NCBI GenBank assembly: GCA_038204425.1
Contig: JBBRCZ010000002.1
Span: 192,001 to 256,000, forward strand
Length of the DNA: 64,000 nt
DNA from: Spirochaetia bacterium
GTDB taxonomy: Bacteria; Spirochaetota; Spirochaetia; DSM-27196; Salinispiraceae
Direction: 5' to 3'
The notes below the pieces were generated by a model. The model made no database searches. It had not been told where the DNA came from and worked only from the letters and a program-made list of their open reading frames with translations. Positions 1 to 64,000 of the stretch are shown here, piece after piece. Position 1 is the first letter of the stretch. Every line of letters begins with the position of its first letter. Both the position numbers and the translations under genes were made by a program.

Positions 1-1102
1 TCTCGGCAATTTGCTACACCGACGCAAACGCAATGGCGACCTTGTTGCGCACACCAATTCTGACGACTTTGCTGTAGTTCTATCAGGAACTACTGCGGCA
101 GCAGACGTTAGGGCCTGGCTCGGCTCGATTCACACTGCCTTAACAAAACTAAGTGGCAAGGACTCGGTTTATCCGAGCTTGACTTGTTCTGTCGGTGTGT
201 CGTTTTTTCCTAGCGATGGCTCCAATGCTGATGAGTTGGTAAAAAACTCAGAAGCCGCCTTGGCTCGAGCCAAACTCAAGGGCAAGGAAAGTCTGGTATT
301 TTACGACCAGCGTGTCCACCAAGACGCTATGGAGCGTTTTAACCTTGAGGATCAGATTAGCCGTGGCATTGATGAAGGCAGCTTTTTGGCATGGTACCAA
401 GCCCAAGTAGACAAAGACGGCAAAATATATGGCGCAGAAGCTTTGGTTCGCTGGAAGACTGCCAGCGGCATTGTTGCTCCGCTTCACTTTATCGAGACGG
501 CCGAAAGAATGGGAAGCATCATTCAGATTGGCGAACAGGTATTGAGACAAGCCTGTATGGACTATAAACGCTGGCAGATCGCCGGACTGCAACCTGGCAA
601 AATTTCCGTAAACTTGTCGCCCTTTCAGTTCAACAGCCCATTTTTGGTTGCCAGTATAGAAAAAATAATCCAAGATATTGACTTTGACACCAAAAACTTA
701 ACGTTAGAAATCACCGAGAGTGGCATCATGGAAGATGCAAGCAAGGCCTTGGATAAACTCAATGCAATTAGTGCCATGGGTATTTCGATTGCAATTGACG
801 ATTTTGGGACGGGTTACTCGTCCATTGCTAAACTCAAGGATTTTCCCGTTGATTGCCTCAAAATTGATAGGTCATTTATTACGACTTTACCAGCCGACAC
901 TAAGACCTTAACCATTACTAAGGCAGTTATAGACTTGGGTAGAAACCTAGGTTTTAAGTTGGTAGCCGAAGGTGTAGAGCGGCTTGACCAAGTTGAGCTC
1001 TTGGCCAATTTGGGCTGCGATCTCTTCCAAGGCTTTTATTTTGCCAGACCTTGTCCGGCGGCAGACTTTGAGTTGCTGCTCAAAAAAAGGATGGAATCCT
1101 AA
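1..1102 (+). CDS. GGDEF(degenerate)-EAL c-di-GMP phosphodiesterase, 5' end outside window
   Basis: EALVRW, SVNLS, LEITES, DDFGTGYSS, LKIDRSF, VAEGVE and QGFYF motifs are intact; the GGDEF site is degenerate (NSDDF). Confidence 0.9.
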   Translation, partial: LGNLLHRRKRNGDLVAHTNSDDFAVVLSGTTAAADVRAWLGSIHTALTKLSGKDSVYPSLTCSVGVSFFPSDGSNADELVKNSEAALARAKLKGKESLVFYDQRVHQDAMERFNLEDQISRGIDEGSFLAWYQAQVDKDGKIYGAEALVRWKTASGIVAPLHFIETAERMGSIIQIGEQVLRQACMDYKRWQIAGLQPGKISVNLSPFQFNSPFLVASIEKIIQDIDFDTKNLTLEITESGIMEDASKALDKLNAISAMGISIAIDDFGTGYSSIAKLKDFPVDCLKIDRSFITTLPADTKTLTITKAVIDLGRNLGFKLVAEGVERLDQVELLANLGCDLFQGFYFARPCPAADFELLLKKRMES

Positions 1103-1113
1103 GCATTTAGAGC

Positions 1114-1788
1114 TTAGCCAAAAGTTTGACGGCAGACGTAAAGCTCTGCTAATCCTTGCTCCAGCATTAGGCCAGTTTCTGCCGCATAGTAGCCGATCAG
1201 GTATTTCATTTGCACAAGGCGGTCGGTCTTGTCTCTGTTTTATATTAGGGATGCCATTAAAGCAGCTGACTTACCTTTAAGTAACAGAAACTCTGACCTA
1301 AGTGTATGGCCTGAGTGGGCTTGTTGTCTGCTCCCGGCATCTCGGTCTCCTCCCGCAATGCTGGGAGCAAAAAAAAGATAAGCGGCCAAGTGATGAAAAT
1401 AAATCAGAATGTTTTGCCGATTCTGCAAAAGCCTGCGCATACCAAATTAGGTACTGCGTTTGGAAAGGTTGTGCGTAGACAGCTTTCTCCAGATAGTCGG
1501 ATGCTATGTTCCAACGTTCTTGATGAGCTGCGATCCTCCCAAAATCGAAACTGGCTTCATGGTTACTTAGATCGGCCGCTAAGCTGCGCGGCAATATCAA
1601 CGCGACAAGATCAAATAGGCGTCTTTAAACTTTCCTGCTTTATAAAGTTCTCGAGCATTTTTAGTGTTTTCAAAGAAGGACATAGGTAGAGGAATTTGCT
1701 GAGCTTGGGGTGGTAACTGAAGGCCAAAAACCAAGAAAACCAAAGAACAAAAACTTGAGAATTTAGCTGAGAAGCAGAAAAAATCCAT
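1114..1788 (-). pseudogene. Fragmented secreted TPR-repeat protein
   Basis: Four consecutive pieces in different frames: signal peptide + ARELYKAGKFKDAY (1597-1788), TPR helices GRIAAHQERWNIASDYLEKAV (1298-1600), YLFFAPSIAGGD (1240-1440 frame), MKYLIGYYAAETGLMLEQGLAEL (1114-1209). Confidence 0.6.
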
Positions 1789-1909
1789 TAGTATCGCTAT
1801 AGTTTGATAATTGATTGTGAGCTCTTAAGTCGGGTGCTTTACATGCACCGATACCAGACGGTATCTTTAGTGATCAATTGAGGCCGTTCTTGACAGTGCA
1901 GGAGATTTA

Positions 1910-4285
1910 ATGAAGACCATTTTGATTGTCGAAGATGATGCCTCAATTGCCATGACGGAAAAAATCCAGCTTGAGATCGCTGGCTATGAAGTCAAAGTCC
2001 TGTCAAAGGGCGAAGAAGCAGTTTCTTACCTTGCTGACCAAAGTCGCAAAGTTGATTTGGTCTTGATGGACATTGACTTGGGCTCGGGCATAGATGGTGC
2101 CGAAGCGGCACGTAGAATTTTAGCTTTTCGCGACATTCCAGTGGTTTTTATTTCTGCACACAGTGATGCTTTAGTTATTGCGCGCACAGACTCTATCACC
2201 TCTTACGGCTATATCGCCAAAAATTCGGCCGCAAGTGTGGTTCTTGCTTCGATAGGCATGGCGTTTAAACTATTTGATGCCTACCAAGACATTGCACGCC
2301 AGAAACGAACAATTGAAATCAAGAATGAAGAGTTGGAAGCTTCTCGTTACAACAACGTGCTACAAGAACGCCAGTTTGCTGAGCTGTTTAACAAAATTTC
2401 TATAGGACTGATTGTTATATCGACTGAGGATCAAGGCCAGACTTTTGTCCTTAGAGATCTCAATCCTTCTGCCGAGCGGATCAATAAACTTCCCAGGTCA
2501 AGCGCCCTTGGTCTTGAGCTCAAAGATGCGCTTCCTGGCATCAAAGATATGGCATTGCAGGCTGTAATAAACAGAGTTTGGAAAACAGGGAAGTCACAAG
2601 ACTTGCAAGCCAGTTTGTATTCTGACGACAAGGTGTCTTTGTTACTTAAGTTTGAGGTCTACAAACTGCCTTTAGGACAAATAGTAATGGTCTATGAAGA
2701 CGTTACCCAAGAACGATTGGCAGAACTTGAGATCCGTCGGCTCAATCGTTTGTATTCGTTTGTTAGCCAAATCAACCAGATGGTGACGCGCACTAAGACT
2801 AAGGAATTGATCCTGACCGAAGCATGTAGAATCGCCGTGGATTTTGGACAGTTTCATTTTGCCTGGGCGGCACTGGTTGACCAGGATAGCAATACGCTCA
2901 ATCCGCTTGCATCTTCAGGTAGCGACAAAGGCTATGTTGATGCGATTGCGAATCTCGGCTTGGACCTTGGACAAAACCAAAGCACCCAAAACCTTGCACC
3001 AGCTCTAAGGGCTGTTTGGAACAAAGAGCTGGTAGTCTGCAACGATATCGACAGTTCAGAAAATGGTTCAACCTGGGCAAATGAAGCCTATTTAAGAGAC
3101 TTTCGCTCGTGCATAGCCATGCCAGTTCTTGTCAATCAACAAGTACTTGCTGTTTTTTCTCTTTATACCAACGAGATATATTACTTTAACGAATCCGAGT
3201 TAAAACTGGTAGAAGGCGTTTGTCGGGACTTAGCCTATGCAATTTCTGTTTGTATACTGGAAGATGAAAAAGTCCAAGATGCCCAAGCGCTAAAGGCAAA
3301 TGAGGAACGTTATCGACTTCTTTTTGAGAGCATTGCACAAGGCTTTGCCCTGCATCAAGTAATTGAGAATGAACAAGGAATAGCAGTCAGTTACCGCTTC
3401 CTGAGCGTAAATCCGGCCTTTGAAAAAATGACAGGCATCAAGGCAGCCGATATCGTAGGCAAAAGTGTGCATGAGGTATTTCCTCAAGTTGAAAATCATT
3501 GGCTAGAGGCTTACAGCAAGGTGGCGCAAACGGGTGAACCTATCCATATGGAAAATTACTCGGCAGATATTGGCAAGCACTTTGAAACCTGGGTCTATTC
3601 GCCCCAAAAAGGGCGCTTTGCGGTTGTATTTTCTGACATTACCGCTCGCAAAATAGCCAATGAGTCCCTCAAGAACTTAATATCCCAAAAAGAAATACTA
3701 CTTAAAGAACTGCAACACCGCGTCAAAAACAACCTGAGCGTGGTATCGAGTCTGCTCTATTTAGAAAAGAATCAACTTAAAGACGAGCATAGCCAAGTAG
3801 TTTTTACCAACGCAATTTCACGAATTCAGACAATGGCAGGAATCTACGAGCAGTTGAGCTTGTCCGAACAACTGGGTACCGTGGACCTTAGCGTTTACTT
3901 AGGCAACCTTGCTCGTATGGTACTTTCTGCCTATCGTATTGATACCAGCAAAATCAAGTTGGAATGCAAAGTCGAGCCAATTCATCTTGATTCCAGCCGA
4001 GCAGTACTTCTTGGTTTGATCGCCAACGAGTTGATAGCAAACGCCGTTAAGTATGCTTTTACCAAGCGAAAAGAAGGCTGCATCACCATAATGTTAAAGC
4101 AAATCCATAGCAATATTTGTCTGACGGTTTTTGACAATGGCGATGGCATGCCTGAGCCCGTCCATGCAAACGAAAGCAAGAGCATCGGCTTGGATTTGGT
4201 TCGCATGCTTGCAGACCAGCTGCAGGCCAGCCTGTATTTTTATCTCGAATCGGGCAGTAAGATCGTTCTAGAATTTGCCCTCTAA
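1910..4285 (+). CDS. Hybrid sensor histidine kinase: receiver-PAS-GAF-PAS-HisKA_2/HATPase
   Basis: N-terminal ILIVEDD...LMDIDL receiver; ELQHRVKNNL H-box; NELIANAVKYAF and DNGDG boxes; RBS GGAG upstream. Confidence 0.9.
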   Translation: MKTILIVEDDASIAMTEKIQLEIAGYEVKVLSKGEEAVSYLADQSRKVDLVLMDIDLGSGIDGAEAARRILAFRDIPVVFISAHSDALVIARTDSITSYGYIAKNSAASVVLASIGMAFKLFDAYQDIARQKRTIEIKNEELEASRYNNVLQERQFAELFNKISIGLIVISTEDQGQTFVLRDLNPSAERINKLPRSSALGLELKDALPGIKDMALQAVINRVWKTGKSQDLQASLYSDDKVSLLLKFEVYKLPLGQIVMVYEDVTQERLAELEIRRLNRLYSFVSQINQMVTRTKTKELILTEACRIAVDFGQFHFAWAALVDQDSNTLNPLASSGSDKGYVDAIANLGLDLGQNQSTQNLAPALRAVWNKELVVCNDIDSSENGSTWANEAYLRDFRSCIAMPVLVNQQVLAVFSLYTNEIYYFNESELKLVEGVCRDLAYAISVCILEDEKVQDAQALKANEERYRLLFESIAQGFALHQVIENEQGIAVSYRFLSVNPAFEKMTGIKAADIVGKSVHEVFPQVENHWLEAYSKVAQTGEPIHMENYSADIGKHFETWVYSPQKGRFAVVFSDITARKIANESLKNLISQKEILLKELQHRVKNNLSVVSSLLYLEKNQLKDEHSQVVFTNAISRIQTMAGIYEQLSLSEQLGTVDLSVYLGNLARMVLSAYRIDTSKIKLECKVEPIHLDSSRAVLLGLIANELIANAVKYAFTKRKEGCITIMLKQIHSNICLTVFDNGDGMPEPVHANESKSIGLDLVRMLADQLQASLYFYLESGSKIVLEFAL

Positions 4286-4295
4286 TGGAGTAACC

Positions 4296-5417
4296 ATGCC
4301 CAACAAAGAAGAAATTAAACGCTACCGAGCCAACCTACAGGCCGAACGCGAAGCAGTGTTTCTCTACAATCGCTTAGCCGACAGTGAAGCGGTGGCGCCT
4401 CTCAAAGAAGTATACCAAAAACTCGCGCTATGTGAGGCCAAACATGTTGCGGTCTGGGAAGCTAAACTTATTGACGCAGGACTTGAACCAGGACCGTTTA
4501 AACCGGGGATTAAGCCGCGGATCTTGGCATTTCTGTCACGCCGCGCCGGGGCTGCGGCTGTGGCACCCTTGATTGCCGCTATAGAAAAGGATGCAGCCAA
4601 TGAATACGCTGGCCAGAATTTTGTAGAAGCAATAGCGATGGACAAAGAAGAAAAGTCGCACGCACGCGTCTTTAGCTATTTAGCACGCCATGCCGACGGT
4701 GTGGAAGGCGCACAAGTTGCCCGGCTTGAAGGGCGACACAAAGCGGGTGGTAACGCCTTGCGTGCGGGTGTACTAGGCGCCAACGATGGTCTGATTAGTG
4801 TTTTTTCTTTGGTGATGGGTGTGGCCGGAACCGGTGCTGACAACCAAGCACTCCTAATCACTGGCGGAGCCGGACTTTTGGCGGGAGCCTTGTCGATGGC
4901 TATGGGCGAGTGGTTGTCGGTACAAAATGCTCGTGAGTTGTATCAAAACCAACTCAAAATAGAAGCTCAAGAACTTGAAGAAGCGCCCGAAGAAGAGCGT
5001 GAAGAATTGATACTAATTTATCAAGCCAAAGGGTTAGACTCAGAAACGGCAACAAAAATGGCGGATCGACTCCTACTTGACAAGACCCAGGCCCTAGACA
5101 CACTCGCACGAGAAGAACTCGCTATTGACCCGGCCGAACTTGGCGGCTCGGCCTGGGAGGCAGCATTTACCTCATTTGTGCTTTTTTGTCTTGGTGCACT
5201 GTTTCCTGTTTTGCCGTATTTTTTTGCATCAGGATCACTTGGTATCGTAGTAAGTGCAGTAAGTTCTGCACTTGGATTGTTTGTTTTGGGACTCTTGTCT
5301 AGCCTAATGAACGGACTTAACTGGCTTTGGTCGGGACTGCGCCAAGTCCTATTTGGCGTGGCAGCGGGTGCAATAACGTATGGCATTGGTACTTTGATAG
5401 GTGTCAGTTTGGGATAG
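4296..5417 (+). CDS. VIT1/CCC1 Fe/Mn transporter with N-terminal rubrerythrin/ferritin-like domain
   Basis: ExxH pairs (CEAKH, EEKSH); LRAGVLGANDGLIS and AGALSMAMGEWLSV VIT1 motifs; ATG 4296 follows GGAG. Confidence 0.9.
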   Translation: MPNKEEIKRYRANLQAEREAVFLYNRLADSEAVAPLKEVYQKLALCEAKHVAVWEAKLIDAGLEPGPFKPGIKPRILAFLSRRAGAAAVAPLIAAIEKDAANEYAGQNFVEAIAMDKEEKSHARVFSYLARHADGVEGAQVARLEGRHKAGGNALRAGVLGANDGLISVFSLVMGVAGTGADNQALLITGGAGLLAGALSMAMGEWLSVQNARELYQNQLKIEAQELEEAPEEEREELILIYQAKGLDSETATKMADRLLLDKTQALDTLAREELAIDPAELGGSAWEAAFTSFVLFCLGALFPVLPYFFASGSLGIVVSAVSSALGLFVLGLLSSLMNGLNWLWSGLRQVLFGVAAGAITYGIGTLIGVSLG

Positions 5418-5534
5418 GGATATTGGCCAACGATATTCTCCAATGATACTTGGCAATTACTCGTAGTTTAACGCAGTGATGGCAATACTCTAACAAATCA
5501 GCGTTAGATTCCCCTACCAGATGGGGGACTAGGC

Positions 5535-5882
5535 ATGAAGGCTTCGGCAAAGAAATTTGGAGAGACCGGCGCTGTACTCTTGTTGAGCGGAGAGATTGAC
5601 CTGTATTCCACCAGTGAACTTTGGAAGATGGTGTCAGGCATTCTTGAGCTCGGTCGAAAACATTTAATACTAGACGTGAGCGATGTGAACTACCTTGATA
5701 GCTCAGGTGTTGGGGTAGTCATCCGACTATTGCAAGAACTCAAAAAGCAGGGTGGTAAACTATTGGTGGCAGGTCTGCAAGGTTCGCCTAGGCAAGTTTT
5801 GCAGATGTCTAACATCATAAGTCTTTTGCAGCTCTGTGACAATGTAGAACAGGGCCGAGCCATGCTTGGCGAAGCAATTTAA
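5535..5882 (+). CDS. STAS-domain anti-sigma factor antagonist (RsbV/SpoIIAA-like)
   Basis: LSGEIDLY...LDVSDVNYLDSSGVG with the phosphorylatable Ser. Confidence 0.9.
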   Translation: MKASAKKFGETGAVLLLSGEIDLYSTSELWKMVSGILELGRKHLILDVSDVNYLDSSGVGVVIRLLQELKKQGGKLLVAGLQGSPRQVLQMSNIISLLQLCDNVEQGRAMLGEAI

Positions 5883-5895
5883 AAAAGGATAAGGG

Positions 5896-6456
5896 ATGTT
5901 TATACCGCGCAAAATTATCATCGATGACCGCAACGAACTCTTTGACGCAAAAGGCATGAAGTATGTAGAATTTCCATCCGACTTTTCGCAGATCCGAGTT
6001 TACACTGCGCAGATCTTAGAAAAAGCTCCTGAGACTTTTTTAGAAGGCAACCTGCTGCATCAACAGTTGTCAGAAATTATTAAGAACGGCATCAAACATG
6101 GCAACAGGTCGGACCCCAGCAAAAAAATTAAAATCTGGTTTGACCTGCGTAAGCGAGCGCGCTTTATCGTAGAGGATGAAGGAGAGGGTTTCGTGCATTT
6201 GGAAGAATGGAATGAGTTTTTCTTTAAACGACAGAAAGCTCTCCATGAGGCCGATTTTGATACTTTTTTGCAGCTAGCCAACTACCAAGGCCCAACAAGC
6301 GACAACACCGACGGTGGCAACTCTTTGATCGCCGCTCTAGAATACTGGAACGGTGGTTTTATCTTTGGTGGCAAACGCAACAAAGTTGGCGTAGTGCGTT
6401 GGTTTAGCGGCGGAAGCAGTCGTAGCGAAAATGAGAATGGAAGCAGCAATGTCTGA
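5896..6456 (+). CDS. Anti-sigma factor / Ser kinase, HATPase_c_2 (RsbW/SpoIIAB-like)
   Basis: FPSDF N-terminus; SEIIKNGIKHGN N-box; VEDEGEGF G1 box. Confidence 0.8.
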   Translation: MFIPRKIIIDDRNELFDAKGMKYVEFPSDFSQIRVYTAQILEKAPETFLEGNLLHQQLSEIIKNGIKHGNRSDPSKKIKIWFDLRKRARFIVEDEGEGFVHLEEWNEFFFKRQKALHEADFDTFLQLANYQGPTSDNTDGGNSLIAALEYWNGGFIFGGKRNKVGVVRWFSGGSSRSENENGSSNV

Positions 6457-7279
6457 AAATGCAAGCCTCTTACAGAGGGCCCGCCACAGCTACACGGCTA
6501 CAATCCGTCAGCTTGAACCAAAGACGATACTGCAAACGCGTAAACTCTCGGTTTTGTTTGACAATGGACTTTACGGGTGTCGTGATATATCCATTAGTTT
6601 TTTTACCAATGCCATCACTTCGATAATTGGACCATCTGGCTGTGGCAAGTCTACCTTCCTCAAGGCTCTCAATCGTCTGCATGACGACCACGCACAGACC
6701 AAGGTGAGCGGTCAGGTAATGTTAGACGGCGTGGATATCTATAGCAAAGCGATAGATCCTATTGTTTTACGACGACGTATTGGGATGATATTTCAAAGAC
6801 CCTATCCTATTCCCCATTTGTCAATATTTGACAATGTGGCGGTTGGCTTGACACTTGTCGGTATCAAAAAGAAGCGTATGGTGCATGAGCAGGTCGAACA
6901 ATCGCTAAGGCGCGCTGCAGTATGGAATGAGGTAAAAGACAGACTAAGGGAACCAGCACTATCATTATCTGGTGGCCAGCAACAGCGCCTGTGTATCGCC
7001 AGAGCCTTGGCAATTGAGCCTGAAGTTCTATTGCTTGATGAGCCAACCAGTGCTCTCGATCCGATAGCTACCAAAATAGTAGAGGAACTATTGACCGAGC
7101 TCAAAAAGACCATAGGTATTGTTATGGTGACTCATTCGATGAACCAAGCCGCCAGAGTTAGTGATAGGACCGCCCTCTTTTTTGCAGGTGAAGTGATGGA
7201 ATACGGACCGACCGACATCATGTTTACGCGACCAGAAAAACAAATTACCTTGGATTATATAAATGGCCGAATTGAATAA
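6449..7279 (+). CDS. pstB: Phosphate ABC transporter ATP-binding protein (alternative start 6431)
   Basis: IIGPSGCGKSTFLKALNRLHD, LRRRIGMIFQRP, SIFDNVA, LSGGQQQRLCIARALAIEPEVLLLDEPTSALDPIAT, VTHSMNQAARVSD, and a DYINGR C-terminus typical of PstB. Confidence 0.92.
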   Translation: MSENASLLQRARHSYTATIRQLEPKTILQTRKLSVLFDNGLYGCRDISISFFTNAITSIIGPSGCGKSTFLKALNRLHDDHAQTKVSGQVMLDGVDIYSKAIDPIVLRRRIGMIFQRPYPIPHLSIFDNVAVGLTLVGIKKKRMVHEQVEQSLRRAAVWNEVKDRLREPALSLSGGQQQRLCIARALAIEPEVLLLDEPTSALDPIATKIVEELLTELKKTIGIVMVTHSMNQAARVSDRTALFFAGEVMEYGPTDIMFTRPEKQITLDYINGRIE

Positions 7280-8507
7280 ATTAGTACTAGTTAAACCCGC
7301 AACGTTAGAGCATACTGTGTTAGAGCTCTTACCTCGACTTAAGGGCAACAAAGTCTTTCGCAAGCACCCTTCCGAAAAAGTGCATGGGCAGTCTATTCTC
7401 AAAGTTGTTACCCACTTCTTTACTGTCCACGCACTTGACCCGATAGAAGACATCGCTCGAGATTTTGAGGCCTTCCCAAAAGTGCTCGCTTTGGGAGTTT
7501 TGGATGATAAAGATCGCCTCATTGGATTGATAGACCGCAGTCAGTTTTTTAATGAGCTTGGTCAGCCTTTTGGACGTGATGTTTTAGTCAAAAAGCCAGC
7601 TTTGGCCATCGCTGAAGAAATCACTAATTTCTATTTTAACAAGAGTATTTTTTCTGTTGCCATCGAGCTTGATTCCAAGGATTTGGTCCAAGACAAAGTC
7701 TATTTCTTTGGTTTGACTGACGCTCAAGGACGATTTGCTGGGCTATTCTCGTCGATGGACCTGTTACGCTACTTGTCAAACGTAACGCAGCAAGACATAA
7801 GTCTGGCTGGTCAGTTGCAAGAGCGCCTAGTCAAAGAGAAACAGGCTGTTGAGGAAAAAAACTTCAGCTTTTACGGTTTTTCTCAATACGCCAAAGGTAT
7901 GGGCGGTGACTTTTATGGCATGTATCCAATTGGCGACGATCGTTGGTTTTTTACCATTTGTGATGTCTCAGGCAAAGGGGTTGCAGCTTCGGTTATTACC
8001 AGCATGTTGTGGGGTATGTTTAGACTGTACGACTGGCGTAAGGGACTCAAACACCTGATCCAAGAGGTCAATAAGGCGCTGATTCAAACCTTTCATTTGG
8101 AAAAATATGTCACTGGAGTTTTTGGCTTTTACGACGCCTCTAGCCGCAAGATCAAGCTTGCCGACATGGGGCATAGCATGGCCTATATTGTTCGCGACGG
8201 CAAAATTACCCACATCAATGGACCACACATCAACTTGCCAATTGGCCTAGAACTGGACTTGGATCCAAATATGATAAGCATAAAGCTTCAGCAAAGTGAC
8301 AGCTTGTTTTTTATGACTGACGGACTAGTAGAACAAGAGAACGCACAAGGGCAAACGCTAGAAGCCAAACAGTGGATCAAACGCCTACTACCGTTGGTAG
8401 AGAAAGACGCTGACCCACGAGACGCTATGCTTAGTTTGTTTAATGAGTTTCGCAAAGGCATACCGCAGCAGGACGACATAACTGCCATGGTTATGCAGAT
8501 CCGCTAA
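7263..8507 (+). CDS. PP2C/SpoIIE (RsbU-like) phosphatase with N-terminal CBS-like pair
   Basis: MGGDFY, ICDVSGKGVAAS, MGH, FMTDGL and QQDDIT PP2C motifs; N-terminal LGVLDDKDRLIGLIDR CBS-like segment. Confidence 0.88.
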   Translation: MAELNKLVLVKPATLEHTVLELLPRLKGNKVFRKHPSEKVHGQSILKVVTHFFTVHALDPIEDIARDFEAFPKVLALGVLDDKDRLIGLIDRSQFFNELGQPFGRDVLVKKPALAIAEEITNFYFNKSIFSVAIELDSKDLVQDKVYFFGLTDAQGRFAGLFSSMDLLRYLSNVTQQDISLAGQLQERLVKEKQAVEEKNFSFYGFSQYAKGMGGDFYGMYPIGDDRWFFTICDVSGKGVAASVITSMLWGMFRLYDWRKGLKHLIQEVNKALIQTFHLEKYVTGVFGFYDASSRKIKLADMGHSMAYIVRDGKITHINGPHINLPIGLELDLDPNMISIKLQQSDSLFFMTDGLVEQENAQGQTLEAKQWIKRLLPLVEKDADPRDAMLSLFNEFRKGIPQQDDITAMVMQIR

Positions 8508-8513
8508 AAGTTA

Positions 8514-9344
8514 CTAGTGCCCAGGATGTTCCAAACTAAATTTGCCCAAAGCGCCGCTTCGAAAGTCGTTCATAAGCATAATCTGGGTTCGTTCCAGATC
8601 TATGAGTCCGCCCTTGACCAAAAAGCCGCGCTTGTTGCCAATTTCTTGGATAATGCTTTGCGAGTTGTTGTCCAAACCAGTCAGTTTGTAGCGTTCCTTA
8701 AGAGCAGTTGGATAGTGTTCTAATAAAAAACTGATGGTAAGGTCGACAATAATCGAGAAGTCGTAAACGTCGTCTTTGATGGCCCCAAGCATCGCAAGGC
8801 GTTGGCCCGTCAATGGGTCGTCAAACTTGTGCCAGAGTATACCAGGACTGTCCACTAGTTCAAAATTTTCGCTCAGTCTTATTTTTTGTAGGGTCTTAGT
8901 GTGTCCCGGTTTGGGCGCGACTGATACCTTGTGGCCGTGACAAAGTGCGTTAATGAGCGTAGATTTGCCAACGTTTGGAATGCCAACTATCATAGCTCTT
9001 ACTGTTGCTAAGGACTTGACCTTGGACTTTGTTGCTTGTTGACAGGCCAGGACAATAGCGGCCAAGTTGAGGCGCTCTTTGGAGGAGACCAAGACAACGC
9101 GAGTGTTGACCTCTTGTTCTAGACGTGCCTTCCAGGCGGTTGTAGTCATAGAATCGGCAATATCAATTTTGTTGAGAATTACTACGCGAGCTTTGTCGCC
9201 AATAAGTTGATCCAAAAGCGGGTTGCGCGTTGAGATTGGTGCACGAGCATCTAAAAGCTCAAGATACACATCCACCGATGAACGGCTATCTTTAATTAGT
9301 TTGGTGGTTTTGGTCATGTGACCGGGAAACCATTGTATGGTCAT
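8514..9344 (-). CDS. rbgA: Ribosome biogenesis GTPase YlqF/RbgA
   Basis: IQWFPGHM, DARAP, NKID, GIPNVGKSTLIN, DSPGILW (circularly permuted GTPase). Confidence 0.95.
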   Translation of the reverse strand: MTIQWFPGHMTKTTKLIKDSRSSVDVYLELLDARAPISTRNPLLDQLIGDKARVVILNKIDIADSMTTTAWKARLEQEVNTRVVLVSSKERLNLAAIVLACQQATKSKVKSLATVRAMIVGIPNVGKSTLINALCHGHKVSVAPKPGHTKTLQKIRLSENFELVDSPGILWHKFDDPLTGQRLAMLGAIKDDVYDFSIIVDLTISFLLEHYPTALKERYKLTGLDNNSQSIIQEIGNKRGFLVKGGLIDLERTQIMLMNDFRSGALGKFSLEHPGH

Positions 9345-9691
9345 GGAGTCTCCAATTGGCAACTTGTTACACATGCCTAGGTAGAAATGCTTCTAATGCC
9401 GTCCAGCACCTCACCACTATAGTTAGTGGCTACCAGATTAATACAGTTGCTTGCACGCTGCAAGGTCTACCGCACCTAGGCGGTGGTAGCGGTAATCATC
9501 CGGCATCTTTTCTTGGTTCATTGTCCTATCCTTTGATCTGCGAGAGATCGCCTTGGTTCAAAATCCATAGCTATACCTATAATAACAAGAAAACTTGCTT
9601 GAGCAAAAGGTGCCAATAGTCCCTAAGGAAGTACATTGGGTTTAGGTGGCACCGTTGACAGCCCTACAAACTTGCGAGTAGTTTGTGAGGC

Positions 9692-11896
9692 ATGAAAATT
9701 GACCTTAAACTGGTGCAGCGCAACGCGCTGAGCGGTGTCTTGGTGTCGTTTGTGGCGTTGCCTCTTGCGGTGGGCTTTGGTGTCGCAGCGTTTGCGCCCC
9801 TCGGTCCGGCTTACGCACCCATGGGTGCAGTTGCCGGTCTGATTGGCGCTATCATGAGCGGTTTTTTTGCATCTCTTGCCGGTGGCTGTCCTTCGCAAGT
9901 TACCGGGCCAACAGGTCCCATGTCGGTGGTGGCTCGTACGGCTATTGCTACTATTATTGCTGCACCACACCTAGCGTCACTGCCTGAGGATCAGCGTGTG
10001 GCGGTTACACTCTTTCTATTTGGAGTAACCGTTCTGCTCGGTGGCGTGGTTGAAGTCTTGCTTGGTGTTTCCCGCGTGGGCCAGCTGATCCGCTACATTC
10101 CTTATCCAGTGTTGGCCGGATTTATGAACGGTGTATCAATTCTTGTGGTCGTAACCCAGATCCGCCCGCTCTTGGGCGTAGCCAGCAACACACCCTGGTC
10201 GGAACTCGTTGCAGGGTGGTCTGTCGAACAAAGTGCAGTACTTGTGGTGGGTGTGGTTGCGGCACTGGCAACTTGGATTTTGCCAAAATTTTCGCGCCGA
10301 CTTCCGGGAGCTTTGCTGGCACTTACCTTGGGTACCGCGTTATTCCTTGCTCTGGGTAACGCTTGGTTGCCCAAACTTATAGAAGGAGAGACCAACCTCT
10401 GGATCGTTGGCACCATTCCTTCTGTGGTACCACTACCACAGTTGTTGCTGGCTCTGCCAAAGGTGATCGGGGATCTTAAACTTGACTTGCTAGGATTGAT
10501 ATTACAGCAGGCTGTGCTTTTGGGTTTGCTGGGCGCAATTGATACCTTGCTTACTTCACTTATTGCGGACTTTAAAACACACACACGTCACAACAGCAAT
10601 CGAGAACTGATGGGACAAGGCCTTGGTAACATCATCTCCGGGCTTTTTGGCGGCTTGCCGGGAGCAGGTGCAACCGTCCGTACTCTGGTAAACATTGACA
10701 ATGGTGGCAGCAATAAGATTGCCGGCATGGTTCATGCGCTGGTTCTGCTTTCTATCCTTGTTTTTTTGGGGCCGCTCGCACGTTGGATACCTTTGGCTGC
10801 ACTTGCAGGAGTTCTGCTGGTGACCGCGTTTAAAATGATTGATGTCTGGAGTGTTTCAATGGCGCGCAAACGTTCCTTGCGCGAAGATAGTATCGTCTTG
10901 TGGTCGGTTACAGCGCTTACCGTCGCTGTTGACCTTGTTTTTGCCGTTGCCATAGGGCTTGCACTTGCTGGTGCGCTTTATATAAAAAATCAAACCAAGA
11001 CAAGCGTTATTCACCGCTTGAGTACTGGTGCAGTAATGCGCTCACGGCGCAAAAGAAGCGAGAACCAAACTGCGCTACTCGACAGTCTTGCCGAGCCAAT
11101 TCGCATTGCTCAACTCGAAGGCAGTCTCTTTTTTGGCACTGCTGATGACTTTCTCGCCGAGTTTAACCGATCCTTGGTACAGGGGCGCATTCTGATTCTA
11201 GATCTTGCGCGAGTCCGATCGATTGACCTGACAGGCGGACGCCTGCTCGGCGACTTGTACGACCGAGTAATAGCTGGGGGGGCACGGCTGGTGTTTTCTG
11301 GTTTAGCTGAAAAAGCCCCGCTGCGTCGTTTCTTGCAAGAACTTGGTCTTGCCAAAGATGACCAACTCTGGTTCCCGACGCTTGATGCAGCGCTGGAAGA
11401 TGCAGAGAATACCTTGCTGGTCCAACATGATGCTTTTGAGCACAAAAGCTCTGACCAAGTAGGAATTGCGGACTTTTATGCCTGCGCAGGCTTTGATCAT
11501 AAAGATTGCACCGCCTTGGGAAGCTATCTTGTGCGTGGGACAGCAGCGACAGGTGACTTGCTCTTTGAAGCAGGAAAAGCGAGTGATCAAATATGGTTTA
11601 TTGTGTCCGGTCAGGTAGAAGTCTTTCTGCAAGGCCAGTATGGAGCCATGGAAGTAAGCGTCTACACTGCAGCTTGCCATTGCGGGGCGGCTGCCTTTAT
11701 CGAGCAGCACGTGCGCGCCTACGGAGCCCGAGTGAGGGAAGAGCTAAGCTTTATGCGCCTTGACCGTGCCGAATTTCAACGCATGAGCCAGCAAGAACCC
11801 GAGCTTGCACTTAGACTACTAGGTAATCTTTCCCACGAACTTGCCCAACGGCTATCGCACGCAGTACAAGAAAATCGAATGCTTGCTGCAACCTAA
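9692..11896 (+). CDS. SulP family anion transporter with STAS and C-terminal cyclic-nucleotide-binding domain
   Basis: VALPLAVGFG, GPTGP, NRELMGQGLGN, GATVRT; STAS EGSLFFG...SIDLTG; C-terminal cNMP-like LFEAGKASDQIWFIVSGQVEV. Confidence 0.9.
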   Translation: MKIDLKLVQRNALSGVLVSFVALPLAVGFGVAAFAPLGPAYAPMGAVAGLIGAIMSGFFASLAGGCPSQVTGPTGPMSVVARTAIATIIAAPHLASLPEDQRVAVTLFLFGVTVLLGGVVEVLLGVSRVGQLIRYIPYPVLAGFMNGVSILVVVTQIRPLLGVASNTPWSELVAGWSVEQSAVLVVGVVAALATWILPKFSRRLPGALLALTLGTALFLALGNAWLPKLIEGETNLWIVGTIPSVVPLPQLLLALPKVIGDLKLDLLGLILQQAVLLGLLGAIDTLLTSLIADFKTHTRHNSNRELMGQGLGNIISGLFGGLPGAGATVRTLVNIDNGGSNKIAGMVHALVLLSILVFLGPLARWIPLAALAGVLLVTAFKMIDVWSVSMARKRSLREDSIVLWSVTALTVAVDLVFAVAIGLALAGALYIKNQTKTSVIHRLSTGAVMRSRRKRSENQTALLDSLAEPIRIAQLEGSLFFGTADDFLAEFNRSLVQGRILILDLARVRSIDLTGGRLLGDLYDRVIAGGARLVFSGLAEKAPLRRFLQELGLAKDDQLWFPTLDAALEDAENTLLVQHDAFEHKSSDQVGIADFYACAGFDHKDCTALGSYLVRGTAATGDLLFEAGKASDQIWFIVSGQVEVFLQGQYGAMEVSVYTAACHCGAAAFIEQHVRAYGARVREELSFMRLDRAEFQRMSQQEPELALRLLGNLSHELAQRLSHAVQENRMLAAT

Positions 11897-11899
11897 AAA

Positions 11900-12265
11900 T
11901 TGGCAGTGATTTCTGCGATCGCCGCAAAAATAGGTTGTACGGCCCTGACGCTTCGACAGTGGGTGGAGCAGTCGGAGAAAGACCAAGGGTTACAAGAAGG
12001 CTTAACGACCGGTGAGCGGGAGCAACTGAGGCAAGTTCCGCAGGAAAATAAAGAACTCAATCGTTTGAACTCCTTGCGTATCGTCTTGAAATACAAGGAG
12101 TTGTGAGAGGAAAGGTGCAACGTGAGTTGTATGCTGATAGACCCAACCAACTATGGGCGGGATTTGTCTCTATGGCTTTCGCAATTGATGCGTTTTCACC
12201 AACAAGTTCTGACCTTAGTTGCCGGACTTAATTAAAAAAGGCTCCGTTAAACCCGGGGTGGTTCA
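11900..12265 (+). mobile_element. IS3-family (IS51/IS6110-like) remnant, internally deleted
   Basis: OrfA-like IAAKIGCTALTLRQWV...GLTTGEREQL; OrfB scraps (PNQLW, GFVSMAFAIDAF); IS3-type right end CTCCGTTAAACCCGGGGTGGTTCA ending at 12265. Confidence 0.8.
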
Positions 12266-12395
12266 ATGCCGAATACTTAGCCGAGGACTTGCTTTTGGAT
12301 CATTGGCGACTTCGTAAACGGTTGGTCCACTTCCGTCTTGAGTCTTGCGGACAGTTGAAGCTCTGAACCCTATGGAATACTTCATTCAGTTTCGC

Positions 12396-12431
12396 CCTCC
12401 TACTGGCGAAAACTATCTTGACAGGTATTGC
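12396..12431 (+). repeat. Direct repeat copy 1 (att-like) at the island boundary
   Basis: cctcctactggcgaaaactatcttgacaggtattgc; 32/36 identical to 20408-20443. Confidence 0.8.
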
Positions 12432-12509
12432 ACAGGCAAGGGATCGTTGCGGAAATTTTCTGGGGCAATAGCCTACCAAATACAGCTTCCTATATTTTTG
12501 TAATACCCA

Positions 12510-12538
12510 TTGACAAATCCTATGGTAGATTCTATGCT
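12510..12538 (+). promoter_or_regulatory. Sigma70-type promoter
   Basis: TTGACA-17 bp-TATGCT, upstream of RBS GGGGGAGG and ATG 12561. Confidence 0.65.
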
Positions 12539-12560
12539 TGGAAAAAGAAAGGGGGAGGGA

Positions 12561-13121
12561 ATGACCATGCATTCTATAAAAGTCGAAAAAATAGTCAATG
12601 AACTCACTAGAGAAATAGTTGACTACAATTTCCCTACATTTGGTGATCTGTATAGCACTCAGTTAGAATTTTGGGCGGCGATAAAAAAATTTCATCGTGA
12701 TATTCTCGATTATGCAAGAACTATTATTGATAAGGAGGCTACGGACAAAGAAGACGAAGTTCTTAATGGTGATCCAGAAAGTCATTATACAAGGCTTGCT
12801 GAGAAAGCGCGATTGAGTAACAGGCAAGTCAAAAAATATATCGACGCATGCGTCGAAAACAGTGAAGCACTTTTTTTAGACCACCCGTTACCCTTTGTCT
12901 TGGATCAAAAAATTGCTAGCGGACGAGTAGAATTTAAGTATCGAGGCAGAGGTTTTTTTGCCAATTATGACGTGCAAGGTTTTCTCGATGGTCATAAACC
13001 GGTGGAGAACCCCGCTATTTATTCTTTTGATGCCACCTATCATGAATATCGTGATCACGGAAAAATTCATAGGGACCATGCACCTGCGGTAAGAATTGAC
13101 TATCCCGCGACACTTACTTAA
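12561..13121 (+). CDS. Hypothetical protein with C-terminal GKIHRD-PA module (paralog of 15243 and 15527 ORFs)
   Basis: Strong RBS; PAIYSFDATYHEYRDHGKIHRDHAPAV. Confidence 0.7.
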   Translation: MTMHSIKVEKIVNELTREIVDYNFPTFGDLYSTQLEFWAAIKKFHRDILDYARTIIDKEATDKEDEVLNGDPESHYTRLAEKARLSNRQVKKYIDACVENSEALFLDHPLPFVLDQKIASGRVEFKYRGRGFFANYDVQGFLDGHKPVENPAIYSFDATYHEYRDHGKIHRDHAPAVRIDYPATLT

Positions 13122-13231
13122 ACTTGCTTACAGACAATTTACCTTAGGTTTTTTGATATTTGTTGGCAGATTTTGGTATCCCGGTTCTAATGGCGCATGA
13201 TTTCGTTGCAAAAATAAAGGAGAAGTATCGT

Positions 13232-13846
13232 ATGAAAATAGTTTTTAAGGGTATTGTTTTGATTACCGTGTTGTCTATGGTTTTGGCTATGTCTGGCTGT
13301 TTTACTCTCGCGTCCAATCTAATCTTAAAAAATTAAGTTTATGAAGTCAAGTCCGATAGTGGCATAGTCTACGCTGTAGCCCAGTTTGAGGTTTACAGAG
13401 TACTGTTTTCTTTTGCCAAAATGCGCATAGGTGTTAACAAAGCTGCACCTCAAGATGGGGTTAGCATTTGGTTAAAGTATGCGCATAGTTCTGACATTTA
13501 TTTTGGGGCTGTCACCTTTGATGTGGATGGCATAAAAACCAAATTGGTGGAACTAAGCAAATCCCAGGCAACACGTGTTGATGAATTGTACGTGGGAGAA
13601 GGATTCTTTGGCTTTAGCGCAGAGACTATTGCCGAGGATGTTAAGGGCAAACTCAAAGATCTTGTGGATTCGATAGTTAATGGCAAAAAAGTTTCGGTCA
13701 AAGTTGAATGCGATTACAATGCATCTAGTCTCAAACTAGGTAGACAAAAGAATGCTCAAACTTATACCTTTACTGCAAATGATCAAATGATTCTTGCTGA
13801 CTGGTCCACCAGAATAGGCTCACCAGTTCCTGCTCAGTCCCAATAG
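13232..13846 (+). pseudogene. Lipoprotein interrupted by a single in-frame TAA
   Basis: RBS AAGGAG, MKIVFKGIVLITVLSMVLAMSG-C lipobox; TAA at 13334-13336, after which the same frame continues into the 13421-13846 ORF. Confidence 0.75.
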
Positions 13847-13868
13847 TTCCTAATAAATAGAACCAAGC

Positions 13869-13913
13869 AATCAGAATGTCTCATACAAGACATTCTGATT
13901 TTTTTGCTTTTTT
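13869..13913 (+). terminator. Intrinsic terminator between convergent genes
   Basis: AATCAGAATGTCT-cataca-AGACATTCTGATT perfect 13-bp stem followed by T-runs. Confidence 0.85.
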
Positions 13914-14912
13914 TTACTCATTTTTGTTGAGCAATATTTGCAGTCCATCAAGTACTATCAATAAATTCTGATCGGTATTCCTTTTGTAAGCATCGTCTTT
14001 ATCAACTCTTGGACCGGTTACATCTGGTTTTTTTTTACCAAAGCACCAAATGCCGTTAAGCGGCAAACCTATCAATTCTGATTTTAATTCTCCATCTTCG
14101 TTTTTAAGATAGCTAGCTTTGACTCTTCTAACGGGGTTAAAGCGTCTTAAGGTAAATTCTTGTGCGTTGCCAGGGTCCTTGGTCGATTGAAACAGAAGAT
14201 CAACGGCAATCTCGCGCACCAACTCGATCTGTTTTTCTACGTTTTTAAAAAAATAGCGGCCTTCATCGTTTTGAGTCATTAAGCTATTTTGCTCTGACTT
14301 TTGAGAAGCACTACATTCTTTAAGAAAAGCACTAGGAATTGACTGGCTATGATTAATGAGCTCTATCAAATGAGGTTGCTTCTGAATCAAAATCAAACCC
14401 AACCAGCTTGTACCTTGTTGTTGTAAAAATCTAGTCAGTAGACTATTGATCTGATAGAAATCAGGTCCGTTGTAACCGTCGCTAGTGTAGGTAAAGTACC
14501 GGTCTATTTTTTTAGTAAGCGACGACAAATGTTCTTTCCAGCTTGACCCACTAGCTCCAAGATACACCCGTATCGAATCTACATTTTTTAAAATGCTGGG
14601 GCAGCGATAGTTTGGAGGGATGCTCGTATTGACAATAGGTTTTCCAATTTGCTTGACTAGGTATTTATCGATGCTTTTCGTAATGGACTGCCAATGGTCC
14701 AGCAAAACCTGTACGTTTTCGTCTTCTCCGGCATATTTTATAGAATAGGCGTCCTTAAATTCGTTTGAATGGGGTGCATTGTAAAGTACAGATGTTTTTT
14801 CAAATTTAAACGCGTTATTTTTTAGGTCGTCAATTTCTTTAAAGCAATCCAAAACATAAAAATCGTTGTTCCTAATACTGCGTCTTGTTCCTTCATATTT
14901 TCTGTTTCGCAT
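13914..14912 (-). CDS. Hypothetical protein, possible remote Tus (replication terminus site-binding protein) homolog
   Basis: Intact 332-aa ORF; collinear motif similarity to E. coli Tus judged by eye (see findings). Confidence 0.55.
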   Translation of the reverse strand: MRNRKYEGTRRSIRNNDFYVLDCFKEIDDLKNNAFKFEKTSVLYNAPHSNEFKDAYSIKYAGEDENVQVLLDHWQSITKSIDKYLVKQIGKPIVNTSIPPNYRCPSILKNVDSIRVYLGASGSSWKEHLSSLTKKIDRYFTYTSDGYNGPDFYQINSLLTRFLQQQGTSWLGLILIQKQPHLIELINHSQSIPSAFLKECSASQKSEQNSLMTQNDEGRYFFKNVEKQIELVREIAVDLLFQSTKDPGNAQEFTLRRFNPVRRVKASYLKNEDGELKSELIGLPLNGIWCFGKKKPDVTGPRVDKDDAYKRNTDQNLLIVLDGLQILLNKNE

Positions 14913-15204
14913 TTCGTATTATCTCAATTATCGTAAATAAATCAAGTGCTAAAACCAGAAGCACTAGGTGCATTCAAACAGCCATTTTTCGTCCCGTGTA
15001 TATCGTCTTGTAATACCCTTAAAGTATACTGCCCGATGAGGTATCTTAGTCTCCAGAAGGTGGCGATAGAGCAGGGCTCTAATGAAATAGAGGTACTCTT
15101 GGAGATACTGGTCTCAGTTGTGATAACTAAGTATTTCCCTAGGTTACCAGCTTAGCCTATTTAAACAACTTTAGAATGGCATTTAAGCTTGGATCAATAC
15201 TACT

Positions 15205-15500
15205 AAAAAGAAGCAAAAGAGAACCAAGAGCCTTTTATTGGTATGCACAGCTATAAGTGTGGGGACAAACTCTATTTTGTTCACGGCAATACAGATGGTC
15301 TTTTTGAAGATTGTGATGACCAAGATCTTCTGGCTATATTTGATCTAGATTGCACCTATAGCGAATATCAAAAAAATGGATATTTGCACAGGGAGGATAG
15401 ACTGCCAGCTGGCATAGTCTGGTATGACGCTCAAATTTGAGAAAATTTTTGGGTAGATCATAAAAAAATTGATTCGCATGAAACAGAAATTCCAATATAA
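15205..15500 (+). pseudogene. Broken paralog of the 12561/15527 family
   Basis: KEAKENQEPFIGMHSYK...AIFDLDCTYSEYQKNGYLHREDRLPA; in-frame TGA at 15438-15440 followed by ENFWVDHKKI, matching the EHWINN end of 15527. Confidence 0.65.
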
Positions 15501-15526
15501 TTAATCAAAAAAACAGGAGGTGCTAA

Positions 15527-15901
15527 ATGGGAGCACTAACATACAAGGAACCAGAACAATCAAACTCAAGCAGTCGATTTTTGTATTTACAGCAATTTCT
15601 AAAAGAGGACAAGACACCAATGATGGGCAGCGTCACTTACAAGGACCCAAAGAATGGTGTCGAGTACGTTCTCCAACTGGACAGAGATGGCTATGTGCAT
15701 GGCCACGAAGAAGGTGACATTCCTGCTATTAAGAGCAAAGATGGAACCTATGCAGAATTTCGCAACCACGGCAAACTGCACCGAGGCTTTCAACGCCCAG
15801 CAATAGTTATTGAAACAGAAACCGAGTTAATCCAAGAACACTGGATCAATAATGTTGTTACCTTAATCAAACATTACGACAAGAGCAAGATCAAAGTTTG
15901 A
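15527..15901 (+). CDS. Hypothetical protein with GKLHR-PA module
   Basis: RBS AGGAGG; PAIKSKDGTYAEFRNHGKLHRGFQRPAIV; internal duplication MGALTYKEP / MGSVTYKDP. Confidence 0.75.
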   Translation: MGALTYKEPEQSNSSSRFLYLQQFLKEDKTPMMGSVTYKDPKNGVEYVLQLDRDGYVHGHEEGDIPAIKSKDGTYAEFRNHGKLHRGFQRPAIVIETETELIQEHWINNVVTLIKHYDKSKIKV

Positions 15902-15911
15902 AAGATGATGG

Positions 15912-16243
15912 TGTCTATCGTAACATTAAATTACCTAAAAATATTAAACTGGCATGGACAAAAACGTCGTCGGAGTTCTCCCTATTAATCTTGGAAAATG
16001 GTATTAGACGACGAACCCTGTACAATAGGTATATGCGGGGAGAGAGATACGCTTAATATTAACCAGTCTGACCAAATTAAAGAACTACAAAGGGCAAGAT
16101 TTGCACCTTCCGAAATCGCTGAACGAGGGGATGTTAACCGTAAAACGGTGAACAAATACATGATTATCGTTGACTACAGGCCAACTTTAGAAAACCAGAA
16201 AGTAGAAAAATCTAAGTTTGCCCGTTTGATACAAGCGCGGTAA
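15912..16243 (+). mobile_element. IS21-family remnant (putative left end plus N-terminal IstA HTH)
   Basis: QIKELQRARFAPSEIAERGDVNRKTVNKYM is a typical IstA N-terminus; TGTCTATCG at 15912 is a possible IRL. Confidence 0.65.
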
Positions 16244-16359
16244 ATTGCACAGGATACCTTGCTCCTGATGGCACTTTAGTAATTCACAACCCTGCAATCA
16301 CTGATAAAGGAACGATGTTTAGACCAAAAAACGCGCAAGAATATTTTGATGCACATTGA
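16225..16359 (+). pseudogene. C-terminal tip of a polymorphic (CdiA/Rhs-type) toxin domain
   Basis: Frame reads TGYLAPDGTLVIHNPAITDKGTMFRPKNAQEYFDAH*; no start codon. Confidence 0.5.
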
Positions 16360-16382
16360 AAAATTTTAAAGCATCCAGTTTT

Positions 16383-17777
16383 TTATACATGTTTTCCTCC
16401 TCGATTCGATACGGGAAGAAGTTTAAGATCCGCGAATAACCACGGAACCATTTCTCCGACGGTTGGGTGAGGGATGACTGTATTCTGCAAAGTGGAGTAT
16501 GGAAGACCTGCCTGTATTGCAAGGGCGAGCATACCGATAACTTCGTCTCCTCCCACTCCAAATATGGTTGCCCCTAGGAGTTTTCCGCTGCTCTTTTCTA
16601 CCACTACTTTCATTGTACCCAGCGTCTCTGCTTTCTCTTTTGCCCGGCTTACCAAACTCATCGGCATGGTTCCTACAAGCGCATCGATTCCCTTTTCGGC
16701 TGCCTCTGTTTCGTTCATTCCCACGCGGGCAAGGGGCGGATCTATGTACATCACATAGGTCCTAGTTCTGTCAGAAATGCGCCGCTTCCCCTGTTTGAAA
16801 AAATGATCCAGAAACACCTGTCCATCGTGGACGGAGGTGTGGGTAAAGGCTCCCTTTCCGTTAACATCACCCAGGGCATAGATATGTTTCTTGCTTGTCC
16901 GGCCGTAATCGTCCACAGAAATATATCCGTTTTTATCCGTCTCTATGCCCGCCGCACTAAGATTTAACTCTGCGCTTGAGGGGATGCGTCCTGTTGCCAT
17001 AAGAATATGGGTGCCCGTGATTTCATGTTCATCTTTTCCCTGGGCATACCGAAGGATTATTTTTTTTCCTTTTTGCTCTACATACAAGGGCGAACTGTTA
17101 AGGTGGAAATCCATACCCTCGGCTTCCAGAAGTTCCTGAGCGATCGTACTTATTTCAGGATCTTCACGGTAAACTATGCGCTCGCCATGTTCGAATACGG
17201 TCACTCTGCTGCCAAAGCGTCGGAATGCCTGACCGAATTCCAGGCCGATGTAGGATCCTCCCACGATGAGAAGATGTTCCGGAAGTTCCTTCAGATCAAG
17301 AATACCCCTGTTGTTAAGCCAGGGAATGGTATTAATTCCGAGAATGTCCGGTTTCCTCGCGCGTGTTCCCGTATGGATTATGATTGCTTCCCCCCGGATC
17401 GTAGATTCTCCGACAGCTACCGTGTGCTCATCGATGAAACGTCCTTGGGCGGGGTAGAAGTCACTTACCTCTTCAAGCCACTTTCTGAAGCCCGAAGTGG
17501 CGTCATTACGGATTGCATTGACCCGTTCCATTACCCCTGCGAAGTTGATCTGCATCTTGGGAACCTCAATTCCAAAATCGTCGGAGCGGCGGACCATCCG
17601 TGCCACCCGTGCACTTGCAACTAAGGCCTTGGTCGGGGTGCATCCCCAGTTCACGCAAGTCCCACCCACTCGGTCTTCTTCTATAATGGCAACGGAAAGT
17701 TTCTCCTTGAGTATTTTGGGAAGAATGGTTCCCGTGGCCTGTCCCGTTCCTATAAGAATTACATCGTATGATTTCAT
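16383..17777 (-). CDS. FAD-dependent pyridine nucleotide-disulfide oxidoreductase (mercuric reductase/Lpd-like, no MerA C-terminal Cys pair)
   Basis: GTGQA, GGTCVNWGCTPTK, GGSYIGLEF, ALGDV, HPT; RBS AAGGAGG before ATG 17777. Confidence 0.9.
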   Translation of the reverse strand: MKSYDVILIGTGQATGTILPKILKEKLSVAIIEEDRVGGTCVNWGCTPTKALVASARVARMVRRSDDFGIEVPKMQINFAGVMERVNAIRNDATSGFRKWLEEVSDFYPAQGRFIDEHTVAVGESTIRGEAIIIHTGTRARKPDILGINTIPWLNNRGILDLKELPEHLLIVGGSYIGLEFGQAFRRFGSRVTVFEHGERIVYREDPEISTIAQELLEAEGMDFHLNSSPLYVEQKGKKIILRYAQGKDEHEITGTHILMATGRIPSSAELNLSAAGIETDKNGYISVDDYGRTSKKHIYALGDVNGKGAFTHTSVHDGQVFLDHFFKQGKRRISDRTRTYVMYIDPPLARVGMNETEAAEKGIDALVGTMPMSLVSRAKEKAETLGTMKVVVEKSSGKLLGATIFGVGGDEVIGMLALAIQAGLPYSTLQNTVIPHPTVGEMVPWLFADLKLLPVSNRGGKHV

Positions 17778-17884
17778 GTAGCCTCCTTTTTCGGCAGAAG
17801 AATGTTGTACCCCAAGGTTTGCCGGACATTCGATGATGACCGTTTTACTATCAACCAAGTTACAGCTTTGGTTACCGCAACAGT

Positions 17885-18772
17885 TCAATCCGCACTGTCG
17901 GCTTCATCCATAAGCAACGTGCGAACCGACTGTAATTCTTTAAGTCGATCCTGATTTACTTCCGGGTAACTCATACCAAGCCCATTCAGCGTTTCGATGA
18001 TAATTTTGGAGACAATCAAACGGGCATTATGCTTATTATCGGCGGGGACAACATACCAAGGCGCTTCCTTTGTGCTGGTTGCACTCAGGCATTCCTGGTA
18101 CGCCGCTTGGTAATTACCCCAAAATTTTCGCTCTTGGATGTCAGCAAGGCTGAATTTCCAGTTCTTGTCTGGCTCATCAATCCGCGCCAGAAAACGATTG
18201 CTCTGTTCCGCTTTGGACAAGTGCAGGAAGAATTTAATAATGCGGGTTCCGTTTTGATAAAGATGATGCTCCATATCAACGATAGAACGAAAGCGCTCTT
18301 TCCAAACAGCCTGCCCGTCGAGCAACTCAATTGGGAGTCCTTGACTGTGAAGAATCTCCGGATGGACGCGGACGATGAGCACATCCTCATAGTAGGAACG
18401 GTTGAAGATCCCGATGCGCCCGCGCTCTGGTAAACGGCGGGTTGTGCGCCAAAGAAAATCATGGTCTAGTTCTTCAGCGGTGGGTTCTTTAAAGCTGAAA
18501 ACCTGGCAACCTTGTGGGTTGACACCGGACATGACGTGCCGGATAGTACCGTCTTTGCCGGCAGCGTCCATACCCTGGAAAATCAACAGCAATGCATATT
18601 GATTGGAGGCATAATGCAAGCGTTGTAGAGAACTCAACTCATCCACGTGTTCTTCCAGAATATTTTTATAATTTTTCTTCGATTTGAAAAAAGGCTTCAC
18701 AATAGTTGGCCATTCCCTCAGTTCTACTCTTTTACCGGCGTGGACACAAAAGTCATCTGATTTAATTTTCAT
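17885..18772 (-). CDS. ppk2: Polyphosphate kinase 2 family (class III-type polyphosphate:nucleotide phosphotransferase)
   Basis: [54 protein letters not shown]. Confidence 0.92.
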
Positions 18773-18909
18773 AATTACCTCTATTTTTTGGAATGAATTG
18801 TGTAGCTACAGCGTTGAAGTTTTTGGATGCTAGATAATGTGTTTTGACAAGACCTACTTCCAGTTTAACATGCTATAGCCATCCTAGATTCAAGCAACAA
18901 GTACAACGA

Positions 18910-19115
18910 TTATAGCTCTTCTAGGAATTATTCCTTAGGGTGTTTTTACCAACTTTAGAATCTTCGATTTCCTAAAAAGAGGTTTGAAAATCCTGAAAGA
19001 GCCGTTCTTTTTTTTGTTTTTTCGAAGCCTCCGATGTTAAGCGAGCCCAGTACTTTATAGGAACAACTACGGCGGTGTGGCGCCTTTTTTCATCGGTTAG
19101 GTATTGAATGGTCAT
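18910..19115 (-). pseudogene. Type II antitoxin-like small protein, broken
   Basis: RBS AAGGAGG; MTIQYLTDEKRRHTAVVVPIKYW...; premature TAG at 18972-18974; frameshifted FLEEL* end; no intact toxin follows. Confidence 0.55.
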
Positions 19116-19334
19116 AAGTTACCTCCTTGGATAATAATACTAAGAATTAGCTTGTTGGTCTTGGTTTTTCTCATTTGCGTGTATTTAATCGTCTAAAAAT
19201 ACCCATCACTCCTTGGAGATTTTTGCAGGTGCTTTTTGGCGCATTAGTGCATTTTTTTTGCGGTAACTTTCTCCTTCAAATAATAGATAACCCACTAGAG
19301 GACAGACCCCAAATAAAAGCAAAGCGAGTCCTAG

Positions 19335-19503
19335 ATCTTCGCGGGAAGCCCAGGCGCGACCAAGGGAGGGCACCAGCGAGGCTCCACCATCAGTGAACGC
19401 TTTCGGGACTGCTCAAACGCGCCGACATAAAAAAGCCGGAAATCTCCACGCATGCTATCCGGCATTACACGGCCACCCATTTACTGGAAAACGCTGCTGC
19501 AGC
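19335..19503 (+). pseudogene. Tyrosine recombinase/integrase fragment
   Basis: IFAGS...TISERFR (frameshift) LLKRADIKKPEISTHAIRHYTATHLLEN contains the HxxRH box II motif. Confidence 0.8.
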
Positions 19504-20407
19504 TGGAGCTGCGACTTTGGCAAATCTATCACTAAAAATAGCAGGTTGGGGTTCTGTCATTATTATGGTTTTTACTTTACAGTTGAGGATTGTTGCTCCT
19601 GCGACTGCAAGTTAAGCTTCCAGATTTGAATGCACTAACACTAGATAAAGCTAAGAAAAGGATCAATCAAGTTCTTACTAACCCAGAAACTCAAACAGGA
19701 ACCGGTGTTGGCATTAAGACAGGAAAACCCGAGACATTATTGATAGAATTATTGATAACTGTACTATTTCCCAAGAAGTTATAGAAAAAATTAACTTCAT
19801 TGATAACATATTTAAGGAAAAAACTGTTTTAGTTGAAGAATGTCTATGGGGCATTAGAATCGAAACTAATCTCCTATACAATAATGTTGAAAATTGGTAT
19901 TTTTTTTGAATTCCCGAGGAACGCAAAGTAGATTGGTTGACATAAATTACTTAAAGATGGCAATCCAGAAAACTAAACATATAAATTTTTGCACTAATTT
20001 AGATCTTATAGTTCCACCAATTCCGGTCTAAGAACTCTTTAAATCTCAACTGAGTCTGTCCCCAAGTAAAGAAATAGCAAAACGTGGCGTGAAAGCTGCA
20101 GGATCAGAATTACCGGAGATTTCAGGTGCTCACGCCCAGAAATGGGGAGAACTTATTGATAGTTTGAAACCATTTTGGGCGAAGTGGAGCGACTATGAAT
20201 GAGACAAATCATAGGCTTACGAAACTCTTTGTGGGGAACAAGATCTTTATTTCCATTTACTTTTTTTTTAGGATTGTTCTCTTCTGCATTGTTCTCTATG
20301 TATTCGATATATCTTTTGAACACAATACCTTCTTTGTGAAAGTTATTTGAGTTCATTAGAGTAGTGATGCCTGAAAGTGGGCCGCCAATCCATCCCCTGC
20401 CGGTTGG

Positions 20408-20443
20408 CCTCCTTCTGGCGAAACCAATCTTGACAGGTACTGC
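20408..20443 (+). repeat. Direct repeat copy 2, overlapping the tRNA 3' end by 3 nt
   Basis: cctccttctggcgaaaccaatcttgacaggtactgc. Confidence 0.8.
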
Positions 20444-20514
20444 CCCGAGCGCGATTCGAACGCGCGACCTACAGCTTAGGAGGCTGTCGCTCTATCCAAC
20501 TGAGCTACCGGAGC
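20441..20514 (-). tRNA. tRNA-Arg (CCT)
   Basis: GCTCCGG acceptor stem, D arm TAGCTCAGTTGGATAGAGC, anticodon arm ACAGC-CTCCTAA-GCTGT, T arm GCGCG-TTCGAAT-CGCGC; CCA not encoded. Confidence 0.97.
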
Positions 20515-20653
20515 ATGCTTGGAATGGATCTATTGTTCCAGCGCGCTAAGTAATAACACAGTTTTGCTTTAGTGAAAAGCATGCAGTGACGGCACTACAT
20601 AAATTGTCTAGGTCGCGCTTTTGACTAAAGCCAGGCTGGCATTGTCCGACACT

Positions 20654-20682
20654 AAAAGAAAAGCCCCCACGATTGTGAGGGC
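20654..20682 (-). terminator. Intrinsic terminator after htrA
   Basis: Minus strand GCCCTCAC-AATC-GTGGGGGC-TTTTCTTTT; a second GC hairpin lies at ~20692-20727. Confidence 0.7.
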
Positions 20683-20772
20683 CAGGCTTCAGGGGATCCG
20701 GTGGAAGGTAAGTTTTCCGGGTCCCCCATTTTATTTTCCGATATCAAACCAAAATATGCAAGTACTCTCTAA

Positions 20773-22365
20773 CTATCGTGACCAACTCAAACTGATTTCT
20801 CGGCCATTGCGTTTGACGGTCAGGTTAATTTGACGAGTTGCGCTACTATTGAGGGCGGTGTAAAACTCCGCGGCGTTTTTAAGGTCTTTGCCGTTGATTT
20901 TTACCAGCTCGTCACCTGCTCGTAGTCCGGCGTCAGCGGCTGAGGTACCTTCTTGTACGCTCACTACAACCAGCGATCCTATCGCTAACTCTGTCCGCAC
21001 TTGGCGCTTCATGTCGTTAGTTAAGGGCATTACGCTAAATCCTGGCCAATAAGAATCACTCTTTACGTCTTCTACGCGTAGGCCAAGGGTTACGTTTAGG
21101 GTTTGTTCTTTGCCTTGTCTTATCAACTTGAGTGCAATTACCGTCTTAGCATCAAAGCCGGCGATAGTCCTAACTAGGTCATCACCTGACTTTATGGCAG
21201 CATTGTTGACATGGGTAATCAAGTCTCCTGGTCGTAGTCCAGCTTGTTCGGCAGGACTATCTTTAATGGTATTGTAGACAAAGGCTCCCTCGCGTCCCTT
21301 GAGGCCCAGCACCTCTCTATTTTCTTCTATTATGTTATTGGGTGTTACGCCAAGCCAGCCATATTCTACTTTGCCCTTGTTGATAAAGTCAGTTGCAACT
21401 TTTCGAGCGTTGTTAATGGGTACCGCAAAACCGAGTCCAACGTTTTCGCCAGTCCGGGTTGCTATCCAGGTGTTAATGCCAACTACTTCTCCTGCAATAT
21501 TGACTAAGGCACCGCCTGAGTTACCGGGGTTTATAGCAGCGTCGGTTTGCAGGTAGTCGGTAAAGGCGCCAATGGCAGCTCGGCTGTCGGGCAGGTCGCT
21601 GGAAGTTCTGCCAACAGCGCTCACAATTCCCTGTGTTACGGTATTCTGGATTCCATAGGGGCTGCCGATGGCAAAGACTATGTCACCAGGACGCATGGCA
21701 GATGAGTCTCCGAGGCGTGCTAAGGCCAGTTTTTCTGAACTTGCAAAAGACAGGATAGCCAAGTCTCGGTTAGCATCTTTTCCTACGATATTGGCTTCGT
21801 ATTCTTTGCCGTTACTCGTTTTGATCAAATACTTGTCTGCACCGTCCACCACGTGATTGTTGGTGAGTACATAGTAGGTTTCACCTTTTTGCTCAACCAA
21901 TATCCCGCTTCCAAATCCACCTTGATAGCGCGGCTCAGCCTCGCTTTCTTCTTGCTCTTGATTGCGTCGGTTGTTTCCAAATGGGCCCGGTTGACCATTA
22001 AAAAAAAACTCAAACGGGTTGGCTCGTGGGTTGACCTTTCGTTTGACATCAACCCTAACTACTACGGGCAAAACGTTATCGGCGATTGCTCGTGAAGCAG
22101 TTTGAAAAGCCTGCAAAACGCTTAGACTGGCTTCAAGATTGGGCTGTGGAGTGTTACTGCCCGTAGAAAGCTGATTGTAAGCTTCTGCATTGCCACTGGC
22201 TAGGCGGTTAGGCAGCAGGCTTTGGTTGGTGTAGTAGCCTTTGTCACCATCTAAAATGTTTGCCAGTCCAAAACCAGCAAAGAAAAGTAGCCCTATGGCT
22301 AAGCCGCCAACTAGGACAAGGCGGCCTTTATTGGTAAAAAATTGAGTGATTCGCTGCAATGACAT
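20773..22365 (-). CDS. htrA: Do/HtrA family serine endopeptidase with two PDZ domains
   Basis: GSG, LTNNHVV, DLAIL, QTDAAINPGNSGGAL; N-terminal TM helix; RBS GGAGG before ATG 22365. Confidence 0.93.
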   Translation of the reverse strand: MSLQRITQFFTNKGRLVLVGGLAIGLLFFAGFGLANILDGDKGYYTNQSLLPNRLASGNAEAYNQLSTGSNTPQPNLEASLSVLQAFQTASRAIADNVLPVVVRVDVKRKVNPRANPFEFFFNGQPGPFGNNRRNQEQEESEAEPRYQGGFGSGILVEQKGETYYVLTNNHVVDGADKYLIKTSNGKEYEANIVGKDANRDLAILSFASSEKLALARLGDSSAMRPGDIVFAIGSPYGIQNTVTQGIVSAVGRTSSDLPDSRAAIGAFTDYLQTDAAINPGNSGGALVNIAGEVVGINTWIATRTGENVGLGFAVPINNARKVATDFINKGKVEYGWLGVTPNNIIEENREVLGLKGREGAFVYNTIKDSPAEQAGLRPGDLITHVNNAAIKSGDDLVRTIAGFDAKTVIALKLIRQGKEQTLNVTLGLRVEDVKSDSYWPGFSVMPLTNDMKRQVRTELAIGSLVVVSVQEGTSAADAGLRAGDELVKINGKDLKNAAEFYTALNSSATRQINLTVKRNGREISLSWSR

Positions 22366-22492
22366 TCTTTTGATCCTCCAACATGAATACAACAAAAATG
22401 TACTATGATTACAAGCAGGTACAAAAGAATTGTGAGTTTTTGGCATTGCGGCCAAACTCGCCTCAGTGCTGACGGAGAACTTAAGTAATAAA

Positions 22493-25036
22493 ATGAAAAA
22501 ACAGCAGGCGCGTGACAAACTGTACAGGATAGCCTTAGTTTGTTCTAATCCTAGTGATGAGTTTCAGGCAACCTATGTCAATTACTTGCGTGCAGCTGCT
22601 CGCGACAATGGTATGCGCCTGATTGTAGTCGACGGCAGCGCGCTCTCAATTGACGTCCAAAATGGCCGCGGAAGCAACTTTGTGATCCACATGCTTTCTT
22701 CGCAATATATCGATGGTCTCATAATTTTAGGCGGAGCCTTTGGTTTTTTTGATCGACGGGGCGAGCTAGAATCCCTCTTTGCACGTTTTCCCTCTTTGCC
22801 CTTGGTTTCAATTGGTCGCGTTGTTGATGGGTATTTTTCTATTTTGACCGAAAACTATTCTGGCATGTTTGACATGGTTAGGCACATGATTAAGGTTCAT
22901 GGATGTCGTAGGCTGGTCTTTTTGGGAGGTCCAGAGCGTCACACGGAAGCTGATGAACGCTTGCAGGGTTTTAAAGATGCCTTGATACATGAGGGTTTAA
23001 CTTTTAACCCGCTATGGCATGTAGAGGCAGGTTTTGACAGGCAAGGTGGAGAGACGGCGATGGAAACCATGCTCTCGGTGCGCAAAATGCAGCCAGACTG
23101 TGTGGTGGCTGCCAATGATTCGGCCCTTTTGGGTGCTTTGCAGGTTTTGGATAGACATGGCTTGCGCGTGCCTGATGATGTCAAGGTTGCCGGTTTTGAC
23201 AACACGCTCAATGGTCGACTCAACTTGCCGGCTTTAACTACGGTTGGTCAGCCCTACCGTGAAATTTCTCATCGCGCTTTTGCGTATTTGGGTGATCGTT
23301 TGGACGGCATCAAACCTATCGAATCGGCAGTCTTGGTTTGTTCCAGAATGATTTTTAGGTCATCGTGCGGTTGCCATCCTTCCCGATGGACTGACACGGT
23401 TGGGGTAGAAAAATCCACACAAAGCAAGAATCTATCAATAGCGATCAAGGATCATGAGGCCGACATGGGCATGGTGGTCAGTTCGGTTGCGGAGGCAATT
23501 TTGGCCAATGTAGAAGGTGGCCGCTACCTGTTTGCCAAGACGCCATTTATGTTGAGTCTCTATAATTTTGTAAGCGTGGTTCTCAAAAATGCGCCTGATT
23601 GTAACGTGCACGCTTGCTTGCGAGAAGCAAATGGACTCTCGACTTGGTGCCACAATGCCAATTTAGAAGTCTCCAATTGGCACCTAGTATTGCAAATTAT
23701 TGTTTCTTATTTTAAGAGTAAAACTGGTCTTGACCAAGAAGAACATAGGGTTTTTTGGATCGGGTTGGAGGCCTTGCTACGCGAACTTGACTCAAGGATT
23801 TTGATGCAAGAGCGTTTTAGGGATCACTACATTTCCAATGAGGCCTTACAACTTTCTACCAGGTTGGTGGCCGTTGGTGACAATCAAGATCACCTGCGTA
23901 GAATAGTTGGCGCTTGGCTTGTCCGTTTGGGTATAGCCAAAGCGTATTTGATTCTGCTCGACAACAATATGGTTTCAGCAGTCAGTGGCACGGATGGGCC
24001 AAGCCCTCATCGTGGAAGAGTTTTTGTGGCCACAAATACTGCTGATAGCACCTTGCTTGAGAATTCTTTTGAGGTACGGGAGCTTTTACCGCGCGGGGTC
24101 GATGCCTTAGGCGCCGAAGATCTTGTGCTGTTTCCCTGTCATGTGGAAGGTGAAGTCTTTGCCTACTTGTTGACCAATTCTTTGGATATTCCCATGTCGT
24201 TATACACCTTTACGACGGTGAGCATTTCTTCGGCACTCAATGTCCATGATATGTTGCGCATTGTCAGACATCATAGTGCCGAAGTAGAGGCTGTTGTAGA
24301 CCAACGAACGCTCGAACTACGTATGGCCAACGATAGCTTGCGCGAAATTAGCTATAGTGACCAATTAACTGGCCTCAAAAACCGTCGTTACTTGATGGAC
24401 GTAATTGCGCCTGAGGCAAGAAACCTGCAACGGGCAGGCTATATGCGCAGCGAAGGCAAGCCAGACTTTTTGGGAGCAGAAAACGAAAGTCTGGAGCGCC
24501 TTGGCCTAATTATGGTGGATCTTGACCACTTTAAGCTGGTCAATGACCAGTTTGGGCACATGGCGGGGGATCTGGTTCTCAAACAAGTTGCAGAAATTTT
24601 TAAAAATAATGTGCGTAAGCAAGACGCTTTGCTGCGTTGGGGTGGAGAAGAGTTTTTAATCGTCTTACGAGGCTTTTCTAACAAGTCATTGGCCTTAGGC
24701 GAACTGGCCGAAAAAGTGCGCTTGGCGGTCAAACGCCATAGCTTTAAGATTGGACCCAGAAATTCTATTAGCTGCACTTGCTCGTTGGGGTGTTTTATGT
24801 ATCCACCCGAACTAGACGAGGGTATCCCGATAGACTTTAACCATGCTTTGTCTTTGGCCGACAACGCGCTCTACGCTGCCAAACGTGGCGGGCGAGATCA
24901 AACTATCTTGGCCAGCTTGTCGCGCCCTTCTCAATGGCAGTTGCAGGGCGCGTCGCGTATAATTTCTGGCTTTTTGGCTTCTGTCGAACAGGGCCTAATC
25001 AGCCTTGAGCGACAAGGACCAAGTTTGGATCGTTAG
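22493..25036 (+). CDS. Diguanylate cyclase with N-terminal LacI-type sugar-binding domain
   Basis: Peripla_BP motifs (ERLQGF, VAANDSALLG, VPDDVKVAGFDN, LTTVGQP); DQLTGLKNRR, DLDHFKLVNDQFGH, I-site RKQD, GGEEF. Confidence 0.9.
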   Translation: MKKQQARDKLYRIALVCSNPSDEFQATYVNYLRAAARDNGMRLIVVDGSALSIDVQNGRGSNFVIHMLSSQYIDGLIILGGAFGFFDRRGELESLFARFPSLPLVSIGRVVDGYFSILTENYSGMFDMVRHMIKVHGCRRLVFLGGPERHTEADERLQGFKDALIHEGLTFNPLWHVEAGFDRQGGETAMETMLSVRKMQPDCVVAANDSALLGALQVLDRHGLRVPDDVKVAGFDNTLNGRLNLPALTTVGQPYREISHRAFAYLGDRLDGIKPIESAVLVCSRMIFRSSCGCHPSRWTDTVGVEKSTQSKNLSIAIKDHEADMGMVVSSVAEAILANVEGGRYLFAKTPFMLSLYNFVSVVLKNAPDCNVHACLREANGLSTWCHNANLEVSNWHLVLQIIVSYFKSKTGLDQEEHRVFWIGLEALLRELDSRILMQERFRDHYISNEALQLSTRLVAVGDNQDHLRRIVGAWLVRLGIAKAYLILLDNNMVSAVSGTDGPSPHRGRVFVATNTADSTLLENSFEVRELLPRGVDALGAEDLVLFPCHVEGEVFAYLLTNSLDIPMSLYTFTTVSISSALNVHDMLRIVRHHSAEVEAVVDQRTLELRMANDSLREISYSDQLTGLKNRRYLMDVIAPEARNLQRAGYMRSEGKPDFLGAENESLERLGLIMVDLDHFKLVNDQFGHMAGDLVLKQVAEIFKNNVRKQDALLRWGGEEFLIVLRGFSNKSLALGELAEKVRLAVKRHSFKIGPRNSISCTCSLGCFMYPPELDEGIPIDFNHALSLADNALYAAKRGGRDQTILASLSRPSQWQLQGASRIISGFLASVEQGLISLERQGPSLDR

Positions 25037-25988
25037 TCTGGGCGCTTTCAATAAGCGAGTCACTTTGGCTAGCGCTTGAGACCGGCACTTGGGCGCCTTT
25101 GGGATAGATGCGGTATTTTTTTACGAATCCGCATGGCAGGTAGGTCATTTTTGACTGCCTCAGACCGGGGTTGCCAAGATCTTGCTCGCGATTAATGTAC
25201 TGGTAGTGCTTGGGCAAAATTGCAGCAAATGCCATGTTAATAAACTGATAAACACCCTTAAACGATGATATGCCTTTTTCAAAATGAACAACAAATGTTT
25301 TGCCTTTTTGTAGACCCTCACCCAACGTATAGGCAGCTGGTACGCCGTCTGCATGTACCATGTAGCCGCATAGACCTAGCTCTTTGCACAGGTCCAAGCC
25401 TTCTTTGCTGGCAAAGTAGTCATCGTCCTGGCCGCGTTCTACGCGCCACGTCTCGAGTACAGAATAGGCTTCTTTGAGACTTTCGCCGCAAAACTTTTTC
25501 TCTTGGTATTGATAGTTATTGATAAAAGCGTTTACGTGGTTGCGTTTTTTGTGATATTTGCGTCCGCTAAGTTCTGCCAAGTCTTCTCTTAAGTAAAGGT
25601 AGTCAAAGTTGTCACGGTCTTCCCACACAAAACAACCGGCCAGCTCTGACCACACTCTCACGGAATCGGCAAATCGCCCGGCTAAGCCCTTTACGTAGTC
25701 AACCTCAGCAAGCATCTGGGTTCTTAGCACAAGGTCATCCGGTAAGCCGCAAGGGAAGGCATAAAAAGTCTGTCCTTCTTTGATTCCCTTAATGATCAAA
25801 CGACGCTTGGTCTCTTGCTTAGTGTTTGGAACCCAAGCCATTTGGTACTGGTAGGTGTTTCTAAAAAGGTAGAGACCCGCAAAGGTGTACTCTGAAATAC
25901 CATCATCTAAGAGGCTTAGTCCTGGGTGAAGTTCAGAGCGCATATCCAAAGAAATAGGTAAAAAGGTAGGGTAGTCGCATATTGCCAT
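24999..25988 (-). CDS. DUF2156 / phosphatidylglycerol aminoacyltransferase-like domain protein
   Basis: SEYTF, DRDNFDYLY, LSGRKYHKKRNHVN, VHFEKG, INREQDLGNPGLRQSKMTY. Confidence 0.85.
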   Translation of the reverse strand: MAICDYPTFLPISLDMRSELHPGLSLLDDGISEYTFAGLYLFRNTYQYQMAWVPNTKQETKRRLIIKGIKEGQTFYAFPCGLPDDLVLRTQMLAEVDYVKGLAGRFADSVRVWSELAGCFVWEDRDNFDYLYLREDLAELSGRKYHKKRNHVNAFINNYQYQEKKFCGESLKEAYSVLETWRVERGQDDDYFASKEGLDLCKELGLCGYMVHADGVPAAYTLGEGLQKGKTFVVHFEKGISSFKGVYQFINMAFAAILPKHYQYINREQDLGNPGLRQSKMTYLPCGFVKKYRIYPKGAQVPVSSASQSDSLIESAQTNDPNLVLVAQG

Positions 25989-26065
25989 TATTTGAATATA
26001 GTCACGATTATATAAAGAAGTAAAGTACCTTGCATGCGCTCTAGTCTGACTGGTATCATAGTGGT

Positions 26066-27229
26066 ATGAATCTTAACAAACATCGCGTCGGTGCCTACCT
26101 TAAGGGCTCCGGAAAAACAAGCTCAGACAAAAAAAACACCGAAGACAATAAGCAAGATGCGCTTATCAAAAAGGTCAGCCAGCCTGAGTCTAATAAAAGC
26201 AAACCAAGCTCTAGTAAGCTTGATGCGCCGCGCGGTGATGACAAACCTAATCGAAGTGATATTGCCAAATACCTGATGGTCATTGGTCGTGAAGACGCAT
26301 CTAAAATCCTCAAACATTTGGATCCTAGTGAAGTCGAAGCCATAGTGAGAGAGATTGCCTCCATCAAGTATTTGAGCGCCGAAGAAAGCCAGGCGGTTTT
26401 GGAACGATTTAAAGGCCTCGTTAAGGTTGGCGCTCCATCTGCTGGTGGTGTGGACACGGCCCGCTCCATTTTGGTTCAGGCCTTTGGCGAAGAGCGTGGC
26501 GGCCAATTGATGCGTCAGGCCATGCCAAAAAACCACGATCCGTTTTTCCGATTTATACAAGACTATGAACCGCAACAGATTGCCCAAGTTCTACGTCATG
26601 AGTCGATGGGTGTTAAGGCTATCGTCTTGGCCTATGTTCCCGCGGCGTTTGCCGCAAACATTCTCAAACTCTTACCCAAGGAAGATCAACGAGACATTGT
26701 GGTTCGCATCTCGCGCATTCAAAAAGTAGAAAAAGACGTCTTGATTAGGATTGAAGAAGGACTTAAGCAACGAATTATAAGCACTGGTAAAGTTTCCGAC
26801 GAAGAGATCGATGGCAAGTCCAGTCTGGCTGCAATTATGCGCCACCTCGATCCCGATATGGAGCAACGTTTAGTTGGAATATTGGAAACCGAAGCGCCAG
26901 AAATTGCCGAAGACATAAAAGAACGACTGTTTACCGTTGATTCGATTCTTTTGATAGACGATAGGGACTTCCAAAAGCTACTTACGGGTCTAGAAAACAA
27001 ACATTTGGCCACTATTCTTAAGGGCAAGTCTGACGAGATTCGCAAAAAAATTGTCAGCAATGTCAGCGAGAATCGCGCCCAACTTATAGCCGAAGAGTAT
27101 CAAAATTTGGGTGCCGTGCGCAAAAAAGATGTCGATGAGGCCACCAGAGATTTTATTAGTTGGCTACGTCGGTTAGAGCAAGAAGGAAGTTTGACCTTAC
27201 ACAGAGACGACGAAGAATACGTTAACTAA
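26066..27229 (+). CDS. fliG: Flagellar motor switch protein FliG paralog
   Basis: AKYLMVIG..ASKILKHL, GGVDTARSIL, LRHES, EIAEDIKERLFT, NVSENRAQLIAEE. Confidence 0.88.
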   Translation: MNLNKHRVGAYLKGSGKTSSDKKNTEDNKQDALIKKVSQPESNKSKPSSSKLDAPRGDDKPNRSDIAKYLMVIGREDASKILKHLDPSEVEAIVREIASIKYLSAEESQAVLERFKGLVKVGAPSAGGVDTARSILVQAFGEERGGQLMRQAMPKNHDPFFRFIQDYEPQQIAQVLRHESMGVKAIVLAYVPAAFAANILKLLPKEDQRDIVVRISRIQKVEKDVLIRIEEGLKQRIISTGKVSDEEIDGKSSLAAIMRHLDPDMEQRLVGILETEAPEIAEDIKERLFTVDSILLIDDRDFQKLLTGLENKHLATILKGKSDEIRKKIVSNVSENRAQLIAEEYQNLGAVRKKDVDEATRDFISWLRRLEQEGSLTLHRDDEEYVN

Positions 27230-27297
27230 AAACCCGTTGCCGATAGGCCAAAATAAAGATAGTATCAAGCCACCAAAAACGCTGTGGAGATACTGCT

Positions 27298-29091
27298 ATG
27301 ACCGCACAAGAGCTACGAAAAAAATATATTGAGTTTTTTAAGACCAAAGGCCATGCCGAAATTTCGGGCAAGAGTCTGATTCCAGAAAATGATCCTACGG
27401 TTCTTTTTAACACAGCAGGCATGCAGCCTTTGGTTCCCTATCTCTTAGGTGCCGTACATCCATTGGGGATTCGGCTATGTGACGTCCAAAAATGTGTCAG
27501 AACCGGCGATATAGAGAGCGTTGGTGACCCTAGTCACCTTACTTTTTTTGAAATGCTAGGCAACTGGTCACTGGGTGACTACTTTAAGAAAGAGGCCATT
27601 GGCTGGAGCTATGAGTTTTTAACAAGTCCACAGTGGTTGGGCATTGCTTCAGACAAACTGTGGGTAACAGTCTTTGCTGGTGAAGAAGGCATTCCACGTG
27701 ACGATGAGTCAGCATCAATCTGGAAGTCTTTGGGTATCGCTGTTAGTCGCATTTCTTACTTGCCGCGCAAGGACAACTGGTGGGGACCGGCTGGTCCAAC
27801 CGGGCCTTGTGGCCCTGACACCGAAATGTTCTATGACACCGGAAGAGTGTGTGCCAAAGGCACAGAATGTCTTGGCCCAGCCTGCACTTGTGGTAAGTGG
27901 CTAGAAATCTGGAACGATGTCTTTATGCAATACAACAAACAAGCCGATGGCAGCTACAGTTTGTTGCCCAAGCCCAATGTCGATACCGGTATGGGTCTAG
28001 AGCGCACCTCCACTATTTTGCAAGGCAAAAAATCAGTCTACGAAACCGAACTTTTTATTCCTATCATAAAGGCCGTCGAAAAGGTGACCGCTGTAGTCTA
28101 TGGTTTAAATGATGAGGCGGACACTAACGTGCGTATAATTTGCGACCACGTAAAGACTGCCTGTTTTATTCTTGGAGACGACTTGGGGGTTAAACCGTCC
28201 AACCTAGGGCAGGGTTATGTTTTACGGCGCTTGATCCGACGCGCGGTGCGCTGTGGCCGTAAGCTAGGGCACCATCAACCTTTCTTGCCAGCCGTCGCTG
28301 ATGCAGTGCTAGAAATCTACCGCGATGCCTATCCAGAAGTGGCTGCTCGTCGTGACATGATTGCCGGAGAACTAGGCCGAGAAGAAGAGCGATTTCTCAA
28401 GACGATAGAACTCGGTGAGCACGAGTTTGCAAAAATTCTCCCCAACTTGCTCAAGAACCCCAAAAAAGAAATCCCCGGTCGCTTGGCATTTAAACTCTAC
28501 GACACGTTTGGTTTTCCAATCGAAATTACCGAAGAACTGGCAACTGAAAACGCAATGACCGTCGACCGAGTTGGCTTTGACGAAGCCTTTGCCAAGCACC
28601 AGGAAGTCTCTAAGGCTGGCGCCGACAAGACTTTTAAAGGCGGACTTGCCGACCACGGCGAGCTTACTACACGCCTGCATACCGCTACACACCTGATGCA
28701 CAAGGCGCTTCAGATGGTCTTGGGCCAAGGCGCCAAACAAAAAGGTAGCAATATTACCACTGAGCGCCTGCGTTTTGATTTTTCGCACCCAAGCAAAATG
28801 ACTGATGAAGAGCTCAAGCGAGTAGAAGCCATTGTAAACCAACAGATTAAACGTAAGTTGCCCGTGCTTATGTCCACCATGCCACTTGCCGAGGCCAAGA
28901 CACTAGGTGCCATGGCGCTTTTTGGCGAAAAGTACGAAGAGCTGGTCAAGGTTTACATGATTGGTGACTTTTCTACCGAAGTTTGTGGTGGTCCTCATGT
29001 AAACAATACCGAAGAGCTGGGTAGCTTTAAGATTCTCAAGGAAGAGGCCAGTTCGGCAGGGGTGCGCCGCATCAGAGCTGTTTTAGAATAA
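27298..29091 (+). CDS. alaS: Alanine--tRNA ligase (short form lacking the C-Ala domain)
   Basis: DPTVLFNTAGMQP, HLTFFEMLGNWSLGDYFK, GPCGPDTE, DTGMGLER, HTATHL, EVCGGPHV, GVRRIRA. Confidence 0.97.
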   Translation: MTAQELRKKYIEFFKTKGHAEISGKSLIPENDPTVLFNTAGMQPLVPYLLGAVHPLGIRLCDVQKCVRTGDIESVGDPSHLTFFEMLGNWSLGDYFKKEAIGWSYEFLTSPQWLGIASDKLWVTVFAGEEGIPRDDESASIWKSLGIAVSRISYLPRKDNWWGPAGPTGPCGPDTEMFYDTGRVCAKGTECLGPACTCGKWLEIWNDVFMQYNKQADGSYSLLPKPNVDTGMGLERTSTILQGKKSVYETELFIPIIKAVEKVTAVVYGLNDEADTNVRIICDHVKTACFILGDDLGVKPSNLGQGYVLRRLIRRAVRCGRKLGHHQPFLPAVADAVLEIYRDAYPEVAARRDMIAGELGREEERFLKTIELGEHEFAKILPNLLKNPKKEIPGRLAFKLYDTFGFPIEITEELATENAMTVDRVGFDEAFAKHQEVSKAGADKTFKGGLADHGELTTRLHTATHLMHKALQMVLGQGAKQKGSNITTERLRFDFSHPSKMTDEELKRVEAIVNQQIKRKLPVLMSTMPLAEAKTLGAMALFGEKYEELVKVYMIGDFSTEVCGGPHVNNTEELGSFKILKEEASSAGVRRIRAVLE

Positions 29092-29092
29092 G

Positions 29093-30421
29093 TCACTCAA
29101 AGTATGGTGCCAAATAGTCGTTGAGAAACTTACCCTGAGGGTCCAGGCTTCGGCGAAGTTTGACAAAGTCATGATAGCGAGGATAGAGTTTACTTAGTGT
29201 TTCTGGTGAGGCCTTAAAGCGCTTGGCCCAATGGGGCCGTGCGCCATGATTCAAAAAGACACGTTCCATTACGTCAAAGGACTTGTAGCTGTCGGCAGTG
29301 GCCGGGTTGCGAGTTACACAGCCCATAGTGACGCATTCTTCACTTTGGGCGTTGCCAAGCCAGGCCTTGCTTTTTTTGATAAAGCGTATATCCATCGGTA
29401 TGTGAGTCCAAGACTTCTCTCTCTCAAAAGCTTGTTTGAGTTCCTTAAAACAGGCTGCAAAATCGCGCCTATCGATAGTCCATTCTGCCAGCTCCAAGGT
29501 GCCTGAGCGCGATTTGGTGACGGTGCTTTGATAGAGTGATCCAATTCTACGCACTTCTTTGGAAAAAAAGGTGCGTTGCAGCAAGCGATTTGAGCACGGT
29601 ACGCTAGAAGGTATAACGCCAGCCAAGGCGTATAATCGTTTGGACCAAAGTCTGCGGTAACGATTGAAGACAGGCGGATCAAGTGGCTCAAAGGGTGGCC
29701 TATCGGAAAAAGGCTGGCCCTTGATAACCCACGCCTTGTTGGTGTGGGGTAGCCATAGCATGCGCAAAAAGTCGTAGCTTTGGTAGTTGTCGTCCATGCT
29801 TGCCAGCCATTCGCTGTCGGGCATAGCTTTTTCGACTAGGGCGAGTTGCTTAAGTGCTTCTACTCTAAAACTGACTTGAGTCATGATCCCCAAGAGACCC
29901 AATGATACTCTCAGCGCATCAAGGCTTGCATACAAATCGCTGCTTTGGTTTACCACAACGGTTTGGCCTTGAGCATCGATTAGGGTGACTTCGGTCAAAT
30001 AGTCCGAGAGACTCAAGGCTTGGCGCCCAGTGCCATGCGTACCGGTGGAAACCGCTCCAGCCAAAGTAATCTCATCGATGTCTGGAAGTGCAGCAAATGC
30101 GAGACCGTTTTGCTCCAGGTAAACACAGAGTTGGGCCAAGCTAAGCCCAGCTCCGGCCGTGACAATATTCCTCTCTCCGTTTAAATAAGCTGGTTTGCTT
30201 AAGACGCTGGAGGGTATGTTGTAGCCACTGGAGGCTACTATGTCGGCGCTGGATTTTCCATAGCCCAAGGCGCGTACTTTATCGGCCTTGGCGACGGCTT
30301 GGGCGAGCTCGTCCAGATTGTTGTTGCTTAAGTAACCTTGATGTGGTCGCTTGATACGGCCGTTCCAGCTTGTCCATGTTGTTGTGCCCACTCCGACCTT
30401 CCTCGGATATAAATTAAACAC
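29093..30421 (-). CDS. FAD-linked aldonolactone oxidoreductase (ALO/GULO family)
   Basis: WTSWNG, TLAGAVSTGTHGTG, VSLGLLGIM, ARPHWAK, DPQGKFLN. Confidence 0.88.
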   Translation of the reverse strand: MFNLYPRKVGVGTTTWTSWNGRIKRPHQGYLSNNNLDELAQAVAKADKVRALGYGKSSADIVASSGYNIPSSVLSKPAYLNGERNIVTAGAGLSLAQLCVYLEQNGLAFAALPDIDEITLAGAVSTGTHGTGRQALSLSDYLTEVTLIDAQGQTVVVNQSSDLYASLDALRVSLGLLGIMTQVSFRVEALKQLALVEKAMPDSEWLASMDDNYQSYDFLRMLWLPHTNKAWVIKGQPFSDRPPFEPLDPPVFNRYRRLWSKRLYALAGVIPSSVPCSNRLLQRTFFSKEVRRIGSLYQSTVTKSRSGTLELAEWTIDRRDFAACFKELKQAFEREKSWTHIPMDIRFIKKSKAWLGNAQSEECVTMGCVTRNPATADSYKSFDVMERVFLNHGARPHWAKRFKASPETLSKLYPRYHDFVKLRRSLDPQGKFLNDYLAPYFE

Positions 30422-30424
30422 AAA

Positions 30425-32347
30425 TCAAGGTATAAAAGCCAGTGAGAACCAGGGCACAAAGCTAATCAAAACTACCAAAATTAGCTGGATGAGAAAAAAC
30501 GGTAGAATATCTTTATACAAGTTGGTCATAGGGCGGTTAAAGCGATAAGAAGACAAAAACAAATTGAGACCAACTGGCGGCGTTATAAACCCTAGACTAA
30601 GGTTGGACAAGAAGATAATTCCCAAATGCAAACGACTAATGCCAAAGATATCACCGAGTGGCAAGATTAAGGGCACAATGATGTAGATGGCTGAGTAAAC
30701 GTCCATAATGCAACCGACCAAGAGCAAAATAAGGTTTAGCAGCAAGATGAACATCCATGGCGAGGCGATGCTTGAACGTATCCATTCTACCAAAAGCTGA
30801 GGAAATCCAGTGTCTACAGAATAATACGAAAGTGCGCGAGACATAGCTAGGATGATAAAGACCCCGCCGGCTATAATTGCAGCGCTAGTTAGTGAAGCTT
30901 TGAGCGCATTGATGTTAAGTTCGCGTCGGAAGAGCCCGAGGTAAATCAAGACATAGACCACCGAAAGTGCAGCAGTTTCTACTAAGTTTGCAGCACCTGT
31001 AAACAAAAGCACAAAAATGAGCAGCGGCAAAATCAACTCGCCAATGGCATCGGTAAAGGAACCTTTCTTTTCACTTGAGCTAACGGCTTTATGTTCCTTA
31101 GTACCCGATCTAAACGATTTGTAAATTCCCATGCCAAAGAGTCCTAGCATCAGGATAAGACCTGGCAGTATTCCAGCCTTAAACATATCGAGAATTGAGA
31201 CTTGTGCGGTGGAGGCATAGAGGATTATAGCCAGACTTGGCGGCAAGAGGATGCCAGGACCCGGAGCGGAGGTAATTAAGCCGTAGGAGAAAGTTTCGCC
31301 ATACGACTTATTTTTTAGCAAGACACCAAGTAGTAAGCTGCCTAGTGCCAATATCGTTACGCCACTCGCACCAGTAAAGGTGGTAAAAACAGCCATAGAC
31401 AAGATGGTTACAAAAGCTGTCTTTCCTGTAAATCGGCCACCCGTTTTTTCTATCAATCCTACTATTCGCTGTGGTGACTTGGCGTGCGAAAGTAAAAACC
31501 CGCACAAAGTAAACAAGGGGATGGCAGCAAGAATAGAACCATTGCTAAGTATGCGATAGCTCTCTTCCATAATGATGGAGGCCGAACTTCCAATTCCTGC
31601 AAATAGTACTAGCGAAATACCACCAATAACTTTGTACAAAGGCAGGCCCAAAAAAGCTCCAAACAGTATTAAGATTACAAAAGGCATGGTCAGCCACTCC
31701 ATGGTGGATGTCCAAGCATCTGATAGGCTATTGAACCACTCACTGTCAAAGTTCCCGAGACTTACTAGGGTAAGAATGGAAGGCAAGGTGAGAATGGCGC
31801 CGACGATAAACGTACTGATGGTAGCAAAGAGCTTCCACCAGAGCACCTGCCCTTTGCTTATGGTTTGTTTTAGTTCTATCAAGTAGATAAACAAGAAACC
31901 AAGCGGCATGCTCATTGCGACGACCGTCAAAGGTATTCCAAACAATTCTTCGTCGGGTCCAAACGCTAACAAGGCAAAGCACAATGAGGCCCAAAAGAGT
32001 GCAACACTTATAAAAAGCCCCAAGTACCAACTAGTCCTTTGGATCAAGTTTCTTAGTCGTTCAAACTTGAGATTTTGGAAAAGCTGGATGCTTAAGTGTT
32101 CTTTTCTGACGGTTGCTATGATTGCGCCCCACAAACTCAAAAAAAGCATCAGGTGCCCAGTGATTCTACCGTCAATTAGCGGCGCGTTGGGTACAAACCG
32201 AACTATTGCGCTCAGCAAAGGCAAGAAAGTACTAAGTCCAAAAAGTATCAACGATATCGTTAAGGAAGCAGAAGTTATAGCCGCTTGTCGGGCCGTTGGT
32301 GGCGGTTGCAACGCGCTTTGGTCGGCCGTAGTTGGTGTTGTTTCCAT
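30425..32347 (-). CDS. TRAP transporter fused small/large permease (DctQM)
   Basis: N-terminal DctQ (KEHLSI); DctM AAIPLFTL, GILLPPS, GFITPPVGLNLF. Confidence 0.9.
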   Translation of the reverse strand: METTPTTADQSALQPPPTARQAAITSASLTISLILFGLSTFLPLLSAIVRFVPNAPLIDGRITGHLMLFLSLWGAIIATVRKEHLSIQLFQNLKFERLRNLIQRTSWYLGLFISVALFWASLCFALLAFGPDEELFGIPLTVVAMSMPLGFLFIYLIELKQTISKGQVLWWKLFATISTFIVGAILTLPSILTLVSLGNFDSEWFNSLSDAWTSTMEWLTMPFVILILFGAFLGLPLYKVIGGISLVLFAGIGSSASIIMEESYRILSNGSILAAIPLFTLCGFLLSHAKSPQRIVGLIEKTGGRFTGKTAFVTILSMAVFTTFTGASGVTILALGSLLLGVLLKNKSYGETFSYGLITSAPGPGILLPPSLAIILYASTAQVSILDMFKAGILPGLILMLGLFGMGIYKSFRSGTKEHKAVSSSEKKGSFTDAIGELILPLLIFVLLFTGAANLVETAALSVVYVLIYLGLFRRELNINALKASLTSAAIIAGGVFIILAMSRALSYYSVDTGFPQLLVEWIRSSIASPWMFILLLNLILLLVGCIMDVYSAIYIIVPLILPLGDIFGISRLHLGIIFLSNLSLGFITPPVGLNLFLSSYRFNRPMTNLYKDILPFFLIQLILVVLISFVPWFSLAFIP

Positions 32348-32353
32348 CAAGTA

Positions 32354-33346
32354 TTACTCTCTATTGCTGCGCAGTCTAGTCAAAATCGTTTGGATAGTAT
32401 TAAACAAGTCTTTGTCGTAAATAGTGCCGAGTGATTTTTGAACTGCCATAGCTGCCTCTTTTTGCCATTCTGCAAGTTCGCTCTGGCTGGTTCTATTGAC
32501 AATTAGGCCATATTTAACCATTGCGGTAATAGCTTCTTTTTCTATGTCTACGGCGCGACTGTCCAGTTTGGCAGCTATTTTTGCCGCCGCAGCCATCAAC
32601 TGCGGGCGCAGATTGGCAGGAATACGAGTCCAAGTTTGCGTCGAGAGCACAATTGAACCGAGAATGGGTGCAAACTCAAGATCAGAAAAATGCGGTGCTG
32701 CGCCAAAAAGTTGGTAACCTGCTGCGGCAAAAGGAACCAGCAAAATAGTATCAACCATGCCCGAGTTAAGCGCGGTCAGCACTTCCAAACCTTGGCCGTT
32801 GATAGGTTTAAATCCCATAGTTTGCATCATCTTAAACAAATCATCACTATTGCCAGGAATTGTAAGTTTGCGATTGCGGGCTTGTTCGATGCTGGTAAGT
32901 TTAGTTTTAGAGAAAAAATGTATCCAACCAGCCGTGTTCCAAACTATGGGCTGATAGCCTTTAACGACTAAGCGATTTTCTAGGTCGGGTTTAACAAGTT
33001 CAATAGTTTTGCCAAATTCATTTCTGTCTTTAAAGATCATCGGGGCACTTAGAGTTAAGAGTGCCTTGTCAATCAGGCCCAGTCCATTGGTAGTTAAAAC
33101 GGCTCCTTGCAATTGCCCAATGCGCATCTTTCGCAGCATATCATCTTCATTGCCGGCTACTGCATTGTGAAAAATTCTAATTTGAATCTCGCCATTGCTA
33201 ATCTTTAGCCACTCAGCCGCGAGTTCTTTGAGGGCGTCGCCCCAAGGAGAAGCTTCAGGAGCTTGGCTACCCAACTTGATTTGCAGTGACGATAAGGGCA
33301 CAATAAGAAAAAGCACCAGGATGAGCAGCATAGTGATGCGCTTCAT
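32354..33346 (-). CDS. dctP: TRAP transporter substrate-binding protein
   Basis: Signal peptide; IKLGSQAPEASPW, AGNEDDMLRKMRIGQLQG, ALNSGMVD. Confidence 0.88.
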   Translation of the reverse strand: MKRITMLLILVLFLIVPLSSLQIKLGSQAPEASPWGDALKELAAEWLKISNGEIQIRIFHNAVAGNEDDMLRKMRIGQLQGAVLTTNGLGLIDKALLTLSAPMIFKDRNEFGKTIELVKPDLENRLVVKGYQPIVWNTAGWIHFFSKTKLTSIEQARNRKLTIPGNSDDLFKMMQTMGFKPINGQGLEVLTALNSGMVDTILLVPFAAAGYQLFGAAPHFSDLEFAPILGSIVLSTQTWTRIPANLRPQLMAAAAKIAAKLDSRAVDIEKEAITAMVKYGLIVNRTSQSELAEWQKEAAMAVQKSLGTIYDKDLFNTIQTILTRLRSNRE

Positions 33347-33447
33347 AGGTTCACCTCGTATAAATATATGTTGTGATCGCTCTTGATTAACGATGACTCT
33401 TAAATAGACTAATCGCAAATGCCTTGCCTGTAAAGTCTGGCAAGAGA

Positions 33448-34617
33448 TTATGGTGTTTTAACAACTTCCCTGGAGCTAGGCCCACAATCCTGATTGCTGT
33501 CTTTGCTAAGTCGCCAAGCCTCAACGCACGCAATAAGTCCATCCTTTAGGTCCACCTGGGGACTGTAGGCAAAGTGTTCATTGGCTTTCTGATGAGAGAA
33601 TTGGTAGTTGCTGCACAGCTGGTCTACTCGATATCTGGTGAGTGGTGGAGCTGCTTTGCTTCGCACAAGCGAGAAGAAAAACTCAAGTACGCAAGCCGAG
33701 AGAAAGGCAAGCTTGCCGTTGAGGTTTATTTTGCTTGGAGTTAAGTCCAGCGCGCCGCTCATTTGATCAAGCAAGCTGCGCCAAGTGTGGGAGCCTGTTC
33801 CGCTCAAATTAAAGGCTTGGTACTTGTGCTGGGTGTCGTTTGCTGTCCACTTTAAACACGCAACTATGCCGTTGCAAAGGTCGTCTACATGTACCGGGCA
33901 GGTCAGAAAAGCGCCATGGGAAAGGGTTCCCATAATGCCTTTTTGTAAAGCATCAAAAAGATTGTAGAAAGTAGTCGTATCGCCTGGGCCATAGACCATG
34001 GCTGGCCTAACGGTGACAGCTCGAAGTCCTTGGCTTGCTAAACGTGCCAACAAAGATTCTGCCAGACGTTTGCTGAGTGGATAAGGGTTGTTGGCTGGGT
34101 AGTAAGGGCCCGCTTCGCTACTATTGTTGTGTTGACCAAAGCCATGCACGGCCACCGAGCTTACAAAAACAAATGCCTTGACCCGTTTTTCTAAGGCGGC
34201 TTGTGCTAAAACGCGCAATGGGTGGACGTTGGCAACAAAAAATTTCTCAAACGAACCCCAGTCACCGGCATAGGCTGCAGCGTGGATCACCGCATCACAG
34301 TCGGCGATCATTTGCTTGGCGGATTCTAGGTCAGCGTTGTCTATTTCATAGTCGAGAGCAAAGCTTGCCAGACCCAAACGAGCATCTTTGCGCCAGGCAC
34401 GCATCAGGTCGGACTTGAGATTTGGCAAAGAACGAGAGAAGTCAAGATGGTCGGTACTAAAGCTTAGCTGCCTAGGATATTGATTCTGGATACGAGACAA
34501 AGCTTGCGGAACGCTGCCGCGGCGATGACTTGCAACAACTGAATGTCCATGTTCAACTAGCTGGTGAATAAGATGCTGACCAATGAAACCGGCTGAACCA
34601 GTTACAAAAACTTTCAT
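33448..34617 (-). CDS. NAD-dependent epimerase/dehydratase (extended SDR)
   Basis: VFVTGSAGFIG, VIHAAA, VSSVAV, YPLSK, RPAMVYGPGD. Confidence 0.88.
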   Translation of the reverse strand: MKVFVTGSAGFIGQHLIHQLVEHGHSVVASHRRGSVPQALSRIQNQYPRQLSFSTDHLDFSRSLPNLKSDLMRAWRKDARLGLASFALDYEIDNADLESAKQMIADCDAVIHAAAYAGDWGSFEKFFVANVHPLRVLAQAALEKRVKAFVFVSSVAVHGFGQHNNSSEAGPYYPANNPYPLSKRLAESLLARLASQGLRAVTVRPAMVYGPGDTTTFYNLFDALQKGIMGTLSHGAFLTCPVHVDDLCNGIVACLKWTANDTQHKYQAFNLSGTGSHTWRSLLDQMSGALDLTPSKINLNGKLAFLSACVLEFFFSLVRSKAAPPLTRYRVDQLCSNYQFSHQKANEHFAYSPQVDLKDGLIACVEAWRLSKDSNQDCGPSSREVVKTP

Positions 34618-34637
34618 GATGGCATATAGTAGCAAAA

Positions 34638-35450
34638 ATGAGCGACAAACAAAAGTCTGACAACGGCAAAGATAAGCTTTTGTCGGCTGCGCAGGCACTA
34701 AAAAGAGATTTTTTTTCCCTTGCCGCTGGTAAATTGACCATAATCGTACTTTTTAGCATCACTTCGATGGTCTTTTATTTGTACTTTAACATGCATACCA
34801 AAAACATTGCGGCACTGCTGTTTCCCTCCGCACTAGGCGACTTAGGGGCATATATATTACGTTTTGTGTCGAGCTTCACCTTGCTCGGCCTTATCCCTTT
34901 TGTAGCAACTAAGCTGCTTGGTTATTCCAACCACGACATTGGTCTGGTTTTTGACGCAGCCTTTCTTAAAAGTAAGATTTTTTGGATTACGACACTTGCA
35001 TTCCTGCTCACAAACCTAGTTAACATTTTTAACAATGAATTAGTCGCCTATTATCCATTTTCTAAGACACTAATTAGCCTAGTGATTCAAGAGCCGTGGC
35101 TTATAGGCCTGCATGCCCTAGCTTATTTTTTGTTATACTATCTTCCTTGGGAGTTATTGTTTAGAGGTATTCTGGTTTTTCCATTTCTAAAACTACTTGA
35201 CAGCGACGGCAAGGTTCCCATTTACAAACAAGCAAGTTTTTACCTCGTCGCATCGTTGCAAACCATACCGACCGTTCTTATGCACTTACCGCATCCCATG
35301 ATTGAGACCCTTGCAACCATCCCCTTTGGTTTTTTGGCGGCATGGTTAGTATTGCGTTTTAGGTCTATAGCTCCGGTACTAATCATCCATGCCAGTGTTG
35401 GTATTAGCCTTGACATTGGCATTATAGTTAAACATGCTTTGCAGCTATAA
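34638..35450 (+). CDS. CPBP (CAAX/Abi) family intramembrane metalloprotease
   Basis: Multi-TM; WELLFRG, LMHLPHP..E, RSI..VLIIH. Confidence 0.8.
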   Translation: MSDKQKSDNGKDKLLSAAQALKRDFFSLAAGKLTIIVLFSITSMVFYLYFNMHTKNIAALLFPSALGDLGAYILRFVSSFTLLGLIPFVATKLLGYSNHDIGLVFDAAFLKSKIFWITTLAFLLTNLVNIFNNELVAYYPFSKTLISLVIQEPWLIGLHALAYFLLYYLPWELLFRGILVFPFLKLLDSDGKVPIYKQASFYLVASLQTIPTVLMHLPHPMIETLATIPFGFLAAWLVLRFRSIAPVLIIHASVGISLDIGIIVKHALQL

Positions 35451-35464
35451 ATCTAAGAGGATAT

Positions 35465-36607
35465 ATGCAAGAAAATTTAAGTCAGGTTGCTATCGAACCA
35501 AAACAGACTGAACCTAAGCAGCCCGCCACCAGTCCAGGCAGAAGAAAGACCTATCTCTACATAATTCTGGCAGTAGCCATAGGATTGGTCACCAATATTT
35601 TTATTGGGCTTTTAGTTGACGCAGATAAGTTGCGTCGGGTTTTTGCCCAAGTCTCATGGGACTTAGTTGCAGTCCCGTTTCTTATCTATCTTTTTCTGTC
35701 TTTTGTCGATGCTATCCGGCTCAAGATGGTTGGTTGGAAGTGTGGCTACATTCTGCCTTTTAGAGCTTGTCTTTCTAATAGTATTGTAGGCTCGTTCTTT
35801 TCTAATGTTACGCCTATGGCAGCTGGTGGGCAACCTTTTCAAGTATTTCACTTACAAAAGTATGGCATGCCCGGAAAGATTGCGACTAACATTATTCTTT
35901 CGCGTTTTGTTGTAAACGCCATGATACTGATGGGCATTCTGCTGATTGCAATACCGACCATTGTTCGTATTGCCAATACCGTAGCTAGCGCTGCTTTGGT
36001 GTTTTATCTTGGCTTGGGCCTAACTTTTTTGTTTGCGCTGACTTTTTTGGCAATTCTAATTCAGCCAAAGATTGTCTTTTGGTTAAGTAAAGCGCTAGGA
36101 CGCGGTCCTATCAATCGACTTATTGTAAAACTTAGCAAAAGAGTGGAATGGCAAGCTGACTTAGAAAAAGCCACTCAAGAACTTCGTAGCGAAATTAGAA
36201 GCCTATGGTCCAAAGGCAGGTCAGTAATGATTCTTGATATTGTGCTTAATATCGGCGTAATTGTTATGCAAGGGCTGGCCTTGTGGTACCCATTGCAACG
36301 GCTGTCCGAAGTCGCAGTACCATTTTTTCCAGTTCTTATTACCTTTGTGGTAGTTTGGCAGGTGGTATTCTACATCCCGTCTCCTGGAGCTTCAGGCGGC
36401 TTGGAAGGCATGTTTGTTTTGGTCTTTACGGCCTTCTTTGGCAACGACGCGGCCATGCTGACAGGTATTATTATGTGGCGCGCAGGAAGCTATTATCTGC
36501 ACCTGATTTTGGGTTTAGTAGTTTCAACGGTATCAATTGGCAGAGTCAAAACACCGAGTAAAAAAACCGAGCAAAAAATATCAGACAACTTGAATGAGAA
36601 GCTCTAA
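35465..36607 (+). CDS. Lysylphosphatidylglycerol synthase TM / flippase-like protein (UPF0104)
   Basis: FFSNVTPMAAGGQP, PSPGASGGLEG, WRAGSYY. Confidence 0.85.
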   Translation: MQENLSQVAIEPKQTEPKQPATSPGRRKTYLYIILAVAIGLVTNIFIGLLVDADKLRRVFAQVSWDLVAVPFLIYLFLSFVDAIRLKMVGWKCGYILPFRACLSNSIVGSFFSNVTPMAAGGQPFQVFHLQKYGMPGKIATNIILSRFVVNAMILMGILLIAIPTIVRIANTVASAALVFYLGLGLTFLFALTFLAILIQPKIVFWLSKALGRGPINRLIVKLSKRVEWQADLEKATQELRSEIRSLWSKGRSVMILDIVLNIGVIVMQGLALWYPLQRLSEVAVPFFPVLITFVVVWQVVFYIPSPGASGGLEGMFVLVFTAFFGNDAAMLTGIIMWRAGSYYLHLILGLVVSTVSIGRVKTPSKKTEQKISDNLNEKL

Positions 36608-39270
36608 ACCGAGTTGCGGCTGGCGTTAACGCAGGCTGCCATACTTTTTATGATCATTTTTTCGAGTAGACCGCGTTGCTCAGTTTCTGCGCGCAAGGGC
36701 TGAGTCGACGTTTCTGCCATGTCAAGTCTTCGCAGTTCTTGAAGAGCCCACTGCTGTATGAGAGCAAGTGGGTGAATAAGCTCTTCTCTCATCTTGATAG
36801 AGGATTTTACCAAAGGATCAAATTCTAGCAGAGATTCTTGGCCCGAAACCTGCAAAAGCATAGCTATGGTTAATCTGGCTTCGTTTGCTATTTTGTGACG
36901 GAGCCCACCAAATGGACTTTTGGTTTCATGCCATTGGCTAAGTGGTAAGTAGACCTTGCTTAGACTTTGCATCGAGTTTTCTAGTAGGGTTCTGAAGAAT
37001 AAAGAGTTGCGGTACAAGTTGCGCAGGTCCTCAAGCCGACCGGATTGTGTTAGTTGAGCGAGCGCAGTACCAAGACCAAAGTAACCAGGAATATTTTGCT
37101 TTAGTTGGCTCCAAGCGCCAACAAAGGGGATGGCTCGCAGGTCTTCCAATCTCAAAGCACTGTTTCCGTTGCGCTTAGTGGGGCGTGAGCTTATGTTGGC
37201 TTGACCGTAGTGAGACAAGGGGCTGTGGGCTTGAATATAAGGCAGAAAATCTGGATCCTCGCGCAGGGCAAGGTAGGATTGTTTGGAAACGGCGCTTAGC
37301 TCGTCAATAAGTGCACTTTCTTGGTCGTCAAGATGCCAGTCTTCGGTTTGGTCAAAAATATTGTTGTCAATGCCCGCTGAAAGCAATTGTTCAATGTTGT
37401 GTCTGGCAGTTTGTTCGTTTCCATACATTGAGCTGATGGTTTGACCTTGGATAGTCAGGTGAATGGCAAGGCTTTCGATATCGCGGCCCAAAGAGCGGTA
37501 GAACTTGTGGGTATTACCACCGCCGCGAGCTGGTGGGCCACCGCGACCATCAAAAAAAACTAAGGCTATAGTGTTGCTACGAGCCAAAGAAGTTAGACTC
37601 TGTTTGGCTTTGTAGATACTCCAATTTGCTGTTACATAGCCGCCGTCTTTGGTGCCATCAGAAAAACCTAACATTACATGTTGACGATTGCCGCGTAACG
37701 AAAGATGTTGCCGATAGACGGGGTGGTCAAACAAGGTTTGCATGGTCTGTTGAGCAGCAGTCAGGTCGTCGATAGTCTCAAACAATGGTACCAAGTCAAA
37801 GTCAATCTGATCACTTGAGTAGCCTGCCAAAATTGCCAGCAAACGCAGCGTTAAGAGGTCTGCAGGCCCTTGCGTGTTGCTAACGATAAAACGATGCAGG
37901 CCGTGTTTTCCATTGAGTGCTTGTATTTCGCGGGCGGCAATAAACACCTCCAAGCCATCTCTAATCACTTCATCTTCTATCCTAGACAAAATCTCAAGAC
38001 CTCTACCCTTAAGCTCTTGTTCATTTAGGTTTGACAAAAACTCAAGCCGCTTTTTTTGGTTGAGGGCAGTAAAGTCGACTTTTTCTCCTATAACAAGACT
38101 AAGTACTTCTTCGAGTGTCTTGGCCAGCACGCGGCTGTCTTGGCGTAGGTCCAAAGAAGCAAAATAGAAGCCGAAACATCGCACCTTGTGGATAAAGAGA
38201 TCCAAGTCTTCACTAAAAAGCCCATCGTGTTTTTCTATCAATATTTTTCGTACTTCTAGCAGTTCATCTAAAAAAGTGTCGACAGTGGCATAGCTAAAGT
38301 CGCCAGGGTCGACACAATAGAGTCCCTGGCGTAGGCTTGGTTCTGCTCGCATAATTGGGTTAATGCGGGCTGCTAGGGTTTCAAAAATGTCTTGCAACTT
38401 TTCGTATACGTCGTCAAAAGTCAGCTTGCCCAGTAGTTCTTGTAAGTCATTCAAGTAGAGTTTGATCAAGGTCTCATTGAGAAGGTTGCCAACTTTGACC
38501 GTAGTTACTGCTTTGACATTGGGGTTGCCGTCACGGTCGCCGCCTGGCCAGAAGCCGAGTTCCAAAACTGGTTCAAATGAGGACATATGGTCCATATCGT
38601 AACCGGCTGCGTTAAAGAGCTGTTGTTGGCTTTCAGGTAGGGTCTGGTAGAGTACATGTTCCATAAACCAAAGTACCGCTTTGGCCTCATCAAAAGGGCT
38701 CGGTCGTTCTTTCTTTTTAAACCGGGTACGACCGAGTTGCAACAAGAGTCGATAAACCTGGGCGAGGTCATCCCTAGAGATTGCATCGCGCAACTTGGCG
38801 ATGATTCCCAAAACTTGTTCAGTATAAAACTGAGTAGGATGGGCGGTGAGTACTATACGAATGCTAAACTGATGCAACAAATGGGCGAGATCTTCTTGTT
38901 TATCGGCTAGTGCTATACGTCCCAAGATGTCATGTAGGCTTCCGCTGGCATTCATGTCGCGGGTAAGGTGAAAAGTAGCCTCTTCTACGGCGTCAAAGAG
39001 CACAATCTGGCGTTCTACAAGGCGTAGAAGCGCGAAAATTCGGTTAGAAAGATCAGTGAAATTTTGTACATCCATGCGACGGCCAAAAAAATCGTTGATA
39101 ATTTCGTCAGGAGCGCGACTAAGTTCTAGTTGCTCGCGACAAAAGCTGGCAAACAATGGCAAGGTGTAGCCGGCGAGGCCAACCTGCTCGTAAGGCAGGT
39201 CAAAAAAGAGTCCGCAATAGAGGCGAAACTTCATGGCAACTTGTTCTGTAAAACTCCGATTTAATGACAT
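36604..39270 (-). CDS. ppc: Phosphoenolpyruvate carboxylase
   Basis: VLTAHPT, GGDRDGNP, LDLRQDS, VPLFET, QHVMLGFSDGTKDGG, GRGGPPARGGG, LRAIPF. Confidence 0.95.
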   Translation of the reverse strand: MSLNRSFTEQVAMKFRLYCGLFFDLPYEQVGLAGYTLPLFASFCREQLELSRAPDEIINDFFGRRMDVQNFTDLSNRIFALLRLVERQIVLFDAVEEATFHLTRDMNASGSLHDILGRIALADKQEDLAHLLHQFSIRIVLTAHPTQFYTEQVLGIIAKLRDAISRDDLAQVYRLLLQLGRTRFKKKERPSPFDEAKAVLWFMEHVLYQTLPESQQQLFNAAGYDMDHMSSFEPVLELGFWPGGDRDGNPNVKAVTTVKVGNLLNETLIKLYLNDLQELLGKLTFDDVYEKLQDIFETLAARINPIMRAEPSLRQGLYCVDPGDFSYATVDTFLDELLEVRKILIEKHDGLFSEDLDLFIHKVRCFGFYFASLDLRQDSRVLAKTLEEVLSLVIGEKVDFTALNQKKRLEFLSNLNEQELKGRGLEILSRIEDEVIRDGLEVFIAAREIQALNGKHGLHRFIVSNTQGPADLLTLRLLAILAGYSSDQIDFDLVPLFETIDDLTAAQQTMQTLFDHPVYRQHLSLRGNRQHVMLGFSDGTKDGGYVTANWSIYKAKQSLTSLARSNTIALVFFDGRGGPPARGGGNTHKFYRSLGRDIESLAIHLTIQGQTISSMYGNEQTARHNIEQLLSAGIDNNIFDQTEDWHLDDQESALIDELSAVSKQSYLALREDPDFLPYIQAHSPLSHYGQANISSRPTKRNGNSALRLEDLRAIPFVGAWSQLKQNIPGYFGLGTALAQLTQSGRLEDLRNLYRNSLFFRTLLENSMQSLSKVYLPLSQWHETKSPFGGLRHKIANEARLTIAMLLQVSGQESLLEFDPLVKSSIKMREELIHPLALIQQWALQELRRLDMAETSTQPLRAETEQRGLLEKMIIKSMAACVNASRNSV

Positions 39271-39301
39271 AAGCGCAAAGTACCCTAAATTAAGCTCTGT
39301 A

Positions 39302-39799
39302 TCAATCGTCGAGTAGACTGCTGAGCAGTATCTTGCTTGCAAATGTGGGCTTTTTGCTGAGCTCCAACCAGCTATCCATCTCGAGTTCCAAACACAGGCA
39401 ATGGCAGGGCCGCAGGTGCTGGGTTTGGCCCGTCAGCATCCAGGCAAGCTCTTCCAAGCATGGGTTGTGGGCTACAATCATAATGCTGGCTTGGCTTAGC
39501 TGCTGAATATAATTGATGATATCGTCGGGTACCGCGGCATACAGCTGACTGCTTAACTCAAGCGTGGTAGTGATAGGCAAGACACTTTTGATCAGCTGAG
39601 CAGTGTGCATCGCTCGTTGGGCGTCGCTGGAGACTATCAGTTCTATTGACTTGTTGGTTTGTGAAAGCCGCTTGCCCAATAGTTTTCCGAGGTCGAGTGC
39701 GTTTTGAATGCCGCCAGAGGTCAACGCGCGGCTGTGGTCTAAGCCGTCGGCTGAATAATTGTTGGTCTTAGCGTGGCGACAAATATAAAGTGTCTTCAT
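39302..39799 (-). CDS. sixA: Histidine phosphatase family protein (SixA-like)
   Basis: LYICRHAK, SSDAQRAMHTA, IVAHNP. Confidence 0.82.
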   Translation of the reverse strand: MKTLYICRHAKTNNYSADGLDHSRALTSGGIQNALDLGKLLGKRLSQTNKSIELIVSSDAQRAMHTAQLIKSVLPITTTLELSSQLYAAVPDDIINYIQQLSQASIMIVAHNPCLEELAWMLTGQTQHLRPCHCLCLELEMDSWLELSKKPTFASKILLSSLLDD

Positions 39800-40422
39800 G
39801 GTGCGTCTCCCTTGAGTTTTGCCTCGGTCTGGCTTGGGTCTCTGGCGGCCAAGGCAGACACCCCAGAAAGCCATTCGCGGCGATCGTGCCAAGATGCATC
39901 GTGTTGCGGACCGCACCAGATGGTGCTGCCGGCGAGAGCACCACAGAAGGCAGCGCCATGGTCAAACATGGTTGTCTTTAAAGGATGCTCGGCCTGAGCA
40001 GCACTATCGCTAGAAACTACTAGGTGCCAGGTCTGTCCATTGAGTAAACCAACACTGCTACGAGTTTGCAAAAAATCTTCTTGATAGTTGTACGCTATGC
40101 CTGGACGCAATACACGATCTAGCCAACCTTCTAGTATGGCAGGAAAACGTCCCCACCATTCCGGACCTATAAAAACCACCGAGCCAGCTTGCCTTAAATC
40201 TTCTTGATGGCTCAGGATTAGTGCGTCAAAACTACTCTTGCTGTCCAGTTCGTTTGGTCCCATTACGGGGTCAAAGGCCTCAGCGTACAGGTCACGAACA
40301 ATACAGAGGCGGCCTATCTCATTGCAGCGCTGACAAAGTACTTGAGCACAAGAAGCGCAAAAGCTATCGGTCTTAGGGTGGGCCAAAATTATGAGAAGGG
40401 TTTCGCTCTTGATCAAAGTCAT
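39796..40422 (-). CDS. NAD(P)H-dependent oxidoreductase, Flavodoxin_2 fold
   Basis: ILAHPKTDSF, RDLYAEAFDP, PEWWGRFPAILEGWLDRV. Confidence 0.85.
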   Translation of the reverse strand: MTLIKSETLLIILAHPKTDSFCASCAQVLCQRCNEIGRLCIVRDLYAEAFDPVMGPNELDSKSSFDALILSHQEDLRQAGSVVFIGPEWWGRFPAILEGWLDRVLRPGIAYNYQEDFLQTRSSVGLLNGQTWHLVVSSDSAAQAEHPLKTTMFDHGAAFCGALAGSTIWCGPQHDASWHDRREWLSGVSALAARDPSQTEAKLKGDAP

Positions 40423-40569
40423 CTGCAAAGCCTAATGCATCCAAGACTCTTGGGCAATGCAGATAAAAACCGTATACTTTTATCAGAAACTGTGGTTAGT
40501 ATCACGTTAAGGTTTCTTGCTCAGACACTGGTAAAAAATGAATGATTGAAGGTATACAGGTCAATAACC

Positions 40570-40600
40570 TTGCTTATACCCAAGTAAATCAGTAAAGTAA
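40570..40600 (+). promoter_or_regulatory. suf promoter overlapped by an IscR/Rrf2 type-1-like operator
   Basis: TTGCTT-17-TAAAGT; ATACCCAAGTAAATCAGTAAAGTAA (40576-40600) matches ATASYYGACTRWWWYAGTCRRSTAT at 21/25. Confidence 0.6.
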
Positions 40601-40623
40601 ATATATGGAAGGAGCCTTGGAAC

Positions 40624-40926
40624 ATGGTAACAAAAGGCCAGATTCTAGACTCGCTACGTAAAGTCTATGACCCAGAAATTGGGATCAATGTTGTCGATGT
40701 CGGCTTGGTATATAGAGTGGAATGTTTTGATGATAGGGTAGAAGTTGACTTTACTTTGACTTCTCCGGGGTGCCCGCTTGCTGATGTTATTGAGTCAGAT
40801 ATGAAGACCAGCATTAGGGCAGATCACGAAATAGAGAATGTAATTACCACCTTGGTTTGGAATCCACCTTGGGGCATAGAATATATGAGCGAAGATGCGC
40901 GCTTGGAACTTGGCTACCCAATTTAA
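40624..40926 (+). CDS. sufT: Metal-sulfur cluster assembly factor (DUF59/SufT)
   Basis: VYDPEIGINVVDVGLVY, TLTSPGCPLA, VWNPPW. Confidence 0.88.
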   Translation: MVTKGQILDSLRKVYDPEIGINVVDVGLVYRVECFDDRVEVDFTLTSPGCPLADVIESDMKTSIRADHEIENVITTLVWNPPWGIEYMSEDARLELGYPI

Positions 40927-40974
40927 GTGGTGCCGCAGATAGAATGAATTTTCGCTTTCTTGTGGAGGAATAGG

Positions 40975-41841
40975 ATGACGCTTGAGATTACAGATTTACA
41001 TGCTAGGATAGAAGATAAACCAATCTTAAAAGGAATCAACTTAACCATTAAAACTGGTGAGATGCACGCGATAATGGGGCCCAATGGCTCTGGAAAGAGC
41101 ACGCTTTCAAATGTGATCATGGGACACCCATCGTATGAAGTAACTGCAGGGAAAATACTGCTCGACGGTCAAGACGTTTTACAGATGGAAACTCATGAAC
41201 GGGCGCGTAAGGGTCTTTTTATGGCTTTTCAATATCCTGTAGAGATTCCCGGGATCACGGTCGGACGTTTTCTCAAACGAGCCGTTGAAATTAGCCAAGG
41301 TTTGGCACCAAGTGTACGAGCTCCTTTGCCTGGTCGCAGTGCACCAGGATCGGCTTTGGCCATTGGAGCGCCGACGCCACCAGCCAAGCCCAACGCCCGA
41401 CCTTCAAGCTTTGTAAAAGAACTGCGTGAAGCTATGACGTTTATGGAAATAGATCAACAATTTATTAATCGCTATCTAAACGAAGGATTTTCTGGCGGTG
41501 AAAAAAAGCGGATGGAAGTCTTGCAAATGCTCTTGCTTAAGCCTTCCTTTGCAATTCTTGATGAGACCGACTCTGGCCTTGATATTGATGCTCTCAAGGT
41601 AGTCTCCAAGGGTGTCAATCACTTGCGAAGCCCAAATTTTGGGGCCATTATCATCACCCACTATCAACGCTTGCTCTCTCATATCAGGCCTGATTTTGTT
41701 CATATTCTCTACCAAGGACGCATTGCGACTTCTGGTGGCGAAGAACTGGTTCAAGCACTTGAGGACAAGGGTTACGACTGGGTTAAGAAACAATATGGCA
41801 TAGAGGAGGAATCCAATGAAGAAGCAGTGGTTCTCAACTAA
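40975..41841 (+). CDS. sufC: Fe-S cluster assembly ATPase SufC
   Basis: AIMGPNGSGKSTL, FQYPVEIPG, NEGFSGGEKKR, LDETDSGLDIDAL, ITHYQRLL. Confidence 0.95.
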   Translation: MTLEITDLHARIEDKPILKGINLTIKTGEMHAIMGPNGSGKSTLSNVIMGHPSYEVTAGKILLDGQDVLQMETHERARKGLFMAFQYPVEIPGITVGRFLKRAVEISQGLAPSVRAPLPGRSAPGSALAIGAPTPPAKPNARPSSFVKELREAMTFMEIDQQFINRYLNEGFSGGEKKRMEVLQMLLLKPSFAILDETDSGLDIDALKVVSKGVNHLRSPNFGAIIITHYQRLLSHIRPDFVHILYQGRIATSGGEELVQALEDKGYDWVKKQYGIEEESNEEAVVLN

Positions 41842-43288
41842 TCGGATACAGAATGCCGCTGACAGCGGTACCGTTGCTAGTACACTTGGTGCGGAAGAAG
41901 CACTCAAGCAACAAGAAGACTATAAGTTTGGTTTTGCCTTTCCTGATGCATCGGTTTTTAAGACTGGCAAGGGAATAAATGAGTCAGTAGTTAAGTCAAT
42001 TTCGTCCCACAAAAACGAACCTGACTGGATGCTGGCCTACCGACTCAAGAGTTTGGAAGCCTTTAGAGAAAAATCCATGCCCAACTGGGGTGGCGATCTT
42101 TCTGGCATTGACTTTGAAAATATCTATTACTATGCTAAACCAACTCAAGACGCCAAAACGAAGTGGGAAGAGCTGCCTGCTGACATTTTGGAAACCTATC
42201 GCCGGCTGGGACTTCCTGAGGCCGAACAAAAGTTTTTGGCGGGTGTAGGCGCGCAATATGACTCCGAAATGGTCTACCATTCTATTCGCAAAGATCTTGA
42301 GGACAAGGGTGTTATTTTTACCTCTCCCGAAGAAGCAGTTTTGAAGTACCCTGACTTGGTTAAGCAATATTTTGGCACGGTCATCCCTTTTAACGACAAC
42401 AAGTTTGCAGCTCTCAATAGCGCAGCTTGGAGCGGTGGCAGTTTTGTTTATGTACCCAAGGGCGTAAAGGTGGATATTCCTATTCAGGCCTATTTTCGTA
42501 TCAATAGCGAAAACTTTGGCCAGTTTGAGCGCACCTTGATTATTGCCGACGAAGACAGCTTTGTTCATTATGTAGAAGGTTGTACTGCACCAATTTATTC
42601 GAGTGATAGTCTTCACTCAGCCGTGGTAGAAATCATTGCTCTCAAGGGTAGTCGCGTGCGCTATTCAACCATTCAAAACTGGTCAAACGACGTTTACAAT
42701 TTGGTCACCAAACGGGCTGTTGCCTACGAAGGTGCAACCGTAGAATGGGTAGACGGCAACCTTGGTTCTAAACGAACCATGAAGTACCCAGCCATTTACT
42801 TAAAGGGTAAGGGTAGTCACGGTGAGGTGCTCTCAATTGCCTTTGCATCTGGGGGGCAGGAACAAGACACCGGCGCCAAAATTGTGCATTTGGCCGATGA
42901 CACCTCGTCGGTAGTTACCGCCAAGTCCATATCTCGCAGTGGTGGCATCTCAAGCTATCGTGGTCTGGTTAAGGTCAACCCCGGCCTTAAGAATGTTAGG
43001 GCTCATGTAGTTTGTGACGCGCTGATTCTTGATCCGCAAAGCACCTCAAATACCTACCCATATATGGAAATACACGCTACCGATGTATCGATAGAGCATG
43101 AGGCCCGCGTCTCGCGCATTAGCGAGGAGCAGCTTTTTTACTTGCAGACTCGTGGTTTGGACGAAACTGAGGCCAGTATGATGATAGTAAATGGCTTTCT
43201 TGATCCATTGGTTAAACAATTGCCGATGGAGTACGCCATGGAGCTCAATCGTTTGATTGAACTTGAGATGGAAGGATCGGTAGGTTGA
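41816..43288 (+). CDS. sufB: Fe-S cluster assembly protein SufB
   Basis: AQYDSE, WSGGSFVYVP, GQFERTLII, YVEGCTAP, HSAVVE, YNLVTKRA, EHEA, MEGSVG. Confidence 0.97.
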   Translation: MKKQWFSTNRIQNAADSGTVASTLGAEEALKQQEDYKFGFAFPDASVFKTGKGINESVVKSISSHKNEPDWMLAYRLKSLEAFREKSMPNWGGDLSGIDFENIYYYAKPTQDAKTKWEELPADILETYRRLGLPEAEQKFLAGVGAQYDSEMVYHSIRKDLEDKGVIFTSPEEAVLKYPDLVKQYFGTVIPFNDNKFAALNSAAWSGGSFVYVPKGVKVDIPIQAYFRINSENFGQFERTLIIADEDSFVHYVEGCTAPIYSSDSLHSAVVEIIALKGSRVRYSTIQNWSNDVYNLVTKRAVAYEGATVEWVDGNLGSKRTMKYPAIYLKGKGSHGEVLSIAFASGGQEQDTGAKIVHLADDTSSVVTAKSISRSGGISSYRGLVKVNPGLKNVRAHVVCDALILDPQSTSNTYPYMEIHATDVSIEHEARVSRISEEQLFYLQTRGLDETEASMMIVNGFLDPLVKQLPMEYAMELNRLIELEMEGSVG

Positions 43289-43290
43289 TA

Positions 43291-44682
43291 ATGCAGAGTC
43301 AGGATTCCGCGGTTAAAGTAGAAAAAATAGCATCGTTTACGCATCAGGGTATCGCGGCTTTGGATCAATTGATAGCCAAGCGTCTGGGTAATGGTGAAGA
43401 CAAGCTTATAAACGCACTTCGCAGCAAGGCGGCATTGAGAGCGCAGCAGCGCGCTTGGCCTGCTGCTGACGAAGAAGAGTGGCGTCGCAGTAGATTGTCG
43501 GCTTTTGACTTTGATTCTCTTTTGTACGGTTATGACGGTGTTGCTAACTTGCAAAGCTCAGATGCGCTTATTCCTGACTTCTTGTGTAAACCAGTTGACC
43601 CGCTTGATTTTGACGGCTGTGCCGAGCTGCAAAGCGACGATTTTTCTGGCATGGTAAAGGTGAAACTTGGTCATAGCAGCGTAGAATATAGCTTGGATGT
43701 TAAATCCAAGGGGCTTTACGTGGGCTTGCTGGGCGACAAGAGCGTGCCGTCTGCGTTGGCGGCTAAGGCTCTAAACATACTTGAGGACATGATTGCCCGC
43801 AGTGATAATCGTTTCCAAAGTTGGAACTTAGCTGCCTATGATCTGGCTTTACTTGTATGTGTAGAAAAGAACCAAACTATAGAAAAGCCACTGGTAATTG
43901 ATTGGCAGCTCAGTGGCGAAGATAAAGTCTTGCACGGTCTGGTGATAGTGGTACTTGAAGAGAGCAGCTCGCTCACGGTGCTTGAACACCAAAGTGGTAG
44001 CGGCGGTTTTTTGCTCAATGACGGACGTTATGCCAACGTTGCCGCCAATGCCCAACTCAATTGGAACCTAGTCCGCAATGTTGGCGACGAAGAAGTTGTC
44101 GTCTCCCACGGACACATAGTTGTTGAGCGAGATGCACGACTCAAGTTTGCTCAATCTGAACTTGGTGGTGGCTGGGTTAAGACGCGCCTAGCTACAGACT
44201 TGGCTGGAGAAGGGGCTGATGTGCATCTTGAGGGTTTGTACTTTGGCCATGGTTCACAACATGTGGACTTGAGAACGGTTCAAAACCACCTTGCGCCACG
44301 TGCCAGCAGTCGCGCTTTGTACAAAGGCGTGGTCAGAGACGAAGCGCGCACTATCTACCAAGGCTTGATTTTTGTCGCCCCCGGTGCCAACAAGACCGAC
44401 GCCTATCTCAATAACCGCAATCTCGTACTCAATGATGGGGCGCGCGCGGATAGTATTCCTACCTTAGAAATCAGAACAGATGACGTAAAATGTAGCCACG
44501 GATCTACCACTAGCAAGCTCTTGGATGAGCACTTGTTTTATTTGCAAAACCGAGGTTTTTCTGTCAAAGATGCCAAGGCTATGCTGATAGAAGCGTTTCT
44601 TGGTCAAGTTAGTGGCTCCATGTCCGAACTCGTGCAGACCAAAATTCAAGCAGTAGTTTTGGGAAGAGTTGAGGACGTCTAA
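43291..44682 (+). CDS. sufD: Fe-S cluster assembly protein SufD
   Basis: EEWRRS, ADSIPTLEIRTDDVKCSHGST, FYLQNRG. Confidence 0.92.
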   Translation: MQSQDSAVKVEKIASFTHQGIAALDQLIAKRLGNGEDKLINALRSKAALRAQQRAWPAADEEEWRRSRLSAFDFDSLLYGYDGVANLQSSDALIPDFLCKPVDPLDFDGCAELQSDDFSGMVKVKLGHSSVEYSLDVKSKGLYVGLLGDKSVPSALAAKALNILEDMIARSDNRFQSWNLAAYDLALLVCVEKNQTIEKPLVIDWQLSGEDKVLHGLVIVVLEESSSLTVLEHQSGSGGFLLNDGRYANVAANAQLNWNLVRNVGDEEVVVSHGHIVVERDARLKFAQSELGGGWVKTRLATDLAGEGADVHLEGLYFGHGSQHVDLRTVQNHLAPRASSRALYKGVVRDEARTIYQGLIFVAPGANKTDAYLNNRNLVLNDGARADSIPTLEIRTDDVKCSHGSTTSKLLDEHLFYLQNRGFSVKDAKAMLIEAFLGQVSGSMSELVQTKIQAVVLGRVEDV

Positions 44683-44685
44683 GCG

Positions 44686-45012
44686 ATGGGTCTTTTAGGA
44701 AAAAAGCAGGCTGCCCAGTGGGTGGCTACGCTTGCATTAAACGAGTTTTCGCACACTCATTGCTTTTCTCACAACAAGCATGAGTATGCACTCTACAAGC
44801 TTGAAGACGGCGTCTATTGCACTGACAATTCTTGCAGCCACGAATACTCGCCACTTTGTGAGGGTATGGTAATGGACGGTGAGGTCTATTGTCCCAAGCA
44901 CGGTAGTCGTTTTGATATAAGAACAGGTGCGGTTGTCAACTTTCCTGCCACCACTGATGTCAAAACCTACCCAACAAAAATCGAAGATGGAATGGTTTGG
45001 ATCCTAGTATAA
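44686..45012 (+). CDS. Rieske [2Fe-2S] ferredoxin
   Basis: CSH...CPKHGSRFD. Confidence 0.9.
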   Translation: MGLLGKKQAAQWVATLALNEFSHTHCFSHNKHEYALYKLEDGVYCTDNSCSHEYSPLCEGMVMDGEVYCPKHGSRFDIRTGAVVNFPATTDVKTYPTKIEDGMVWILV

Positions 45013-45015
45013 AAA

Positions 45016-46083
45016 ATGAAAACAAGCCTTCATCTCGACATCTACGATGCCAGGCACCGTGCTCAGGCTGCGTCAATAATCAAAGATGGTGGCACGGTAG
45101 TCTTTCCAACCGAAACTGTCTATGGACTCGGTGCGGACGCCGGTAACCCGCACGCAATCGCAAAGATTTTTGCAGCCAAAGGTCGACCTGCTGACAACCC
45201 ACTTATTGTCCACGTTGCTAATCAGCAAGCTTTTTTGGACGCGAGCCATGACCAAAATCAGTTAAGTCTTTATTTGGTAGAGCACTTGCAGCCGGGACCG
45301 GTTAGCATAATTGTGCAGCGCAGTGAACAAATATCAAGTGCTACTAGCACCGGGCTAGCAACGGTTGGCCTGCGCATACCGCAACTGGATCTTTGTCGAG
45401 ATTTTCTTGCCTTGTGTGGCTGCCCAGTTGCGGCCCCCAGCGCCAATCTGTCCGGGCAGCCAAGTCCCACCAACTTTGCTATGGCATGTCGGGCCATGGA
45501 TGGCAGGGCGGATGCAATCCTGAGCGGACCGCCATCCCAGCTTGGACTCGAGTCAGCCATCCTATACGCCGCTGACGACCAAACGCTGCATGTCCTGCGC
45601 CCCGGTCAGATTGACCTTAACAGTCTTAAAATAGATCTTGCCAAGGCGGGCTTTGTTGGTCTAAGCATTCACTTACCTGGTAGCGGTCAGCACGTTCCGC
45701 CAGCGCCTGGTACGCGCCATCGACACTATGCACCTCACGCCAAGGTCTACCTTTATTACAGCCAAGACCAGCTCAAAGAACTTGTACAAAGCCTTTGCCT
45801 GCAAAATCAAAGCATAGCTCTATTGGCCGAACCCAGTCAGGCTATCGCAAGTCAAGCTGGTCGCCAGACCAGCCAGTTTACCTTGATGCCTGATGGCAAC
45901 TACTCATGCCAGGCTGCCAGTCTATCTGAGTATGAACAGTCTCTCTACAGGCTTTTTTTTGATGCAGACGATCTTGGCTGTAAGGCAATTGTGGCTTGGT
46001 GCCCCCACCAGGACGGAATTTTTGGGCAAACAAGCCTCGCCTTGCAAGACCGGCTGCAACGCGCAGCTGGTAAGCTAAACTAG
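45016..46083 (+). CDS. sua5: L-threonylcarbamoyladenylate synthase (Sua5/TsaC2)
   Basis: FPTETVYGLGA, KGRPADNPLIVH, AAPSANLSG, PGTRHRHYAP. Confidence 0.92.
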   Translation: MKTSLHLDIYDARHRAQAASIIKDGGTVVFPTETVYGLGADAGNPHAIAKIFAAKGRPADNPLIVHVANQQAFLDASHDQNQLSLYLVEHLQPGPVSIIVQRSEQISSATSTGLATVGLRIPQLDLCRDFLALCGCPVAAPSANLSGQPSPTNFAMACRAMDGRADAILSGPPSQLGLESAILYAADDQTLHVLRPGQIDLNSLKIDLAKAGFVGLSIHLPGSGQHVPPAPGTRHRHYAPHAKVYLYYSQDQLKELVQSLCLQNQSIALLAEPSQAIASQAGRQTSQFTLMPDGNYSCQAASLSEYEQSLYRLFFDADDLGCKAIVAWCPHQDGIFGQTSLALQDRLQRAAGKLN

Positions 46084-46093
46084 TTGGTGGTGG

Positions 46094-46819
46094 CTATTTA
46101 TTCTTGGCGTTAGCGAGATAGTCTTTGACAAAGTTCTTTATGGTACCCTTGTCGCTTGTACTAAGCTTATGAAACTGAATTCCCAGTCCATGTCCGGCCT
46201 CGCGAACAACGGTTCCTGAGCAAGTTATAGTTTTCTTGGCAACCTGTAGTTGAATATCTAGATTGTCACCGACATGAAAACCTGTGCTGGTCCCTGGAAC
46301 AAAGCATCCAGTATAAGACAAATCGCTAATTTCATGATTCTTTTTGTTGAACGCAATGCTATGCTTGATAGGGAAGCGCTTGTTTGCTCTCCAGCTACGT
46401 GGAAGCACTTGGAAGTAGGGCGTTTTAAAGTCTTTCTGAAGAACAAAGCCAATGATTATTACCAAGACCACATTGCCAAGCATCATCAAGAGCAGATACG
46501 GACCGGAAACCACGTTGAAATAGTTTGCTGGCGAAAAAACAAGCTTAATTATTGAGTCGAGTACTATCCAGCTGGAATGAATCAAGAATGCATACCAGGT
46601 AAATGGCTTAACAAACCAAAACGAGATACCAACTAGAGGCGCTGTAAAAAGCCAGATAGCGGCAAATGGACCATATGCGCTAAAGAAATTGCTTAGTACC
46701 GTGCCGAGTGGTATTTGATTATTCAATAGACTAAATAAGAGAATATTCATAACTGGGGCCAGTATGTAGGCGACGATTATGACGTATAATTGAAGTGGGC
46801 GAATGATCTTGGTCTTCAT
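46094..46819 (-). CDS. Membrane protein with C-terminal PilZ domain
   Basis: Four hydrophobic segments, then RANKR (RxxxR) and DLSYTG (DxSxxG). Confidence 0.85.
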   Translation of the reverse strand: MKTKIIRPLQLYVIIVAYILAPVMNILLFSLLNNQIPLGTVLSNFFSAYGPFAAIWLFTAPLVGISFWFVKPFTWYAFLIHSSWIVLDSIIKLVFSPANYFNVVSGPYLLLMMLGNVVLVIIIGFVLQKDFKTPYFQVLPRSWRANKRFPIKHSIAFNKKNHEISDLSYTGCFVPGTSTGFHVGDNLDIQLQVAKKTITCSGTVVREAGHGLGIQFHKLSTSDKGTIKNFVKDYLANAKNK

Positions 46820-47235
46820 GATAGCGCTCCTTTGGCTTTCTGGTCGTACAAGTGCTTTTTCCCGCCAAACGGCGGCATCTTCTGTGAAGTATAAAATCTC
46901 AAATCTGTAAGTCAAGGCCTTGAGCAAATATAAATGAAAAAAAGAACAATATAACAAAGTCACGTCAAAAAGATAAGATTGCAGAGTGCCGAATAATTGA
47001 AATTAGTCTATAAATCGTTGAATCTGTACGTCGAGTTCTCTCCAAAAAGCAAGTTTTCGGTGTTTTTGTAATCTACAATTAAGAGTGGCAGTCGACGACA
47101 AGGGTTACGTTGTAATCACTTCGATAATCCCACAACATGGGCCAAGGGATGGTCCCACAAAATGGGGGAAGACTGACTGGCAGATAGAAGTAAAAATTTG
47201 ATCTGTCCCATTTCATGCCCACAAGGGGGCCCAGT

Positions 47236-49920
47236 ATGTTTGAAAAAATCGGAAGAATATCAGGTGTTTTGGCGCTAGCAATGTTAGCTGCCTTGTCTAT
47301 TGTCTCGTGTGCGATAGCCACTTTACCTTTTGAAGGTGATGCCGGTTCTGCCTTCTCAAGGGCAGCCGGCCCCAACTTGCTAAGCAACCCTGGATTTGAG
47401 ACTGCTGGAGCCTCAGGTTGGACAGAAACACTCTCGGCCTCCATCTATGCCTTTGACGCCAGCGCCGCTGGAGAGTACAAGAGTGGAAGCAAGGCACGAG
47501 GCTACTGGCTCAACTCTGGCTCCACGGGCACTGTTGAGCTTAAGCAGAGCGTGAGCGTTAGTGCTGGTACGTACACTGCCAAGGTGTGGACACGGCTTGA
47601 TGGAAGCAGCGCCAACTACAAACGACTCAAAGTGGTTCAGGGTGGTTCAACAGTTGCCTCGGCCAATCTGCCTGTCGGCAGCACCTATGCACAGACAGTC
47701 ATAAGCGGAATTAGTCTATCTGCTGGCACGGCAACTTTTGTCGTGGACTATGAGGTTCCTAATGGCAACGTATATTTGACCGTTGATGATGCCGAGTTAT
47801 TTAATGAAGGTACAAGTACCACGACCACTGCCGGTGGTACGACTACAACGGTTAGCTCTGGGAACATTATCTATGTCAAAACAAGCGGCAACGACACTAC
47901 TGGCAATGGTACCGATGGAAATGCCTACCGAACGATAGTAAAGGCAGCCAGTGTAGCCACAAGTGGCAAGACCATAAATGTTGGATCCGGTACCTTTAGC
48001 GAAACAGCCGCTATTCAACTGCCTCTTGGAGTCAGTCTGGTTGGTGCAGGTCAGGGCTCGACCATAATTACCTCAAGTGGAGCAGTGCCAGTTATAAACG
48101 CAGGCGTTTCCTCTTCTGACGCCAACTGGAAATTAGTTTATGATGGTTCGCTGATTGTCTTGGCTTCTCAGCATCGGACCACTTTCCGAAATAACACAAG
48201 TTCTGCAGTTGCGCCTGCCAATGGCAATCAAACTCTCTCAGGCTTTACGGTTGATGGTAACAACAAGACTATTAAGGCAGGTGTTTGGGTAGAAAACCGC
48301 AACAACGTAACGATGCATCACGTTACCTTTACCAAGCTCGATATGCGTGGAGCAGTCTTTGGCCCAGGCGACAAGGACTGGTACGTAGAACCCGCGTACT
48401 ACATGACCGGCATCAATATCTATGATTGTATCTTTACCGATTCTGGCAAAGATATTTCTGGTGAAACTATAGGCAACCTAAACCTTGCTCAACTTGATGG
48501 AGCCAATGTCTACAACATTACCATCAACGATACTGCCGGTTATGGTATCAAGTTTATCTATGATGGCTACTTTAAAAACACCAAAGTTTACAACGTGACC
48601 ATTAGCTTAAACGAATCTGACCCACTGTGGGGTGAGGATATAGCAATTGAGCTTTGGAACCTTGGACCTGGCAACGAAGTCTACAATGTAACTTGCAACA
48701 CTTGGCTGTCGATGGTTAACCATCCAGGAATCTTTGCCAATCCCGCCAGTGCAGGTACCAACCTCAAGCTGTACAACATCCGCATGGTGGACAACGATGC
48801 AAGCTCAAGCAAAGAAGCGGTAGAGATAGCATTGCCTGGTGTAGAAATCTATAATTCTTTGTTTCAAAATAAGGGCTTTGGCGTGGCAGCTTGGGATGCA
48901 GGCGGTTACAAAGTTTCTATCCACAACAACATTTTTTACAACTCGGTTGAACAAAGTTCTTGGGCCAAAGGTGGTGTTTACCTAGACAATAGTACAGGAC
49001 GCACCTACTCAAACATAAACATCTACAACAATGTTTTTGACAAATATTCTGACGCTGTTACTCTCAAAAACTCGGGCGGTGGTATCAATACGGTCAACAT
49101 CAAGAATAATGTCTTCCTGAATGTCTCTGCAAAGCACCTAAACGCTGTTGGTTCGAGCATAGTCTTCCAATACAACCAAACCAGCAATACGCTCAACCAG
49201 ACCGGGGCAACGACTAATTCTAACAACTACGTTTCGAGTGCAACTGGTTTTAACGCTAGTGGCGACCGTTTGACCAATTGGTACAAGCCTTCTTCATCGG
49301 GTGCGTATGTGATAGACAAGGGCGCTAACGTTGGCATCGCTTATAATGGTAGTGCTCCAGACTTGGGCGCCTTTGAGTTTGCAACAGGTGGCACAACTAC
49401 TACCACTGTTGCAAGCACAACTAGTACCAGTTCGTCGACCAGCACAAGCACTACAGTGGCCGGAACCACCTCGACCAGCAGTTCCACAAGTACAAGCACC
49501 TCTACCACGGTTGCAGGAGGCTTTACAGCAGGAACGTACAAAATGTCGGCTGTGTCTGCCTCGCCGCTTATAATCCAAACTGACAGTTATGCCGGTTGTT
49601 CCAACTACAATCAGACCTATAGTGGATCAGGTAACCAGAAGTGGATAATAACAGCGGTTGGTGCGTATTACAAGATTGTAGGCTTGCAGTATGGTTATTG
49701 TCTGGAAGGCAATTCCAATGATGTAAAGAGTGCCAGCTATACAGGCGTTGACCAGCAACTATGGTCGATTGTTAGCCTCGGCGGCGGTCAGTACAAGGTT
49801 CTCAACAAGCTAAGTGGCAATGCGGTGCGTGTTCAGGACTTGTACAGTGGTAATCCATTAAAAGAGGAAGCTTACAACGGTTCCGACAACGACTTCAAAT
49901 GGACCTTTGCAGCACCTTAA
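47236..49920 (+). CDS. Secreted lipoprotein: CBM-like domain, DUF1565/right-handed beta-helix, Thr/Ser linker, ricin-B lectin
   Basis: Lipobox IVS-C; NLLSNPGFE CBM start; YVKTSGNDTTGNGT..AYRTI; Asn-rich beta-helix; APDLGAFEF; TTTT linkers; QKW/QLW ricin repeats. Confidence 0.8.
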   Translation: MFEKIGRISGVLALAMLAALSIVSCAIATLPFEGDAGSAFSRAAGPNLLSNPGFETAGASGWTETLSASIYAFDASAAGEYKSGSKARGYWLNSGSTGTVELKQSVSVSAGTYTAKVWTRLDGSSANYKRLKVVQGGSTVASANLPVGSTYAQTVISGISLSAGTATFVVDYEVPNGNVYLTVDDAELFNEGTSTTTTAGGTTTTVSSGNIIYVKTSGNDTTGNGTDGNAYRTIVKAASVATSGKTINVGSGTFSETAAIQLPLGVSLVGAGQGSTIITSSGAVPVINAGVSSSDANWKLVYDGSLIVLASQHRTTFRNNTSSAVAPANGNQTLSGFTVDGNNKTIKAGVWVENRNNVTMHHVTFTKLDMRGAVFGPGDKDWYVEPAYYMTGINIYDCIFTDSGKDISGETIGNLNLAQLDGANVYNITINDTAGYGIKFIYDGYFKNTKVYNVTISLNESDPLWGEDIAIELWNLGPGNEVYNVTCNTWLSMVNHPGIFANPASAGTNLKLYNIRMVDNDASSSKEAVEIALPGVEIYNSLFQNKGFGVAAWDAGGYKVSIHNNIFYNSVEQSSWAKGGVYLDNSTGRTYSNINIYNNVFDKYSDAVTLKNSGGGINTVNIKNNVFLNVSAKHLNAVGSSIVFQYNQTSNTLNQTGATTNSNNYVSSATGFNASGDRLTNWYKPSSSGAYVIDKGANVGIAYNGSAPDLGAFEFATGGTTTTTVASTTSTSSSTSTSTTVAGTTSTSSSTSTSTSTTVAGGFTAGTYKMSAVSASPLIIQTDSYAGCSNYNQTYSGSGNQKWIITAVGAYYKIVGLQYGYCLEGNSNDVKSASYTGVDQQLWSIVSLGGGQYKVLNKLSGNAVRVQDLYSGNPLKEEAYNGSDNDFKWTFAAP

Positions 49921-49977
49921 CTAAAGAATAGACAAGCTGCGTGTGCAGCCTTGTAAAGCATGGGTAAAGAAGTGAGT

Positions 49978-50014
49978 AGCTGCCTTCGAATAGGATTCGA
50001 AGGCAGCTTTTTTT
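49978..50014 (+). terminator. Intrinsic terminator
   Basis: AGCTGCCTTCGAAT-agg-ATTCGAAGGCAGCT followed by a T-run. Confidence 0.9.
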
Positions 50015-50046
50015 GCCAATGTCAGCATGCAGGCTCTATGGCGGGA

Positions 50047-50904
50047 CTAGGGTAAGGTCAGCCCGCGCCAACGCACGTAGTGCTCAAGGCTTTGGAACTG
50101 ATAGCCCCGGCTACGAAGTTGATCAATCAATTGGGGCAGGAGTTCTCTAATGGTCGGGTGAATATCGTGCATCAAGACAATACCCGATTGCACGCCGTCA
50201 GCTTGCTTTAAAAGACGTTGCAACATTCTTTTGACTTTGTCGGCGTATTCTTTGCTGTTTGCATTGTAGCGTCGATGTGCGCGACGATACCATTCGCCCT
50301 TAACCCATTCCAAGGAGTCACCTGAGTCCCAACTCTCAGTCCAGTTGAAGACGAGCGCGCGACTTGCCAGTACAGAACTTACCCGTTTGCGCTCGGCTGC
50401 ACTATGCCAGTTACCATACCATGGGGAGCCCCAAGGCGGGCGAAAATATTTGAGTCTCGGACTTTTGTCTTTAAGTACCTCATCAAGGTGTTTTTGCAAA
50501 ATTTCCAATTCAGCTATCATCTGCCGGGTACTTAGCGAGGTAAAGTCAGGGTGAGAAAAAGAATGACTGCCAATTAGGTGTCCCTCGTCCACTAAGCGCT
50601 CCAGTGCTTTTTTAAAAGCAGGGAGTTGGTTCTTGTGGCCTCTGTTTTCTTTATCAAGATCGCGCATAAAAGAGTTGATAAAAAAGCTGGCCTTTACATT
50701 TTTTGCCTTGAGAACATCAAGAATTTCTTCAGTAAAGTCACCAGGTCCATCGTCAAAAGTTAGATATATGGTAGATGGTGGAAGCGGGTCGCCTGAGTAG
50801 TAGCCAGGCGGATAGCTGCTTGCATCACGTGGTGCATCAGTTTGAGCAAGAATGGAAACTAAAGACAAGGCAAGTAAGCTTAAGACAAAGAACTGTTTCT
50901 TCAT
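50047..50904 (-). CDS. Secreted polysaccharide deacetylase (CE4/NodB)
   Basis: Signal peptide; LTFDDGP, HSFSHP, FRPPWG, VLMHD. Confidence 0.9.
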   Translation of the reverse strand: MKKQFFVLSLLALSLVSILAQTDAPRDASSYPPGYYSGDPLPPSTIYLTFDDGPGDFTEEILDVLKAKNVKASFFINSFMRDLDKENRGHKNQLPAFKKALERLVDEGHLIGSHSFSHPDFTSLSTRQMIAELEILQKHLDEVLKDKSPRLKYFRPPWGSPWYGNWHSAAERKRVSSVLASRALVFNWTESWDSGDSLEWVKGEWYRRAHRRYNANSKEYADKVKRMLQRLLKQADGVQSGIVLMHDIHPTIRELLPQLIDQLRSRGYQFQSLEHYVRWRGLTLP

Positions 50905-51002
50905 AGCGCACCTTAACATGAGCAGTCAAAACAATAAATATTGCCAATGGGCTCTTGTGAAATAATGCTGGCCAGTGGCATTATACCGACAGAGGAGTCC
51001 AG

Positions 51003-52178
51003 ATGAACTTGCCACAAGGATTTAATTGCCGAGAGAGCAGCGAAGATGGCCAGACACTTTTTTCGATTGATTCTGGAGATGGTTATGCGATTGAACTATC
51101 TAATTTTGGCGCGAGTGTGCGCTCATTCACCGTCGATGGCTTGGAAATAACGGTAGGACTTCCTGATGCAAAGTCTTACCGTAGCAATAATTACTTTCAT
51201 GCGGTCACCGTTGGTCGCTATGCCAACCGAATTAAACACGGTAAGACCACGGTTGAGGGCAAACAGCTCAGCTTGCCCATCAATAACGCGGACAACCATT
51301 TGCACGGCGGTCCCGGCGGTTTTCACAATCTACTTTGGGAGGCCCACCTGGTCAGCCAGCTGGTTGAGATCGACGGAGTGCAGAAAAATGGCGTAGGGGT
51401 GATCTTTAGCCTGGATAGTAAAGAAGGCGACCAAGGCTATCCTGGCAATGTCAAAGTCCAGACTTTAATTCTGCTGGTAAAAGACGGTGGGCTACTATTT
51501 GCTTATCGTGCCGTAACGGACAAGGCAACACCTTTTAATATGACCAATCACACTTATTGGAACTTAGCGGGAGCAGGAAAAGATTCCGTGCACCAACATC
51601 GTTTGGTGCTCGATAGTGTTGGTTATTTTGACACACCGACTGGTATCCCTGATGGTACACTATCTGCAATGAAGGGCTCTGCCTTTGATTTTTCTACACC
51701 ACGAATTTTGGAAGAAGTTATAGCAGAACGTGGAGTTGCACCACGGCCGGAAGGAGTAAAAGGAGTGGATCACAACTTTGTTATTGATCCCAAAGCTCCT
51801 CAAACTGCACTTGCCTTGGTAACCCCACTTTGTTTTACGCTCAAAACAGAACAAGCATTTAAAGTCTCTCTTAGGCGGGCCGCTGTTCTTAGACTCAAAG
51901 GGCTATCAATGCAAGTTTTAACCGACAAACCTGGGCTGCAAGTTTATACCGGCAACTTTATGGCTGGTGGTCCAGGCCGCAACGGCCCGCTTGCTCCTAA
52001 CACTGCTGTCTGCCTAGAATCACAGCTTTTTCCCGATAGTCCTAACCAAGTTGAAGCATATAAAAAGATTGGTGCAAGTCTTGGTTTTGCTCAGGCTGAG
52101 CTTGACAGTTGGGACGGGATTCTTGCCGCCAAGAAGCTCTACCAAAGCATGACCTATCACCAGTTCTATAAGGCCTAA
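51003..52178 (+). CDS. galM: Aldose 1-epimerase (mutarotase)
   Basis: VGRYANRI, HLHGG, GYPGN, NMTNHTYWNL, DHNF, QVYTGN, CLESQ. Confidence 0.92.
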   Translation: MNLPQGFNCRESSEDGQTLFSIDSGDGYAIELSNFGASVRSFTVDGLEITVGLPDAKSYRSNNYFHAVTVGRYANRIKHGKTTVEGKQLSLPINNADNHLHGGPGGFHNLLWEAHLVSQLVEIDGVQKNGVGVIFSLDSKEGDQGYPGNVKVQTLILLVKDGGLLFAYRAVTDKATPFNMTNHTYWNLAGAGKDSVHQHRLVLDSVGYFDTPTGIPDGTLSAMKGSAFDFSTPRILEEVIAERGVAPRPEGVKGVDHNFVIDPKAPQTALALVTPLCFTLKTEQAFKVSLRRAAVLRLKGLSMQVLTDKPGLQVYTGNFMAGGPGRNGPLAPNTAVCLESQLFPDSPNQVEAYKKIGASLGFAQAELDSWDGILAAKKLYQSMTYHQFYKA

Positions 52179-52190
52179 GTGCTCTCAAAC

Positions 52191-52258
52191 AAAAAAAGCT
52201 GACCTAGCTTGAGCTGTCTTCCTTTAGGTGGACAGCTCAGTTTAGGGTCAGCTTTTTT
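52191..52258. terminator. Bidirectional terminator between galM and tkt
   Basis: AAAAAAGCTGACC...GGTCAGCTTTTTT outer stem with inner TGAGCTGTC/GACAGCTCA stem. Confidence 0.85.
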
Positions 52259-52304
52259 ATAGCTTACAGGTACCTTGCCGGATGCGGCTATAATTTACTG
52301 TTTA

Positions 52305-54365
52305 CTAAAGTTTACCGTTTACTAAGTCTGCAACACCTTGGGCGTCGATGCAGAAGTGGGCTGCAACCTTTTCGCCGGGGCCGGACTCTCCAAAACGTGA
52401 TACTCCAAGGAAGTTTTCTTCTTCTACTAAACCTGCCCAACTAAAGTAATGGCCAGCTTCAACTGCATACAGCTTTGCGCTGGTTGGCAAAAAGGCCCCA
52501 GGAAGTTTTTTGGCTCGACGAGCAGCTCGGAAGCGTTCCATAGAAGGAATAGACAGCACTTGAACCTTCTTACCTTCTGAGTTGAGCTTTTCGGCAGCAG
52601 TAAGCGCTGCACCAAGTTCGCTACCAGTTGCAAGAATTACCGTGTCTGCATTTGTAGTAGCCAGAGCAAGATAGGCACCAAAGTTTTTGACGCTTTCTTT
52701 CCAATCAGCAGGCTTTACAAAAACAGTGAGATTTTGGCGCGTAAGTGCCAAAACAACTGGCCCTGTTGTTGGATCAAAGCTCGTCAAGGCGCGTTCGCGC
52801 TGATTGGCATGAGCTGCGTGATGAGTGCCAATACCTTTTGCCAAAGCGAGTTCCCAAGCATAGGCTGTTTCTTCGGCATCCGCAGGACGCAAGACCTCAA
52901 GGTTGGACATGGAGCGCAATGAAGCCAAGTGCTCAACTGGTTGGTGAGTTGGACCGTCTTCGCCAACCCAAAAACTGTCATGGGTAAAAACAAAGATCGA
53001 TGGGATCTTCATGATGGCTGCCAATCTAATGGCTGGGCGCATATAGTCGGCAAAAACCATAAAGGTAGCACCATAACACTTGAGGCCTTGGTGCAATACT
53101 ATGCCGTTGACGATGTTTCCCATGCCATGCTCGCGCACTCCAAAGTGCAAGTTGCGACCAGAACGGCTGTCTTTCTGGAAGTGGCCACCGTTTTTGATGT
53201 CAGTGTTATTAGAAGGAGCCAAGTCAGCTGAACCACCAATGAGGTGGGGCAATGCCGCAGCAGCGGATTGAATAGACTGACCACTGGCAGAGCGTGTTGC
53301 AAGCTTGGTGCCGACGGCCCATGTTGGCCAAGTAATTGCGGGTGCCGCTTTGATGCCATGGGCTATGTCCCAGCTATCTTTGAGGGCGGGATTTGCCTTG
53401 GACCAAGCTGCAAAAAGGTCTTGCCAAGCCTGGTAGGACTTCTTCCAGCCCTTGGCTTGTTCCGCAATAAAGCTTTGTACCGCGGGCGCTACGTCAAAGT
53501 CTAACTCAGGGTTGAGGCCCAAGGCCAACTTGGTTGCCTTGATTTCGTCGGCTCCCAAGGGTGCACCGTGTACTTCGTGACTACCAGCCTTGTTTGGTGA
53601 GCCATATCCAATGATGGTATCCAAAACTATCAGACTTGGCTTGCCCGTTTCGGCCTTGGCCGCAGCAATTTGGGCTTCAATAGCGCCAAGGTCGTAGCCA
53701 GAGGCGCGCAGAATCTGCCAACCGTAGGCTTCAAAACGCAGGGCAACATCTTCGGTAAAGGCCAATCCAGTTTCGCCCTCGATAGTAATGCGGTTAGAAT
53801 CGTAGAATGCAATCAGCTTGCCAAATCCTTGGTGCCCAGCAAAGGATGCTGCTTCGGCACTGACACCTTCCATTAGACAGCCGTCACCGGCGATAGTGTA
53901 GGTGTAGTGGTCAACTATTGTGTGGTCGGCAGTATTGAAGCGTGCTGCCAAAATTGTTTCTGCCATAGCCATACCTACAGCATTGGCAAAACCTGCCCCC
54001 AACGGGCCTGTTGTAGTTTCTACGCCATCGGTCAAGCCAAACTCGGGGTGGCCAGGCGTGAGACTTCCCAACTGACGAAAAGCCTTGAGATCGTCCAAGC
54101 TCAGCTTGTAGCCGCTAAGATGCAACAATGAGTAAATAAACATACTGCCATGACCGGCCGACAAAACAAAGCGGTCACGATCGGGCCAGCTGGGCGTGGC
54201 TGGGTTGTGCTTAAGAACATTAGAAAAAAGCAAAGCGCCAAGGTCTGCCAAACCGAGTGGTAGACCGGGGTGGCCCGAGTTGGCCTTTTGAACGCCGTCG
54301 ATTGAAAGTCCACGGATGGCCGAAGCCAGAGTACGAACAGATGCATGCAAGGAATTAGTTGCCAT
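52305..54365 (-). CDS. tkt: Transketolase
   Basis: [44 protein letters not shown]...GEDGPTHQP. Confidence 0.96.
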
Positions 54366-54454
54366 TGAAATATATTCTCCTTAAAAGATGCCGGGGTGAC
54401 AAACTAGTCAACTGAACGCTTTGCTCAGTCGACTTTGTAAGTTTATAGTTGATT

Positions 54455-56095
54455 TTAGTCGCCTGACTTGCCTATGGCAAGGGACTGGTTTGTGACAAGG
54501 GTTTGAAAGTGCTTTACCAACTTTGCAAGGTAGTCTTCTTGATAAAAAAGTGCAGTCTCGGGGTTTGGCAGTACAGGTTTTGCACCGTCGAGTATGGCGG
54601 CACAGGCTTCGGCTATCCAAGCTTGACGCTTATCTGCCTCAATAACGGCAGCACCAGCGGCCACTGCGGTTCCCAAGGCGGCGCCGGCTCGTCCAATTAC
54701 TACCACTGGACAGTTCCATATGTCTGCAACGCGTTGCACAATATATTTGTTGGCACTTGGCCCACCTGAGAGGTAGAGCGTCTTGGTCTGTGGCGCAAAG
54801 CTTGCCGAAAAGTGACGCACTAGGGCCAAAGCAGAATCGACTAGTCCTGCGTAATCGTGAGCAAAGTCAATGGGCAGATTGTCGTTTCTGCTTAGTTCCA
54901 AAGCTGGTGAGAGAGGAAAGCTTTCGGTGTCGGGCTGCCAGACTCGCAAGGCTGTACCGGGCTTTACCGTCGCCAAAGCTTGATCGCAGGCTGCAAAATC
55001 GGTCAAAGACAAACCATACTGCGTGCGGATACGATCCCAAACCAAGGCACCGTTGGTTCGGCAGCCGAAACAGAAGGGGCGACCAAGGCCGTCATACATA
55101 GCGTTGGCAGAACCGCTTAGGTCAACCGCGCCTTGAGTGGAGGCCATCATGACAAAGCTGGTTCCGAGACTCAAAAGTGCACCATCGATCAGCACCTTGG
55201 TCTGCGGATTATCGCCAGAGCCAACTACAACCTTACAGTCGACCGAAAAACCGTAGTTTTGAACAAAGTACTTTGCTAAGGTGCCCACTATTTGCAAGGG
55301 ATGGGCAAGAGCTGGCAGCTTGGCTTGCAGTGCTTTGGATCCACCAGGTAGATCTTTGGCACAAGCATCTATCAGCGTTTGGCTGTAGCTTTGAGCATGA
55401 TAATCCATGAGGCTGGTGCCGGCGGCGTTACCATAGTCCCAGGCCACATCAGCTGTGCCAGCCAAAACAGCTGGTACAAAGTCAGAAATGAGCAGAATTT
55501 TTTCGGTCTCTTGATAGAGCTTAGGAAACTGCTGACCCACGCGACGGATCACAGCTCCGGTAAAACGCAAGGGACTGTCAGAACCAGACAGCTTAATCAT
55601 AGCTTCTTTGCCACCAACTGCTTGGCGTAGCTCGTCAGCTTGAGAGCTGGTGTTTGAGGTCTTCCAGATTGGTGCTGTTCCATAGCTAAAGGCGTTGGCA
55701 AAAAGATCTGCTAAGTTCTTGCCCTGGGGTAGATCTGACTTTAAGGCTTCAAATGCCTTGAGCGAAGCTTTGTTGAGGTAGACATGGCCATGCTGCTGAC
55801 CTGAGCTGTTGACCGACACAATCTGGGAAAGATCGATACCCTGCTGCCTTAGGTCTGCAAAAATAGCATCAAGCGACGCCAAAAAAAGCCTAGGTGGTTG
55901 ATCGGCTTCGCCGCTTTCTCGAGCAGGAACGATCATGGTTTCAAAGTCTATACCGAAGCCTTGTAGGCGAGCGTCATTGCGATAGGAGACTGACTTTTCG
56001 GCTACGGTTTGCTTGCTGTCTATGTCAATAATAAAGGCAGTTAGACTCTGTGTACTGGAGTCCAGGCCTAGGGCGAGACGACGTGTTTGGCTCAT
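54455..56095 (-). CDS. xylB: Xylulokinase (FGGY family, eukaryote-like subtype)
   Basis: LGLDSSTQS, SGQQHG, RFTG, SGDNP, LSLGTS; located directly downstream of xylA. Confidence 0.85.
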   Translation of the reverse strand: MSQTRRLALGLDSSTQSLTAFIIDIDSKQTVAEKSVSYRNDARLQGFGIDFETMIVPARESGEADQPPRLFLASLDAIFADLRQQGIDLSQIVSVNSSGQQHGHVYLNKASLKAFEALKSDLPQGKNLADLFANAFSYGTAPIWKTSNTSSQADELRQAVGGKEAMIKLSGSDSPLRFTGAVIRRVGQQFPKLYQETEKILLISDFVPAVLAGTADVAWDYGNAAGTSLMDYHAQSYSQTLIDACAKDLPGGSKALQAKLPALAHPLQIVGTLAKYFVQNYGFSVDCKVVVGSGDNPQTKVLIDGALLSLGTSFVMMASTQGAVDLSGSANAMYDGLGRPFCFGCRTNGALVWDRIRTQYGLSLTDFAACDQALATVKPGTALRVWQPDTESFPLSPALELSRNDNLPIDFAHDYAGLVDSALALVRHFSASFAPQTKTLYLSGGPSANKYIVQRVADIWNCPVVVIGRAGAALGTAVAAGAAVIEADKRQAWIAEACAAILDGAKPVLPNPETALFYQEDYLAKLVKHFQTLVTNQSLAIGKSGD

Positions 56096-56231
56096 GGATT
56101 GTTACCTCTGTTCGCAAAGGGTTGATTTTGGGGGCAAACTAGTGGCCCCGGGAGCGGATAGAACGAGACCCCCGCCGCCTTATGCGGCGGAGGCTCGGGC
56201 GTAAGGGGAGACTTCCCCTTGCAAAAAAAAA

Positions 56232-57539
56232 TTAAATGTAGGTGTTGTAAAGGGCTTCCAACATTTCTTGGCGACCGCTGTCGAGCTTAGGCTCGTGGGC
56301 CAAGGCATATTTTTCGAGTTCTTCAAAACCAACTTTGCCAGCTAGAATGTCGGCACCAATGCCAGACTTGTAACTTGAGTAGCGCTTGGTTACAAAGTCG
56401 TCGAGTTGTTTGTCGTCGAGGATCTTCTGCGCAATAATTAGGCCGCGAGCAAAGGCGTCCATGCCGGCAATGTGCGCCATGGCAAGGTCTTCGGGGGTGT
56501 GGCTTGGGCGACGTACTTTGGCGTCAAAGTTGAGTCCACCTTTGCCAAGTCCGCCGTTGCGCAAGATTTCCAACATCATGCCGCTGGTGATGTAGAGATC
56601 GGTTGGGAATTGGTCAGTATCCCAACCAAGTAGCAAGTCACCCATGTTGGCGTCAACTGAACCAAGGATGCCGTTGGTACGGGCAAAGGTGAGTTCGTGT
56701 TGGATGGTATGGCCTGCCAAAGTGGCATGGTTGGTTTCGATGTTCATCTTAAAGTCTTTTTCTAGACCGTTGGCGATCAAGAAGCCAAACACCGACTGGC
56801 TGTCAAAGTCGTACTGGTGCTTGGTTGGTTCTTTTGGCTTTGGTTCGATAAGGAACTGGCCGGTAAAGCCAATCTTCTTAGCGTAGTCGACGGCCATGTG
56901 TAAGAAACGTGCAAGATTGTCAGTTTCCAACTTCATGTCGGTGTTGAGAATGGTTTCGTATCCTTCTCGGCCACCCCAGAATACGTAGTTGTCACCGCCA
57001 AGTTCTTTGGTAACTTCGATAGCCTTCTTAACCTGAGCTGCTGCGTAAGCAAAAACTTCGGCGTTGGGGCTGGTAGAAGCGCCTTGGGCAAAACGAGGAT
57101 TGGAGAAGGCGTTAGTGGTTCCCCACAAAAGCTTGGTTGGGCTTGATTTCATCAATTGAGCAGTTAGCTTAACGATGTGGTCCAAGTTTTTGTTGGTCTC
57201 GGTCAGGTTCTTGCCTTCGGGGGCAATATCACGATCGTGAAAGCAAAAGAAAGGAATGTCGAGTTTTTCGGTCAACTCAAAGAGTCCGTGCATGCGAGCT
57301 TCGGCCTTCTTGAGTGGGTCGGTTTCGCTGTTCCATGGGCGCAAAGCTGTTTCGCCACCAAATGGGTCTGAGCCGCCACCAACAAAGGTGTGCCAATAAG
57401 CCATGGAAAAACGAAGGTGTTCCTTCATTGTCTTGCCGCCGACCTTTTGGTCAGCCTTGTAATAACGGAAGGCCAATGGATCGCGAGAATCTGGACCTTC
57501 AAACTTGATTTTTGGGATTTCCGGGAAAGTCTGAGACAT
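56232..57539 (-). CDS. xylA: Xylose isomerase (class II)
   Basis: [58 protein letters not shown]. Confidence 0.97.
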
Positions 57540-57662
57540 ATAAGGGCTCCTGTTTGAACATAGTAGCGGTCTTTTTAGACTTTGGGAATGCAAAAAGCAA
57601 AAGCTTGATATATAAAATTGAACTGAGGACGTGCTTCTTGCTCGTCATAAGCCGCGCTGTGC

Positions 57663-57696
57663 TTGACAATATGCGTATATACGCCTATACGGATAT
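57663..57696 (+). promoter_or_regulatory. arsR promoter with overlapping inverted-repeat operator
   Basis: TTGACA-17-TATACG; ATATGCGTATA-N6-TATACGGATAT inverted repeat (10/11). Confidence 0.7.
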
Positions 57697-57698
57697 GC

Positions 57699-58049
57699 AT
57701 GAGACACCCCTACCAATTGTTTAAGGCCTTTGCTGACGAAACGCGTTTGAGAATTTTGAGCCTACTGTCCCACAGTGAGATGTGTGTATCTGATATCGAT
57801 ATGATTCTCAAAGTTGGCCAGTCTAAAGTCTCTCGCCATCTAGATTATCTCAAAAAGACTGAATTGGTGACCAATAGAAGGTCTGGCGCGATGGTATTTT
57901 ATCGCTTGGACTTAGAAGAGCAGACCATACAACACCAAATTTTACAGCTCTGGATAGTGTGGGGCAAACAGACCCAAACGGGAATTCAGGACTGGGATTT
58001 GCATCAGTCCATGCACACGCGTAGTTTTAAAGAATACGACAGTGTTTAA
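57699..58049 (+). CDS. ArsR/SmtB family transcriptional regulator
   Basis: FKAFADETRLRILSLL, EMCVSD, QSKVSRHL..LK, RRSG..VFYRL. Confidence 0.9.
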   Translation: MRHPYQLFKAFADETRLRILSLLSHSEMCVSDIDMILKVGQSKVSRHLDYLKKTELVTNRRSGAMVFYRLDLEEQTIQHQILQLWIVWGKQTQTGIQDWDLHQSMHTRSFKEYDSV

Positions 58050-60144
58050 GCCAAAACTAATAGAGACATTACGGGCTGGGTATACACATCAGCTCTTTTT
58101 TAAAGATCTTTCGGCTGGTCTTATCGTTGGAGTTGTCGCCATTCCCTTGGCGCTCGCTTTTGCTATTGCCTCAGGACTTAGCCCCACGGTTGGTCTTTTG
58201 ACCGCCGTCATTGGTGGCTTTTTGATTTCGGCCTTGGGTGGATCGTATGTGCAAATCGGCGGGCCGACTGGTGCCTTTATTGTCATAATTTACGGCATCA
58301 TGACCAAGTACGGAAGCCAAGGTTTGATTATTGCCACCATTATGGCAGGCGTTATGCTGCTTGTAATTGGCTTTGCTAAGTTGGGTTCAATAATCAAGTT
58401 TATCCCATTTCCGGTGATTATTGGGTTTACCTCTGGTATTGCTGTTATTATTTTGAGCTCACAGATCAATGATTTTTTTGGTCTTGGACTTAGCAAGTTA
58501 CCCAGTGAGTTTTTTGCAAAGTGGGCAGTCTTGCTACCTTCCATGGTGCACCTGAATTGGCCCACAAGCATTCTCTCACTCGCAACGGTGGTCGTAATCG
58601 TCGTCTTAGGAAAAATCAGCAAAAAAATCCCTGCAGCACTAGTGGCGTTAGTCCTTGGTACCATCGTGGTGGTGATTTTTGGCCTGCCAGTCGACACTAT
58701 CGGCTCTCGTTTTGGCGCCATTGCGGGCAAGATACCGATGCCCAGCTTACCAGCATTTGATAGTAATCTTTTGGCAATCTTGTTTATGCCTGCACTCAGC
58801 ATTGCAATGCTTGGCGCGATTGAGTCTTTGTTGTCAGCGGTGGTTGCCGACGGCATGACCGGCAAGAAACACGATTCTAATACCGAACTTATCGGTCAAG
58901 GTTTTGCCAACCTAGTCAGCGGCTTGTTTGGTGGACTACCAGTGACTGGTGCGATAGCAAGGACCGCCACCAACGTCAAGTCAGGCGGACAAACGCCGGT
59001 AGCGGGCATCATACATGCGGTGTTTTTGTTGGGTGTTTTGCTATTTCTCAGCCCACTGACTGCCTATATTCCGCTAGCAAGTTTGGCAGGCATTTTGGCT
59101 ACGGTTGCTTACAATATGAGTGAGCAACACGTCTTTAGGTTGCTGCTCAAAGGTCCGCGTGGTGACATTGTGGCGCTCCTAGTTACCTTTTTGTTGACGG
59201 TCATGCTCGACCTCACTATTGCCATTCCTGCCGGCATCTTCCTTAGTCTGATAGTCTTTGTAGCCAAGATGAGTTCTGGCGCCAAAGTTACCTTGCACAC
59301 CGGACGCTTTAGTGACCTAAGTCCAGAAGTGGATCCGTTTGGCCTGGCTGCACTGATTATTCCTGATGGGGTTGAGGTTTTGACCATTGATGGACCGCTA
59401 TTTTTTGGGGCCGCAGAAGCAATTAAAGAAGAGCTTAGCCGAGGCCATCACCGATCTAAAGTTTTGATTATTGGCTTTAGAGCAGTGCCCTCAATTGATG
59501 CCAGTGGCGCCATGGTAATGAGGACCTTGTTAGCCAAAGCACAGTCAGACAAGAGGCCGATTATCATTTCTGGTCTACAGAAGAATGTTAAAGATGTCTT
59601 TGACAAAATTGGCCTCAGTCGAGAACTTGGTGCCGGAATGATGCAAGCTAACATGGTGCTTGCTATCGCCAAGTCAAACGAATTGCTAGGAATCGGCAAC
59701 TTTTCGCTAGTAGAAAAACTCAAGCGAGGCAGTTTTTTGACAGACCTGAGTTTTGAATCGGTACCGCAAGTGATAAAGGCTCTGGTGGATGCTCTGCCGC
59801 TGAGTACCGAGCAAAAAGAAGTCCTAGTTCAAAGCGTTATAGAACGAGAAAACATGGCTTCTACTGCCCTGGTGCCGATGATCGCCTACCCGCACCCCCA
59901 CCAGCAAAGACTTAACTCTGGCGTTGACGACTTTGTTGCTCTGGCCATACTAAAAGAAAGCACATCCAATTGGGACAAGCTCGACCACAAGGTCAAGTTG
60001 GTGGTTTTGATGGTGAGCAAGAGTTCTCAGGATCACCTCTTGACCTTTTCTGGCCTTGCGAGCTTACTCAATCGAGCTGAGTTTGTTGATAAATTGCTGC
60101 TGCAAACCAGCAAAGAACAAGTTATCATGCTGTTTGAGCGATAG
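58042..60144 (+). CDS. SulP family anion transporter with STAS and C-terminal PTS EIIA-like domain
   Basis: AIPLALAFAIASG, GGPTGAF, IESLLSAVVADG, GAIARTATN; STAS DGPLFFG; EIIA_2-like IERENMASTAL..IAYPH. Confidence 0.88.
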   Translation: MFKPKLIETLRAGYTHQLFFKDLSAGLIVGVVAIPLALAFAIASGLSPTVGLLTAVIGGFLISALGGSYVQIGGPTGAFIVIIYGIMTKYGSQGLIIATIMAGVMLLVIGFAKLGSIIKFIPFPVIIGFTSGIAVIILSSQINDFFGLGLSKLPSEFFAKWAVLLPSMVHLNWPTSILSLATVVVIVVLGKISKKIPAALVALVLGTIVVVIFGLPVDTIGSRFGAIAGKIPMPSLPAFDSNLLAILFMPALSIAMLGAIESLLSAVVADGMTGKKHDSNTELIGQGFANLVSGLFGGLPVTGAIARTATNVKSGGQTPVAGIIHAVFLLGVLLFLSPLTAYIPLASLAGILATVAYNMSEQHVFRLLLKGPRGDIVALLVTFLLTVMLDLTIAIPAGIFLSLIVFVAKMSSGAKVTLHTGRFSDLSPEVDPFGLAALIIPDGVEVLTIDGPLFFGAAEAIKEELSRGHHRSKVLIIGFRAVPSIDASGAMVMRTLLAKAQSDKRPIIISGLQKNVKDVFDKIGLSRELGAGMMQANMVLAIAKSNELLGIGNFSLVEKLKRGSFLTDLSFESVPQVIKALVDALPLSTEQKEVLVQSVIERENMASTALVPMIAYPHPHQQRLNSGVDDFVALAILKESTSNWDKLDHKVKLVVLMVSKSSQDHLLTFSGLASLLNRAEFVDKLLLQTSKEQVIMLFER

Positions 60145-60162
60145 TTTTGGGAGAATAATTCT

Positions 60163-61014
60163 TTGATTATTAAGGACATAGTCTTTGTATACCACCTCAA
60201 AGAAAGCAACTTGGTAGGTTGGCATTCTCGCATCCATAGTCACCCGCGAGATCACTATGAGTTGCACTATTTTTTGTCGGGCGACGGTAGTTTTCAAAAT
60301 GGCAGCGTTATTTATCCTATCCAAAAAGGCCAGCTTTTTTTGAGTAGTCCCGACCAAGTTCATGGAATCAGACCCGGCCACATGGACGACCCCTTAACGT
60401 ATTACGCGGTGCTTTTTGAAATTGAGGCTAATGACGCACCCCAAATTGACCTGAGCGACCCAAGCGTTTTGCAGGGTTTTCCGGTTATGGTTGGTGCCAA
60501 CTGGCGCTTGCGTTTTGAGGACATGAAAAACCGCTACAACTCGCGCAATCCCTATTTTAAGCAGGGCGCGCACTTTGACCTTTTGGCATTTTTGTTTGAT
60601 CTTTTTGGACGAATAGCGGATCATGACCGCGACGTTGGTGCATCCCGCGAGGGTTTAACTTCCGTTCAAGTCGCCCAAGCCATGGACCTCTTTGCTCGGC
60701 ATGTTTTTGCCAGCGTTCGCTTGAGCGAAATAGCTCAAACCTTAAAAATAACCGAAGAATATTTGATCAAACTATTTAAGCGACATATCGGCACCACACC
60801 AATGCGCTACTACCAAACGCTCAAGCTCGAAGCCTCAGTATCCTTGTTACTCAACACCACACTGGCAATCAAAGAGATTTCTTGGCAGTTGTGCTTCTCA
60901 AGCCAATATCATTTTAGTCGCAACTTTAAAGCCTATGCTGGCCTAAGTCCAAGCGAATATCGACTCAACTATTTTAAGGACAACCCCACCAACTATCAGA
61001 CGCGCATCGTATAG
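60163..61014 (+). CDS. AraC family transcriptional regulator with cupin sensor domain
   Basis: HSHPRDHYELHY cupin; YLIKLFK..GTTP, IKEISWQLCFSSQYHFSRNFK..GLSPSEYR. Confidence 0.92.
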   Translation: MIIKDIVFVYHLKESNLVGWHSRIHSHPRDHYELHYFLSGDGSFQNGSVIYPIQKGQLFLSSPDQVHGIRPGHMDDPLTYYAVLFEIEANDAPQIDLSDPSVLQGFPVMVGANWRLRFEDMKNRYNSRNPYFKQGAHFDLLAFLFDLFGRIADHDRDVGASREGLTSVQVAQAMDLFARHVFASVRLSEIAQTLKITEEYLIKLFKRHIGTTPMRYYQTLKLEASVSLLLNTTLAIKEISWQLCFSSQYHFSRNFKAYAGLSPSEYRLNYFKDNPTNYQTRIV

Positions 61015-62043
61015 CTATACCGTTGTAGTCAGTTTTTTGACAAATTCGATGCGCTTACGTTCGTGATGAATGCCGCCGCCCTCGTGGCCATTGTAGCGAT
61101 AGACTTCAATATTCTTCTGCTTGCCGGCATAGTGATTGTAGGCGGCATAAACGGTGGAAGGTGGACAGACCTGATCCATCAGTGCCACTGAGAACAGGGC
61201 TGGGCAGCGCGAGCGCTTGGCAAAAACCACGCCATCAAAGTAGGACAGAGTGCCAAACACACTGTCTTCCAGACCAGTATGGCTGCGCAAAAAACCGTTT
61301 ATCTCAGCGTAGGGTAGACTGTTGGTTATCTCGCTTGCGCGCCTGAAGTGACACAAAAAAGGCACACTGGGCATGATGCCAAGAGGAAGCCTGTCGTCGA
61401 CTTCGGCTTTGACATCGGCGGATAGGCTATGCAAGATGCCGCTAGTTGCCAATGCAATGCCAGCACCTTGACTGTCGCCAGAAAGCATAATTTTTGCGGG
61501 GTCAATCTCTGTTCGAGCTGCTATGGTTTGGAATGCACGCACGGCGTCAGTAAAAACACGACGATAATAGTAGTTCCATGGGGACAGGATGCCACGCGTT
61601 AAAAACCCGGGAAACTGCGGGTGCAAGGGCTGTGGATCCTGGTCTGGTGTACTGCCACTAGACCAGTTGGCGCCTTGGCCACGGGTGTCCATTACAAGGA
61701 CCGCACACCCAGCAGCTGGCCACATGGTCCAGTCTTCCAACTCGCTGCGGCCACCGCCGTAGCCTACAAACACCATTATGCAAGGGATTTTTTCTTTGCC
61801 GCGCAGTTTTTTGACTGGCAAGATATACCAAGCTTTGATACGTTGCCCTTCAAAGCCAGCAAATTCTAGGTCATAGGCTTCTATGTTGGGCAAGTGGCTG
61901 CCGACGGGAGTAAAAACTGGCCTTTTGGAACGAGCCTGGGATGTACGAATAGTATCAATCCAAAACTCGTCAAAATCACCAGCTTCTAATACGCGCGGCA
62001 AATAAGTGCGAAGTTGTTCATCGGGTAGATCAAAAAATGCCAT
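61015..62043 (-). CDS. Acetylxylan esterase / cephalosporin-C deacetylase (CE7)
   Basis: DFDEFW, GYGG, MDTRGQG, GDSQG, DQVCPPSTVYAAYN, GHEGG. Confidence 0.92.
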   Translation of the reverse strand: MAFFDLPDEQLRTYLPRVLEAGDFDEFWIDTIRTSQARSKRPVFTPVGSHLPNIEAYDLEFAGFEGQRIKAWYILPVKKLRGKEKIPCIMVFVGYGGGRSELEDWTMWPAAGCAVLVMDTRGQGANWSSGSTPDQDPQPLHPQFPGFLTRGILSPWNYYYRRVFTDAVRAFQTIAARTEIDPAKIMLSGDSQGAGIALATSGILHSLSADVKAEVDDRLPLGIMPSVPFLCHFRRASEITNSLPYAEINGFLRSHTGLEDSVFGTLSYFDGVVFAKRSRCPALFSVALMDQVCPPSTVYAAYNHYAGKQKNIEVYRYNGHEGGGIHHERKRIEFVKKLTTTV

Positions 62044-62156
62044 GCTCAAGTCTCCTTGCAAGGTATATGCCACCTAATTGAGTGTAGCGCCAAAGTTTGT
62101 CTTGAACAAGCAGAGACTTGTCAGTTATACCTCATGAATGCCTATAGGAGCCTCGT

Positions 62157-63377
62157 GTGACAAAGATTCTGCCTAATTTAGCTTATATTCTTGACAATAG
62201 CGTCCAAGACTACGACTGGGGCGATCCAGATTACATCAAAGACTTTCTTGGCAATCCAAACAAAATAGCTGCAATTCAGGCCGAAGTCTGGATGGGTGCT
62301 CATCCCAAAGCTCCATCTAAACTTTTTATAGGTAAACAAGTACACAGCTTAAATGCACTTATAGCCGAGGATGCAACAACTTGGCTGGGCAAAAAAGCCT
62401 TGGATCTTGGCTGGCAGGAGCTGCCGTTTTTGTTTAAGCTGCTTGCCGCCCGAAAACCCTTGTCGATCCAGGCCCATCCAAGCTTGCAACGGGCGCGACA
62501 AGGTTTTGCCGAAGAAAACGCAGCTGGAATACCGTTGTCTGCAGGCCATCGCAACTTTAAAGATGCCAACCATAAGCCTGAGATTATCATCGCCTTGAGC
62601 GATTTTTGCGGATTGTGTGGTTTTAGAGCATTTGAAGAAATTGCTAAAGATCTTAGCTGGTGTGCCCAAGACGCCTTAGAACAGGAGCAAAAAGTAGCAG
62701 CCGAGCTTTTGACCAAACTTGCTAATACGGCCAACTTGGGCGACTTGGCGCAGCTAACGCAAGAAATTTTGCAAGTCGACTCTGGTTTACAAGAACTGAT
62801 TGGGTCTCTTTGCCGCAGTGCTGAAAGTCGAAATGAAGAACGATTTAAACTTATGCTTTTGGCGGCAGAATACTTTCCAGCTGATCGCGGCCTGTTATTC
62901 TTTTTGGTGCTAGAAATTTTACAACTCAAAGCGGGACAATCGTTTTTTGCTCCAGCTGGCGTATTGCATGCCTATATCAAGGGTTTTGGCATGGAGCTGA
63001 TGGCCAACTCTGACAACGTGCTACGCGGCGGATTAACACCCAAGCACATTGACGTAAAAGAGTTAATGACCTGCCTCGACGTTGGTGCAAAGGCTGGATT
63101 ATTAGAACCGGTTATAAAAGGTGATGCAAAAGTGTACGCTGCGCCAGTGAAGGAATTTTGCTTTGCTAGCTACCAAGCAGAAGCAAGTTTTTTGACCTCG
63201 CACATGGGAGAGATAGTCCTCTGTAGCGCCGGGCAAGGCGACCTGTATTTGAGTGGCCATGGTCAAGAACAAAGTATGCACTTTAGCCAAGGACAGGCAG
63301 TTTACGTTTTGCCTCATTGTAGTTCAGTAAGTTTGAGCAAGGGATTAAGCATCGCGCGCGCCTTTATACCCGGTTAG
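62157..63377 (+). CDS. manA: Mannose-6-phosphate isomerase, class I
   Basis: QDYDWG, AEVWMGAHP, LPFLFKLL, PLSIQAHP, DANHKPE, HAY, ELMANSDNVLRGGLTPKHID. Confidence 0.95.
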   Translation: MTKILPNLAYILDNSVQDYDWGDPDYIKDFLGNPNKIAAIQAEVWMGAHPKAPSKLFIGKQVHSLNALIAEDATTWLGKKALDLGWQELPFLFKLLAARKPLSIQAHPSLQRARQGFAEENAAGIPLSAGHRNFKDANHKPEIIIALSDFCGLCGFRAFEEIAKDLSWCAQDALEQEQKVAAELLTKLANTANLGDLAQLTQEILQVDSGLQELIGSLCRSAESRNEERFKLMLLAAEYFPADRGLLFFLVLEILQLKAGQSFFAPAGVLHAYIKGFGMELMANSDNVLRGGLTPKHIDVKELMTCLDVGAKAGLLEPVIKGDAKVYAAPVKEFCFASYQAEASFLTSHMGEIVLCSAGQGDLYLSGHGQEQSMHFSQGQAVYVLPHCSSVSLSKGLSIARAFIPG

Positions 63378-63493
63378 TACCGTTACTAAGTAGTTAATAA
63401 AAGCAAATATTTAAATAAATATCTCCAAAAAAATACATAGAATTTGACAATTACTATTCTACTCAAAATCAATGAAATATAGACAAAAATCAT

Positions 63494-63523
63494 TTGACGG
63501 ATCCTAAATTCTGCTCATATAAT
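63494..63523 (+). promoter_or_regulatory. Sigma70-type promoter
   Basis: TTGACG-18-TATAAT in an AT-rich intergenic region. Confidence 0.55.
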
Positions 63524-63647
63524 GATTTTTATCCAATTAAAAATAGTTTTGTACCACTATGAGTCTGTTGTTCTTCGTTGAAGTAAGCCAGATTCCTGCA
63601 GTAAGCAAGCGACGTTTCCTGCAGCAAAAACGTTTTGGGAGTAGGAA

Positions 63648-64000
63648 ATGAAGAAGCAAAGTAGTTTCGGCTTAACCCTTGTTGGCTTGGCCGCGCTTTT
63701 TTCTGTATTGACAGCGTGTGACATTAGCCAAACGCCATTTGACGCAAACGCATCAAGTGGCAGCACTGACAGCCGAGCAGCGGTTACGCTCGTGCACGTT
63801 GCGCCTTCGGGAAGTGATGTAACAGGAACTGGTTTTGCAAGCCAGCCCTACAAAACCTTGGCCTACGCTGCCAGCAAGGCAACATGGGGAAACACCATAA
63901 AGCTGAGCGCCGGTACGTTTATAGAAACTGAACCAGCACTTGTTGCTCTAGGGGTAAGTATTGAAGGTGCGGGCGAGGCCTTGACTATCCTTAAGTCAGG
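63648..64000 (+). CDS. Lipoprotein with DUF1565/beta-helix start, paralog of 47236 gene; truncated by window end
   Basis: Not in the ORF track; MKKQSSFGLTLVGLAALFSVLTA-C...VHVAPSGSDVTGTG..SQPYKTL..AASKA..GNTIKLSAGTFIET...LGVSIEGAG. Confidence 0.85.
   Translation, partial: MKKQSSFGLTLVGLAALFSVLTACDISQTPFDANASSGSTDSRAAVTLVHVAPSGSDVTGTGFASQPYKTLAYAASKATWGNTIKLSAGTFIETEPALVALGVSIEGAGEALTILKS

Follow-up and report, generated by a model that had tools for sequence, protein, structure and literature searches.

On the forward strand of the window (the whole stretch of 64,000 nucleotides that was analysed), four intact open reading frames encode a STAS protein, a kinase, a PstB and a CBS-PP2C phosphatase. 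The first (5535..5882) specifies a single-domain, RsbV/SpoIIAA-like STAS protein with the motif YLDSSG and the predicted phospho-acceptor Ser56. In a profile search it matched TIGR00377 at 63.8 bits (cut-off 53.45); D55-S56-x-G58 is invariant in 81 homologues, and the DS[ST]G motif was found in 126 of 127 sequences. The second (5896..6456) belongs to a spirochaete family of RsbW/SpoIIAB-fold serine kinases, in a subclade marked by MFIP...LLHQQ. Its profile matches, HATPase_c and spIIAB, are weak only, the latter lying under the spIIAB sequence cut-off. The structural model (pLDDT 75.6) found its best matches in SpoIIAB and RsbW (1th8, 1l0o and 6m37; E 1e-5 to 3e-4), and the N, G1 and G2 boxes, including the DxGxG motif, are invariant at N64, D94-G96-G98 and G140-G141. 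Fold and boxes together point to a SpoIIAB/RsbW-fold kinase with predicted activity on serine.

The third gene (6449..7279) encodes a divergent PstB, here called PstB', with an additional helix at its N-terminus and an acidic C-terminus. It passes the TIGR00972 equivalog cut-off at 344 bits (343.2) and carries all ABC motifs (Walker A G61-S68, Q116, LSGGQ 173-177, D197/E198, D204 and H229), its best solved matches being the E. coli PstB structures 9k3x and 9k3s. The fourth (7263..8507) combines a CBS pair, a long linker helix (residues 164-189) and a PPM/PP2C phosphatase domain of the RsbU/SpoIIE family. A SpoIIE match (3.9e-32) was accompanied by a CBS match; the fold is that of PPM phosphatases, and the metal-binding residues D216, D234, D353, D404 and D405 do not vary across 81 homologues, all of which contain the SpoIIE domain and 75 of which contain CBS. 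An atlas search with the CBS region returned leads that were all under 0.9. Profile, motif and fold evidence thus bears out the four identities proposed in an earlier note on this DNA. With a PPM phosphatase, a single STAS domain bearing a phospho-serine motif and a SpoIIAB/RsbW-fold kinase, the trio has the composition of a putative RsbU/V/W-type partner switch.

The most likely start of pstB' is ATG 6449, which gives 276 aa, equal in length to the public gene call, and makes the gene overlap the stop of the kinase gene by 8 nt. The earlier note had pstB overlapping both neighbours; the overlap with the kinase stands, and that with the phosphatase gene is uncertain. The closest homologues of the phosphatase have 390-405 aa vs 414 aa for the open reading frame, whose residues 1-30 are poorly modelled (pLDDT 51-59), and the alternative start GTG 7317 would yield 396 aa and leave a short gap after pstB' with no overlap. 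Contigs from two runs of an independent study cover 6090-7664 and 5712-6904 with zero differences; they bridge the gene junctions piecewise, no listed piece spanning the whole stretch, and rule out an assembly artefact. A recent horizontal insert was likewise rejected, with no compositional sign of one (GC3 0.45-0.50 vs a genome median of 0.46). Promoter and terminator scans gave results at chance level.

Phosphate genes and the promoters of the module

As the earlier note had stated, none of pstS, pstC, pstA, phoU, phoBR or a sigma factor was found among the larger open reading frames scanned in the window; these genes are present elsewhere in the genome. The check for separate pst operons that it had proposed revealed two complete pstSCAB operons on contig C10, each with its own pstB, so that the window gene is a third copy and not the only pstB, displaced from pstSCA. 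The genome also carries phoU-phoB-phoR, which rules out a PhoBR bypass explained by missing phoBR. Full pstSCAB operons were found in both checkable genomes that carry PstB', and PhoB-like genes in 5 of 5 entries checked, corresponding to four genomes. Seven sigma-70 matches were identified in the genome, one of RpoD length; the other six, which were scanned, comprise three RpoD-like proteins, FliA/WhiG, one ECF factor and one without a family at 1e-25. No SigB/F/G-type factor was found, and no scanned sigma-70 match reaches TIGR02980 (genome 95.6% complete); without a SigB-type target, the output of the switch must be something else.

The STAS, kinase and CBS-PP2C trio is a module widespread in spirochaetes, with cultured carriers in Breznakiella homolactica (locus L099) and Gracilinema caldarium (locus L065). 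In 115 of 130 loci its phosphatase gene and STAS-kinase are divergent. A pstB comes after the kinase at just 2 of the 136 related loci, so the module can do without this gene. Conservation of the neighbourhood, raised in the earlier note, therefore holds in part: the kinase-pstB link recurs in other spirochaetes, while the exact four-gene order of the window is rare. EAL/GGDEF genes are frequent neighbours, and Pho genes of many kinds cluster around module loci. Pho-type genes lie within 8 kb at 19/80 genome loci and 22/80 metagenome loci vs 128/2466 background windows, the majority of module loci having no Pho gene within that distance. Other STAS-kinase loci, taken as controls, did not form a clean negative set (pst genes in 4/17, a promoter box of at least 10 bits in 5/17), and a post hoc split of it gave pst genes in 4/10 vs 0/7.

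The promoter motif was learned only from 112 de-duplicated STAS promoters of relatives, the window genome being absent from the training set, and consists of an 11-bp direct repeat (log-likelihood 529 vs 62-70 for shuffled sequences). Its presence in 101 of the 112 STAS promoters is a training-set count and no independent test. At 10 bits or more it was detected in 18/18 pstS promoters vs 3/54 internal pstC/pstA regions and 0/17 pyrD/rlmB/mtnN regions. Among 432 sites above 9 bits in the window genome, the phoU-phoB-phoR promoter ranks 3rd, pstC1 4th, a phn operon 11th and pstS2 13th. Upstream of the window's STAS gene, a degenerate remnant of this Pho-box-like repeat (5456..5495, forward strand) retains two good half-sites 22 bp apart and a poor middle one. 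It scores 5.4-5.9 bits vs a median of 15.3 in relatives and is not significant alone, 16.5% of 1921 upstream regions in the genome reaching 5.4 bits. The 11-bp box shared with pstS, phoU and phn promoters is found in the family, and in the window's own promoter it is weak.

Since the repeat in the STAS promoters of relatives is shared with the pstS and phoU-phoB-phoR promoters, the module is most likely a target that PhoB would bind, and not a PhoR bypass. The bypass of PhoU/PhoR imagined in the earlier note is not supported: with phoU-phoB-phoR in the genome and the Pho-box-like repeat in relatives, the module would act downstream of or beside PhoBR. We consider it very probable that this spirochaete partner switch of CBS-PP2C, STAS and RsbW-fold kinase belongs to the Pho regulon, where PhoB~P would induce it on phosphate starvation through 11-bp repeats, usually from a divergent promoter.

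The PstB' lineage and its kinase neighbour

The phylogeny that the earlier note had called for revealed a distinct, selected lineage. In the main PstB tree of 41 chosen rows (an earlier quick tree had left out 21 database rows), the window copy, that of locus L138 and five database proteins form one clade (100/97), which the copy of locus L059 joins at 88/94. A topology test rejected trees in which the window copy pairs with pstB1 of its own genome (p-AU 3e-51), ruling out a recent duplicate of that gene. The lineage is separate from the operon pstB genes, and in the window, L059 and L138 the upstream gene is the kinase, not pstA or pstC. In these three loci known as DNA, the STAS-kinase-pstB order is constant and the pstB start overlaps the kinase stop in 3/3. 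The phosphatase is divergent in L059 and L138, leaving the kinase, not the phosphatase, as the most constant neighbour of pstB'. L060 and L084 lack pstB' although they belong to the same kinase subclade (2 of 4 loci).

About seven lineages link PstB' to a single kinase subclade, three of them at the level of DNA and four by deduction from the equal source and equal size of the carrying contigs. Such contig matches pair a kinase with each of P0004, P0006, P0007 and P0027, and a phosphatase with each of P0003, P0004 and P0007; for P0002, equal source and contig size gave no partner match. All PstB'-linked kinases fall in one 14-row subclade (support 89), the subgroups of the kinase and pstB trees match, and the coupling persists across 51-73% identity. 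Searches for PstB' found only G022 among 99 genomes of the order and, with six candidates scored per genome, none besides the window's own genome among 401 genomes of the phylum. The overlap in all three DNA loci and the matching subgroups could also be read as PstB' being a partner of the kinase, perhaps inhibiting it or serving as its sequestered target in place of a sigma factor. We regard this as quite unlikely, given that co-transcription alone explains overlap and joint descent and that loci lacking PstB' have a highly conserved kinase too.

Between the window and L138, identity at codon positions 1/2/3 is 0.60/0.76/0.33; the frames are open, third positions are saturated and second positions conserved. 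Members of the clade match in 78-92 of 100 invariant columns vs approximately 34-64% of variable columns. These patterns argue for a divergent, long-kept lineage that appears to be under purifying selection, and they weigh, together with the rejected recent duplication, against PstB' being a functionless leftover or recent duplicate. The existence of loci with the kinase followed by full pstSCAB (L111, L062 and L067) makes an origin by deletion of pstSCA from such an operon plausible, and the loss of PstB' in L060 and L084, the several private substitutions of the window copy and its decayed promoter box fit decay; even so, the leftover reading is largely refuted and we hold it very improbable. 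In all likelihood, a PstB paralogue entered one subclade of the module at an early date, and selection has since maintained it there as a specialised subunit whose translation is coupled to that of the kinase.

The main rival to an input function of PstB' is that PstCA of the same cell uses it as an alternative ATPase, in homo- or heterodimers, to tune uptake in starvation; it would then share the operon only because it and the module are both Pho-regulated, with no signalling involved. This is possible, with the odds against it. The catalytic motifs are intact and the equivalog cut-off is passed, the pstSCAB operons of both checkable genomes put permeases at hand, many kinds of Pho genes gather around the module, and cells of Bacillus and streptococci usually have a pair of pstB genes. 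PstB' also largely keeps N75, R76, R108, G112, Q116, P120, P122, N129 and G133, which we take, from their role in other importers, to be residues near the Q-loop and the permease-docking region, and whose retention would fit a transport role equally well. However, each pst operon already has its own pstB, and PstB' has stayed with the kinase across the identity range given above, never joining a permease operon. It moreover retains no more than 79-92 of 100 canonical columns, where the median of canonical proteins is 99, and shares changes at both termini, the clade being marked by an A11/Y15 helix, I114, H123, N232, a hydrophobic residue at 268 and a C-terminal G-x-[ILMF]-[DE] where canonical proteins have GRFG.

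Proposed input to the phosphatase and related systems

In a four-chain prediction, PstB' contacting the phosphatase scored 0.51 vs 0.00 for the best of three controls, which points weakly to the partner guessed in the earlier note and gives no interface. At least 91% of the contacts are common to the runs, with partner pLDDT of at least 83. Swapping out the PP2C while keeping STAS, kinase and PstB' gave 0.00, a value that carries no verdict on binding of STAS or kinase. In calibration, the mark was reached by 116/157 solved and 2/215 mismatched pairs, a set unlike the present prediction; at 0.60 or less, it held only 18 solved pairs and both mismatches. Contacts between NBD and CBS domains exist in OpuA/ProV-type transporters, and the predicted PstB'-PP2C contact could echo them.

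Our main reading, to which we assign a probability of roughly 0.4, is that the partner switch of the Pho regulon has PstB' as a dedicated input to its phosphatase, both the contact and the direction of its effect being conjectural. PstB', ATP-bound or ATP-free and with or without attachment to the cell's PstCA, would bind the CBS/linker region of the PP2C and set its dimerisation and activity, like RsbT on RsbU. The PP2C would take the phosphate off STAS Ser56, and dephospho-STAS would capture the kinase, releasing a presumed target. The CBS pair probably also reads adenylates, so modules without PstB' could work. Activation of PPM phosphatases by a partner through a coiled-coil linker has been described (PMC12143880), and PstB conformations are reported to carry the phosphate signal (PMC5775613). 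More tentatively, the duplicated ABC ATPase may have come to serve a Ser/Thr phosphatase as its dedicated sensor, sampling the Pst conformation or the ATP/ADP/Pi balance and switching the CBS-PP2C.

PstB' could instead be the output of the switch, with dephospho-STAS binding and stabilising it so that the module throttles phosphate uptake post-translationally, in the manner of MlaB and MlaF. MlaB is a STAS protein whose phospho-acceptor face binds an ABC ATPase, a phosphomimetic lowering this binding; STAS and ATPase share an operon there, and phospho-control has been proposed for Mla (bioRxiv 10.1101/2020.04.27.064196). The constant STAS-kinase-pstB order and the lack of a SigB/F/G-type factor found for that role would suit such an output, as would a weak MlaB match of the STAS protein (5e-09, far under cut-off). 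Nevertheless, the STAS protein scores better as an anti-sigma antagonist and is conserved in many loci without PstB', and we judge this reading unlikely. The Mla operon is not known to contain a kinase or a phosphatase, whereas both are present here, the ATPase is a PstB and the permease is encoded elsewhere.

A PstB' input, if true, would give Pst a second branch of signalling, with partner switching instead of PhoU-PhoR, in an undescribed Pho-regulon switch common to free-living and termite-gut-type spirochaetes; our literature search found no description of this arrangement. A PstB paralogue that travels with a phosphatase outside a transporter operon would show which PstB surfaces serve signalling, and four soluble proteins make a small system that could be rebuilt in vitro. 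Regardless of PstB', the analysis yields a candidate spirochaete Pho box as well as a widespread, putative phosphate-starvation partner switch without a SigB-type target.

The locus resembles RsbU(RsbP)-RsbV-RsbW and SpoIIE-SpoIIAA-SpoIIAB of Bacillus in its PPM phosphatase with a linker helix, single STAS protein with DS(S/T)G and SpoIIAB-fold GHKL kinase. It differs in the absence of a linked sigma factor, in its CBS-pair sensor and the Pho-box-like promoter of its relatives, in a kinase with an insert and the G2 box GGNSL, and in the PstB paralogue that occupies the place of RsbT/RsbQ. With PstSCAB-PhoU-PhoR-PhoB it shares a PstB-family ATPase with intact motifs; unlike that system, PstB' has no adjacent permease genes and its own lineage, and its proposed receiver is a serine phosphatase and not PhoU/PhoR. 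SiaABCD of Pseudomonas aeruginosa is reportedly a sigma-independent PP2C-kinase-STAS switch controlling a diguanylate cyclase. The same trio without a sigma factor occurs here, and the frequent EAL/GGDEF neighbours add to the likeness, although the spirochaete module has no constant cyclase partner, another sensor domain and a link to phosphate.

The four-gene locus and its genome

The locus comprises four genes on the forward strand. A STAS protein scoring above the TIGR00377 cut-off (5535-5882, +) precedes a GHKL ATPase, here termed the kinase (5896-6456, +), which gave weak sequence matches only and whose predicted model is closest to SpoIIAB and RsbW. These are followed by a PstB (6449-7279 from its likeliest start, +) that exceeds the TIGR00972 cut-off by less than 1 bit, and by a CBS-SpoIIE phosphatase (start 7263 or 7317, end 8507, +). 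In the phosphatase model, a linker helix of 26 residues connects a CBS pair to a PPM domain whose metal ligands are invariant; the second CBS repeat keeps G-h-h-S-x-x-D at G160/S163/D166, which we take to be a nucleotide-site pattern. Contigs of a separate study span the STAS-kinase-pstB and kinase-pstB-phosphatase junctions with zero differences. The arrangement is real, and it is conserved in one rare subclade.

Because two full pstSCAB operons (contig C10), phoU-phoB-phoR (C7) and a phn operon are encoded elsewhere in this genome (95.6% complete), the window pstB is an additional copy, beside a Pho system that is itself normal; the earlier note had called it an orphan. The operon PstBs are 57% and 47% identical to it. 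A further PP2C-STAS-kinase cluster is located on C4. Directly upstream of the module, on the same strand, lie a VIT1 transporter whose N-terminus weakly matches a ferritin-like domain (4275-5417) and a receiver-GAF-PAS-HisKA_2 kinase (1910-4285), both absent among the annotated recurrent module neighbours. At a distance of about 9 kb downstream of the module, the window encodes a polyphosphate kinase 2 (17885-18772, -), and it also contains two SulP-STAS fusions (9692-11896 and 58042-60144), one with a cyclic-nucleotide-binding and the other with a PTS EIIA domain. Several short ORFs at 12510-15901, three of which were scanned without a Pfam match, are possibly a small foreign insert; they are followed by what may be a transposase fragment (15998-16243).

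A probable Pho-linked partner switch

Related loci were collected with a kinase alignment (best 80 of 95 from genomes and best 80 of 120 from metagenomes, the sets partly overlapping). The module proved widespread. Of 148 loci, 140 have STAS in front of the kinase, and in 115 of 130 the phosphatase gene is transcribed divergently. Recurrent neighbours include pstSCAB, phoU, phoB, phoR, phnE/H/M, ugp, alkaline and purple acid phosphatases, Na/Pi symporters, EAL/GGDEF proteins and an unnamed metallophosphoesterase-like family. Pho-type genes were observed at 19/80 genome and 22/80 metagenome loci versus 128/2466 background windows; kin loci are non-independent in these counts, yet their pst operons differ in type, side and strand.

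The control was not clean: among 17 other STAS-kinase loci, pst genes were present at 4, and a box scoring 10 bits or more (the repeat described below) at 5, all within ten loci with a two-STAS arrangement, a split made post hoc. The phosphate link may therefore track the CBS-phosphatase more widely. A second arrangement found in the same order (L242-L252), in which a kinase and a pair of STAS genes converge on the CBS-PP2C, likewise has Pho-type boxes in some genomes, with pst genes close by.

The metallophosphoesterase-like proteins (350-390 aa; L074:8573-9733, L149:9158-10222, L142:7945-9108 and C5:73664-74767 of the window's genome) gave no Pfam or NCBIfam match at the thresholds used and were placed in this class by their DLHMGDG motif, an assignment we assume. 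They adjoin the module in 15/80 and 21/80 loci, with a Pho-type box upstream in 20 of 33, and form a candidate new phosphate-starvation enzyme family. Another conserved protein (220 aa, no Pfam match; C10:17936-18598, L029:17126-17785 and L111) precedes a Na/Pi cotransporter adjoining pstSCAB. L029 (G022:C10:1000-20999) is a 20-kb phosphate island with three pstB genes in total, containing pstSCAB, phosphonate ABC genes, a pstB of the window's divergent lineage (pstB'), kinase, STAS, PP2C, a GtrA-like gene, a second pstSCAB, a 219-aa gene, a Na/Pi cotransporter with a PhoU domain and another pstS.

Motif search revealed an 11-bp periodic repeat upstream of STAS, with half-site Y-T-A/C-A-C, present in both orientations in the divergent promoter. 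Retrained on 112 relatives with the window left out, the motif reached a log-likelihood of 529 versus 62-70 on shuffles. In independent tests, 18/18 pstS promoters scored at least 10 bits versus 3/54 internal pstC/pstA and 0/17 pyrD/rlmB/mtnN regions; in the window's genome, 2.8% of 1921 upstream regions attain this score. The phoU-phoB-phoR promoter ranks 3, pstC1 4, phn 11 and pstS2 13 in this genome, while ranks 1 and 2 lie away from known Pho genes. Pho boxes have an 11-bp period, and because of this and its target promoters we infer a putative PhoB binding site. Further boxes were identified in the window at 13459-13476 (-; 20.0 bits, the top score in the genome, within an unannotated ORF) and 40494-40511 (-; 15.2 bits, upstream of a flavodoxin-like gene), and elsewhere at C10:89063 (-) and C9:60515 (-), preceding genes that look to us like RNase Y and PPK2, and at C20:5907 (+), preceding an exported protein without known function.

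The window locus appears to belong to a larger, hitherto undescribed Pho-linked switch. Most likely, phosphate starvation would induce the trio through PhoB, although the window STAS promoter has a remnant box only (5.4-5.9 bits), so that for this copy PhoB control is only a possibility. Under the control of its CBS pair, the phosphatase would dephosphorylate STAS, which would then capture the kinase. Candidate outputs are an RpoD-like sigma factor, a c-di-GMP enzyme or the Pst transporter itself. No SigB/F/G-type factor was present among six scanned of seven sigma-70 matches in the 95.6% complete genome. For the first candidate, chlamydial RsbW reportedly binds the primary sigma factor (PMC4552016); for the second, the Sia system offers a precedent. 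Searches of open-access full text in PubMed Central and bioRxiv listed no paper describing a Pho-linked partner switch or a Pho box in spirochaetes, or a PstB that stands alone next to a PP2C. The component families are known; within the literature covered, their assembly into one system and the specialised form of PstB are new.

The PstB' lineage

The gene order whose conservation the earlier note proposed to test recurs in part but is rare: of 136 loci with sufficient downstream DNA, two (L059 and L138, with boxes of 14.6 and 13.2 bits) have pstB immediately after the kinase, as does the window. Its start overlaps the kinase stop by 8 nt in the window, 4 nt in L059 and 8 nt in L138. Protein search added five close relatives (P0002, P0003, P0004, P0006 and P0007) besides the L138 protein (P0027). 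In a 41-row tree, the window, L138 and these five proteins form a clade with support 100/97; the L059 protein joins at 88/94, which is not firm. Pairing with the genome's own pstB1 was rejected in a tree test.

Linkage to the module is indirect, through the same source and equal length of the carrying DNA: P0004 with kinase P0127 and phosphatase P0245 (27,628), P0007 with P0175 and P0249 (161,842), P0027 with kinase P0150 (134,648), P0006 with kinase P0148 (2,744) and P0003 with phosphatase P0246 (2,929). For the last two pairs, with their short lengths, the agreement could be accidental. P0002 had no linked kinase or phosphatase among the matches listed (120 per search). The linked kinases all fall in one 14-row subclade (support 89, quick tree), which also holds L060 and L084, without pstB'. 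A partnership of PstB' with the kinase is very doubtful.

Third codon positions of PstB' DNA are saturated and second positions 73-76% identical. The clade retains 79-92 of 100 canonical columns versus a canonical median of 99. Its members have in common an N-terminal helix, I114, H123, N232, a hydrophobic residue at 268 and an acidic C-terminus. Identity between this genome and G022 is 78% for the operon gene pstB1 and 57% for pstB'. From these comparisons, PstB' appears to be a rare, old and selected paralogue under altered but real constraint; that it is a relic is hardly credible, and its use as an alternative transport subunit is possible if unlikely.

Our main reading, to which we give a probability of about 0.4, is that in one subclade PstB' would bind the phosphatase and feed it a signal reflecting the transporter cycle or ATP status, much as RsbT acts on RsbU (PMC12143880). 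The earlier note had suggested such an interaction. A single four-chain prediction (STAS, kinase, phosphatase residues 30-414 and PstB' as partner), a job unlike the tool's calibration, lends it weak support and gives no interface: the score was 0.51 versus 0.00 for the best of 3 controls, dropping to 0.00 on replacing the phosphatase, with contacts at least 91% reproducible and partner pLDDT at least 83. In calibration, 116/157 solved and 2/215 mismatched pairs reached the mark, and at 0.60 or below there were 18 solved pairs and both mismatches; a pass at such a score is wrong more often than right unless contact is likely beforehand. Those odds are raised modestly because the pair was named beforehand and the genes are adjacent in the window, probably also for P0003/P0246. 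A role for PstB' as an MlaFB-like output (for MlaFB, see bioRxiv 10.1101/2020.04.27.064196) is improbable.

Bacillus has two pstB genes, pstBA/pstBB. In L031 (3316-4083) and L111, operon pstB genes stand in line with module genes and carry the H-loop variant HSMNQ, as in PstB'; their lineage is separate from PstB', and the sharing is possibly convergent.

Follow-up and report, generated by a model that had tools for sequence, protein, structure and literature searches.

A probable Tus-fold protein in a spirochaete island and on mobilizable elements, outside the Pfam Ter family

The gene and its island

The window, as we call the whole 64,000-nt stretch of spirochaete DNA analysed here, contains a gene for the protein P0001 within a low-GC region (38–39%, versus 44–52% for most of the window; Table 1). 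Its frame runs through 332 codons without interruption, and the start codon call is secure, since the stop-to-stop frame has only 334 codons and the N-terminus aligns with the N-terminal pattern of the relatives in the family alignment. Two public contigs, X2 (12401–16241) and X3 (13269–15224), from two runs of two studies, each span the ORF unbroken and differ from it by a single letter, X2 being possibly the source of the assembly; the intact 332-aa ORF proposed in an earlier reading made without database searches (hereafter, the sequence-only reading) is thus borne out. That reading also assigned the gene a terminator of its own. The hairpin is indeed present, but it is best read as common to both convergent genes, because the strong T-run lies on the plus strand; terminator-like sites numbered 7, versus 4.0 ± 2.4 in shuffles. 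A transcript from the sigma70-like match upstream of the gene would be leaderless, and promoter matches in the region were not above chance (10 versus 11.0).

Table 1. Features of the island and its edges (window coordinates)
Feature	Position	Strand	Remarks
Left 36-nt repeat, proposed island boundary	12396..12431	+	32/36 identical to right copy
203-aa ORF, no family	12510..13121	+	G-x-[LI]-H-R...P-A motif (by eye)
Convergent neighbour, lipoprotein-like frame, probable pseudogene	13232..13846	+	one in-frame TAA, codon 35; signal peptide by eye
14-pair hairpin between convergent genes	13869..13900	.	terminator-like, strongest T-run on +
Predicted Tus-fold protein gene (P0001, 332 aa)	13914..14912	-	GC 38%; pI 8.9
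Sigma70-like promoter match	14918..14945	-	9/12; ends 5 nt before ATG
65-aa divergent neighbour, probably a fragment	15243..15440	+	G-x-[LI]-H-R...P-A motif (by eye)
124-aa ORF, no family	15527..15901	+	G-x-[LI]-H-R...P-A motif (by eye)
FAD-dependent pyridine nucleotide-disulphide oxidoreductase, intact island cargo	16383..17888	-	
PPK2-family ADP-polyphosphate phosphotransferase, intact island cargo	17885..18772	-	over NF042973 cut-off
DNA 87–88% like two contig C1 loci with tyrosine-recombinase-like remnants	19301..19493	.	
Right 36-nt repeat	20408..20443	+	abuts tRNA 3' end
tRNA-Arg(CCT), island anchor	20440..20515	-	

The 36-nt repeat occurs at nine places in the host genome (G000), some of them near tRNA-Leu or tRNA-Arg genes, beside recombinase-like and RHS-like scraps; the copies outside the window are at C1:574235, C1:575313, C2:49488, C2:51515, C2:55265, C4:196692 and C16:51626. 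It probably marks the termini of a family of small integrative elements. The tyrosine-recombinase-like and RHS-like labels are presumptive, being based on motifs. The sequence-only reading had the gene surrounded by pseudogenes, which is correct for the stopped lipoprotein-like frame and the transposase and recombinase scraps, but the oxidoreductase and PPK2 genes are intact. The motif found by eye in the three small ORFs is reminiscent of short repeats that occur in certain proteins of phages and giant viruses. A transposase-like scrap at 11900–12106, just outside the left repeat, matches HTH_Tnp_1 below the cut-off (E 1.9e-4), and another, at 15998–16243, encodes an 81-aa HTH-like fragment with no family match, possibly IS21-like. 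A SulP-family transporter gene with STAS and cNMP-binding domains (9692–11896, GC ~51%) adjoins the island on the left.

A rare family with two relatives on mobilizable elements

The query alone came back from a word-indexed search across 5.8 billion proteins. Among 1.84 billion representatives, phmmer identified three relatives (E 5.6e-11 to 8.1e-5, 25–30% identity), to which a profile search added four and a metagenome scan two further loci, L004 and L005; a third metagenome locus, L006, was dropped as a chance match. The final profile search added P0011 alone, a protein of shorter length that shares 95% identity with the L004 product. The resulting family comprises ten full-length sequences from five lineages; their alignment covers the entire length and has 22 invariant columns. 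Between the L004 and L005 copies there are 26 synonymous and 18 non-synonymous differences, and their dN/dS of 0.19 shows, for this pair of sequences, purifying selection on the gene. The family was found in none of 60 related genomes, seven same-family genomes included, and in none of 400 other genomes of the phylum, and it had no significant match in plasmid, phage and viral collections. The family is very rare, and its member in the window may be an orphan.

The DNA context of the relatives is drawn from L004 and L005 only. Both loci encode a relaxase with an LPD7 domain, an RHH MobC-like protein, a 156-aa protein and StbB (over the NCBIfam cut-off), followed by two unknown proteins and an AAA_25 helicase-like protein; a small divergent gene and then the Tus-like gene complete the set. 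At 37% identity, the relaxase matches those of Xanthomonas and Burkholderiales plasmids, which have the same mobC/stbB neighbourhood. Up to position 11211 the two loci share 97.8% identity; past it they are unrelated, L004 carrying a TrlF-family ATPase and L005 an NHL-repeat protein as cargo. Because the identity ends there, the Tus-like gene is the last common gene of the mobilizable backbone. The element as such (L004:1915–11029, L005:1916–11047) thus combines a relaxase, MobC and StbB module of proteobacterial-plasmid type with swapped cargo. Positions 9000–11200 diverge more between the loci than the rest of the backbone. In L004, two similar 16-nt direct repeats (9007–9022 and 9034–9049), 27 nt apart in non-coding DNA upstream of the helicase-like gene, are possible origin iterons.

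Sequence comparison and predicted fold

P0001 had no match in Pfam, NCBIfam, PHROGs, PADLOC or PDB sequences; against Pfam families there was none at E <= 10, so the cut-off of the Ter family (PF05472) was not reached. Ter matches were also absent for P0002–P0004 and P0010, and the PF05472 profile had none over the host's own genome, with a positive E. coli control. The sequence-only reading had set P0001 collinear with E. coli Tus through six motif pairs. The six Tus peptides that it gave are all present in the real Tus sequence, but the similarity itself did not hold up: BLASTP gave a best E of 6.7, hhalign of a four-sequence family against Tus an E of 0.77, and identity to E. coli Tus is 9–12%. 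With a nine-sequence Tus profile, hhalign reached E = 0.048–0.057 at a probability of ~1%, both profiles being shallow (Neff 2.5–3.7). This weak alignment places P0001 residues 102–142 on Tus 156–195 without gaps, the sole one of five segments that beat all 60 column shuffles, and in a different register from the earlier one, which had set the segment against Tus 92–128. Among the six motif pairs, the three C-terminal ones fit the modelled return and terminal strands, whereas the three N-terminal ones are probably misregistered.

Two template-free models were built from two different query sequences. For each of them, no PDB chain other than Tus matched significantly in structure, and Tus was the top match for both models in two aligners, end to end. 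Like solved Tus, the models show two domains linked by long strands running between them, and the overall Tus architecture can be followed in them from close to the start of the chain to its final residue. For the better model, 231–240 of 305–308 Tus residues were aligned, and the next fold trailed by 3,000-fold in E and 5.7 Z units. No significant match to Tus or Ter in profile and structure searches had been named beforehand as the outcome that would speak against the proposal; the profile searches indeed gave none, and the structure searches matched Tus.

The resemblance might instead be an analogy or a modelling artefact, a helix–strand arrangement built on a shallow alignment and scoring against Tus by chance. 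The TM-scores of 0.24–0.37 and rmsd values of 7.5–13, the non-significant sequence and profile signals, and the Atlas model of the relative P0005 (pLDDT 0.30), in which the Tus match is absent, all point in this direction. Against it, two different queries reached the same unique top match end to end in two aligners, the next fold lay far behind for the better model, the higher-confidence model matched Tus better, and the weak profile match falls on the modelled long outgoing strand. We therefore regard an artefact as quite unlikely and P0001 as very probably a remote homologue of Tus, which probably founds a second, remodelled Tus-fold family outside Pfam Ter. The sequence-only proposal of a divergent Tus-fold protein far outside its known range is supported in this respect by the models and by the host, whose genome has four matches to FlaA versus none in 14 controls. 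FlaA is a spirochaete hallmark.

The models contain a long strand at P0001 residues 106–128 and a long return strand at 252–268, an outgoing and return pattern seen also in the long strands by which the Tus chain exits its amino domain and comes back into it. The family has ~130 mostly helical residues between the two strands, versus ~45 in Tus. The Foldseek alignments have 381–388 columns for a 342-residue query and targets of 305–308 residues, which, if the alignment is end to end, fits an insert of ~80 and a loss of ~55 residues. The predicted helical domain has probably gained ~75 residues relative to Tus, with ~55 Tus residues lost. In P0003 this insert has ~90 further residues and the protein is acidic (pI 5.65), indicating that the region tolerates large changes.

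The cytosine-lock pocket of Tus is formed by Phe140, His144 and their neighbours. With the register that the profile comparison supports, the Phe140/His144 helix corresponds to a 12-residue variable, low-confidence loop without a conserved His or Phe. The lock helix is thus predicted, from this register and the models rather than from a residue-level superposition, to be reduced to a loop, and the lock pocket is probably absent; the doubt about the lock residues voiced in the sequence-only reading was probably right and may extend to the whole helix. The return-strand segment carries a net charge of +3 to +6 in all ten members, with R256, R262 and R263 of P0001 invariant, and the insert is neutral or acidic, as expected of a DNA-gripping cleft. 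In the models, this strand is the likely groove reader; since it differs from that of Tus, the DNA site is probably not E. coli Ter.

Search for a cognate site

Upstream of the window gene, the best TerB-like site matched at 13 of 23 positions (E. coli control, 23/23). The exact 12-nt core of E. coli Ter is absent from the genome, where ten one-mismatch matches are scattered, and upstream words did not recur above chance (54 versus 31–54). The best inverted site pair in the window (15/18) was also at chance, being equalled in 140 of 150 shuffles. L005 has an inverted 18-nt pair matching at 17/18 (0/150 shuffles) and L004 one at 16/18 (6/150), with one arm upstream of the helicase-like gene and the other inside the Tus-like gene; this pair has no counterpart in the window and is a lead obtained post hoc from two loci that are nearly identical.

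These results bear on whether P0001 is, like Tus in E. coli, a fork trap resident in the chromosome and acting at the terminus of this spirochaete. The gene is chromosomal (contig C2, 284 kb) and intact amid decayed neighbours, as a resident trap would be. The core and recurring-word searches speak against such a trap, as do the lack of the gene in the seven same-family genomes and its position within a repeat-bounded island. On C2 the cumulative GC skew keeps climbing through the gene, and its clear maximum is on C1 near 312 kb. Given the island context and the monotonic skew, the gene is very unlikely to be a terminus trap. For the fork trap suggested by the sequence-only reading, no Ter-like or paired site came up near the gene, which lies away from the skew switch; a site of unfamiliar sequence could escape these searches.

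A different upstream element was found in the relatives. A palindrome with arms of 8–11 bp lies 29–52 nt upstream of the Tus-like gene in L004 (9949–9972) and at the equivalent place in L005, and was matched in 0 and 2 of 300 shuffles, respectively; it is a candidate operator or 5' hairpin. This palindrome would suit a Tus-derived DNA clamp without fork arrest, that is, a repressor or site-protecting factor that kept only the autoregulatory side of Tus. The apparent absence of the lock helix is consistent with such a factor, and autorepression by way of a ter site in the promoter is described for both Tus and RTP (PMC10331603). However, the window counterpart of the palindrome is at chance (53/300), and a tight palindrome suits a dimeric regulator, RHH-type proteins being encoded on the element, better than a Tus-type monomer. 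Loss of His144 need not mean that arrest is lost, because this residue is kept in five of nine recognised Tus proteins and replaced in the other four. Overall, we consider such a repressor or site-protecting factor improbable, if the best placed of the alternatives.

Proposed function

P0001 is, as judged from its predicted fold, likely to be a sequence-specific DNA binder. Like Tus it would be monomeric, its two long strands gripping one asymmetric DNA site. The chances are about even that its native role is that of a fork or helicase barrier. The reading we favour, again at about even odds, is a clamp that binds an asymmetric site on the element carrying it and, with nothing but its grip, makes a fork or helicase arriving from one side pause. 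Arrest, if any, would proceed by clamp-type blocking and not by the C6 mousetrap, because the lock helix is reduced to a loop. On the mobilizable elements, the gene context suggests a polar barrier that would confine or end element replication, limiting over-replication in the manner of ter on plasmid R1. In the spirochaete genome, P0001 would be an orphan, a passenger in a tRNA-Arg island that is decaying and keeps no cognate pair of sites. Taken as a whole, a deeply diverged Tus-fold fork-barrier family on mobile elements outside Gammaproteobacteria, with a new site and polar arrest without the C6 mousetrap, is a tentative reading, somewhat less probable than its opposite.

A factor of defence or exclusion that binds incoming phages or plasmids and stalls their replication would account for the rare and patchy distribution (0/400 other genomes of the phylum, 0/60 relatives) and for the position of the gene at the junction to variable cargo, in L004 beside the TrlF-family ATPase; tRNA-anchored islands, moreover, commonly carry defence genes. 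The PADLOC 2.0 defence models, however, matched none of the five members tested (P0001, P0002, P0003, P0005 and P0010) at E <= 0.01, no defence genes were recognised in the window island, and the Tus-like gene is common to L004 and L005, whereas the TrlF gene is not. This role thus appears unlikely.

Comparison with known systems

P0001 resembles E. coli Tus (PF05472; PDB 1ECR, 4XR0–4XR2) in its predicted fold from end to end, similar length and basic conserved return strand, and differs in being negative for PF05472 at 9–12% identity, in the probable ~75-residue helical insert and in the probable loss of ~55 Tus residues, among them the Phe140/His144 helix. Unlike E. coli tus, its gene has no adjacent TerB-like site, lies away from the terminus and is not in a gammaproteobacterium. 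Arrest in E. coli is described as a clamp plus a mousetrap, the share of the clamp being still argued (PMC4499146, 2015), and in Enterobacterales a Ter site lies within 50 bp upstream of tus (Toft 2021, PMC8707476). A survey based on PF05472 found tus in Gammaproteobacteria only, often on mobile DNA, and proposed recent domestication from plasmids (Galli 2019, PMC6549158). In Pseudoalteromonas chromids and plasmid R1, tus or ter lies beside the replication origin and enforces one-way replication (PMC6549158, PMC10331603); ter limits over-replication of R1, and Goodall 2023 (PMC10331603) deals with R1, R6K and autoregulation. The Tus-like genes of L004 and L005 lie ~1.3 kb from the AAA_25 helicase-like gene, a setting that may be comparable; no replication gene is left in the window island. 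As a fork barrier, Bacillus RTP (PF02334) is a possible functional analogue; it was not among the fold matches listed and is described as a system unrelated to Tus (PMC6549158).

No published description of a remote Tus-fold family was found in our literature search, whose coverage leaves most subscription journals outside. A Tus-fold family invisible to the PF05472 HMM, with one member in a spirochaete, would mean that the fold is wider than profile searches report, and the spirochaete member fits a mobile origin of Tus. A true absence of the lock helix would make the family a natural experiment on arrest by clamp alone. Should the reading of a non-mousetrap barrier be true, Tus would represent a single branch within an ancient, broader superfamily of DNA clamps from mobile elements; the family would then offer a natural test of clamp versus lock and a possible orthogonal fork block.

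Plasmid-borne Tus proteins (IncC and related) are 24–31% identical to E. coli Tus, and tblastn identifies them in 1289 of 72,556 plasmid records, in which the P0001 family has no significant match. Like P0001, they are found on mobile DNA with a patchy distribution; the lock His, probably absent from P0001, is not always kept in them (5/9), and they have no adjacent E. coli-type Ter, the best sites beside eight plasmid tus genes reaching 12–14/23 (0/8 loci). Used as a control for the inverted-pair test, four of these eight loci proved to share a 16-nt motif, TTGCATGATGGTCTAA (0–1 mismatch), as an inverted pair ~60–70 and 255–325 nt upstream of tus; the P0001 family lacks this motif. A full-text literature search for TTGCATGATGGTCTAA returned unrelated primers only. 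Because it resembles TerB with a one-base gap, TTGCATGATGGTCTAA is a candidate for the ter site that plasmid Tus recognises. The pairs are at L019:315–330/513–528, L021:327–342/536–551, L022:169–184/436–451 and L023:169–184/436–451, and the four loci comprise two typed IncC, pAQU1 and one Aeromonas plasmid.
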